Assembly (NCBI GenBank): GCA_034780895.1
Contig: JAUZTB010000001.1
Location: 90,298,589 to 90,362,131, forward strand
Source: Rhynchobatus australiae
Taxonomy: Eukaryota
Direction of reading: 5' to 3'
Length of the DNA stretch: 63,543 nt
Positions 1 to 63,543 of this stretch are shown one piece after another. The notes under the pieces are model-generated. The model saw nothing but the letters and a program-made list of their open reading frames with translations, did no database searches and was not told where the DNA came from. Numbering within the stretch: position 1 is the stretch's first letter; every line of letters starts with the position of its first letter. The translations under genes and the position numbers were made by a program.

Positions 1-814
1 AGTTTTCATTACAGGTTACAAGTTACAGAGACTTGAATTTTCTGGTGGTAACATTTCTTTGGCCAGACTGATGAAAATAACAGAGTGGATTAGGCGGTGA
101 TTAATCCCATCTATCAACTGTGCATATTATGGCACAGGTGATGCAGAAGTTCTTATAGGCTCTCATTTGTACAACAGTATATTCTAATGACATAGTTGGT
201 TTTGTGGTTCTATTTCTGGCAAAACATGGGATTGGCTATGACTGGCCTGTACTCAACCATTTTGTCAGGACAACTTCATTGGAGCTTTCCCTTCTGCCTA
301 TTTGGTCATTCATGCTTTTCCAGAGATTTGCATCCTTTCCAACACTGGGATTGATATTTCCCATGAGGGTAGTTTGTCTCCCTCAAGAGGCTGGGGTTTT
401 TTCATGGTCAGAGTAGAAATCCTCTTTGGCATCCACAGATGCCAGAGTTGGTGCATAAGCACCGATGACGATAGTGTTTTGATTTAGTGTTAGAGAGACC
501 AAGAGGACAATGAGTTACTTCCTTATGCAACAGGGGAAGATGCCAGACTAATTCATTTTTAACTGCAAAACCCACACCCTCAAGTTGGTGCTCCCCTTCC
601 TAAGGAGGTGTACCCCACTGCCTTGTTCTTTGAGCTTACCATCTCCTGTCTATAATGTCCCCTTCTGTTGGTTAAAGTAACTGGGAAGTTTTCAGTTGGC
701 CACTCAATGCTGTCTAAGTTGGTTAAAACCTCGGGAAAGTTTCAGTTGGCTGTTCAATGGTGACTGAAGCTGGGTACATTTCCCTGATAATATGAAGACA
801 TGTGATTGATTTCT

Positions 815-1130
815 GGAACATGTTACCAGAGGAGGTGATGGAATCAAATACAATTACTTTTTAAGAGGAATTTAGACATTCACTTAAATAGGCAAGGCAC
901 AGAAGGATACAGTCCTAATGGGAGCAAATAGGATTAGTGCAGACAGGCAAAAAGGTCAGCTTGGACATGGTGGGCCAGAGAGATTGTGTTTGTAGCAAAA
1001 AACAAATTGCTGGAGGAACTCAACTAGTCAGGCAGCACTGACCATTCCTTTCCCTCCACAGATGCTACCTGACCACCTGACCAAGCAGTTTGTTTTTGAT
1101 TGTTTTTGTGCTGTAAAACTCTATGACCCT
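815..1130 (+). mobile_element. CR1-type LINE 3' end, interrupted by a short palindromic insertion at 994-1097
   Basis: ttaagaggaatttagac...tgggccagagagattgtg...gtgctgtaaaactctatga tail typical of elasmobranch CR1/HER1. Confidence 0.7.
994..1097. mobile_element. Short palindromic Penelope pLTR-derived insertion
   Basis: aaacaaattgctggaggaactc...tcaggcagca versus gatgctacctgacc...agcagtttgtttt; flanked by gattgtgtttgt (982-993) and gattgtttttgt (1098-1109). Confidence 0.7.
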
Positions 1131-2059
1131 CTATAAGTAAGTGCAAGTCACACCTCAAGAAGAGGATGAACCTGTCCCTATCGACCAGGAGATGTTGCTG
1201 AATGACCCAATAATTTTCCCAGAGCACATTGGGAGACTGCACAATGTTTAACCAGCTTTCAGACAAGAGCTATCAGGCTTCAGACAGCACAACCACCAAG
1301 ACTGGAGAAGAAATCTTAGGTCATTTATAATGCAGTGAATTGCAAATTAAATGCCCGAGTACTTGAAGCATTTGGTACTTCTGTTTTAGATGCAACTTCA
1401 GAATAGATGCCTTCCAATAACATTGTCAGACCTGTCCCCACATAATTTCCAATCTGGTACATAGTGATAAGACAACTTTGTGTGTTATTTGTTTCTGGGA
1501 ATCAACACAATGGTGACTAACTTTGAGTAAAGCTGCAATTTTTAATTTTTTCTGCTCAGATGACTTGCTGGAAATAGTGATAACATTTAGGGAATTATGC
1601 AGATCAAGATTCACTGCCAAGAATTTCTGCATTTAGTTTTGAAAAGTAATATCAGCTACCCAACTGAAAATAGCTTAATGACTGGAGAGAATATTTTCAT
1701 AGTATTTGGCTACAGAAATAATGGTCCCCAAAGACACTGTGGTATTGCATGAGATTTATCTGGCCCCATTATGTGAAAAATCCCTCCAGTGTGCTGTGTA
1801 ATAACAGTCCTTAACAGTTTCTCAATTAAAATATGTTCTCAATATGTTTACCTTAGTTTATACTTTTGTTCGTGTACTTGATATGGGAATATATGTAGGA
1901 ATATTTAGGGTGTTATCAACTTTCCATATCTACATGTGAACCTTGTATATGTGGAATAATTTATACAGAGGAAAAAAAACATGAATTGCCATATCTTTCA
2001 TACCCTCACAACATATAAAAGTACCTTACAATTATGTTATAATGTGTTATAATTGCTTT

Positions 2060-2370
2060 AGTATCAGAAACGTGGCAACCAATTTGGCACAAGAAGCCAT
2101 GTGATAAATAACCAGTTACTCTATTTAGCCTGCAGCATGTTTGAGTGATAAATGTTGGATAGAACATCAGAACAATGACTTCATTATTCTTTGAGTAATG
2201 TCATGGGATCTTCCTTTTCATTGAAATAACAGTTTAATGTCTCACAGCAGCTGAAACATAATATCCACAACAACATAGTACTTCTTTGGCAAAGCACTGA
2301 AATGTCAGATTAGATTAGATGCTCAAATCAAAGAGTATTGCTGGAACCAATAACATCTGAATTAGATGAC
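2060..2370 (-). mobile_element. Deu-domain SINE (SacSINE1/AmnSINE1-like), old copy
   Basis: gaaacgtggcaaccaattt...tgtgataaataaccag...gataaatgttgg...catgggatctt...gtttaatgtctca is the reverse complement of the recalled Deu core. Confidence 0.7.
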
Positions 2371-4416
2371 ACATTAAGTTTATTTCAATCTTTCACTTTA
2401 CTTGACTTCAGCATCTCATGAAAGAACTTAAGGTTATGAAATCAAATGTTACATTATTCATAAACTGCAACAGCAATACTTTTTAGGAGAAGTAGTAAAC
2501 TTAGAACTCATTGAACTCAAAAGCACTGCCACATGGTATTTTAAAATAGCAAGTACGGAAAGGAGATAGCAACAAACAGGATGGTGGATCACCCTATTGC
2601 TGTTTTTGAATGTCACTTGAAGATTGATATCTTCATTTGCAGGTTTCATAGAAAACATTGTTGGTTTCCCCTTGTTACACTATGTTGGAACTAACATTGG
2701 TCTCAACGTGATTTTTCCTATGCAAAATGTTGGCAGCTGCCATCATTCTACAAAGCAGGTTCAATCTCTGCAGCCATCTCTGACAGAGATACACAAGCAA
2801 CACCCTTCCTTCCATTTATAGTAGAGTATTGTTACTGAATGAATTGGTACTCTAAACACAGAAAGAGGGGGTTGAAGAGTGCCCAAGGCAGTCCTGCAGG
2901 AGGTTGTAATGCACAAGTTCAGTCTATGAATGGCTGCACTTTGGGACCACCTGAAAACTTGCCTCTGTCTGCTGCTTTAGGCTGAGAGAAAAGTAGCCAA
3001 AATGCTCTCTTTGAGTTTGGGGTCTGGATGATTCCCTGACACAGGGTGAGCAGCAAACAGAGTTCTGGTAGAGATCAGCAGCAGCAGCAGCAGCAGCCCA
3101 GGATAATGCTTGGAAGCTGACAGTGACTTTGATCTTCATGGTGAAAGACTCCAAGTACATTAGTCAGGCTGTGTTTGAGGTCACAGTAGGTCATAGAAGA
3201 ATGTAGTTTGAGTGTTAGCCATTAAAGAACACATTTTAAGGGGAAGGCAAAGAGGAGATGATTAAAACATGGCTGTTCTGTGATTAAATAAGGACTATCA
3301 TTTTTCACACAAGTGAAGTTAAAAATATTATTACAGACAAACCTTGCATGCCACACTGCTGTCAGTATCATTTTGAATAGTTTTACATCAGGAAGAAGTG
3401 TCAAGAAAAGAAAATCTCGTTGAAAATCCCACCTAGAAATTTCTCTATTCTGCCAATTTTCAACTGCACGGCACTAATAACAACCAGACATGAACGTAAT
3501 CACTTAAGAGGTGACATGCTTTTGCCAACCAATTATAAATTAAACAGCTAAAAACACATCAAACTTCAATAATTTCCAGGCTATCTTCTCTAAGATAGGG
3601 TGCTTCACCAAATGCATTGCTCAATCACAGCCAGTCAAATGGCAGAGTTTAAACCAATACTTTCAGTTAAAATTTAATATCATAAAAATACAGAATTAAA
3701 AAACTTAATCACATCAGTGATGAAAATATAAAAGATCTTTAATCTGAAATAAAATGCGATATATTCAATAGCAAGTCAGTTTTTCTTTTAACCAAAAAAT
3801 TAATCAAAATTTTTCTGATGCTAACAAACCCAGCACCCTTCTACCATTTTTTAAAAATCTAAATTAATATGCCTTTTAATTATTTAATTTATAAAAGCTC
3901 ACAATAACATGCTCCACTCTAAAGTAATGACATTTAAGTCTCCATGTTCAGATTGACAGAGAAGAACTAAATGATTTAACAGTTGGATGTGAAGGATTTA
4001 CACTTATCCATTCATGTTATGCAATCTTTGAACATCTAGAGAAAGTAGCTAACTGTGAACAACTGTGACTGAGTATGGTTCAATTTTATATTGGAAAGTA
4101 TAGTTATAGTTTCANNNNNNNNNNNNNNNNNNNNNNNNNNNNNNNNNNNNNNNNNNNNNNNNNNNNNNNNNNNNNNNNNNNNNNNNNNNNNNNNNNNNNN
4201 NNNNNNNNNNNNNNGTTTCAAATACGTCTAAGTTTATCTGCTTTTCCTATCCAGGAAACTATTATAAGGACAGAAATAACCATTACACAGCAAGATCTTG
4301 TAACATGTTATTTCCCCCCCATTGAAATACATCAAGTTAAATCAATGGTTATGAATAACAGAGAAAAAGAAACAGAGCAAGTGTTTGTCAAAGAAAAAAA
4401 AACTAGTTAAACTTAC

Positions 4417-4449
4417 ATGTCTCGGAGACGAAGAATCAGGCTGCACGCT
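4417..4449 (-). CDS. PCNX1: PCNX1 coding exon (~exon 13), 33 nt, SVQPDSSSPRH
   Basis: ttttaacag acceptor, gtaagt donor; follows a 91-nt intron; invariant pecanex motif SVQPDSSSPxH. Confidence 0.95.
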
Positions 4450-4507
4450 CTGTTAAAATGAAATGAAGAAACTGTAATTCATTTCGTAATTTGTTGGGAT
4501 TTTGTCA

Positions 4508-4705
<198 letters not shown>

Positions 4706-7323
4706 TCAGACATATTATTCCAATACATTATTACAGTAATCGAAGTTAGGCATAGGAAGTAGAACTGATCTATTTCACTTGGGAACTTCATATGATCCAG
4801 CTTGCAACCTAGGCAAGTTGTTAAGTAAATTTAAACATAATGAAAGATATACAGGCAAGTGCAGCAGCACCTCAAGATTACTTCTTAATTTTCTAGTTTC
4901 TAGTTATTTCAATGGAGCCAAATTTCAACTTATTCTGAAAATTTTACCTATATTTTTGAGAATTCAATTCCAGGATTCAATCCAGTTTCCTGTGAAAACT
5001 GCAAACCAGAAATACTTATCTCTATTTGCCAAATGGAAAAGGATTGAACGTGGCATAGTTCTTTATTTACTTTCTTACTCTGCTGTAAAATCTCAGCACA
5101 TCATCACACGAACAGATGCTGGATGCAGTAACAAATGAATGGGAATTGCATCAAATAGTTTGGAATTTTAACAACAGTTTTGAAAGATTACCTTGCTTAT
5201 TTGTCTGGTGGTAGGCAAGTAAACTAGGGTGCATTTTCCTTCACATATTGTTTCCAAAACCCCTGAAGAGCAGACCACCTGTTATCACTTGCAACTGGAC
5301 AATACATTTAAGATGGAAAGGAGCAACTAGCTAAATAGCAAGATGTGTCATAGTGGTGCCACTGTGTTGATCTTTCAGTTGATAGTAACCTCTGCTGAAA
5401 TAAATGATCTATATTCATCACATAGTAATAAAGTTACATCTATATTTTTTTTGAGGAATTAATGCAGATCTTCAGTTGAGACCAGTCCAATGTGAACAGA
5501 ACCTAGAAGAGACTGACTGCAAGGTTCAACTATAAACAGGAGTACGTGATCTGAAAAATGCTTAAATGGGATCAAGACTACCCAAATTACAATGTAAAAG
5601 TGCCCAAAAATATTAACATATCCACCCACATCCAGGTGTTTATGGTCAAAAATGCAGATGACTTTTTTTCCGACCTTCACGAACATGTGTTCACAAAAGT
5701 ATTGGCTAAAAATGTATTATATCATAAAAAGCACAAGAACATAATAAAGGTAATCCATCATACAATCACACACTTTGTACTCACTGAACAAAATAAGATT
5801 TCAAATGACTTAAAAATAAAAACATATGCAAATATTAAAATGATATATGCGCTGTGCGCAATCTGTGTGCAAGCATTACATTCACAAAGGATGTATAAGT
5901 TGTAACTGTAACAAACTATTACAGATAGTTGTTACAGCAAACAAAACAGAGAAAAAAAAAGCCCTTGTCCCTCTGGATCCTTGATACGCACAACATTAAT
6001 TCCAGCTTTCAGCTACCATGCAATATTCATAAGAGTTTCATTTTGCCTATTGTACAACAAACTCTAAGATATAAAGAAAAATCACGATCATCTCAATCAG
6101 CAAGTTAATGAGCAAGCACCAATTCTAGATTCAAAGGGTGTTCTTGCAATTTGTAATTTTGCATGTGACAATGCAACCAATTATCTAGTAATTGCTGTAA
6201 ACAGCAGTTAACCAATATTTAGCAGTGGTTGGTGTTAAATTTGATCCTATAAACAAAAACAGAGCTTTAAATTACTGCAGAGTGGAAGATTTCCAGTAAC
6301 ATTTGATTGTAGACTTGAAATTACACAATGAGAATGCTCAATTTGTTTGTCCAGAATCTCTTTCCACCTTTTATTTTAGTCGGATAAAGACCAATTCATT
6401 TGATAACATAAAGGTTTGCAACAAAAATCAAAATAACATTTCCCGTGACCTTCAGTTCTTCAATTTTTTTGATTTTCATCTCATAAAAAACCCTGTTTTG
6501 AACTTGCATTAAAATTTGGAATAGGATTTGAAATAATTTGAAATAAATTTGGAATACAATTTGAAATAATAATTAGCAGCCACACCCAGAAAGTTCCAGG
6601 TAAAGTATTCAAAGGTACTCAAGTGCTTCCTTTGTTTTTATTTTATAAATATTAATAATTTTTAATGGTTTAAGTTTATGACTTCTTGAATGCTTCTGAA
6701 TGTTAAGAGAATTCAGCAGCAGTCAACTTTAATAGATGGAGGGCAGGCTTGTTCCCAGCCAGCCATGTGATTTAGTTATTGTACGTCACTGGAGGGTCTG
6801 CCACTATTCAGGGCCTCACTGTTCAATTTTAGGGCCACCTGGGCCAGCAAGCTCGCCTTTTCAATCCTGTAAAAGGTAACCTGGAGAATTAGGGAACTCT
6901 TGAGTGAGAATTATCGAGCCTCACTCAGGAAAATTTGTGCCAGTGCAAGGTGGAGTACGGACCACATTACTTTCAAATAGTAGTCAAGGTCTTTTCATTT
7001 TGGACATTGAAATTCAGGTCAGAGCTTCCATATTCTCCATCAAATGTAGAAAGCACTTGTGTGCAGATACTAGGTGAGAACACTTCTGAAGAACTGTGAT
7101 CACCTCCATGGATAAATGACCTGCTAACACTTGCTATCTAAACTTTCACAGAGGGAATAGTGAATAAAGCAGAGACTTATCAACACCAATGGAACCGTTA
7201 GAAAAAAATGGAAGTAAAATATTAAGCTTTATTCCATATGAACTTTTTACTTTTTAAAGAGGCACACAAGTCTGGCAGTGAGTGAACATGCACCTATGTC
7301 GCCTTTAATGGTTAAATCTCTTA

Positions 7324-7820
<497 letters not shown>

Positions 7821-8756
7821 ATGCTAATGTACAAAGTTGCACTGTGTTTTTGCTTTGAAAAAAGCCTTCACATTTAAAGGCAATGTCCTTTGGAGCCAAA
7901 CTGATGTGTTCCAGCAAGTGAGCTTATCCACATATTTTATTTTGAACACATTTTCAAGCCAAAGTGGATGTTAAACTTGAATTTCTTTTTGAATTACATT
8001 TCTTCTGAAAATTCATATTTGTATACTTTTGCTTAATTATTTATTGAAATGAAAAAAGTTATTTTTGGTCTGACAACCTCTATGCCGTAAATCATTTCAA
8101 AGAGTACTTTGCCAAGCAATATAGTTTTTTATTAGATTCAGAGAATAGGGTTAGAGCAGACAGTTGGCAACAGTTGAGCCAGTAGAACCTGAGCATAGGG
8201 GAAAGCATTGAACAGTTGTTATAGTTTGCAGCTGTTAGTAATGGAAAAAGTGGGAAAGGGACTGTTTAAGCACACGTTGGNNNNNNNNNNNNNNNNNNNN
8301 NNNNNNNNNNNNNNNNNNNNNNNNNNNNNNNNNNNNNNNNNNNNNNNNNNNNNNNNNNNNNNNNNNNNNNNNNNNNNNNNTTTCATTCCTTCATAATGTG
8401 GGTAATAGAAAATCAGAATGCAAAGTGTATTTGAGATTTTTGACATACACCCACCATCATTTCACCTGATGTAAACCTTTTTTTTAAGATGTACTAGGTT
8501 TACTTGGTATCCAAATGCCCAACTTAGCACTCTTAGTGCACACTCTGGCTCAGGTAATCAGAAAATACCACATAGAAACATATAAATAATGTCTCATGAT
8601 TGATCCAACTCAAGATTTAAATACCTTATTTACCAATATGGTAACCAGACTGCAATATTTTTGTAGGATTTCCTTTTTCTGCAGCAAATTGAGAACCATA
8701 CATTTCAAACAACCCAACACTACTTTTTCATGCACAGCTTTATATCCAATACTTAC

Positions 8757-8814
8757 TAGATCATGTGGATAAAATCTAACTGAGGTAGAGCTTGATAGAT
8801 GGGAATCTGTTTCC
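8757..8814 (-). CDS. PCNX1: PCNX1 coding exon (~exon 10), 58 nt, ETDSHLSSSTSVRFYPHDL
   Basis: cccctttgcag acceptor, gtaagt donor; matches human DTDSHVSSSTSVRFYPHDV. Confidence 0.95.
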
Positions 8815-9864
8815 CTGCAAAGGGGAGAGAGTGGTAGGGAACATTATGGCATAAGTACATGAAAAGTATAAATCTTAATTGTTTTGTAACTGGTTAAGAG
8901 TATCAGAAATTATATTTTGAAATGTTCAGCATCTCACTGACTTTCATTTTTTAATTTTTTTGATCTTAGGCAACATTATAAATAACTTGAATCTCAAGAA
9001 ATAAAAGAGGAAGATTTTAATCTTCACAAGACGTCATATTAACATTTTACAACTGAAATGCTAGACAGCCTTTCAGCTATAAATAATACAACCTAACCTT
9101 CAATTGAGGAATAGCACTATTAAAAACATCACTATTGCTCTGTCCCATTTTGTTTATTTCAAACAAATGATGACAGCCATAACTTCAAGCCACATTCCAC
9201 ACATTTAAAAATACAATTAAGTTCAGGTGGCAAAGTGGGTTAGGTCTGGTTTCCACCACAGCAGTTTCTACTTTTGAGTCATCTACCAGCAGAATTTCAG
9301 TTCTAACAAGCTCACTGTTACCTCTCCGCTGTTTCACACCTGATGGGAAAACTAGCAACCCATCTGTTCTGCCCCATTATTCAGATTAGTCAAGTTTAAA
9401 ATTACATCAACAACAATGGAGGAGTTGTGTGATACTCATTTCATTTAAGAGAAAATTATCAACTACAGTAATAAACAATTTAAAAAGGATTGGAAAGCTT
9501 TCAGGTTAATCACAAGACTATAATGCATTATATGTTCTCAACAAGAACAGTAATTGGGAACATTGCAATTGCTGTGAAACATCCTGGAACAGCAACAGAA
9601 AGAGAAAATCAGTTGGAGATTCTGATCCTGATCACTACACCCAAGCCTTCTGGAAACATGTGCCAAAATTGAAGAAAGATAAAGCTGAGCTTAACTGTGA
9701 ATCTATCAACTTCATATTGTTTCATAACAATTCATTTTCTACAGTCATGAAGGGAGACCTCCTATGAAATCTACCAACAGTTCACACCAAAGCAATAAAC
9801 TGTACCCCAAACATGAGAAAATTCCCAAAATAGATGGAAAGTGCAGAGATGGAAAAATACGACA

Positions 9865-10086
9865 AACAATCTGATGAAGGATCTCAGCAGGTCAGGCAGC
9901 ATCTGTGAGGGGGGAGGAATTTCCAGGGTTTCAGGTCCAATATTGTCAGGGTTTCAGGACTGATGTAAGGTTTGGACCCAAAAGAGACAATTACTTTCCC
10001 TCCAAAGATGCGGCCTGACCTGCTGACTTTCTCCAGCAGATTGTCTACTGCTCCAGATTCCAGCATCTGCAGTCCCTTGCGTCTCC
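9865..10086. mobile_element. Palindromic Penelope pLTR-derived insertion
   Basis: cagcaggtcaggcagcatct versus agatgcggcctgacctgctga; ends ccagcatctgcagtcccttgcgtctcc, same family as 7589-7820. Confidence 0.75.
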
Positions 10087-11409
10087 TAAAGACAAATACG
10101 GAACAGTCATGATTCAGCAGAGCAGCAGCATATATTTGAGGGGTCTATTATTGTTCTTATCTCTAAAATTTTCAAGATTGAGATTGAAAGATTTTTTAAA
10201 TCAGAGAATGATGTCAAGAAAAGGAAAGCAAATGGAGTTACAGTATAATACACATTAATCATGACCTAATAGAAGGATAAAATGAACTTGGGGAAGGAAT
10301 ATCCTGGTCTCCTTCATACAAGTTTTCTCATGATTTTAGTTCTTCCATTCATGTGTTATTAGGATGACATGCATCTGTCAGATTCAAATATAGTTTAAGA
10401 TGACCATTAACATGAGGAGATACGAATGGTTGAAGCTTATTAGTCAAAATCAAGTGCATAGCATGAATAATTAATTAATTCAGGGTCATTAGTTGATTGA
10501 GAGATAGGAGGTAAAGGATAAATCTCTAGAGATCATAAGAAAATTGAGAAAGTTTGTAATACAATTGATAATAGGTGCCAACTAGAAAGAGATGAAGAGA
10601 ATATGAGCCAATAGTGGAGATAGTTTAAGGGTCACATTAAAAGAGAATAGTAATCAGGTTAGGAAAGTGTTAAGATTGCAAGGCATAGCTAGCTGATGCA
10701 GAGATAAACAAATGAAGGTTGGAATGCAGGCCAAGTGTAGGAGAGCTTATCATGAGATAGGCAGAGTCAGAACAGAAAATCAAGATCATGAATTACAGCA
10801 CAGGAGAAATACCTGTCAGGCAGATGGAGGTAATTCTAGCAGAGATAAACAAATATCAAATACTACAAAGAAAAGTGGATTATTGATGAATTATCATGAA
10901 ATTGTAAAATCCGTATGTAACTATTGTAACTTGAATACTATAAATTGCTGCAAGTTTTCTGGGTAAATGGAGTATTGAGTTCTCACTTGAAGTGCTCCCC
11001 AGTGTAGACTGAATGAAGGCCTGAATATACTGACTTGTTCAAGAAATTTACTACTGCTGTAGAAGATTTTCTTTGTGTGCTGTCCAGCTCTGAGCCATTA
11101 TTAAGAAGGCAACTGGGCCCCATGTGGAAGGGTGCGGGTCAAACAAACATATCCCTCCAACAAGAGGCAAAGTAGGAACAAAGGGAATGTTCTCTGATTG
11201 ACATGATGTGAAAAGTTGTGTTTTTTTTTAAATGGTGTTAACCATATAGGAATAGAGCATTGCATATCCAATTTTCAGCTGACCCTCAAGTTAGAAATAA
11301 ACAGTGCATACAAGGGAAAGGGAAGAGGTTGTACAAGAATACTGACAGACTAAGGCAGAGTTGAGTTCAATGCAAGGATCTTTGGATAAGGAGGACAAAT
11401 CAGCCCTAT

Positions 11410-11680
11410 ACCCTGGATTTTTGTTTTCCGGTTTCTCCAGAACCCTTTTGTCATTTAAGCTTCCCTACTCTCCACCCTATGACAAATCATTCTTTGTATC
11501 CTCTCTACTCTCTCTCCAATTTGAATCTAGTTTTATTTATAATTTCTTGTTCTGATGAAAAGCCATCAACCTGAAATGCAAATTCTTTTTCTCCTTCCAC
11601 AGATACCACCTGATCTACTGAATATTTCTGACATTTTCTGGTTTGTTTCAGATTCATATCATCTGCAGCGCTTTACTTTC
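11410..11680 (+). mobile_element. Penelope-like pLTR inserted in an old CR1 relic (~11160-12130)
   Basis: Pyrimidine-rich tract, then tCTGATGAaaagccatcaacctGAAAt, ccacagataccacctgatctactga, catctgcagcgcttt. Confidence 0.65.
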
Positions 11681-12379
11681 ACATCTCCTTAATGGTGAAA
11701 GATTAGAACCTGAAGAGAAGCAAATGGACATCAGTCTCCAAGTATACAAATTACTACACAGAGATTAGAAAAAAAAAATTAGCCTTTACTTCAAAAGAAA
11801 TGTAATTAATTATAAGCCTCATGAGGAAACACAATGCAGATACATTGAAATGTTGCCAAAGCTTAAAATGATAAGTTATGAGTTTGTATACCCCAGTTTA
11901 GAAAAGTGAGGGATTTTTAAAATTATGAAGGGATATGAGAGAGAGCGAGAGCAAAGAACGTCCTCTGGTGAACAAGAGGGCATAACCTTACAGTTAGAGT
12001 TGGACATCTAGAACAGGAATCTAAAAAGACCAAGTTTGCTGGGGCAATTGACATTTTCAAGGTTGAGATTGATAATTTTTTGTTAGGTAAGGGCCTAAAG
12101 GGAAATGAAGCAAAGACAGAAGAATATTAAGTGTGGATAAGTGATGATCCAACTTCACATACACCTGTCTTTGCTTCATTTCCAAAGAGTCAAAGGGTTA
12201 AATAATCTCCCACTATCTCCATGTTCTTATAACAACAAAGGAAGCCATTTGACAACTGGGTGTCTGCTGGCTCCCAAGGGAGCAATCCCATTATTTTCAT
12301 TTCCCTTCTCTCATTTCCATGCAGCCTTGCAACTTATCCTCTCTCACACATTCCCATCAGTTCCCCTTTGATTCTTTTT

Positions 12380-12530
12380 GCCTTTAATCCCTACCAATGG
12401 ATCACTTACAGTTGCAAGCTAAACTTTGGGATATGGGAGGAAACCCATTCATGGGCCAAATGTACAAACTCCACGCATCCGCGATCACAATCAAACCAGA
12501 GTCCCTCGAGTCATGAGGCAGCAGCACTAA
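12380..12530 (-). mobile_element. V-SINE (HE1-like), degenerate
   Basis: tgggaggaaaccc...tgtacaaactcc...tgaggcagcagcacta. Confidence 0.6.
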
Positions 12531-12689
12531 ATGTTGTAGAAATATCAAGACTGAAGATTTCCAATTCAATAAAAAAAATCACAGGAATTTTGTTAATATA
12601 GCCAGAAATTGCAGGCTAGGCCCCTTTAGAATTTCTCAATATTTAGTTTTGACATAACCTTGGAACAATTGAAACAGAATTGTAGTTAC

Positions 12690-13175
12690 TGAAAAGCAAG
12701 TCACTGCAGATGTGGGAAATCTGAAATAAAAATTATGTGCTAATGTTACTAAGTAGGTGAGTCAGCATCTGCAGAGAGAAACAGTACTAATGTTTCAGGT
12801 CCATGATCTTTCATTGGAATTAGAAAAGTGAGAAAGCAAGGGTAATCAAACTTGCAAAGAACAAAGGGAATGCTTGCGATAGAGTGGAGACCAAAGTGGT
12901 CCAGGTGACACAATCAATTTTGGTGCCAACTTAGAGAAGAAAATAAATGCTAGTTAATCTCTTCAAGGTGCAATTTCTTGATTCTGCAATGGTGAGTTTG
13001 CACTTCAAGCAGCCATTCACTTAAATTTTCTATCCCAATCGGACATCTCTAAATTCAGTTGCTAACAATGTTCCACCAAAGCCTAATGCAAGATTCAGGA
13101 GCAGTACCTCCTCTTTCAGCTAGACAAAATGCAACCCTCAGGAATCTATGTTGAATTCAACAGTTCAGATAACTC
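12690..13175 (+). mobile_element. Penelope-like element: inverted pLTR (12690-12830) plus GIY-YIG C-terminal relic
   Basis: 13081 onward translates A*CKIQEQYLLFQLDKMQPSGIYVEFNS, resembling the PLE terminus RKLEEQHLIFRLGTLQPxGMNIEF; upstream inverted pLTR is typical PLE architecture. Confidence 0.75.
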
Positions 13176-13440
13176 GCCTTTCCTGTTTTTATCAGGACTG
13201 GCCAGATAATAATATAAGATCATCTTGTGGAATCATTGCATTCATAAACAAAACAGAATAGCACTGTGTGTAAATTCTATTTGGTTAATTCAGTGGAGTA
13301 GAACTCTCAAAATCAAATTCTTCAGACATCATCGCGGATTTTGTTTTGACAGAACATTAAAGCAGAACAATCCATGGTCCGAGTAAAGCAAGCAGGAGCA
13401 GGTATGAAAGATTCAATTAGATCACAGTATTTTCTAGTCA

Positions 13441-14495
<1,055 letters not shown>

Positions 14496-16769
14496 CAATT
14501 AAAAAAGTGAAAAATCAGAGTAAATAGAACAAAATAATCAAACTTGATTAAAACAAAGTTATTTGAATTAAAATAAGTACGACTGTATTCACAGATGAAA
14601 AGCAAGAGAAAGTAAACTGCATTGTTATCCTCTGCTTACTGTGAGGTGGGAACAGATGCCATCCATATGGTATACAATCAACAATAAAACATCATTGCTT
14701 AAAACAAGTTTCAAAGTTATCAAAACCCATTAGTTCTAAACAGCAATAGGTCAACCTCCAAATCCTCTGCCCCCACAACACACACACAATTTATCGAAAG
14801 AAAACGTCTTCTTTCACATGAATGCACGCATTTTACAAATGTGAGCCAGTCTTCGGCAAAAAAAGGAGTCATTTCCACTATCTCTTTATTAAAAATAGCA
14901 GCTCTTTGGCTCTATCAGTAAAAGAAAGCTCAATTTAAGTTTTGCAACCAATGTTTGAAACAGAACTGCCAAAGTACGTAAGCTGTTCAGTGCTGTTTCC
15001 TTAGATCTTGTGAGACAAATACACTTATCCTCAACTAAAGAAGCAGTTGAAGATTTATTGAACAATTTAGTTGAAAAACACATTGAGAACTATATTACAG
15101 TAATTGGGTGATTCGACATTTCTAATTTTCAGAATTTGTTCTTTCCCTAGTTAGTGAGGTGAGAGAGGATACAAACCACAAACCCTAGACTTCTAGCCCA
15201 CTGAAATCCCTCAAATGAATAACCAAAAAAAAGCTAAGTAAAAGGGATATTAAATATTTGGTGTTCTTTATTTTTCCCCACCTTCAAGTGAAATAATTAC
15301 TTCCCATTTTCCTGGAAGACTCTTTAACTTCAGTGGTAAGTCATCTTGTGTTTTTTCCTTAAAGTTATTGGGTTGATTTGAAAATCAGAGTGCCTATTGG
15401 CTGAAAATCTCAAAACAAGCAAAAACTCTATTGGTAAATCGTACAGTGCTTGGACATGTCTTTGGCAATTTTCCTCTTATACAATTGTTAAAGTATTTAA
15501 CACAGGCACAGGTCACNNNNNNNTATTTTGGCAATTTACAAGCAATCTGTAAGGGTTCCATTGTATATTTTTAGACAAGTTACATTTGCACACATCATCT
15601 ACAAACCAATGTTAAAGGATATGCATTTCTTTCTCAAATTACTTTGATTGTGCTGCCTTGAGACATGCTAGCATATTAAATGCGCTATATGAATACACGT
15701 CATCATTGTAGTTTAACAGTCACAGTTTATTAATAGTGTTCTTTCTCATTCAGCTAATTTCCCACAAAACTCTAAACCTTAAACCCATGAGAGCTGGGGC
15801 CCAATTGTGCTCCAGTCAGATCTGATGTTAGATGGTTTAACTTGTTGCCCGCTACAATTTGTGCAAGGCTGTGAACAATGGATTAGATGGTAGAAATGAT
15901 AGCTGTGCTGAATGAGCAGACAGGGTGAGAGGGCAAAAGTAACATGATGGATTCTCCTTTGAACTTCTCTTTTTTGTTCTTCTTAAATTGATAAATCAGC
16001 AATCAAGCAATCAACACAGTCTCCAGACTGCTTCCACTTGCACTGTACTGAAAACAAATCACATCTCTTATTCAAACAACATCTCTTAATCAAAACAAAT
16101 CACATCTCTTACTCAAGTCATAGTTATGACTGGATGTCAGCAATGCAGAATGCATTGCCTTTTCAGTTTTCTTTCTGACAACAATGTTCAGCCTTTTAAA
16201 CTACAGGGACTACACCCCAATTTCCCTTGCCACCTTCTTTCACTGTTTCCACTGTTTTAAATGGGTTTATCCAGACATTCTAACTTGAGAAATTGCTTAT
16301 GTGACCATGTACATGCACTCTTGTCATGGCAAATTGTCAGCATGACATCAACCATCTCAATTTTCCCACTCTACTCACTCAACTCCTCTAAGTCCCTCTC
16401 AGCTTGCAGCATATCATTCACTTAAGACCAACATCAACAATGTTATTAAGCCTGCAGGCAGGAGTAGTTCTGTTGTTTGGTGAACTGATTTACCTTGCAG
16501 AGGTTAAATGCGGTTATCTGACACCTTTACATGCCACCTTATAAACCATGAACCCACCATTATTTGGCCCATCGTATCTGTCAAAAAAGAACCATCTAAC
16601 CTCATTCCGCCTTCCAGCACGAGGTCCCTAAACCTCCAGGTCACAACTGTTCAAATACACACCCAAGTTCTTTTTAAATGTGATGTTGGTTTCTGCCTTG
16701 CAATTGCAACTCCACACATGAAAACAATCCTCATCTTTTTTTCTAATTCTTCTATCAATGATAGTTATC

Positions 16770-17345
16770 TGGAATGAAGGGCTTGAGTTTTGAGAAGAGA
16801 TTAGAAAGGCTGGGACTGTTTTCCCTGGAGCAAAGGAGATGGAGGAGTGACCTGATGGAGGTTTATAAAATTATGAGGGACACAGATGGGGTAGATAGTC
16901 TTTTTCCCCAAGGTGAGGGAGTCTAAAATTGTAGGGCATAGGATTAAGGTGAGAGGAGAAAAATTTAAAGAGACTCTGAGGAGCAAGTTTTTCCACAAAA
17001 ATGGTGGTGGGTATATGGAATGAGCTGTCAGAGGTGGTGGCAGAGATACATACAACTATGTTTAAAAAACATTTGGACAGGTACATGTACAGGAAATGTT
17101 CAGAGAGATATGGGCCAAATGGAATTAGTTTAGAAAGCCATCTTGATTGACATGGATGATTTGGGCAGAAGGGCCCATTTCCATGCTGTATAACTTNNNN
17201 NNNNNNNNNNNNNNNNNNNNNNNNNNNNNNNNNNNNNNNNNNNNNNNNNNNNNNNNNNNNNNNNNNNNNNNNNNNNNNNNNNNNNNNNNNNNNNNNGACA
17301 TGGATGATTTGGGCAGAAGGGCCCATTTCCATGCTGTATAACTTT
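16770..17345 (+). mobile_element. CR1-type LINE 3' end
   Basis: Encodes LERLGLFSLEQRRWRSDLMEVYKIM; tail gggcagaagggcccatttccatgctgtataact, duplicated across the N gap. Confidence 0.85.
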
Positions 17346-17689
17346 GAATTTATAAATTAATGCCCCCTGGCTTTCAACCCTATTGCTTTGGGAAATAGCT
17401 TCTTGCTGATTACTTGATCTGAGCTCTTCATAATCCTGTAAAACATAGATCCAATGAGCAATTCTTGACTTTGAAATCAAGGATTTCACATACAGCAGTG
17501 CACTGTACGAAGTGAACACTCATTGCTTTCTTCACAAGAAAGAGTGTGGAATCTATCAATGTTTGAAAATTGTATTTTAGAACAAAGACTGCCAGTTTGT
17601 GAAATATACAACAGACACATTGACTGTCACTGCCATATTCCAAGTCCATGAGCCAAAAAGGCCCCTTACACCACTGAAAAGCAGGGATG

Positions 17690-18430
17690 TTCTTTTTAAA
17701 CCCACACCAATCATTTCAGCCTGTACTTGCCACACAGAACCCACTTCTTCCTATCCCTTTCCCTCCCAGTCCCTCACAACACTTCTGACACCCTCTGCCA
17801 CTTTTAATGTTTCCCAATTTACTATCCCCAACTCTCTCATTTGTATCAAAGGCATCCACTTCCTCTTTACCTCCATCTGCTCTGGAATGCTTTGAGGAGT
17901 CAAAGCAGCAGCAAAGGTCCACCAAATTCCCCTCACTGCCTGCCTGAATTTCTCACATCGAACAATTTCTGCTTTGATGCCACTCACTTCTTCAAATAAC
18001 AAGCGTTGCTATTGAAATGTGTATGTGTCCAGATTATGCTCACCTCTTTGTGAGATATGTAGAACTATTCGCTGTTTCAGTACTACTAAAATTCCCTCCC
18101 TCAAATGCCTTTCCATACATTGATTGCTGTCAGTGGAACACACTGCTCTTGTTCTGAACTACAGAATTTCTTCATCAGTGCTGCTAATTTCTNNNNNNNN
18201 NNNNNNNNNCCAACACCTTTCTCTTTATTTGTCTATAACCATTTGGGGATGGACTATTAACAAGCATCCACTACAAGGTCAATTATTTATGCAACTACCT
18301 TGAATACATTTCCTCCTACCATTCTTCCCACAAGAACTTCATTCCATTCATTCTCTCAGTTTCTCCGGACCTATTGCATTTAGTTTGACAATGTCACCTT
18401 CCAAACCACTGTCACCTATACACCTTCCTT
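17690..18430 (+). mobile_element. Penelope-like reverse transcriptase relic
   Basis: Frame-broken PIISACTCHTE, LTSNNFCFDATHF, CMCPDYAHLFVRYVE, YID, SIHYK...YLEYISSY...FSQFLR match the PLE RT motifs in order. Confidence 0.75.
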
Positions 18431-20052
18431 TATTGGCAACGATGTTCTGCTGAAAGACTGTGAAGAGATGCTACCAGAGCTATTTTTAATGTAGTTTCTT
18501 AATAGTAACATGTTAATCTATTAAAGCTAATAAAATTTCTAATACATCTGTGTTGGACAGGAATATGCTTGAATCTGTTCTTGTCCAATGTGTCAGAAAA
18601 TATATGCCATAAAGTCAACTGAAAACAAATTCCACTCATCTTTAATCTAGGTTAAGACACTATAATTAATTCAGCTAATAGTAGGCCAAATATTCTCCCA
18701 ACAAGGAAACTTTAATATCATTAGAGGACACTGTGATAGTAAACAGGAATTTGTAAAGCAAGCCAGGCATGATTAATTTAAACAAATTTATGAAAATAAA
18801 TGTATATATTTGAGTGGAACAAAGTGAACAGTACATGTCTGGAACTTTCAAAGATCATCTGATGAAGTCACGCAAGACACCTGCAACAAAACATTAAGGT
18901 CGCTGCTAATGTCAATGGAAGAATGATCCAAATGTAGAAAGCAATACGTATCTTTAAATGCAGCTGGGTCATACATGCACACATTTAAGTTTGAAGTGGA
19001 ATATCAAAATAACAAGTATATGGAAAAATGCAAAAGACTACACAAAGCCATAGATAGTTTAGAGGAATGAGGAGATAAGTGGCAATTGTAGTCAATGAAT
19101 CAACCTACAGAATTACATTCAATGGCAAAATTCTCAATACAGAAGGAAAAGAAAGAAATGCAGAAATACAGATCTTTGGAGCCAGAACATCCAGGGAAAG
19201 AGCTATTACAAGAGATGTTGGATTTCATTTTATTGAAATGTATGGAATGGAAAAGCATATTAATGATTAAATTAGAGGGCATTAAATTTGGTGAATCATA
19301 AAAAAATAATAACTTTTCCTATTTATTTGCCGAGGACCTACATCTACCCTGTCAAAAGTCACACAGAAACCAGCATTTACGTCTTGATGCTTCTGTGCAG
19401 TAACAATTTAGGATTTAGATAGAAAAGATCCAAGCACGGCACCTTATGCAATGGAGCTTGCCAGTGAATTAAGTAAAATAAGTTAAAGCAATGAAAGTCC
19501 AGCATTTAAATCACTTAAGTTATAAAACATGAGTTTAGGTTACCTATGACCTACAAGGAAGCCATTATCATTGACAAGGAAATTGACTCAAGTCCTGGAA
19601 CACAGTGGTTAATTCAAATTCTAGTATGGTGCATTTTTTAAAAAATTTCTTATACTTATTTTAAGAATTGGGAATTCAGTAACTGATCACAGATCAGCTT
19701 TCATATCAGCCTTCTTAAATTAAGTGGTTAGTTTGGACATGCTATTTCCAGAATCTCAGAATTTTATCTTCATATACAGGTTAACTACATTACAGATGCT
19801 TTACAAGGCAGGTGTTTAACTAATTCCTAGATATAGAAGAGTTTTATTTAAAAGTCAATCAACAACTAATTCCTCCCTGTACTCATTACAAGCGCATTCA
19901 ACAAAATCAACTGAACCACGAACTATACAATTGAGCAGCTATCTGAACCAGAACAATCACCAATTTTGGTTAGAGTATTATTTTCTTAACTATAATATTA
20001 ATTGATCAGAACTGCTATGATTCAATTTAACTGTGCTTCATTTCCATAAATG

Positions 20053-20375
20053 AGTGGCATAGCTAGTAGAGCTGCGCTGAAGCACAGCTGCAGAGACCCA
20101 GGTTTAATTCTGATCTCCGGTGCCGTTTGTGCAGAATTTGCATATTTGCCCTGTGACCATGTGGGCTTTCTCCAGGTGATCCAGTTTCCTCCCACATCCC
20201 AAAAATGTGCAGGTTGATAGGTTAATTGATAGTCTAAATTCCCCCCAGTGTAATATGATTGCTGGAATTAATGGGAATGTGGGGAGAATAGGTTACAAGA
20301 AACATTAGTAGGGGAATGGGATTGCTCCATGAGCTGACATAAACTCAATGTACTGAATGCCCTCATTCTATGTTA
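20053..20375 (+). mobile_element. V-SINE (HE1-like, tRNA-derived head, CR1-type tail)
   Basis: gtggcatagctagtagagc head, V-domain gtgggctttctccaggtgatccagtttcctcccacatcccaaa. Confidence 0.8.
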
Positions 20376-21412
20376 TAAAGAATTATGGAGGTTAAGAAGC
20401 CACTTTCCTAATTTTGTTCTGAAGCAACATTTAACTGCACTGACATATAATCTTAGGAATTAACTTTTACTTTCAAACTTTTCGGCAACCTGGCACATTT
20501 CAAAAATAGTTCTATTCACATAGGAAGCACCATGGCAATGAGTATCTCTATTAGTGACACAACAACAACACAATTTATGTCAAAGCCCAACCTGCTAAAA
20601 AATATTTAAAGATATCAGAACTCCGTAAAGGGTGTAATATCACAGAGGTCAGCCACATTCTTAAAATGCATTGAAGCACTAAAACAACCTTAAGCTCTTC
20701 AGATGCAAGATGGTAATCACTTCTTTCTATGCTTTGTTCACGTATGGCAACATAGAGCCCAACTACTTTTTCAAGGAAATCTGTGATGGAAAAGACTTGT
20801 CTAATTTCTACCTTCCATGATGCTTTTTTATTGTAAATGGTCCTTTCTGTAATAATAACTTTTATTCTAAATGAACTAAAAAGCAATGTTCAAAACAAAA
20901 GAGCATGAGCACTAAGCACTAAAAAATACCATTTAAAAATTCATGTGATTTTTGTTTAAGCATTTTACATCGATCTCCAGTGCAGAAGTACACTGATAAA
21001 AAGAGCCTGCATGAGCGTACAGCATTTACACCTTGCAAAATATTTTGCTAGATTTTCCTTTGAATAAAAATGTTAGAAGAATAAACAAAAGAGATTAAAG
21101 ACATTAATAGGCTGAAAATAGATTTTCAGAATCCACGCTTCAGCCAAAAGGGTGCATCTTTTTGTTTTAAGAAAACACAAAGTAATGGTTCAAACAATGT
21201 TAAAGTCAATGCATTTTCCTAACGTAATTACAAAGTCATTAAAATTATTTTTAAGTAATAAAATCAGCACAAATCTCAAACAATGTACCCTAAATGCAGT
21301 TCATTTAAAGCAGAGAATTACAAAATAGTTGAATATAGGAAATATGACCGACAAGAATAATGCACATACAAAAGAACATATGAATTATATTACTTATTAC
21401 TGAAAGTACAAA

Positions 21413-22033
21413 CAGGAGGGACAATGCAGACAGATTCATGTTGCTCCAAACACACTGTTTCACAGGCCCACGTAAATGTCTGTTATTTCTAGCCTTTGTG
21501 CCCAAATAACACTCTTTTTGGGAAGTATGCTTCGAAGTTATTGCTGTTCAGTCCATCAAGACTAACAACCTTGCTACAAATATTTTTCAGCTGGTTCCAA
21601 AAACTGCAACACAGTTAAGTTATCCTGTAGCTTATGAAAATAAATACATTTATATTTTAATATCATCTTGAAGATATTCAGACAATAAATGGTCTGATAC
21701 TTGGGTTTCAGAGTTTTACTTGCATTTTAAACAATGTAATACAAGTAAAAAAAAACATCTTATTTGTTGGATACCTTCAGTAGATATACCGGATATTATT
21801 TGTTCCTTATTCAAATTCATCCTTCTGTGTTAACTGCCATTCTATTTTGAAAGATTCTCTGCCAATAACCAGTTTTAAGGCAAAGAAGCTGAATTGCAGG
21901 CAATAACTTTGAAGCATTCTTATCAAAAAAGGAGTCTGATTTGAGGACAAAGGCCAAAAATAGCAGACATTTACGTGGGCCTGTGAAACAGTATGTTTAG
22001 TGCAACATGAATGTGTCTGGGTCGTCCCTCCTG
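21413..22033. repeat. Long inverted repeat: arms ~21413-21551 and ~21888-22033, loop ~335 bp
   Basis: Outer ~95 bp align ungapped with 12 mismatches, including a perfect 29-bp stretch actgtttcacaggcccacgtaaatgtctg; gapped similarity continues ~45 bp inward. Confidence 0.92.
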
Positions 22034-22989
22034 CTCTAAAGTCTCACTGTGGTTTCATAAACAGCCAGCAGTTTCCTTTAGGGAAAGAAGTAGTTATAAA
22101 TCATAGATAGTATCACCTTGGGGTCACTCATACACAACTTTTATTACATGTCTTAGAGCAGCTAATTTAATCACATGCTAAAATTGGTAACAAACACTTG
22201 GACAGATGAACTGGACCAATGGCCTACACTACAGCTCAAATGCACTTTTACACATGTATTAGCAATGCAAGTCTAAATGTGTTAGGAATCAAATCCGACT
22301 TCATCAGGGGTATAGACTGTAACAATGGGTCACTTGTTTTATATACATAACAACTAATTTTCAAAGTGGCTTTAATGGAAAGAAAGAAAAATCACAGTGT
22401 ACTTGATGTCAAGCCATCAACTCTTTGTCACGGTGAAATTCATTTCAAACTTGTTTTATCAAAGGTCTCAGAACAAAGTGGCACTCTCCCTTCATTCAGC
22501 TCTACATGTATACACATTCTTCTGATACAGCATCCTTTTGCCATCTAATATATATTCTATTCAAAATCAAGGAACAGCAGACAATGANNNNNNNNNNNNN
22601 NNNNNNNNNNNNNNNNNNNNNNNNNNNNNNNNNNNNNNNNNNNNNNNNNNNNNNNNNNNNNNNNNNNNNNNNNNNNNNNNNNNNNNNAAGGAACAGCAGA
22701 CAATGACAAAACTCCTTTGTAAACAACAAAAATTTAATTAGTTCACAGAGATTTAAAGTATACTTTACATACAGCTCACATTGCAACAGGATGGGTCACT
22801 CAGTAGAGACATGGAGACCATTTCTCCCATTTGATGATTTGTCATCTTAAGGAGAATGCCCATGGAGGAAAAGAAATCTGGTTGTTTAACTAGCATCTAA
22901 ACATTGCTAATTTTAACTAATGACAAAAATTAAAATAACTTACTGACAAATAATAATTTTCCTGCCAGGTTTAAAAGCAGGAATGCCAA

Positions 22990-24750
22990 TAGCATCCAGG
23001 AACCACAGACAGCAGATATCCAATACAGCAGCAATGTTGAAACTCAGGAAAGGGGCATCATTGCACAGCATACACTTCCTTCAATATTTGATGTACAAAC
23101 CTCACTTTTTTTTTTGCATCACTGAAAAGATGAAGAAATTATAAGACGACAATCAGAGATGATGGTTTATTCTGGTCTTAATGCCCTGGTAATAAAAAAT
23201 TTGAGGGATGGTACTTGACCAAAGGTTTCCAAGGGATTTGGTGCACTACATCATGGGAAATGCTTCAACAGAGCAGAAGAGGAAATAGTTGTCAGATGAT
23301 AATTTCTGGTGGTTGAGATGATTCTATCAATGCCTAGGCCTTTTTTCAATTGTTTTGATTAGTCTACAAAGATTCACATGGCATGTGTTGATGGACCATG
23401 CCCCAACTTTAGCTTTTCAATACAAATCAGAAATGTTAGCATTTGTCAGCATCCTATTAGTAAACATCATAACTGTAAGAATGTACAGAAGCCAAGTACA
23501 AAGATGTTGCTTCAGAAAAGAAGTGGCAGAGGAAGGGGGAGAGAAGGGTTTTCGATTGCAAATTTTGTCCATTAAGAGTTTGCAGGGGCTAATTCAACCA
23601 ATTAAAGTCATATTTGAGGCCTGGTTTTGGCACCACCTAATCTCTCGTTTGACAGAGTATTGCCAAGCCAAAGAAAAGCTCTTCAAAGTCTCTCTGAATC
23701 TTGACAATGCTACTGGGCCACCTGAATATTTGGGAGATTATCAGACATTGTTATGTACATGCCACCAAACATAACCTCATTGTTGCAACAGATGGATCAA
23801 GGGGTTGCTGTAATGTTCAATGCATGTTATCTGAGCAGGATGTTTGTTCATGTGATCCAGGCTACAGAAGCGGAGAATGGGAATACTTTGAAGGAATTTT
23901 TGGAGGGGTGCAGTATCTATGAGATCATCAATAACACTGTGACTCTAAGCAGTGGACAAGCTGACAAATGTGAATGGGGTTTGGAATATAGTGTGCCCTC
24001 AGTTCACACAGTTTCAAGGGCTTCAAGGAAACCAAGGCCAATATAATTGTCAAGCTAGGTCATTAACTCAGGCCTGAGATGGAAGTTGGGAGGTCAAAAT
24101 GTTGCAGGAAACCCACTGTCAAGAGCTGGTGAGACCCTAGCAGATGTTTAACCCACGTGGAACCACAAAAAATGATCACTGTGAAAAACTTGGCCAAAGC
24201 ACTCAGGCATTCCAACATAGGACTGCGACGCCTTGACAAGATGGACCTCAACACCACCAGGTTCACAAAGGTCAGCTGTATCATCCTAGATGGTCTGTCT
24301 TGGTACAATGAAAATTAAAGGCTGCTGGGAAATATTCCCTGGACAAGTTCACAGTGAAGATTGAATGACCATGAGCATCTTCAACCACAGTGGCACCAGC
24401 ACAACTATTCCCAGCCTCATCCTTAGAATCTGTTTAATTAGCCAGCATCAGNNNAGTACCTTCCAATACTTGGAATTAAGGTATATGAGATGTTAAAATT
24501 ACTTTATAATTAATTCATGCATTTTTATTTTTACTTCAGAGTCTATTTAATCCATGATTTTTCTTTATGCTTTCTTGCAGAATATAGTGTATTCATACAG
24601 TGTACAGGCAAGGAACCTACAACCTTCAAGGTATACAATAAAACAGTAAATGTGTAAACAGTTCCAGTGAAATCCAATTTACATAAACTTTACCTTACAG
24701 AATGGCTCTTGGAACCAGATTTTTTTTTACACACAAGTTGGAGATCTTTT
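22990..24750 (+). mobile_element. Tigger/pogo-family (Tc1/mariner superfamily) DNA transposon relic
   Basis: Frameshifted DDE_1 motifs FEAWFWHHL...FKVSLNLDNATGPP and YMPPNITSLLQQMDQGVAVMFNACYL. Confidence 0.8.
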
Positions 24751-24789
24751 GCAAGGACATTTGTAATATCTATAGGCCAGACAGTTTAA

Positions 24790-25620
24790 CATTAGTGGTG
24801 GATGAGATTTTTTGAAACAATAATCAGGTTTTAAAAATAGGACTTGGAGAAATTGAGTTAATTAAGGAGAGCTAGCACTGATCGTAAAAGACAGATCATA
24901 TTTGACTGATCAATTTTTTGTTGGTGAAGTAACAAAAGTTGAGAAAAGGAAGAAATTGAATGCTGTCTATATGGATTTTAAGATAACAATTGACAACACA
25001 AAAAATTAAGATCCATGGAATAGAAGGGTCAATGTCAGCTTGGGGAAAAAAAAATCAACTTGATATGAAATAACTAGCAACTCATAGTAAATGATTGTTC
25101 TACAGAAGTGAAGGATGTTCCCAAACGTCAGTGCTGGAACACAACTTTTCTTGACATTGTAGGTGACCTAGATACTGGAACACAATGCAAAGTCCCACAA
25201 TTTGTTAATTATACCAAAATCGGCCAACAGTGAAAACAATATCAACAGTCTGCTCAAGGGGATAGACTAGCCAGTAAACACAACAGGCAGGCAAGTGACA
25301 GGTGAAATTTAATGCAGAGAAGTGCAAGGTGATGCACTTTGGAGAAGGGATGGGGAGAGCCAACGCGGGGACTGACACAGTACTAAAGAACATGCCAGAA
25401 CAAAGGGACCTGGATGTCCATGCATGGTGATTAGTGTGGTTAGCAAGAACTAAAAGAGTAGTGAGCACATCAGATGGGACCTTGGGCTTCATAAGCGAGT
25501 ATAATGAATACAAAAGAAAAGAAGTTGAGATGGACTTTTATAAAGCTCTGCTTAGGCCCTAGGTAGAGTGCCCTGTTCTAGTCAGAACACTTTTGGAAGG
25601 ACATTAAGGTTTATCAGAAT
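24790..25620 (+). mobile_element. CR1-type LINE RT relic
   Basis: AVYMDF-like tgctgtctatatggatttt; VKFNAEKCKVMHFG-like gtgaaatttaatgcagagaagtgcaaggtgatgcactttgg. Confidence 0.75.
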
Positions 25621-26254
25621 AGTTCCAGAGCTCCATAACTTGCAGAATCATTGAGGCAGCAGCAGCCCACACTTCAAAAAATAACAACTTCTCCACCAGC
25701 ATTTTTTTGCCAGCAGCCTCCATTATTTCTTTCAAAGACCACTATTAAGGTCATTGTAGAACTGAAAAAAAAAACTAGTCAGAGTTTGTACAACAAGTTT
25801 TGTGAAAGGGTCTTGAAATATGCATGGGCCCATTAATCCAAATCTCATCCCAAGATTCATCAGAATAAAACCAATTTAATAATAGTCAGGCTTCAAGTGC
25901 AGGTGAAGCACAGGACCCTGTGTTCACAAAAAGATACAAGTTGTATTCGATGATTTCAATAAATGCATCAATTTTATCTGCAGGATTTCCATTTTTTTTA
26001 AAAATAAACGTGGCCTATGCCAAGTGCCAGGGAATTGAATCAGAATCACTTGGGTTATAGAGTAATTACCACATCATCAAAATTAATAGAAATCAAAATC
26101 TTATTTTCAAATCTTAATAGCTCATTTCAAGGCAGAAAAATTAATGGTGGTGGCCTGACAGAGAAATAATTTGTTGATTCAAGATTAAAATTAAATTGCC
26201 AGTTCTTAAAAATGTATTTTTATGATTAAGATTAAACTAGGGACTTTGAGCATC

Positions 26255-27083
26255 TGCTTTCCACAACGGGATTGGTTGCCAAACATGCTCTCACACATTG
26301 ATAGGACAGAAAGCAAGGCGTGAAGATGACATACGGTGGCTACAAAGGGACATGGATAGATTAGCTGAGTGGGCAAAGATCTGGCAACTGGAGCACAATG
26401 TAGGGCAAAAGTGAAATTGTCCACTTTGGCAGAGAATAAGAAAGCGCATTATCTAAATGTTGAGAGATTGCAGAGCTCTGAGATGAAAAAGTTGTTGGCG
26501 GCCCTGTGCACGATATTCAAAAGCGAGTATGCAGGTAATGCAGGTGACTGGAAAGCTACGAGCATTGCTTATTGTAAGGGGAATTAAATGCACAAGTAGG
26601 GAGACTGTGCTTCAGTTATATAGGCATTAGTGGGTTTATCATTATTTTAAGATGTTACTGAAAGCAGATCAGAAAAAAATTCTTAAGTGAATGCCTGGAA
26701 TGGGTAGGCTGACAATGAGGAAAGGTTGAATAGGTGAGGCTCGTATCCACTCAAGATTAAAAGATTGAAAGGAGATTGAAACATGCAAGATTCTGAGAGA
26801 TCTTGAAAGGGGATGAATGTATAATGTGAGAGAATCTGTAACTCAGGGTCACTATTTAAGAATAAGCAGTCACACACAAGACAGATGAAATAAAATGTTT
26901 TCCAAGAGTAACAAATCTTTGGAACCCTCTTCCTCAAAGGTACTGGAAACAGACTTTTTAATTTTTTTTTAAAGGCAGAGATGGTTAGATTCTAGATCGA
27001 CATTGGGGAGAAAGATTCCCATTGGTAGAAAAGAATGCGGACTTGAGGTACTAACCATATCAGCAGTCTTATTAAATGGCAGA
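26255..27083 (+). mobile_element. CR1-type LINE 3' part
   Basis: LQRDMDRLAEWAKIWQ motif at ~26340 and a CR1 3' region. Confidence 0.75.
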
Positions 27084-27199
27084 NNNNNNNNNNNNNNNNN
27101 NNNNNNNNNNNNNNNNNNNNNNNNNNNNNNNNNNNNNNNNNNNNNNNNNNNNNNNNNNNNNNNNNNNNNNNNNNNNNNNNNNNGTCTCCCTTGTTTAGG

Positions 27200-27760
27200 C
27201 ATAATATACTGGTTTTAGATCAAACTATTGCACCCTCCATTTGTATGAGAAATTCAATCAGACCTAAGATAGCATTTTCCCTTGTACATTCACTAACATG
27301 CTGTTCAAGAAAGCTACCACATATGCATTCCTGAAGTCCTCAATCTACGTGGAAGCTGAAGTCCCTCATGACAACTGCTGTTCCATTCTTACATGCATCA
27401 AATTTTTCTTCGTTTATTGCCTGTGCCACTGTAATGTTATTATTCTGTAGCCTATTGACAACTCCCACCAGTGACTTTTTTCCCTTTACTATCTCTAACC
27501 TTGACCCAGATGGACTCAAATATTCTGCTCCCTCGATCCTATATCATCCCTCACTATCATCCTGATCTCATTCTTAATTAAGTGCACTACCCTACCTCCC
27601 TGACTATCCTTCCGTATTACCTAATACCTTTGGATATCTAGTTCCTACTTATCTCCACCTTGCAACCATGTTTCTGTAATGACCACTAAATCATACCTCT
27701 TTGTACTGATGCACTGACCTTGTTTCAAATACTACAGGCATTCAGATAAAGTGCCCTTAC
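27200..27760 (-). mobile_element. CR1-type LINE AP-endonuclease relic
   Basis: Reverse strand reads ALYLNACSI...YDLVVITETWLQ...GVVNR...VVMRDF. Confidence 0.7.
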
Positions 27761-28109
27761 TCATTGTCCTTTTAGAATCTAGTAACCTTTGTGTTTGAGT
27801 TTTCTGTACTCTACTCAACTTTTCTCTGCACACACTTGCTATAATTCCATCATTTCATTAAATATTCATCCTAACACTACCCATAATTAAATTAATGGAA
27901 CATGTACTGTACTTTATCATTACTGAATACCACAAAACATTACCACCATCTTGAAATATGCTTTAAAATGTATGGAAGAATTTCTGCAAATCAAGTCACC
28001 CTGTAACTTGGGGAGCCCCTATAGTAAACATTTGCATGTTGCCAACCGTGTCAGGAAAATTAAAAATAAATCTCTGATAAAGACAGCATATTTATTGGTA
28101 GCACACGAT

Positions 28110-29240
28110 CAATGGGGAAAGCACATTTGCTTTGTGATTTTTCTTTCAAATTTGATGTTGCAACTAGCAAATAGGCAAGAACAAACTAGTTGATGTGACA
28201 TTTTTAAGACTTTCAGAAGGCTTTAGATAAGGGGTCACACCAGAGATTATTAAATATGGTCCACAGTATTGGAATTAATGGAAATGAATTGAGGATTAGT
28301 TAACAGACAGCAGGAATAAAGAGTCCTTTTCAGGTCAGGAGGCGATGAGCTGTGGGGTGCCACAGGGATGGTTCTGGGCCCCAGTTGTGAACAATTTGCA
28401 TCAATTATTTGGATGAAGGACCAAGTGCAATATTTTCAGGTTTGCTGATTATACTATGGTGTAGTGTGGGCTGTGAAGAGGCTTCAGAAGGATTATATTC
28501 CGGGTAAGTGAATGGGCAGGGGATGATTGATGGGATACAATGTGAACAAATGCAACGTTATCCACTTTGGTGGAAAAAGTAGAAAGGTGAGAGAATGAAA
28601 AATGTTGAGATGGACTTGGGTATCCTTACACACAAATCACGTTTAACACACAGCTTCAACAGGCAATTAGGAAGGGTTTGAGTACAAGAGCAGAAATGCC
28701 TTTCCTCGATAAATACAAGGGCATGGCAAGTCAAGGTCTGGTCTCCCTACCCATGGAAGGATATACTTGTGGTAGGAAAATCATAACCATGACAAAGGCT
28801 TACCAGATTGATTCCTGGGATGACAGGTTTGTTGCATAACGAAAGATTAAACAGGCCATGCCTATAATCTTTAGAAGAAAGGGAAGTGACCTCATTGAAA
28901 TATACAAAATTCTTATGCAAGTTAACAGAATAGATACAGAACTGATTTTCCCCCTGGCTGGGATGTCTAGAACCAGGAATCAATGCCTCAGAGCAAGGGA
29001 CTAGCCATCCAGCACCGGCTTGAGAAAAAATTTCATCACTCAGAAGGTAGCAAATCTTTGGAATTCTATATGTACCTGACAAGACTGTAGAGTCTCAGTC
29101 ACTGAGTACATTCTCTGTTTATAAGCCTTTGGAATTTTAAGGGAACATGGAGGTAAATGCAGAAAAGTTACTGCATGATCTTACTGAATGGCACCGCCGG
29201 TTTAAGGGACCAAGTGGCCAACTCCTGGTCCTTTCTCACA
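28110..29240 (+). mobile_element. CR1-type LINE (RT to 3' tail)
   Basis: DFQKALDK, GVPQG, FADY motifs, then 3' tail aagggaccaagtggccaactcctg. Confidence 0.8.
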
Positions 29241-30054
29241 TGTTTGTATTTTAAATAATGCAATGCCATATGGGGTCATTTACATGATTCAGGTAACCTT
29301 ACTAAAAATCATGAAAGGCAAGCATTCAATAGGTAAGTCATCAATTAATATCACTGCCTTAGTTATGAATAAATGAATATACCATATACCACTAAAATAC
29401 TGCACATTTAATGAGAAAAACATCCGCATGTTACTTTAAAAATACTTACTGTCCCTAAAGATTTGGCATCTTCATTCTAATTCAAATCAAAACTAGAAAT
29501 TATTCAATAAATTGAAGATCAATGTTAACTTGCCTATTTTTAGTCCTCAAAATTCACAACACTGTCAGTAACTCTGTTCTTAATTTATTACTTGTAAAAT
29601 ACAGGGATTAAGAGAAGACCAAATCTAAAAATAACTTAAGCAAACCAACAAATAAAAATCTCAAATGTCACAGAAGTACAATTTAAGTGAACAACAATAA
29701 TTGAAGCTACACCTCCATTCATTAAAAAAAAGTTCTACAGCCTTTTGGTGCATCAGTACTTCAACTTTTAAATAGGCCAGAATGCCACTCTACTCACTTT
29801 GGAAAATGTAAAATTCTGAGCAGGTTTGCAATGGAAAGGTAAACTCACTAAATCAAGATTTTTATAATTGATGTCACCAAGCATGCTGAGGATGGTGATC
29901 TGGGAGATTATATCATGATTGGAGACCACAGATAAGTCTCAACTAAAATATCACTTCAAAAAATAATGGGCATATCTTTCCCTTCATCACCCAAACATAG
30001 AAAATAATACAAAAAGCTGTTGTGTATGATTTATTTCAAATAAATCTGACCACA

Positions 30055-30160
30055 AAACAAAGACAAAGAATGCTGAAGATACTCAACAGATCAGGCTTCA
30101 TTTGTGGGAAGAGAAATAGACTTAATGTTTCAGCTGAAGACCCTTCATGAGAACCGGGGG
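30055..30160 (-). mobile_element. Penelope-like pLTR fragment
   Basis: aagaatgctgaagatactcaacagatcaggc...aatgtttcagctgaagacccttcatgagaac. Confidence 0.6.
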
Positions 30161-31049
30161 CACCTCTGCTCCCCAAATCAAATTTATCAGCGAGATGTTT
30201 TAGTCACACGAGGTGTGTTGCTGGAATTGTCTTTATCAATTTTAGATTACTATCCTTAAAATTTCTATTCCCTGCAACATTATGGATGCTCAATGGTCAG
30301 CAAATGGTCAGCACTCAGTGGGCCAAAGGGCCCGTGTCCACACTGTACAACTCTATGGCTTACCTGAAGCTTTCTTCATCTCATGTCACAGGGAAGGCTA
30401 CCACCATGGTCTGGAGGTGTGTAATTTTCTTCCCCAATAATAATTTATTTCAATTATTATCCATATCTTATATTTCCTTTTTATTACCTGATGTAATTTG
30501 TGCCTTACTGAGGACTGCAAAAGAACTGCTTCACGACTTCCCTTCCCTCCATAAGATACCTTATAATCTTCCTGAGTTGCAGCCTATTGAACTAAATAAT
30601 TCTACAATATTTGTTTAAATGATTTTGCCAACTCTCAAACCCATTATCAATACACTCCTCCTCTCAGCCTAAATAGGATTTGCTTTCGTCCATTCTGGTG
30701 GTCAGCTGGATCATCCAAAATTGTAACAGCCTTAGTCAATGGCCTACCATGAGGCAATGAAACACCGGTATGCTCTGTTGTCAAAGTTGATGAGACTTGA
30801 CTCTTGAAATGGATATTCTCCAGCCAGGATTACCAATAGATGGCTCATTCTCCAGGCAGTTACGCACAGCTCCAATAACAGCATCCCATCCAGCCACATA
30901 TACACCAAACTCACTGTCCAACAGCAAGTTGGTGCATTTCAATCCAACATTGGAGCATCCAATAAATTCCATAATTCATGATAGGGCAAGCAGTAATACA
31001 AGGCTACATATCAGTGATCACTCTTGTATATTTAGGCTACAGTTTAAAA

Positions 31050-31250
31050 AAAAATTGTACTTATGTAGCACTTTTCCAAGAATGTCTGAACAGACTTTGA
31101 AATACTACAGCAATATAGTCACTGTTATAATGTAGGAAATGCTGCACCCTAATTTAAAATAACAAGGCCCCACAAACTACATTATCTTAACAAGATAACC
31201 CTATTTTTTTCTGTGGTCATTGAGGAATAAATATTGGCCTGGACAGTAGA
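31050..31250 (-). mobile_element. Deu-domain SINE 3' half
   Basis: tagtcactgttataatgtaggaaatgc...cccacaaac...tgaggaataaatattggcctggaca. Confidence 0.7.
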
Positions 31251-32065
31251 AAATTTTTGAGCCCTGAAGTTCAACTAGTATTGGTCTGCAATTACGAAGG
31301 TCCTGTTCAACAATTTTAAATGCATCATTTCACAGCTTAAAAAAATCTGGGTATTTCCTTTTGTTATTACTGGTTTAATAACTCTTCAAGTCATACTAAT
31401 ACCTTGAATGCAAGTTGCCAATTAACTCAGAAACACAGAAAAACAAATATAATTTCTGTAATTCTACGATAAAAGATGATCCAAATCACTATTTAATCCT
31501 GAATCTCACTGCTGAATTTCCAACCACTCCAGCATTAGGACATTTTCTTTGAGATATTGCTGAAGCATTTTTCTTCCTTCATGTATGTTAAGTCCTGCTG
31601 AATTGCATCATTCAGTTTGTACTCCATGAAGAAAATGTAACAGATATCCAAAGTAAATGATATCAGAAAAATCCAGGAGTGAGTCATGCAAATGAAAATA
31701 AACATTTACCACATCTGAAGAACATTGTACTTAATCATCAATCAAACAATTGTGCTATTGAAATATTCAAAGTTCCACTCCCCCTTTTTTTAAAAAACAA
31801 GGCATGAAACAGCTTAAATCAGCAACTTAAAGAGACAGTACATCCTTAAAACATTTGGGCTGAATTTTGCATACCAAAAAATTATTGCAGTAAACACACT
31901 TAACCAGTTAAGCAGATGTCATATTCAACATTATCACTGATTGCTTCTTCTGAATGGTTTTGAGGTTTGGATATGTTGCAGGTTTTAATTTTCAGTTAGC
32001 CAATGTCATTTCCCCAAAAGGAGTACTCTCTCTTTATAGATTGCTTAAAACAAGATTTAATATTA

Positions 32066-32314
<249 letters not shown>

Positions 32315-34569
32315 TCACATCAAAAGAAAACTAGATGAAACATTGACCTAACAGAGTTGACCATGCACTGATTAACACTGGAACACAAAAGCATACCAAC
32401 AGTAGAAGCCTGGAAATTCATGCAGTTTTAGGCTTGCAAACCCAAAGAATACAACCCATCAAATGAAGTAGAGAATAGTATCAATAAGAAAACAGAAAAC
32501 AGAATGTTTAATGCAGCAAATGGCTTTTAGGCAATGGGCCAACCTCTGCTAAGTTATCTGGTGTCCAATCCTAAATCACCTCCTCAAGAAGTAATAAATG
32601 TGTAATCCTGCACTTCACCTTATATATGTAGTTATTTTCACTGCAGATACAGGTAATATATATTGTATGTAATAACTCAACACAAATTCTATGCACAGAA
32701 ATGGATATTGCACAGTTGAAGTGGGAGTTGTCCCGTAATGAGAGAGACCAGCCTGAAAACCTCGGCTCTATATTAATAGATTGAGAGATATATTAGCTTA
32801 TTAACTTTTGAATCCTAATTATATCAATGTATGAAATATTTAACATATGCAAAATCCAATTTTGTACTTTTAACTCTAAATTTTATAAGCTGTAAAATAA
32901 ATAATAGGGGAAACAATTAAGCTTAAATCTAACTGCATTTCTTAATAGCGGATCATATACCCAAGGAAATGCAATATTCAGGCTTCCGGTTATTTCATTA
33001 TTAGAATGGACAGTGTGTGGAATTCCAGGTAAGGAATCATGCAAGACTCATCTTCCAAAACTATAAAGGAACTGCCTCACTTACTGAAATAAAATAAGCT
33101 AGTTGATTTTAAAGAAACACCTTATTTTGATTCACAATTATTTCACAACATTTTCAGTTTACCCGGGGAAGCTGAACATTTAGGCCTCTTCCATTTTATC
33201 CCATCTGATCCTTGTATCACAATCCTTTTGCAACTTTAAAGTTAATTTAAGGAAAATTGATGCTTGGCTTCAAAATAAGTTTGAGCTGTTAGGATCACTA
33301 CGCAGTCATCTAGTTATCATATGTAAAACATATTTAATTAAACTAAAATTGCCTAATCTATCTATGGCATATATCCAACCTAATCTCAGATTTCACTCAA
33401 GGTTTTTAAATTATGGACTTTTGCTCTATCGTCTTATATAATTATCCAGGTTAAATATCTTGGTAGTTTTAAAATTATTAATTTGAGAAACTCTATTATA
33501 TATGCCTTTACCATTATTTAAAAGTTGTATTTGTTGTTCAGGACTTCCTTGTAACAGCTATTAAATATTAAAATAAAACTCAAAATGAACATTCTTGACA
33601 ATCTGTAATTCAACAATTAGTTGATACTAATGCATCTTCTGTCAATATAGATTAAAGTACACCTGGGAGTTAACTGATAAAAAGGGAATGCAAAAATGTT
33701 AAAAATGAGGTCATTATTTGATCCAGATACAATATTGTAACGGCTGTGTCCCCCACAACAATAGATACAATTGGCTTCCTATTTTGATACACTTGTGAGA
33801 TCTAATGTGTACAGGTTAGAAAAGAAGTGGCCACAGGTGACAAGCATGTTACATTGTGCTATGTCATGATGCAATAGATTGTTCCCAATATTAACTGGAT
33901 CAGTTGAAGAGAGGGAACAAAAAAGATAAAAGTTTTGTATTCCAAGTGTTTCAACTTCTCACTTGATCAAGTTTAAGATGCCAATTGTGACAACTCCAAA
34001 GGGTCCACTTCCATAAGGAGGAAAACAGTGCAAGAAATGAAGAGTTAAGAGTAATTGCAATGGAGAGGAATTCTATACTTGTTATACAACAGGTGNNNNN
34101 NNNNNNNNNNNNNNNNNNNNNNNNNNNNNNNNNNNNNNNNNNNNNNNNNNNNNNNNNNNNNNNNNNNNNNNNNNNNNNNNNNNNNNNNNNNNNNNCAACA
34201 GGTGAGGTGGGGTAAAGGTTACCATGATCTTACTGTCTCCTACAACAGACTGTTAGATAATAAACATTGCACTTGACAAGGAAATAACATGATTCCTTAG
34301 CTACAACTTCCTCTCACAAGTATTTTCAATGTTTTTTTTTCCCTCTGGTTTCCTCTTGCTTTGTGTGTTTGCTTAAAAATAGTTAATCTCCAACATCTGG
34401 TGAGGAATAACATCATGCATAGTCTCCAGAGATATTGCCTGGTCTGCTCAATGCGGCATTCTATTTTTACTTTTCTGTGACTTTTTTGAAAGTTAAACAG
34501 CCTTCATGGGTTTCAATGGAAGAACTACCAGAAACTGGGAATATCAGTATCAGTGAAGGTGGAGTGAGA

Positions 34570-35480
34570 GAAGGGGAAATTAACCAGGTTCTCACCATAA
34601 TCTACAGATTTATCAACAGAAGTCAAAACAAAATTCTGCTCTGGTTTCTTCCATTTATCACCCACAAGAAGGGCATAGGCAGGCAGGCTCATGGAATGGG
34701 TGGACATTTGCATTCAGGACTTAACAGAGTGATACGTTTTGATAGGAACAAGGAAAGGCTATAAATAAGGATACAATTCTAAAGGCGGTGCAAGTACAAA
34801 CAGACCTGGAGGCATATGCGTGCACATCTTCAAACATGACCGAACAGATTGAAGAAACAGTTTTCTAAGTCTTACAAGATGCTGCGCTCTGTAAATTGGG
34901 ACACAGCACAAAAGCAAGGAAATTTTGTTGGGCCTCTTTTTACATGTTTATTCAACCGCATTTGGAAGATAGTGACCTGATCTGGCGTTCAAACTTTAGA
35001 AAGGATACGAAGACCTTAGACAAGGTGCACAAAAAAATTATTAGAATGGTAGAGGGATGAGGGACCACTACATGGATGCACAGACAAAATTGGTTTACTC
35101 TCCATAAAGCAGGCAAGGTTGAGAGGCAATTTGACAAAAATATTTATCATTATCAGCTGGACAAAGAAAATAGAAATGAACTTTCCACTGGCAGTAAGGT
35201 CAGGAACCAGGGGTCACAGAGTAAAGGTGATTGTCAAAAGAATTAGTAATGGCATAAGAGAAAAATATTTTCCCATAATATGAAGTATGATCAGGAATTC
35301 ACTGTCTCAAAGGGTGACAGAAGCAGATTCAATCACAGCCTTCAAAATAGAAACATTAGGTATATGAAGGGGGAAAGAAAACATTGCAGGATGACAAGAT
35401 GCAGGGAGTGGAACTAACTGGATTAACAAAAACTGGCAAAGTTGCAATGAATCAAATGTTCAAGTGTTGTGCTGATATGC
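34570..35480 (+). mobile_element. CR1-type LINE relic
   Basis: gtgatacgttttgatagg, aactttagaaaggata...ccttagacaaggtgca, CR1 3' region. Confidence 0.65.
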
Positions 35481-35699
35481 TACGAATTGCCCTCTACCTG
35501 GTTACATAATTAATAATTAGAGTTTCTTTTTATGAAATGTAAAAACCTATTCATTAAGTATTAACTTTCCCCATGGATCATTATCTGGAAAATATCAAGA
35601 CCCACTTGCTGATCAGGGCAACATCATGCACAAGTTGCAATTCTTAGAAGTACTTGATAGACCCTTGAGCAAAATGCTAATATTTGAATATTGCTGATC

Positions 35700-36515
35700 C
35701 TGAAAAGCCTGCCTTGGCCTGGCTGAACAACTTGAGTGTTCTCATGATCCCAGAGTCCATTCCAACAGAGGCTTTTGTTTCGGGCAGATTCAGTCATTGA
35801 CTCCTGAAGGCCATCACACCATCACACACAGTANNNNNNNNNNNNNNNNNNNNNNNNNNNNNNNNNNNNNNNNNNNNNNNNNNNNNNNNNNNNNNNNNNN
35901 NNNNNNNNNNNNNNNNNNNNNNNNNNNNNNNNNCAGTATGATTGATTTTTTTTTCACTGCCAGATTGGAGTGAGGAGCAGGGACCAGACAAAACAGAAAA
36001 CAGTCACCCTAATGCTAATGTTGGGGATTAGGCACAGAGTTAGCAACCTTGCCCCATAAAAAAAATCCAAGTATGTTACTGAAACAGCAATGGGGTGGTC
36101 GGGGGGGTGGGGGGTGGAGAGGAGGAAATACTATTACGTGTGTTGGCCTGCAGGAATCAATGACTCATATGACTGTCAGTTGTGAAAGCCAAAATGAATC
36201 CACTGGCATGAAGAATGAAGTGCTTCACACCAAGATACACAACGAAATTGGTTTTTTGGAATGTACTGACAATGTATGAAACTGGAAAGCTAGTTCAGGT
36301 CATAGCAGTGATGAGCCTCTGCAGATTAAAGATCTTGGGGGTCAGAATAAAAATCTATCTGGAGGCATCACAAAAAGTTATGGACACGGAACTGAAAAAC
36401 CTGGGGCAAAGCTGGAAAACTACTGAAAAACTTGCCAGAAACAGCTACAGATTGAACATCGACAGATAAAAACAGCTTTACTGCTGCCCCAAATGCCAAA
36501 GGCATAACGGGCTTA
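35700..36515 (+). mobile_element. RTE-clade LINE, internally deleted (5' UTR and endonuclease start fused to C-terminus)
   Basis: ORF 36215: KLVFWNVLTMYETGKLVQV...LKILGV joined directly to DTELKNLGQSWKTTEKLARN; 5' UTR motif gggattaggcacagagttagcaaccttgccccataaaa. Confidence 0.7.
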
Positions 36516-36629
36516 ATATAATTAAATATTACTGGAAAGACACCTAATTAAGTCAACTTTATGCTGCTGCCATTGACAAAGTGAACTGTTCCACCCAACT
36601 TGTCCTTTTACAATGAATATAATAAGGAA

Positions 36630-37640
36630 GGGTGCCATTTTGAAAACCATATCTGTGCCAGCTCTTTGCAAAAGCAATCCTGTTTTCCCACTTTCCTGCC
36701 CTTTCCCAAGACCATGCAAATTCTTTCCTATGGGATCCGTTTTCAGCTCCCTTTTAAATGCTTCAAATTCAATCTACCTCCACTGCTACTTCCGGCACCA
36801 CACTCCAGGGCCTGACCATTAATGTAAAAATAATTCCTTCTCATGGTAATTTGGGTTCTTTTGACAATTATTTTCATTCTGCATCCCCATGTTCTCAACT
36901 CTTCTGCCAATGAGCACAGTTTCTCTCTATCTACAGCCTTCATGATTTAGATATTTATATCAGATCCCCTCACAACCTCCTCTGTTTGAAGGAGAACAAT
37001 CCCATTTTCTCCAATCTGTCCTCCCAATTAAATACCTTACTATAATCTATTCTATACATCTCTAAAACCTTTACATCTTCACTGAAGCTGTCACCCAGAA
37101 CTGGACACAATACTCTAGTTGTGGCCAAATTAGCATTTTATAAAAATTCATCAAGACTTGCTTGCTCATATACTCTTGTACTCCATGCCTCTATCGTTAT
37201 GCTTTTTTAATCTTTTTCTCAACCTGCCTTGCCACTTTCAATGAACTATGCATGGATAGCTCAATATCTTTTTGTGCTTGTAACCATTTAGAATTGTGCC
37301 CTTTAAGGATCCAAATAATACTCCTTAAATTTCTCAGCATTAGATTTCATCTGCGACATATCTGCCCATTCCATGTCTACATTTTCTTGATGTCCATTAC
37401 TATTCCTCCCCAAAGTTCACCACACCTCCAAATTTTGTATCACCTGAAAATCCAGTGTCTGTAACCTGTACATCAAAATCCAAGTCGTAATAGATATTAA
37501 GAAAAAGCAGTGATCCTAAGCTCCAGGGGAACACTGCTGTATACTTCCCTCTAGTCTGATAAACAAGCTGATCACTACTACTCCCAGTTTCAGTTTGCTT
37601 AACCAATTTTCAATACACACTGCTGTGGTCCCTTTTAATC
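36630..37640 (-). mobile_element. CR1-type LINE (RT to 3' end)
   Basis: Reverse strand VFPWSLGSLLFL...DTKFGGVVN; cccagaactggacacaatactc; CR1 tail. Confidence 0.75.
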
Positions 37641-38250
37641 CATCTTGGGCTGAGTCCCAGCCATGCTCCTGTTCCAATTCATAACCTCTAAGCAGTGGAA
37701 AATGTACACATAAACAGAGGGGAAGCAACATCACTTTGACAACAACATTTTAAATACGTGGAGTCAGGATTCTAGGTTGATCAAAAGTGAATATTAATTA
37801 GAAACTCATGTTGACAGAATTTACCAAGCATGGTTAGGTCTGGGAAATTATTTTTATATGGAATACAAGATATTCCTGAAGATGGGAAGGTAAAAAACAA
37901 TACTAATTTGCAGATTTTGTCAACTATGAATTACAAAATAACATTGATATCATTTAACTAGTTGTTTAAGACCTACATGTGTTTTCTTTATTCATTAAAC
38001 TAGAATCACAACAAACACTAGCTAGTGATTTGGCAGCATTTTTTAAATGGGAAAGCTTAGCTGTAGTCCAAGATTTGCAACATCAAAACATTATGCACAA
38101 AGCAGCAGACAAACATGCACTTCCATTAAGCCAACATGCTTATGAAGTCATGCAGCAGCAGCTGAAGACACAGAACATGCTTTAGGTTAAAAACAGCTGA
38201 GGAAGTAGTGAAATGCAACTGATATTTGAGACATGCACTTCGCATGGTCA

Positions 38251-38436
<186 letters not shown>

Positions 38437-39689
38437 TCAGTCAAAAAACAGGATGAGCAATTCTATTCTGTTCATGTTAAATAGCTCTTTATTTACACAG
38501 GCCACCCATAAAGTGGCAATTCTGTACCAAAACAGCAATGCTTAGTTCACTGAAAATCAACAGATTCTGTCACGTTTCAAAAAACCTCAACACCCTATCC
38601 ACCTGAGTAACTCCAGGTCAATATCAAAACTACAAACCAGTATAAAATACAAGCAATAAGTCATCAACAGGTTGTTTTTCAACTTTAACAGTAATGCTGA
38701 TATTTTATGTATCTGCAAATATGTATTTTATGTACATGCAATGCATTCAATGACTACACACCTGAAACTACGAAAATTAATTCCAGCTCTCTTACAGAGT
38801 TATAAAAAATTGAAATAAAAGATTCATTGGTGCAATGTACAATTAACGAGAATTGGATTCATAGCCAGTACACATTTGATAGTTTTCTACACAATTTATG
38901 AAGGACATACAAATGGAACAACAGGGAATCTTAACTGCAACCAATCCAAATATTAATATAACTATTACAACTATTACGAAAGATCTTTAGAGGAACTTCA
39001 AGCAATGACTTTAAAAGTAGGCATAGTGACATACAAATTAAATTCAATCATTTCTGTAGAGAAGTGAAATGAGGACTAATATCCACTTTCTGCCAAATGA
39101 TTCATCTCTCAGCAACACCAGTCTGTGGAGGTGCTGCAATCGCACATTCAGATGGAGAAGGGGCAAGTCATATAAGAAGTCTCATGCTAACTTTTCTCGT
39201 ATACATTGCCACAGGCTTCAGAACTAGATTTTTACAGTCTACACTCAGGTAATAAAGAGAATTTGGTGGAAACATTACCAAAAATCACACGTGTTATAGA
39301 CTGTACAGAACATTGACCATATGTTTTTTGTATTACTTTTTGCACAGGTTTATCTTCATTAAAATTAGTCATAGGAAAACTACCCAAATACTCTGGGATC
39401 CATGATCTACCAGGAACTGAGCTTTCAGATGCTCAGGAGTATGGGCAAAAGTTTCCTCCTGCCTCCAGCCAAACTTTTCTCCTCAAAACTTACATCTTTA
39501 AGAAAAGGTGAATCAAGGAGCAGACAGGAAAATAGGATAGGTAAAAAGGAAAAATGGCAGAAATAGAACAGGTGGTCATAACATTGGATTATGGGGTGAG
39601 TAATGAAATTAATGCACTGAAAACGGAAAAGGCAGATAAATTAAATAATCAAATCAAACTCAAAACGGGATATAATACTTGGTCGAGAT

Positions 39690-40510
39690 AGATTGCATTC
39701 AGACATTTTAAAATAACTTACAGAAGAGATACCAGAAGTATTACCACAAATGCTTAACAATTTATTAGCTATGGGTATAGGTCTGGAGAATAGGTGGATA
39801 TGTATAATCATAACACATAAATTTAAGAGGGACAGAACATGTGCAGGGAATTGTGCACCAATCAGCTATCAGTGGCAGAAAAAAATAATGGAATCCCAAC
39901 TAAANNNNNNNNNNNNNNNNNNNNNCGAGACCAAAAGCACAATTAGTAGCATGGATTTGAGAAGAAAAATCTTGCCTGATCAAACTTGCCCAGATTTTTG
40001 GAGATAACATGGAGAGGAAACAATGGTAAAGAAACAAATTTAACATCTAGATTTTAAAAAGGGCTTCCAGAAGGTAGTCCATAATAAACCAGTGACTGAA
40101 GCCTGAGAATGCTTTGCCAAGGAAAAATGGATTGTCAGCTGGCTTCAGGTAACAAAGCAGAGGGAAAGTAGCTGTGAATAGTCAAAAAAAAGTGATAATC
40201 CATAAACATCAGTGCTGGGATCACTGTCATTCAAAATTTACATTAATGATTTAAGTTCTGGAATCAAAAATAATTTCTAAATTTGCAAATGATACAAAAA
40301 TGGAAGGGAAGTCATTACTGAGGAGGTTACGAATAAACTTGCAGAATGGGCGAATGAAGTTCAATATAGATAAATGCTAGATGGCACAGGTTGATAAGAA
40401 CACAAGCAAAAAACACTTTTACTTGGAAGGTGCAAATCTAGGTGGGTAAGAAGAATGAAGGTATCTTTAGGTACACATACAGCAAACACTACAAGTTATG
40501 CCACATATTA
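39690..40510 (+). mobile_element. CR1-type LINE RT relic
   Basis: SVLGSLSFKIYINDL and SKFANDTK motifs at ~40210-40300. Confidence 0.7.
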
Positions 40511-42776
40511 GNNNNNNNNNNNNNNNNNNNNNNNNNNNNNNNNNNNNNNNNNNNNNNNNNNNNNNNNNNNNNNNNNNNNNNNNNNNNNNNNNNNNNNNNN
40601 NNNNNNNNNNNNNNNNNNNNNNNNNNNNNNNNNNNNNNNNNNNNNNNNNNNNNNNNNNNNNNNNNNNNNNNNNNNNNNNNNNNNNNNNNNNNNNNNNNNN
40701 NNNNNNNNNNNNNNNNNNNNNNNNNNNNNNNNNNNNNNNNNNNNNNNNNNNNNNNNNNNNNNNNNNNNNNNNNNACCTGTATCAAATCTTTTTTTATACC
40801 GCACTTAAAAGTACTACATACAATTCCAGTCAGCATATTATTAAATAAAGATTGGAACAGTGTCGCTCAAGTCCCAAAAGGAATATACATATTCCAGTGA
40901 ACACAGAGGATAGAGACAAATCTTTTCAGAAAGGTGTCTTGTTTACTTCCTATGCTTGCTGGCAGAAAGTTACATAAACACAAGGGTTGCTGAAGATGTT
41001 CTCAAGAACATCAGGAGTGAAGACCCACCTAGTGAGGGTGAGAAGGAGAGAGTAAAGAGAAGGGAAAGTGAAAGTTATTCTGAGGTTAAAAAACCTGGAA
41101 AAAGTCAAGATGTCTTGAAATTATTCCCCCCACCAGTTTCTTATCCACAGGCAGCCTGATCATCAGATTGGAGGCCTTCATAGCAGGAAGCATTCAACAA
41201 TATGGAAGCTAAAGAGAGCAAGTAAATGTACTGTCGAAGTCAGAGAAATCTTTGTGAAGGGGTGGTGCTGCTCAAGAGATATTCAAAATACAAAGTAATA
41301 CATGGGGAAATCTCAAACATGAAGCTTGCAGATGCTGGAGGAAAGCACTTCTGCTCCTCCTGACTCACATGCAGGCTGCATAGGTACAGGCCTGATCAAT
41401 TCAGCTTTCTAGCAGCTGCTGAGTTTCAGGGTGATTTGTACACCTGGTCCAGATCATAACTAAAAACAGAATGAACATTAAAAATGAAGGTGGGAAGTCT
41501 TGTTATAATAGTAAATGGCCATCCCACAAGCAAATTAATTATAACCTCTGTTAAAACCACAAGTTTAAACAGGGTTTAAGCCAAAATAGATTTCATTTTC
41601 AGATATTTTGCATTTTAACCTGAGCTGAGACCCAAGCCCATCTTAAAGCAGTTGGAATTCAGCACAGTAATTTGGAAAATACGGACAGAAAAAAACACTA
41701 AATCATGCTCAAAGGTACATAAACCAAACAGCCAGCTGAACTAACAAAACTTTGATGACTGTTTAGAAACACTGAATGTATCTACACAAGTACATACGAG
41801 CACAATTTAGGTGCAGGAGATGGCCACTTGGCCCCTCACATCTACTCCACTATGAAATATGATTATGGCCAATCTGATTACAACCTCGACTTCACATTTC
41901 TGTCTACGATTTCAATTTTCAATATGCAAAAGCAGCTATCTGGAACCAGTTGTGTCATTCAAATAAAAAATATTTCAAAAAGAGAAATCAATAGATTAGT
42001 TAAAGCTCAATGATGAGTTTAGATAAATTTTTTGTATCACATATATCTGTGATGATTGTGGCCTCATTTTTCACTTATTAATCTTTCTGAGGCCACAATA
42101 CCTGGGGAGGGCAAGAGGGGGGGCGGTGAAATTAATACTCAGTGAGAAATGTTGCAAGTTTGGTCTCATGGATTCATTAAAGACAGTATTATAAGGTTAA
42201 AGGCAGTTTAATAGAATTATTTGAGTACATTATGGAGCAATTTACAAAGAAAATACCAGAGTGTATTTATGGATTTTCCAAGTATGAGATCAAAATTTGC
42301 CTCCAGCACTTTTGTATCAAACTGGTGGTAATTTTTCCCATGTAAATGGCACAAAGTTGAGGAAGCCTGCTCCAATGCCACTTTTTGCCAGCAATTATAC
42401 AACTTCCCTCTAGAGGGCAGCTGCAGAGTGCAAACTTGCTCCAATCCTCCACCAGTTAAAATGAGTTTTCTGTCTATTGAATTTGGACCAGATTAAGACC
42501 TGCTGCTGAAATAATAGTACTCCTGAAACAGGAAAAGGACATCTGCAAAGCACTGAGGTAAGAATTACGCACTTGATGTATATTTCCACTTAACTGGGAT
42601 TACTTAAATTTTTTATAGATTTGATTTTTTTAATTCTTTCATTGATTTTAATTAGGTTCGTTCATGTCAGGTGATGTGGCTCAGTTTTATTTCCCCAAAT
42701 GTTCAAAGTACATGAGATTCAAGGTTTTATAAATAGAGAAATAGGATACAAAAGCAAAAAGCTAAACTTGTACAAA

Positions 42777-42909
42777 TTGGAGACACAAGAGACCACAGAT
42801 GATTTGAATCTGGAGCAAAAAACAAACTGCTGGGGGCACTCAATGGGTCAGGCAGCTTCTGTGGAGGGAAATGGACAGTTGACATTTCAGGTTGAGACCC
42901 TTCATCTTC
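42777..42909 (-). mobile_element. Penelope pLTR-derived short insertion with TSD, inside a CR1 relic
   Basis: tggagacacaagagac...tcaggcagcttctgtggagggaaatggacagttgacatttcaggttgagacccttcatc; TSD aacttgtacaa at 42765-42775 and 42910-42920. Confidence 0.8.
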
Positions 42910-43779
42910 AACTTGTACAATTAGTGGATTAGGCGACAACCAGAATTTTCTGCCCTGCTTGGGGTATGATGAGGTTATGAAGAAGAGATTCATAAAATCA
43001 CCAGAGGATTGAGAGCCTTCCATTTCAAGAAAAATAAACACTGGGAGCTTTTTTTTCATGAAGTGAAAGATATTTATGAGTTATCACACAGAAGCTTCAA
43101 ATGACAAACAATTAAAAAAATCTTTCTGTTTAGTGTATTCTGTTTAGTGTATCTAGAAAGCAATAAACTCAGCATCAAATAGGTTTCNNNNNNNNNNNNN
43201 NNNNNNNNNNNNNNNNNNNNNNNNNNNNNNNNNNNNNNNNNNNNNNNNNNNNNNNNNNNNNNNNNNNNNNNNNNNNNNNNNNNNNNNNNNNNNNNNNNNN
43301 NNNNNNNNNNNNNNNNNNNNNNNNNNNNNNNNNNNNNNNNNNNNNNNNNNNNNNNNNNNNNNNNNNNNNNNNNNNNNNNNNNNNNNNNNNNNNNNNNNNN
43401 NNNNNNNNNNNNNNNNNNNNNNNNNNNNNNNNNNNNNNNNNNNNNNNNNNNNNNNNNNAAACAGCAGAATACTGCATTTGATCTTTAGGACCAAAGCAGA
43501 CTTAAGAAAGAATCAAGTGAATGTTAATATTGTAGGAATTTTATTTATATCCCTGGAAAGGGAAAATTAGGAGGGTTCACTTAATATACATAGCTGTATC
43601 TCTAAACAATACTGTTCCCAACCTATGGCAACATTTCTGTTCACTTACTCTATCTATACAGCTCACTTTCTCAATTCAGTTTTTATTCTGGATGCACTGA
43701 CACTTGTCAAGCTGCATTAAATACATGCAAACTCCAATCCTTAAAATATAACCAACCTCTCTTTGTAGCCTACTTAAGG

Positions 43780-46130
43780 AAGCAGAGAAAAGATCTGACA
43801 ACTGGAGTATAATGTGGGAAATGAGAAAGTGAGGGGAAAAAGAAGAAAAATAATACTTAAGTGGTGAGAGATTACAGGGCCGAAATGCAGAGGATTTGCA
43901 TGATTCACAAAAGAATGGTGTGCAAGTACAAGTTGGAAAGCTAACAGATGTNNNNNNNNNNCATTCAAAGTTTGTGAGCTTACTTAAAGCATTGCTGAGA
44001 CCTGTCTGGGAGTGCTGTGTGTAGTATTGATGCCCTTTCTCAGCAAAGGGTGTGCAATCGCTTTGGAAGGTTATAGGTCATTCATAGCAGGTTACTAGTC
44101 TCATAGCTGGAATGGGCAGATTGTCTCACGAGCAAAAGGTTGGATAGGCTAGTATGTATTCACTAGAGTTTACAATAGCGAGAGGCAACTTCATTGAAGT
44201 CATGGAGTCAGAGACATGCAGCATGGAAACAGGCCATTCTGCCCACCACATCAACTAATGGGCACCCATCCGTTCTAATTCCATCTCCCAACACTTGACC
44301 CATACTCTTCTATGCCTAAGTGATGCAAGTACTCATATAGAAACTTCTTAAATGCTGTCAGCATCCCCACTTCAACCACTCCCTCAGGCAGAGCATTGCA
44401 GGTACTCACTATTCTCTGGATGAAAATGGTCCCCCTCATATCCCCTCTCAATCCCTTACCTCAAATCTATGACTTCTCATTTTATCTACCTCAGGTAGGA
44501 GGAAAAGTTTCCTGCAGTCTACCCTATCTATGCTCCTGATACTTTTATACAGTTTAATCATGTCCCCTCTTAACCTCCTCCACTTCAATGAGAAGAGACC
44601 CAGCCTCTCCTCATAACTGAAACATTCCAGCCCAGGGAACATCCTAATGAATCTCCTCCAGACCCTCTTTAGTGCTATCATATCCTTCCTTTGGTGTGGC
44701 ATCCAGAACTGGAATCAGCACTCCAGTTGAAGCCTAACCAAAATTTTATGAAGTTGGAGCAAAACCTCCTTGTTTTGTATTCAATTCCCCAACTAATGAT
44801 TATCAGTAACCCAGATCTCTTCCTAACCACATTATCTACTTGTGCTGCCACCTTCAAGGATCTCTGGACTTGTACACCAAGGTCCCTCTGTGCCTCAATA
44901 TTCCCAGGTCCCTACCTTTCATGGTATATGTCCTAACCTCATTAGTAATCCAAAAATGCATCACCTCACATTTCTGGATTGAACTCCATCCATCATTTAT
45001 CAGCCCATTTCATCAACACATTGAGATTACTCTGTAGCTTAAGGCTACCTTCCACACAACCCTGGACTCTGCCAATCTTCATGTCATCTGCAAACTTAAT
45101 GATCATGCCTCCAACATCCACATTCAAATCATTTACATAAATTACAAAGAGCAAAGGTCCCAGCATTAAGTCCCAAGGAACCCCACTAGTAACAGGCATT
45201 CAATCACTAAAACCTTGCAACATAACCGTCTGTCTCAATGAACTTTGGCATTCAGGGTCACCTGAACTTGTTGCCCTGGGATTTTACCCTGAATTCTTGC
45301 CTTTTCTCCTTTGAATGCTTCCCATTGTGCAGATGTAGACTTGTCTGCAAGTAGGTGCTCCCAGTGAACTTTAGCCAGTTCTTGTCTTATTCAAATCAAA
45401 TTGGCCTTCCCCCAATTTAAGATATTTATTTCTGGTCCTCATTCCCCAAGATTATGGTCCTTCCCTCGTTAATCTATCTATATACTGTGTCAAAAGCTCT
45501 CTTGAATGGATCTCAAAAATTCTGCCCCCTGAGCCTTTTACGCTAAGGAAATCCCAGTTAGTATTCCAGAGATTAAAATCCCCTCATTCTGTAAACCTAG
45601 TTTTATTGCATCTTTGATAGCTGCCTACATATTTGTTCTCCTACATCTTGTAGGTCAGGAGATCTGTAATACACCCCAGCATAGTGACAACACCCATTTT
45701 GTTCCTGATCTCTGCCCATACAACCTCATTTGAGGAGCTTTCAAGGATATCCTCTCTCAGTACTGAAGTAATGCAGTCATTGACTAACAGTACAGTGCCA
45801 CCTTCTCTTTTACTTTCCCCTCCAGCCGCCCCCAACCCCCCGTCTCACCTGTATATTTTATACCCTGGGATACAGAGTTTAAGGCCAGAGAAGAGCAAAA
45901 TATCATCTCTCAGAGTGGTACTAATCTTTGGAATGCTCTTACTCCAAGAACAGAGCCTTTCAATATTTTTAAGACAGAAGCAGATAGATTCAAGTTAAGC
46001 AACGGGTAAAATGTCATTGAAGGTAGGCAGGAACGTGGAGTTCAGATTAGTCAGATGAATCATAACCTTATTGAGTTGTGGAGCAGCTCAAGGGGCCAAG
46101 TGACCTACTCCAGCTCCTAATAAGTTCATA
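43780..46130 (+). mobile_element. Host CR1 LINE (43780-44180 and 45875-46130) split by an opposite-strand CR1
   Basis: The 3' region stops at gaggcaacttcattgaa and resumes after 45875 with tctctcagagtggtactaatctttggaatgctct...aggggccaagtgacctactcc. Confidence 0.65.
44200..45870 (-). mobile_element. CR1-type LINE with endonuclease, RT and 3' tail, internally deleted
   Basis: ORF 45641 (GGTVLLVND...EVVWAEIRNK), ORF 44993 (VTSGVPWDLMLGPLLFVIYVNDL...KFADD), ORF 44448 (SYEERLGLFSLKWRRLRGDMI). Confidence 0.9.
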
Positions 46131-46817
46131 TGCGAGGTCTGAATAAATCTGAAAACATTTTGACTTTCAACCTGGCTACCAGAAATATTACGGCCACATT
46201 GTGTGACANNNNNNNNNNNNNNNNNNNNNNNNNNNNNNNNNNNNNNNNNNNNNNNNNNNNNNNNNNNNNNNNNNNNNNNNNNNNNNNNNNNNNNNNNNNN
46301 NNNNNNNNCTAATCACAACCGTTCCTTCCAATGGCTGAATCCCAACATTATCTGACTTAAAAGACATTTTTACTTCCACTTTTCAGACTCCAATACTTTG
46401 GACTGGGGTCTGATCTGGATGAGGTGGGGAATTGGGTATATCAATTACAACTTCACAAAGCTAAGAGTTTAAAAGAAATATTTCTAACAACAGGAAAAAA
46501 TGTTCATCCCTCTCCAACAAATTTACAACATAAGCAAACTGGATCAGTTAACAGGAAAACCTCTAGCAGATAAATCTACACAGGTTTTAATTTCTTTGCT
46601 GGTGTAATGTGATAGAAGAAGGCAGGCAGCAGACTTTGCAGGTTTTAGATTTGGAGGGTAGGAGAGAGTAGATTTGTTGGATTACTTCATGATCCAGTTA
46701 CTGGCCTTGAGCACATTTTTAGACAGAGGTTGGTCCTTGGGAATGTGATTCTATATTTACCTATCCATCTCTGGTAATTTAACACCAACTAGGACTGATA
46801 CCGGAGTGATAGTAATC

Positions 46818-47165
46818 TCATAGAGTCATAGCGTAATACAACTTGGAAACAAGCCCTTCAGCCCATCTCGTCCATACCAACCAAGATGCCGATCTAAGCT
46901 AATCCCATTGGCCCATACACCTCTAAACCTTTCCTATCCAAGTGTCTTTTAAATGTTGTTATTGTACTTTCCTCAACCACTTCCTCTAGCAGCTTGTTCC
47001 ATATAGCAGCACCCTCTGCATGAGGAATTTACACCTTGGATCCCTTTCAAAACTTTCCCCTCTCAACATAAACCTATGCCCTCTAGTTTCTGATTCATTT
47101 TCCCTGGGAAAAAAATTGTGTGCATTCACCCTATCCATGCCCTTTATGAATTATACACCTCTATA
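46818..47165 (-). mobile_element. CR1-type LINE 3' end
   Basis: catagagtcatag...ggaaacaagcccttcagccca...aacctatgccctctagtt. Confidence 0.8.
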
Positions 47166-47889
47166 TGGTCATGAAACAGTTTCAGCCACTAAACTGAAAA
47201 GATTTATTTCTCAAGCAAAGTAAGATGCAAAACATTGGTTTCACATTTCTAATTTATAAAGTACATAGAGACATCTGATCTCTGAGGTTGCCCATGGTTA
47301 GTACAGGTGTTGAGTGTGATTGGGACATTTAGTTAGTTAGCGCAAAATGAGAGACCTTCACATTTTCACAGCAGAGAGAGATAAGGGATATGGTCACTGG
47401 AAAATAGCATGAAAGCATAATGCCCCATGATCACAGGATATTTCTCAAAGGAAATACTTTGCATTAAGGGAGCAGACATGCTGATTTCAGTCGAATCCAC
47501 AGGGTGTGAATCCTTACAGAAACATAACAGGAAGTCCAAGGTGCTAATTTGGTTAAAAGGCAGTAGATTTCATATAGCATCATGTGGATCATTTTGAAAG
47601 ACAGGCTGTGCATGTAATTATATGTAGCCTTTTTAACTGGATTCTATCCCACTGACTTTCAAAAAGATTTAATTGACATTCCCATAAGGAGCTTGTTTTC
47701 CTTAGTTTCTTTAGGAGCACTTTGTTTATCAATTAACAGGAAAATTATTATGCCAGCCAACAAAGAAACTTGAGCACGTTCCACAGAATATGTCCTTTTT
47801 ATCAAGTCAAATATGGACTGTAGTTTTTATTAATTTAAAAAAATCAACAAATATTGTCCAAGATTGCATTTATTTGTATTAGAAGGGGA

Positions 47890-48072
47890 AAGAAAAGCAT
47901 TTATACAGCATTTTTCACAACTTTGGGTGGTTATAAAGCCCTTCATAGCCAATGAAATCCTTTTGCAATTTTGTTACTGTTCTAACAGAAGAAGCAAATC
48001 TGAAAACAAGTCTCTCAAACGGCAATGACATAAATGACCAGATAACCTGATTCATTAAATTGTTGGTTGAAA
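47890..48072 (-). mobile_element. Deu-domain SINE 3' half
   Basis: gcatttatacagcatttttcacaac...agccaatgaa...aatgaccagataa...tgttggttga. Confidence 0.7.
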
Positions 48073-50230
48073 ACTCAAGGCCCAGTCTAAGATAAAGAGT
48101 TGATGTTATTCAGCCCTTCAGGTCAGTTCTAGCATTCTAATAGATAACACCTGACCAGCACTTCAATACTATTTATCTGCAATTGCTCTACCTCCCTTGC
48201 TTTCCTCATTCCAAGTTATTAAATAAAATAAGCACCATTTAAAAAATCTTGAAGACTTCAACAGAATGCAAGGTCTGCTTACAGGAGCACTTGGTAACAT
48301 TGATGCCCGAGAGAAAACAAAGCTTAGTCACTTGCTGGTACATATCACAGGAAGCAACTGTAGCCATGCAGCAAAACAAAAGCCAGGGGAACATTTAACT
48401 ACTCCCAGAAATCATTCTTAGTTGTAATATTTGTTGGCAATCATGCAACTTTCCTGTACATCTAGTTAGGTTGGGTACAGGGGTTAAAAGATAAAAGCTG
48501 TTGAAGCTTCATTTGGCATTACATATCTAGGATGTGAGTAAAAATAAATTTATAATACACTCATTATTAGTGCTTTTCAATAAAGCTAGCAAATTGAATC
48601 ACCAAAACAGGAAAAACACCATGGCTGTAATTTTAAATAACTTTAAAAATTAAAATCTTTTGTACACAAACAGCACACCACCCAAGAATATTTCATATCT
48701 GTATAATAATTGCATTGCTATAAAAACAATTATTAGAACATCCTTTTATCTTTCACATCCCTTTTATCATAAAATGCTTGATTGTAAGTTTTTGCATTTG
48801 GATACTGAGGTTTACAAAGTGCATTCAGTCTTTCACCAATTTTCATTTACATACAAGATCAAGAATATGAAAAAGGGATGCAATTCATATCCCATGTGTA
48901 TTCATTGAGAGCATGTTTGCTCTGGTGTTTGAAGTGTTTACTACCATGAAATGACGCACCAAGTACAAGGATGAAGAAGAAATGTGAAATGTTCACTTTA
49001 GCTGTCTCAGTTCCTCAATCAGCTTAAAATTATATTTATAGGGTGGAACTGGACTGTCCAATTTTAATTAAGGCCAATGTTGTGCATNNNNNNNNNNNNN
49101 NNNNNNNNNNNNNNNNNNNNNNNNNNNNNNNNNNNNNNNNNNNNNNNNNNNNNACCTTGCATGTGAGGCCCATAATTCTGTAAATGCTGAAGGCAAAACA
49201 TTAAATCTACTGCATTGCCTCGAGGTCAACGGGAAGCAACAACTGTGAATGAACAGCTTTTTAAAATTTTTTTTAAATTTGATTCTTGCAGTCAATTTTT
49301 AAGATACTGACTAATGGTTAAAATTAGAAATGAACCAAATAATAATCATTAAGCATTTGTGTGATAATTCACACAATCCAATTTCACACCATTAATCTTA
49401 TGCCACATTCTACCATCTATTTAATAATCTAACTTTAACTCTATTAATATTAGTCCTTTTATAATAATAGGCTATTTACAAGATCAATTTGTAATAGGTA
49501 ATAAATAGGATCAAACATGCACAAATACCTCAGTATGGTGTATGCTTTTAAGATAAACTGAAAATTTTCTTTGCAATGAAAATTATTAATAGCTACTTTA
49601 ACAGAGCAGTATGTAGAGAATTGCACAGTAAGTAGAGCTATTGCTGAATTAAACATGAACACAATGGAGTAAGAGTTCTTCTAATTCCTGGCCAGAGGAA
49701 AACTCAAATGTAGTCTATTCTTGAAAAACAAAGTTTTTAATTCTTCTACAGACAATTCAGAAAATATCTCTTCAATAAATCATCTTGGAAAGCAGCAAAA
49801 ACATTCTTTTTCTTCAGGTTCATTGTGAACTGTTCAAAGTCAGGAATAAAGGCAACACAAGAAACAAGATTCAATCAGTTGAAGAGCAGAGTTACTGGAA
49901 GAATGACAGTTTCCTAAAGAATTATCATTTTTGACATTTAAGAAAATCAATCTTTTGTAAAAAAAAATCTTCACAGTAATGAGGTAAGAAGTTTAAATGG
50001 AAAAGTCTGATCAGGCTTTCTGTCAATACAAGATTCAAAACACCCACTAACATTCAGAGAAGACACAGTGAACAACTACAGACTCTTATGCAGCAGCAGA
50101 CCATGAATAATCAGCCTATGAAATACAAGCTCTTGTAGAAAAAAATCCAAGAATGGACATTTCATAAATGTTTCATGACTAAACACCACTCCCACCGCTT
50201 GCATCCCACCGCTGCCAAGGCAATTCCTTT

Positions 50231-50454
50231 GGGGTGGCATGATAGCGTAGTAGTTAGCGCAATACTATTACAGCGCTAGCGATTGGGGTTTGATTCCCGT
50301 CGCTGTCTGTAAGGAGTTTGTACATTCTCCCTTGCCTGCGTGGGTTTCCTCCGGGTGCTCCGGTTTCCTCCCACATTCTAAAAAGACGTACAGGTAGGTT
50401 ATTTTGGGGTTTAAAATGGGTGGTGTGGACTTGTTGGGCCAGAAGAGCCTGTTA
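50231..50454 (+). mobile_element. V-SINE (HE1-like), well preserved
   Basis: A/B-box head ggcatgatagcgtagtagttagcgc...gggtttgattccc; intact V domain tgcgtgggtttcctccgggtgctccggtttcctcccaca; CR1-like tail gggccagaagagcctgtt. Confidence 0.9.
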
Positions 50455-52329
50455 NNNNNNNNNNNNNNNNNNNNNNNNNNNNNNNNNNNNNNNNNNNNNN
50501 NNNNNNNNNNNNNNNNNNNNNNNNNNNNNNNNNNNNNNNNNNNNNNNNNNNNNNTTAAATTTAAAAATTTAAATTAAAAAAATAATTAATTTTAAGAAAA
50601 TAAGAGTAGCAAAAAACAATTTTAAGAACATGCAAGGGTTGGTACCAAATTTTGTCTGATAACGCTCTTGTGAAAAGCCTTGAAACATTCTATGATGCTA
50701 AAGGCATTATGCAAATAAAATGCATAACATAATCAGAAAGAAAACAATCTAAATGGTAGATTTGCAAACATTTTTTTTAACTGTGTTCATGTTAAGTATG
50801 TTAAACATTCAACAACAGAATTGCATTTTGTCTCTCCAAGTGAGTTTTAATTGGTGAAAGTGTGCTTTTGAAGCATAACATATGAGGCATGAAATACACA
50901 GGATCTGACATTTCTGTACGCTAATGACAAGTGCATCTTATAACAAACATTATCACATTATATTTAAAGTATATAGTCTCAGTGTATGCTTTGCTTTTCT
51001 ATTATATTGTCACACAAGTTTAAAATCTGATCTTTATTTTACTGCCTACTTTATTAGAATTTCATTTTAACAAACCAGAAAAAGGGCAGGCAATACAGAC
51101 TTTCACAAACAAGGAGATACTCCTGCCACGCTATCAAGACCTGGGAATGGATGGGAGAGAGAGTAACCAGTTTGAAAAAATATTAAAAAAGTAAATGCAC
51201 AATCCAATTTAACAAGATTAGCTGTGTCAAGCTGGGTTTGGTTTACAACACTAGCCTTGCCTCTCCCAGTCCCCAGTCACCTACATTTACCAGCCAGTTG
51301 CATGAGACCAAAGAAGCTGTTCTCTCCACACCAGTAGGCACAACAAGGCCTTAAGCAGGCATACTACTACATCCCCAGAAAAAGGGTGATTGTTACAATT
51401 CCGAATGTACTTATAGGGTACACAAAAGAGAAACTACAAACACATTCCAAAAGCAACTCGACATAGCTGTCAGCAGGTAGGTCAGTTTGGCACTGGCTGA
51501 ATTCTAAAGGCCCAGCTACCAGCAACTGTAGAAGTCAAATGGCAACTAAGGATGTGGAAAGATTTAATACACTTATTTTTTTTAAAAATGCTCTTTTAAG
51601 AAGATAAATACCCTGACCTCACATAGGATTTAAAGACAATTATTTGGGAAACCAAAGGAAGTAACTCAGATGGATTCCAATTTTATCTCCCTTACAATTC
51701 CACTAAGCACATACCCAATGCATCCCATTATACATTTGCAATTCCAAGTGTAGAGAATCAAATGAGAACTAGAAACAATTCTGTTTTTCTTTGCGTGGGA
51801 TATTAGTTGTGTTTTGGGGAACTGCAATGAACTCATTTTAAGGGATCAAATAAAGAAACCAGTTGCACAAGAAACAAACTGTCCAAAAAAAAACAGAATA
51901 AAAGAAGACACACATGATCCAACAAAGTCAAGGACGTAAAATCAGTCTCCTTAGTCATGAACCCATGATGTAAAGAGGAAGGAAAGGCAGAAAAANNNNN
52001 NNNNNNNNNNNNNNNNNNNNNNNNNNNNNNNNNNNNNNNNNNNNNNNNNNNNNNNNNNNNNNNNNNNNNNNNNNNNNNNNNNNNNNNNNNNNNNNTTGCA
52101 GAATTTAGAATCATTGTGGCTATCGGCCTTTCCAATTAATTCTTAAGATAGGGCTGAGCTCTGTAAGGAGGTCAGTTTAAATTGCTTGTCTGCAAAGAAA
52201 TATGCCAAGCTAAAATGAAGGCACACTCAAGTTATTTTCGCTTCCTCACACAGCAAGAAATGAACTCAAACTCTTTTAATCATGTATCAAAATGTTATCA
52301 AATGAACTGTCTTATTTAAAAAGGAATTA

Positions 52330-52550
52330 GATGATGTCTTTCATATCCTAGGGTTGTGCCAAAGTACTTCAAGCAAATGAACTATTTTTGAAAAGTAGTC
52401 ACTGTTATACAGTACAAAAAGTGAGAGCCAATTTTCTGACAATAAACTCCCACAAAACAGCAATGTGCCAAAAATCAATGTTTCCGTCATGCTGGAATAC
52501 AAAGATAGGCCAAGCAATCAGGGCTAACTTCTGGCTCTACCTGAAATTGA
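52330..52550 (-). mobile_element. Deu-domain SINE 3' half
   Basis: tttgaaaagtagtcactgtt...agccaatttt...ctcccacaaaacagcaatgtg. Confidence 0.65.
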
Positions 52551-52765
52551 CTCCACTCAGCTAACTGTTAGCTAGCATTAATACTTCTTATTCTAAGCAA
52601 ATAGATAAACTTGATAAGCAAATTTGAACAATTAGTGGAAGACACATGCAATACGTCTGTTAAATGATCTGTACTTCACCAGGACTAAGACTGATACATT
52701 TTTGACTGTTATTTTGCAAAGTTTGTTTTTCATATACTTTTATATTATCCACTTGCATAGCATTT

Positions 52766-52915
52766 ATAGATATAGAGTTACAGAGCAATACAGCATGGAA
52801 ACAGGCCTTTCAACCCAAATCGTCCATGCTGCCCACAGTAGTAGTCCCAAACTAGTGCCATTTGCCTCATATCCCTTGAAACCCCTCCTATCCATGTACT
52901 TATCCAAAGATGTGT
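52766..52915 (-). mobile_element. CR1/HE1-type 3' tail fragment
   Basis: tacagcatggaaacaggccttt...cctatccatgtacttatccaaa. Confidence 0.7.
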
Positions 52916-53089
52916 TAACCAACAGGCTTTTAATAATATTATGGTATTGAACTGTATCACTTATTTATTATTAAATCTGGAAATTCTGTGAAAACAATGA
53001 CTGCTCTTATTTTCTCATGCATTGCTGCCATTATAGTAGTATGTACTTCTAATTGTATGAATTTATTTATTTATCAATTTACTTTACAA

Positions 53090-53153
53090 CACCAGATGAT
53101 AACCTTTACTTATTAATCTCCCACCAGATGATAACCTTTACTTATTAATCTCC
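53090..53153. repeat. Perfect 32-bp tandem duplication
   Basis: caccagatgataacctttacttattaatctcc x2. Confidence 0.95.
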
Positions 53154-53435
53154 TTTTCAAAGCTGGCTGCTGGAAGTAGATTCCAGCTATTTCAGCTAAT
53201 TATTATTGTATCCACACATATCACATTACAGAGATGGGATCAGACAACAAATGGGTATACATTTACAAACACCTGGAATAATTCGATGCAATTCTCCCAG
53301 TACTTTGAAATAACTACATCAGTTAACGAGCTCCCCACAAAGCAAAGCTGGAAATAGATCCAAACTGATAAGTTTACATCAAAGATTTGTGTATTAGTAA
53401 TACATGGGAATGTATCTAATAATCAATCAAGTCTA

Positions 53436-55232
<1,797 letters not shown>

Positions 55233-55775
55233 TTAATACTCACATTCTGAGTAACTTATACACACATTGTTGGAAATAGACTTTTGTTTTTATAAACGTG
55301 AACAAATTGTAAATTTCCTGTCACCTCTCATAATATTTTCCTATTTCATAAATTGATTTTAAGATTAATATGAAGATGATCAAAAAGTGAATATTTCAGA
55401 CCTGCATCTTGAACACAGAAACGCATTGNNNNNNNNNNCCAAACCACTTCATGAAAGGGCGAGGAGGAAATACAGATGAACAGAATAGTAATGTTTAGTC
55501 TAAGAAGTTCATTTTAAAGAAGGTCTTAAAAAGAAGGAAATGTAGAAAGCCGAGGTACAGGTAAAAAGGGACTTGCACAAGATGCCAGGGTCAAAGAAAC
55601 AGTAAGAGTCAGAAAGGTACATTGCTAAAATGATGACAGACAATGCCATGAGGGAATTTAGAAATGAGGATAATAAATTTAAACCAGCTGTTAGGAGACG
55701 AAGGACTAGCATTGGACAACATGGAAATAAGTGACTGGTGAACAGCATGATGCACATCAGCTAATTTGCAGACCT

Positions 55776-56045
55776 ACGCTCCCTTTAAACTCACCAGGCC
55801 CTAGTCCCATGCTCCTTACAAACTCACCAGGGCTTTATGTCAAGCACTTCTTATAAACTCACTGAGGCACTGATTTGATGCTCTGTTTAAACTCCTCAGC
55901 ATACTGTTTTCCCAGCACTCCCCAATCCAGAGGCCCCATTCAAAGCACCCAATAGTGCTTTTGAACTCAACAGGGCCCTATTTCCCAAGCTCTCTTTAAA
56001 CTTGCCATAGTTTTATTTCACGTTTCCTTTAATCTCCCCAGGTTC
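55776..56045. repeat. Degenerate minisatellite, ~32-37 bp unit
   Basis: Recurrent tttaaactcaccaggNcc core, about 7-8 copies. Confidence 0.8.
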
Positions 56046-56224
56046 AGTGAAAGTTTTTATCCACTGTGTAACATGTTAAAAAAAAAAGTGAATTAAATTT
56101 AAATTGTGATATTAATAGGAGTAAGATCCAATAATCTGGAGAATCTGGCAGTCGGGAACCACCAAAGTCCCAAGGATGCCANNNNNNNNNNNNNNNNNNN
56201 NNNNNNAGGGGGGCGGGGGGGCAC

Positions 56225-57490
56225 GAGTAACATACTACTGTGGATTGAAGAACGGATAATGGATATAAAACAGTAGGAATAAATGGGCCATTTTCAATTG
56301 GCGAGTTTGTGAATACTGGGACATCACTGGGATTGGTGGTTGGACCCTGGTGTTCACAATCTATCTACGATTAGTAACGAGATCAAATGTAATGTAGCCA
56401 AGTTTGCCGATGACAAAGTTAGGTGGCATATGACCTGTAAGCAGGATGCAGAAAGACTTCAGGGGATACAAGCTGATAAAAGGTATGGGCAAGAACATGC
56501 AGATGCAAATTGATAGTAGATAACCTGAGTCTTTTTCCAGGGTGGAAATGTCAAACACTAGTGGGCATAGGTCTAAAGGGAGGGGGCAAGGAAAGCTTTT
56601 TTTTAAAAAACAGAGTGGTCGGTGTTTGGAAGCTGTTGTCATGGAAGGTGGAAAAAGGAACGACAACAGTAACATTTAAGAGGCATTTAGACAGACATAT
56701 TAACAGACAGTGACCAAGTGCAGGCACATGGAATTAGTTAGACTGGCATCATGGTCAGTGAATACTTGTTTTGCCAAAGGGCCTGTCATCATACAACTCT
56801 GTTCTGTGATGTAAAGCAATGCAATGTCATCAGATATGGTGGAAACAATAGAACAGCAGAGTAATTTTTTAAATGGTGAGAGATTGAGAGGTATTGGCAT
56901 TCAGTGGCATCTGGCACAAATCACTTAAAAGTTAATATGCAGGTTCAGCAAGCAATTAGGAAGGCAAGTGGCACGTTGACCCTGATTGCCAAAGAATTTG
57001 AGTACACAAGTAGAGATATCTTGTTCTGCTGTTTTGGAGCTGATGAGTCAACATCAAAACGTTACGAACAGGTCTGGTCTGCTTATCCAAGGAAGAATAT
57101 AGTGCAATGAAGGTTCACCAGATTGATCCCTGGGATGGGGTAGGTTATCCTATGAGGAGAGCCAATAACCCTCAAGTTTAAAAGAGGTGACATCATTGAA
57201 ACGTGCAGATTTTTTTTTAAACAAGGCCTGATAGGGTAGACTCGGGATGTCTAGGAGGGTCATGGGGATTCACCATTCAGGACAGAGGTGAGAAGAAATT
57301 TCTTCACTTTTTATATAGAAGCTTTGCAAGCCATGAGGGTTTTGGAGTCTTGGTTACAGATCAATAGGTTTCTGGATACCAACACAGAAACCAAGGATAT
57401 GGGATCAGTGCAGGAATATGGTGATGAGATCTTACTGAATGGCAGAGCAGCCACAAGAGGGCTAAATGAGCTCCACAGGCTCCTCCTATT
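56225..57490 (+). mobile_element. CR1-type LINE with a second CR1 3' end nested at ~56513-56807
   Basis: KFADDK motif at 56400; host reading interrupted by a separate tail ending gggcctgtcatcatacaactctgttctg, then resumes. Confidence 0.75.
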
Positions 57491-57769
57491 ATATTCATAC
57501 ATTACGTTCAACTGATGTTACTTTATCTTTCTTCTCCTAACTCCCTTCCTAAAGTTTAGATTTTGATATGTGCGAAGGAAAATAGCTCACACAAAAATGA
57601 ACCCCACGGTAAATCTTGTACCATGGTTCTGGAAATGAATGTATCACCTAACTTTGTAGTCCGGAAACTACAATTGACACTAATTCATTCCAAGCATAAT
57701 TATCATTACATTGCATCTTATAAAAGTAGGCCTATATTCAAATTCCACATATGTTCATGTTGACGATTA

Positions 57770-57931
<162 letters not shown>

Positions 57932-58377
57932 TCATTCAGAGTTAAATGTGTGTACTCCAAGTATATACTGATCTAGAGTGACCCCTCTGCACGAATTTAT
58001 ACTACATGCTGGTTACTACGGAATACTCAGTCTGTACTGCAGAAAAACAGGCATGCAATTATGTTGATGGTTACCTTGCAGTGCTGGTTCCAAGTACAGA
58101 GAGCAAGGGTACCTTGGGATTGAGGTGCTNNNNNNNNNNNNNNNNNNNNNNNNNNNNNNNNNNNNNNNNNNNNNNNNNNNNNNNNNNNNNNNNNNNNNNN
58201 NNNNNNNNNNNNNNNNNNNNNNNNNNNNNNNNNNNNNNNNNNNNNNNNNNNNNNNNNNNNNNNNNNNNNNNNNNNNNNNNNNNNNNNNNNNNNNNNNNNN
58301 NNNNNNNNNNNNNNNNNNNNNNNNNNNNNNNNNNNNNNNNNNNNNNNNNNNNNNNNNNNNNNNNNNNNNNNNNNNNA

Positions 58378-58700
58378 CAGTAGTTACTTACTTAAGCTGC
58401 TCCAAATGCATCCCTCTGTGATATTTACCACCAAGAAGGACGAGTAACAAGTGCAAGGGAACATCACCTTCAGATTTCTCTCTGTTGCACACTATTCTGA
58501 ATTAAAAATATATAGCTGATCTTTCATTGTTATGGTTCTGAATCCTGGAACAGTGGCACATTTTGTAGATGGTACATACTGCAACCATTATGCCCCGGTA
58601 ATGAAGTGAATGACTGTTCAGGGTGGTTGATGGGGTATCAGCCAAGCAGGTTCCTTTGCCCTGAATAACCTCAAGTTTCTTGGATGTTACATATATAGAA
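58378..58700. mobile_element. Non-LTR retrotransposon (CR1/L2 group) C-terminal relic with internal inversion
   Basis: Minus strand KKLEVIQGK...LNSHSLHYR...VCTIYKM; its expected continuation (ccaccaagaaggac...gggaacatcacc...aatcctggaac) lies on the plus strand. Confidence 0.6.
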
Positions 58701-59898
58701 GCTGACCTCATGTTTGTAGCTTTCAACAAGAAACCACACTCAAGTAACTAAAAAGACCCAAGGCTTAACCTTGAGCGGTCTTTGAAATAAGGAGGAAAGT
58801 CATTGTTACAGTTATCTGGTTATAATCAGAGTGGGAAGTGGAACTAAATGAAAGTAGACTCACTGAGCTGGACAATGGATGAGATGGCATGTTTGACCAA
58901 GCCAATGACTATAGAACAGTTGGAAAGCAAAAATACACGATGGCTACAGTAATATATGATGTCATTTGTGACTTTAAAGTACACTTTATTATTTTTAAAT
59001 CACTATTTTATGCAGAGGTATATACCTGATTATCAAAACTCTAAGTGCAGAAAGATGGGCACAGATTTAGGAGGCAGCAGCAATACCTAAAGTTTCTTTA
59101 AAAAGAGATCAAGGAAACCAGGTCAACTCTCCTCTATCTCCCTAACACTGCATTTTTAATGCCCATCTGAAGTGGGGCAATAGTTCAATTTTCAAAGAAT
59201 GGTAACTTTGGGTTGCACTTTCAGGATTGCATGAGCGACGTTCTACTGGACAAGAGCCAGGAATTTAAGTACCACAACCAAAAACTATCCATTAATTGAA
59301 ACCAAGGACTTAACTTTCTTTGGCAATGCACTAGTTACTTTGTTACCTTTATTATACAGTATTTTAACAATCAATTTTTATTACAATATGATAAACCAAA
59401 ATGTTACCAAAAGAATGCAAAATCCTTACATATGATTTATGATGACAAATGATATTTGTTGAAAGCTTGCACTAAGAATACAATTGAAGTTGAAATGTCC
59501 GCAGGGATCCATTGAACTTATCACATGCATGCATAGTCTACTTGTTGCTAAATATAAAGAGTTCAGAGCACCAATTCAGTGCTAAATTTAAGCTCTGTTG
59601 AAAGTTCCATCTCTCACAGTTACTATCTGCTTTCAGTATTTTCCATATACCAGAGGTCACAATAACATATATTGAAGCACTTGATATATGGTTTCAGTTT
59701 CAACTAGCAGCTAAAAAGGGGCTCAAGTGACTCCTAAACCTTGTATCAAAAATCCAAAATATGTATTTTTACCATGTTCATTCGCAGAGCAGCAATAAAT
59801 TACCAAAAGGACAATTTAGTGAGGAATTTAATTCTGGGATATTTAGCACCACAAAACAAACCGAAGAACTACAACTCATTCAGCTGAAAATCTCATAC

Positions 59899-59938
59899 CT
59901 TTGATATCTGCTGCTGCTCCCTGGTGAGGTGATGCAAC
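59899..59938 (-). CDS. PCNX1: PCNX1 coding exon (~exon 4), 40 nt, VASPHQGAAADIK(G)
   Basis: tttcctatcag acceptor and G|gtatga donor; ends in phase 1 and joins the next exon in frame; resembles human ...GTAATIKG. Confidence 0.75.
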
Positions 59939-61007
59939 CTGATAGGAAATGATTGGAAATAATTAAAATGGCAAAGGTTTATAGTTTAGGATTTTCACCT
60001 TGCAACTAAATTTGTTATTGTGAACAAGACATCAGTCTAAAAGCTAAAAATAAATAAGCTATTCGGTCAACTTTTCCATGGAACATAAATTTATTCTTGT
60101 CACATGCACATTAAGAAAATTATGACCAAAACAATCTGCTTAGATCCTACATCCAGAGATTTCTGCAAAACAGGTGGAAGGAAACCTTTCTGAAACCTTA
60201 AATAATGGACCTCCGCAATTNNNNNNNNNNNNNNNNNNNNNNNNNNNNNNNNNNNNNNNNNNNNNNNNNNNNNNNNNNNNNNNNNNNNNNNNNNNNNNNN
60301 NNNNNNNNNNNNNNNNNNNNCTCAATTATGGAAAAAATCTGAAAATAAATGAAGAAAACAAGCAAAGTACATATTATTGTAAAGGAAGGACACACAAATA
60401 GGCAAAGAAATAAGCATGTAAGTATCAATAGATCTAAACATTGCACAGAAAACCAATATTTTACAGGATTGATAGCTAAATTGTAGCATCATTAATATAC
60501 TGGCAACAAATCTAAAGCAGAATACTTTGTAGTCTGAAAAAAAATGCTTTTAAAGTGAACAGATTGAGATACTCAAAGCAGCAAAAGAACTGGAGGAGAA
60601 TTTTGAGATGCATTGTGTTAGGAAGAACCACTTGTAAATACTCAGATAATGTCAAAGATACAAGTTAAATCAACAAATGCTTGGGTTCAAAAAAAAGTAC
60701 ATAGAAAGTTTTGCAGCTAGAGATGAAAGCATTGAAAGATGAAACCATTGGGAATTCATGATAAATTAATGAGTTAGAATGCTTTGGTAATTTATAGCCT
60801 TGTAGATAACTGGACAAGGCTGTATCTAGGTGTATGTGACAGTTCTTAGATACTACATATGATTTACTTGATTCAAAAGTTAATATAGAACAGAAGAAAC
60901 AATAGGAATGCTCTTTACATATACTAGAGCCTGCACTGCCATCCAATAAAATTACAACCTGATCTTTTGTCTCGACTCCACTTTCCCATCTTTAATTTAA
61001 AACTTTA

Positions 61008-61222
61008 TTTATACAGCATGGAAATAAGCCTTCCTGGCCCAACAAGCATGCACCGCCCAATTACACCCATGTTAACCTACTAATCCATAGGTCTTTTAAT
61101 GTGGGAGGAAATTGGAGTACCCAAGGGAAACCCACGCAGTCACAGGGAGAATGTACAAACTCCTTACAGACAGTGGCGGGAATTGAACCCCGATCTCTAA
61201 CCACTACATTACCATGCCACCC
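61008..61222 (-). mobile_element. V-SINE (HE1-like)
   Basis: tgtgggaggaaattggagtacccaagggaaacccacgcagtcacagggagaatgtacaaactccttacagacagtggcgggaattgaaccc. Confidence 0.88.
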
Positions 61223-62310
61223 ATTCTATTCACTGTAACCCTTTATTTCCCTACAGTCCAAAACTAATCTTGGCCTTCAATTAATCACTTGTTCCCGGCT
61301 AATGAGACTTTAGTCGGAAGTTGCACATTATTGCACGAGACATACATCATCAGTGCTGTTGTGGGAGCTCAGTTTACAGCCATCTAAGCTCAGACTTGTG
61401 AAACATGGCTTTGGAATCCATTCATGTGAAGGGTGAGGGCTGTCATTCCACGGCTGCACAGCTGTCCCAAGCAGAATAGCAGAGACGCCATAGACTATAT
61501 ATCCACTGCCCTCTCAAGTTAACAGCATCTTTTTCCTCTCACCACCTACATTACAATGGAACCCTCACTCATACTGACTAGGTCAATGTATGTTACTTAC
61601 ATGAAGGGGTGTGGTAAAAATGCTTAAAGAAATTGCTTTGTCATCAATGTCAAAAGCACTCCATCTTGTTGCATGTGGTCTCTTTTCCCATATTTCTATA
61701 TGGACTAATAACTGTTGGAGGCAATCATTTCAGAACAGAAAATTTAGAAAAAGTTCCAAAGCTTTGATTCCAAGACTAAAAAGATTTTTGTTAACAGCTG
61801 AGTACAGGGCATGAAAGTTTAGGAAGAATCTACAGCTGAAATGTAATCTGTGCATTCTCTCTGAAGATGCTAAAGTGACCTTCAGTGCATTTCCAGTATT
61901 TTTTGTTTTGTGTTTATAAATTCTGTTTGTAACAAACTTATGTTTATAGTCTACTCTGACCTGATTGCAGCTGGTCCCATATATTTTGTAGCTTTGATAT
62001 TTAAGAAGGCTGTGATACTGATGGGTTGCATCAGAAGAGGCAAAGTAAATGCTGTGTCAATATGTCAGAAAGATGTTCCAGATTTAGTGCAAAAGCAAAA
62101 TACTACAGTTGCAGTAAAAACAGAAAATGTGGAAAAATCCAGCCTCTGTGGAGAGAGAAGCAGAGTTAACATTTCAGATCCACCTGCATCTTTCTTCTGG
62201 TGTTTCCAATNNNNNNNNNNNNNNNNNNNNNNNNNNNNNNNNNNNNNNNNNNNNNNNNNNNNNNNNNNNNNNNNNNNNNNNNNNNNNNNNNNNNNNNNNN
62301 NNNNNNNNNN

Positions 62311-62530
62311 AGAGAGTGGTTGGTGCATGGAATGCGCTGCCTGGGGTGGTGGTGGAGGCTGATACATTGGACAAGTTCAAGAGATTGCTAGATAAGCATA
62401 TGGATGAATTTAAAATAGTGGGATATGTGGGAGGAAGGGGTTAGATAGTCTTAGGTGTGGTTTGAAGGGTGACACAACATGGTGGGCCGAAGGGCCTGTA
62501 TTGTGCTGTATTGTTCTATGGTTCTATGGA
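62311..62530 (+). mobile_element. Young-looking CR1-type LINE 3' end
   Basis: RVVGAWNALPGVVVEADTLDKFKRLLDKHM; tail gggccgaagggcctgtattgtgctgtattgttctatggttctatgg. Confidence 0.9.
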
Positions 62531-63029
62531 AAATGAACGTGTATGAAATTGGAAGCCACTTTTGCCTTAGGTAAGGAATGGATTACCCCAATTTAAATAG
62601 CAGAATAGGAGTGTTACTGGCAACAAAAGAATCAATTGATTAAGTATGCAAGAATGTGGGAGATGATGTTCCATATGGGAATGTAAGAGACCATCCATTT
62701 AGGGGTTCAAGGTCTACTTCAAATGGTCAGAAATGAAGCATGATAGACCAGAGAGATATAGTGGCACAAAGCCAGTTATCACTATGGGCTAGTGGAACAA
62801 AATGGAAAGGTAAAGTGGGCAGTATGAATGTACATCACCAGTGAGTGCAGATAGCAGGCCTCACTCTGCAAATCTGGGCCACCAAAATGTCTTAATTATT
62901 CAAAATCAGACCTAGCCTATACAAGAAAAACCTGGCACTCTCTTGCAAAGGCTGATCCTTCTCGGTTGGCTGAAAAAATTTGAAGCTTTTTTTTGCCAAG
63001 GGTATTAACATTTGCAGAACTAAGGCACT

Positions 63030-63210
63030 ACAATGGACTTTTTTTTTGGTTCTAATTGTGTTTTTTTCTTGTAAGAATTGTATACAATTTGTTTTCTTAT
63101 GAATGCTGCTTATCTGATGTTATGTGCCTGTGATGCTGCTGCAAGTAAGCTTTTCATTGCACCTGTGCCTACATGTACTTGTGCATATGACAGTAAACTT
63201 GACTTTGAAT
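63030..63210 (+). mobile_element. Non-LTR retrotransposon 3' UTR (Rex1/Babar-like)
   Basis: tgtgcctgtgatgctgctgcaagtaagcttttcattgcacctgtg...tgacagtaaacttgactttga. Confidence 0.5.
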
Positions 63211-63543
63211 TCAATTAGGCATGGTTAAGCTGCAAGCCAATCAAGATGTAATTAAATTGCCAAACAGGCTTCAGGAGTGGAATGGGCTATTCCTATTAGA
63301 TTAACAGCCACAGAAAAGCTGGTATGAACAGTTGCAAATCTACCTTAAATAAAGGTTTGTGCATAAGGAGACCGCTGTAATTTGATTCATTTGTGCTACA
63401 CTAAATTTTTTTAAATTTTGTGTTTTTTTTGGGGTAATTTTCCAAAATTTAATTTAGCTGGAACTCATTCGGTTATTTCTTTAATAGTATGACTAGGCAG
63501 GCAGGAGAGAAACTTATGGATCCAAGTGCAATTTTTAAAGTGA

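Follow-up and report, generated by a model that had tools for sequence, protein, structure and literature searches.

The locus raises the question of why an intron of PCNX1 in the ray Rhynchobatus australiae carries a long, nearly perfect inverted repeat. A preliminary description of this DNA offered two options, a selected RNA structure (editing substrate, splicing regulator or small-RNA source) or a non-autonomous DNA transposon. The window, i.e. the whole stretch of DNA that was analysed, comprises 63,543 nucleotides. As proposed in that description, the host gene is PCNX1, read from the minus strand, which is borne out by homologue searches and exon mapping. Among nine proteins compared its large exon is nearest to Pristis (95.9%), followed by stingrays and mantas (91-92%). 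The mapped exons, with numbers that we assume from human PCNX1, are the following:

55211-53450 and 38393-38264, minus strand: further mapped PCNX1 exons
32101..32285, minus strand: PCNX1 exon 8, upstream of the host intron, skipped together with exon 7 in some isoforms
13478..13559, minus strand: PCNX1 exon 9, downstream of the host intron
8813-8748, 7548/7524-7324 and 4696-4541, minus strand: further mapped PCNX1 exons

The host intron spans 18.5 kb between exons 8 and 9. The repeat stands 10.1 kb away from one end of it and 7.9 kb away from the other, and both arms lie 8-10 kb away from any mapped PCNX1 exon, neither of them being exonic.

Several other features of the gene were observed. 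Annotated PCNX1 isoforms of catshark and basking shark (P0250-P0252) carry an alternative segment in place of exon 8, and two short matches to it, partly diverged in the ray, are found between exons 7 and 8 at 37680-37615 and 36607-36554 (minus strand). The alternative exons of these three shark proteins thus map to the previous intron, at about 37680 and 36607, and do not derive from the host intron. At 7548-7524 (minus strand) paired isoforms of sharks and rays differ by the 5-residue insert LSLPQ, and length differences of five residues recur in frogs and mammals, so that this is a conserved small alternative segment. Exon 9 opens with four residues in coelacanth and tetrapods that are missing from cartilaginous fish (13559-13540). 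A dispersed repeat forms inverted pairs with little space between the copies in PCNX1 introns, at 9866-10044 (56 nt at 79%) and at 7642-7801 (36 nt at 83%), the latter near the 5-residue segment. At 22569-22587/22688-22706 and at 17151-17191/17299-17357 the two sides of a 100-N run are identical to each other, which is typical of scaffold-gap overlaps.

Self-alignment, BLAST and folding all recover the inverted repeat with the proposed stem of about 140 bp at 21413..22033. Its outer block (21413-21519 with 21927-22033) is 107 nt long, ungapped and 86% paired, and beyond a 2-nt bulge it is followed by an inner block of 30 nt (21515-21544 with 21900-21929). BLAST merges both blocks (134 columns, 85%, E 5e-36), and local alignment stretches the arms to about 21551 and 21889, which leaves a spacer of 337 nt. 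Complementary pairs make up 114 of 132, the rest being eight transversion mismatches, six G-U and four A-C (minus strand). The 12 mismatches counted earlier in the outer 95 bp and the perfect run at 21454-21482 are present as claimed. No longer inverted pair occurs anywhere in the window. Run X1 agrees with the window over 21400-21558 and 21814-22030 with zero differences, and in run X10 one contig covers the complete locus; since these independent runs show the same arrangement, the repeat is no assembly artefact.

21889..22033, minus strand: 5' arm in the PCNX1 pre-mRNA, with good pairing from 21900
21552..21888, minus strand: spacer of 337 nt, AT-rich (30% GC), single copy, without annotated exon
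21413..21551, minus strand: 3' arm, with good pairing up to 21544
21454..21482, minus strand: perfect 29-bp run, partner 21964-21992, with several breaks in organism C

Folding places the locus far beyond shuffled sequences on each strand, with -275.8 kcal/mol on the minus strand (z -19.9, 20 shuffles) and -253.3 kcal/mol on the plus strand (z -12.3). The gap of 22 kcal/mol between the whole-strand folds comes from the spacer and flanks; the duplex formed by the arms only has -185.2 kcal/mol on the minus strand versus -183.2 kcal/mol on the plus strand. The eight transitions were earlier described as six G-U and two A-C pairs on the minus strand. The counts are right, but the bias does not hold: six of eight alone gives P=0.14, the G-U to A-C ratio over all 132 pairs is 6:4, and pooled over both lineages it is 9:7-8. 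With the arms-only energies near equal as well, the strand bias was dropped as a sign of selection.

Could the repeat be an orphan relic left by a non-autonomous DNA transposon, one low in copy number and ending in inverted repeats of about 140 bp, with the stem and its editing as by-products? The arm-spacer-arm layout with sharp outer ends is that of a MITE, i.e. inverted repeats at the ends and a short non-coding interior between them. We take the CAG...CTG ends to resemble hAT termini, although the inverted repeats of hAT elements are as a rule much shorter. The arms, with 42-43% GC, stand out from their surroundings (30-36%), but 42% is reached by 21% of the 140-nt windows in this intron. 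When an arm, the complete element or the spacer served as query against the 2.23-Gb genome, this locus alone was returned, at the sensitivity of a word-based search that passes over very common words, a feature which favours the relic. Four arm patterns, allowing 2-3 mismatches, give 2, 4, 1 and 18 matches genome-wide, while the reversed controls give 0, 2, 0 and 5. With 17 matches outside the locus, the terminal pattern yields more than its control (5), but none of the 19 off-locus pattern matches (17 + 2) has the remainder of an arm or an inverted partner beside it. If the patterns are independent, a family arm diverged by 14% would escape all four of them only about 6% of the time, and one diverged by 18% would escape 25% of the time.

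Neither arm pairs with anything else in the window, in line with the earlier remark that they are unlike the repeat families found there. The accompanying remark that the surrounding ~2 kb are free of transposons needs qualification, as a repeat that recurs elsewhere in the window lies 1.2 kb to the left, at 20111-20205. The reported lack of a matching TSD is confirmed; the best exact direct match between the flanks is 5 nt (8 bp would be the length for hAT), and decay could have partly erased a TSD. A single copy and no TSD make a MITE family unlikely. Palindromic DNA elements are known targets of hyper-editing, according to the available text of PMC5625713, which fits a relic; on balance we regard the transposon origin as unlikely, and the proposal of a non-autonomous element is not supported.

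The decay of the repeat was followed in related organisms. Words of the region were found in six organisms (14 runs from 8 studies), and 7 of the 14 runs were compared; the search, which finds near-identical sequence only and covers some runs, returned no distant carriers of the locus. In organisms B, C and E the same locus carries the repeat, and every run compared either has the locus or covers too little of it, so that an empty site was not met. Over 2181 nt, the differences from the window amount to 0 in X1, 63 in X2, 132 in X6 (two overlapping contigs) and 124 in X10; run X11 covers just 37 nt and is uninformative. The differences listed are 40 of 170 in the wide comparison and 40 of 46 in the narrower one.

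Organism C is about 6% diverged from the window. Its arms differ at 23 of 284 positions (8.1%; 22 listed and one assumed to lie in an arm), its spacer at 18 of 337 (5.3%) and its flanks at 87 of 1533 (5.7%), the arms thus changing at least as fast as the flanks (Fisher P 0.20 against the spacer and 0.13 against the flanks), in one pair of organisms and with flanks that may be non-neutral. Paired columns hold 19-20 changes versus 15.0 expected (ratio 1.27-1.33, 95% CI 0.76-2.06), and 14 versus 14.4 when five CpG-linked changes are subtracted. Hence, in this species pair, the stem is not conserved above background, and pair-breaking changes occur at the background rate. The preliminary suggestion of a selected RNA structure therefore survives as to the dsRNA editing substrate and fails as to selection, the arms being no slower than the flanks and the wobble bias not significant. 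As the arms wear away as fast as the surrounding DNA, the repeat is probably an ordinary by-product rather than a selected control element.

Among the window's 18 mismatches, read by hand, nine are perfect pairs in C, eight are common to both and one is a different mismatch. Organism C has no counterpart of the window's 2-nt bulge; private to it are a 6-nt tandem bulge and 6-7 mismatches. The nine positions intact in C, together with the private breaks of C, point to a common ancestor that was about 94% paired, from which each lineage has broken pairs independently. The share of common versus private mismatches puts the age of the repeat, as an ingroup-only estimate, at about twice that of the split between the window and C.

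A compensating double change at 21472/21974, a CpG site, preserves its pair, and a second one at 22024 with 21422, also CpG, may do so if an unlisted G>A falls on 22024. Two such changes would compare with 0.2-0.4 expected (P 0.02-0.05, with few species and both sites CpG). Against neutral decay speak a weak depletion of changes specific to the window lineage in the arms (1 of 29 versus 3.8 expected, P=0.09) and the survival of the repeat through at least 6% divergence without deletion.

Comparison of RNA with DNA for clusters of A-to-G changes, which the preliminary description had named as a check, revealed such a cluster between two unmatched individuals of organism C.

21938..22060, minus strand: extent of contig X14 (organism C, presumed RNA), which departs from DNA run X6 by 6-7 A>G changes on the transcribed strand

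None of the listed runs is recorded as RNA, and X14, like X9, is presumed to be so. It is a single contig of 220 nt, with a depth of 6.3 that may represent one molecule, and its sample and study differ from those of X6. It differs from the window by one A>G, two G>A, one G>C and six T>C. DNA run X6 has nine T>C in all, with just one inside 21938-22060, so that five of those in X14 are RNA-only; these five are not among the differences listed and could fall in the 27 nt outside the arm. One more T>C separates the X6 DNA from the X14 RNA in the 6-nt insertion. At 21974 the DNA (X6) has T and the RNA (X14) has C, which may be a retained ancestral allele. Read on the PCNX1 strand, every RNA-only difference that could be classified (6-7) is thus A>G, one of the 11 differences being unclassified; with a background T>C share of 0.22 (27/123), six such differences have P of about 1e-4. 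X14 is not a chimera of both arms, as the A>G, C>T and G>A differences that the other arm would bring are absent from it.

Hyper-edited reads carry at least four sites and on average 6.62 per read, according to the available text of PMC5625713. The pattern in X14 is thus that of ADAR hyper-editing, and editing of the 5' arm region is likely, though not proven by a single contig, maybe one molecule, from another sample. Two marks of an edited dsRNA are found here, a long stable duplex predicted in a transcribed intron and an A>G cluster in one contig of an unmatched individual; the latter suggests that the arms pair in the cell. Our literature searches on PCNX1 editing, RNA structure and inverted repeats, within the main texts as distinct from supplementary editing tables, found no paper on this locus. 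Of the PCNX family, one paper on A-to-I editing mentions PCNXL2 alone. The searches found no transcriptome-wide study of ADAR hyper-editing in cartilaginous fish.

An edited stem in a gene with variable splicing raises the possibility of a selected, ray-specific structure that tunes splicing, for instance by hiding or presenting an acceptor for a stop-containing exon, with ADAR editing as the switch. One candidate site lies at the base of the stem:

21400..21419, minus strand: putative acceptor-like site whose pyrimidine tract overlaps the stem base, last intron base 21400

By a simple rule it is one of eight in 18.2 kb of the host intron, and its link with the stem was noticed after the fact. 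It is the nearest thing to an exon or used splice site that an arm touches. The stem's shared place in B, C and E, the editing signature, the weak depletion of recent arm changes and the alternatively spliced neighbouring exons (some isoforms of sharks, rays and tetrapods leave out exons 7 and 8) all fit a splicing role. Against it, the paired columns are unconstrained, the bulges of 2 and 6 nt are private to lineages, the duplex energy has no strand preference, and the reading frame that follows the acceptor-like site is shifted in organisms C and E by a 4-nt insertion. A junction screen of 264 proteins, in which poison exons are invisible, found none with a spliced insert from this intron, and neither presumed-RNA contig, X9 or X14, has joints or loose ends, 21400 lying outside both. 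We consider such a selected stem quite unlikely. A variant in which the young duplication was recruited in rays as an ADAR-sensitive switch, so that editing or unwinding would admit the stop-containing exon while duplex length is kept, seems to us very unlikely. Were the acceptor link true, splicing control would have been born from one duplication and maintained by duplex length, not sequence. A role in back-splicing was rejected, since both arms share one intron.

The spacer was inspected as well. X9, from organism D, is a contig of 167 nt that covers 21694-21859, part of the spacer, without loose ends. On the minus strand it begins exactly at CAG, where both flanking bases are A, and this start could be a fragment end, an editing branch or a splice site. 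An 84-nt exon in the spacer, at 21858-21775, is not supported: it has six changes in C and weak sites, and X9 reads through its would-be donor.

A stem so long and nearly perfect might also serve as a source of small RNA, as a pri-miRNA or for endogenous siRNA, and template switching does yield intronic miRNA hairpins. Nonetheless, a stem of about 35 bp is what miRNAs prefer, whereas the ray stem measures 134 bp and its loop 337 nt; the points on template switching and on preferred stem length are those of the available text of bioRxiv 10.1101/2023.04.19.537475. The window has no Rfam match, and the repeat is neither of a known RNA family nor a hairpin of miRNA size. No 22-nt block is conserved, and the 29-bp run is broken in C. 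Hyper-editing would, moreover, oppose small-RNA processing. Such a source is thus most improbable.

What fits best is an explanation absent from the options offered earlier, an unselected inverted duplication. We suggest, with a probability of roughly 70%, that this single-copy repeat arose by one-step local inverted duplication, that its pre-mRNA duplex is likely hyper-edited and that it is likely decaying neutrally. The duplication would have occurred in an ancestor of these rays, judged from the ingroup, by template switching, a known route, or by a repair-linked event, and would have set a near-perfect copy about 340 nt away. In the nascent PCNX1 transcript the arms would pair as it folds, ADAR would edit the duplex, and splicing would discard the stem together with the intron. 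Leaving with the intron, the stem would escape selection against long dsRNA in mature mRNA, which would explain its survival without selection. This agrees with the purging of long duplexes from mRNAs but not from pre-mRNAs, as described in the available text of PMC7006430.

Known systems, compared here through the available text of the papers cited, place the ray repeat among ordinary edited duplexes. The human edited non-repetitive dsRNAs found by dsRNAscan (PMC11838218), 4,597 in number, are also single-copy inverted pairs and not conserved. Their medians (144 bp, 30 contiguous, -185 kcal/mol, 509-nt loop) are close to the values of the ray repeat (134, 29, -185 kcal/mol, loop 337-355 nt), as is the percent paired; unlike them, it belongs to a ray lineage, and its apparent editing comes from one contig. 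Hyper-edited intronic Alu pairs and the palindromic Harbinger of Xenopus (PMC5625713) form the same kind of long, near-perfect pre-mRNA duplex with an A>G cluster, and the 6-7 A>G in about 129 nt found here compare with their average of 6.62 per read. The ray arms, in contrast, belong to no repeat family found, and no cartilaginous fish is named in the text available from that study. Inverted copies made by template switching (bioRxiv 10.1101/2023.04.19.537475; PMC7954356) arise in one step as a perfect reverse complement nearby, often in introns and with no TSD; the ray arms are longer than such miRNA-size hairpins, and their origin is read from the ingroup. With selected duplexes, such as GRIA2 with its exon-complementary sequence and SON (PMC11838218), the ray stem shares that it is a pre-mRNA duplex and appears edited, but its arms are non-exonic, 8-10 kb off exons, and in the one species pair compared show neither sequence constraint nor non-CpG covariation. 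With thousands of such unselected edited duplexes in vertebrate introns, the ray stem is thus ordinary in kind. It is a likely instance of ADAR hyper-editing in cartilaginous fish and a clean single-copy case, whose decay can be traced pair by pair across rays.
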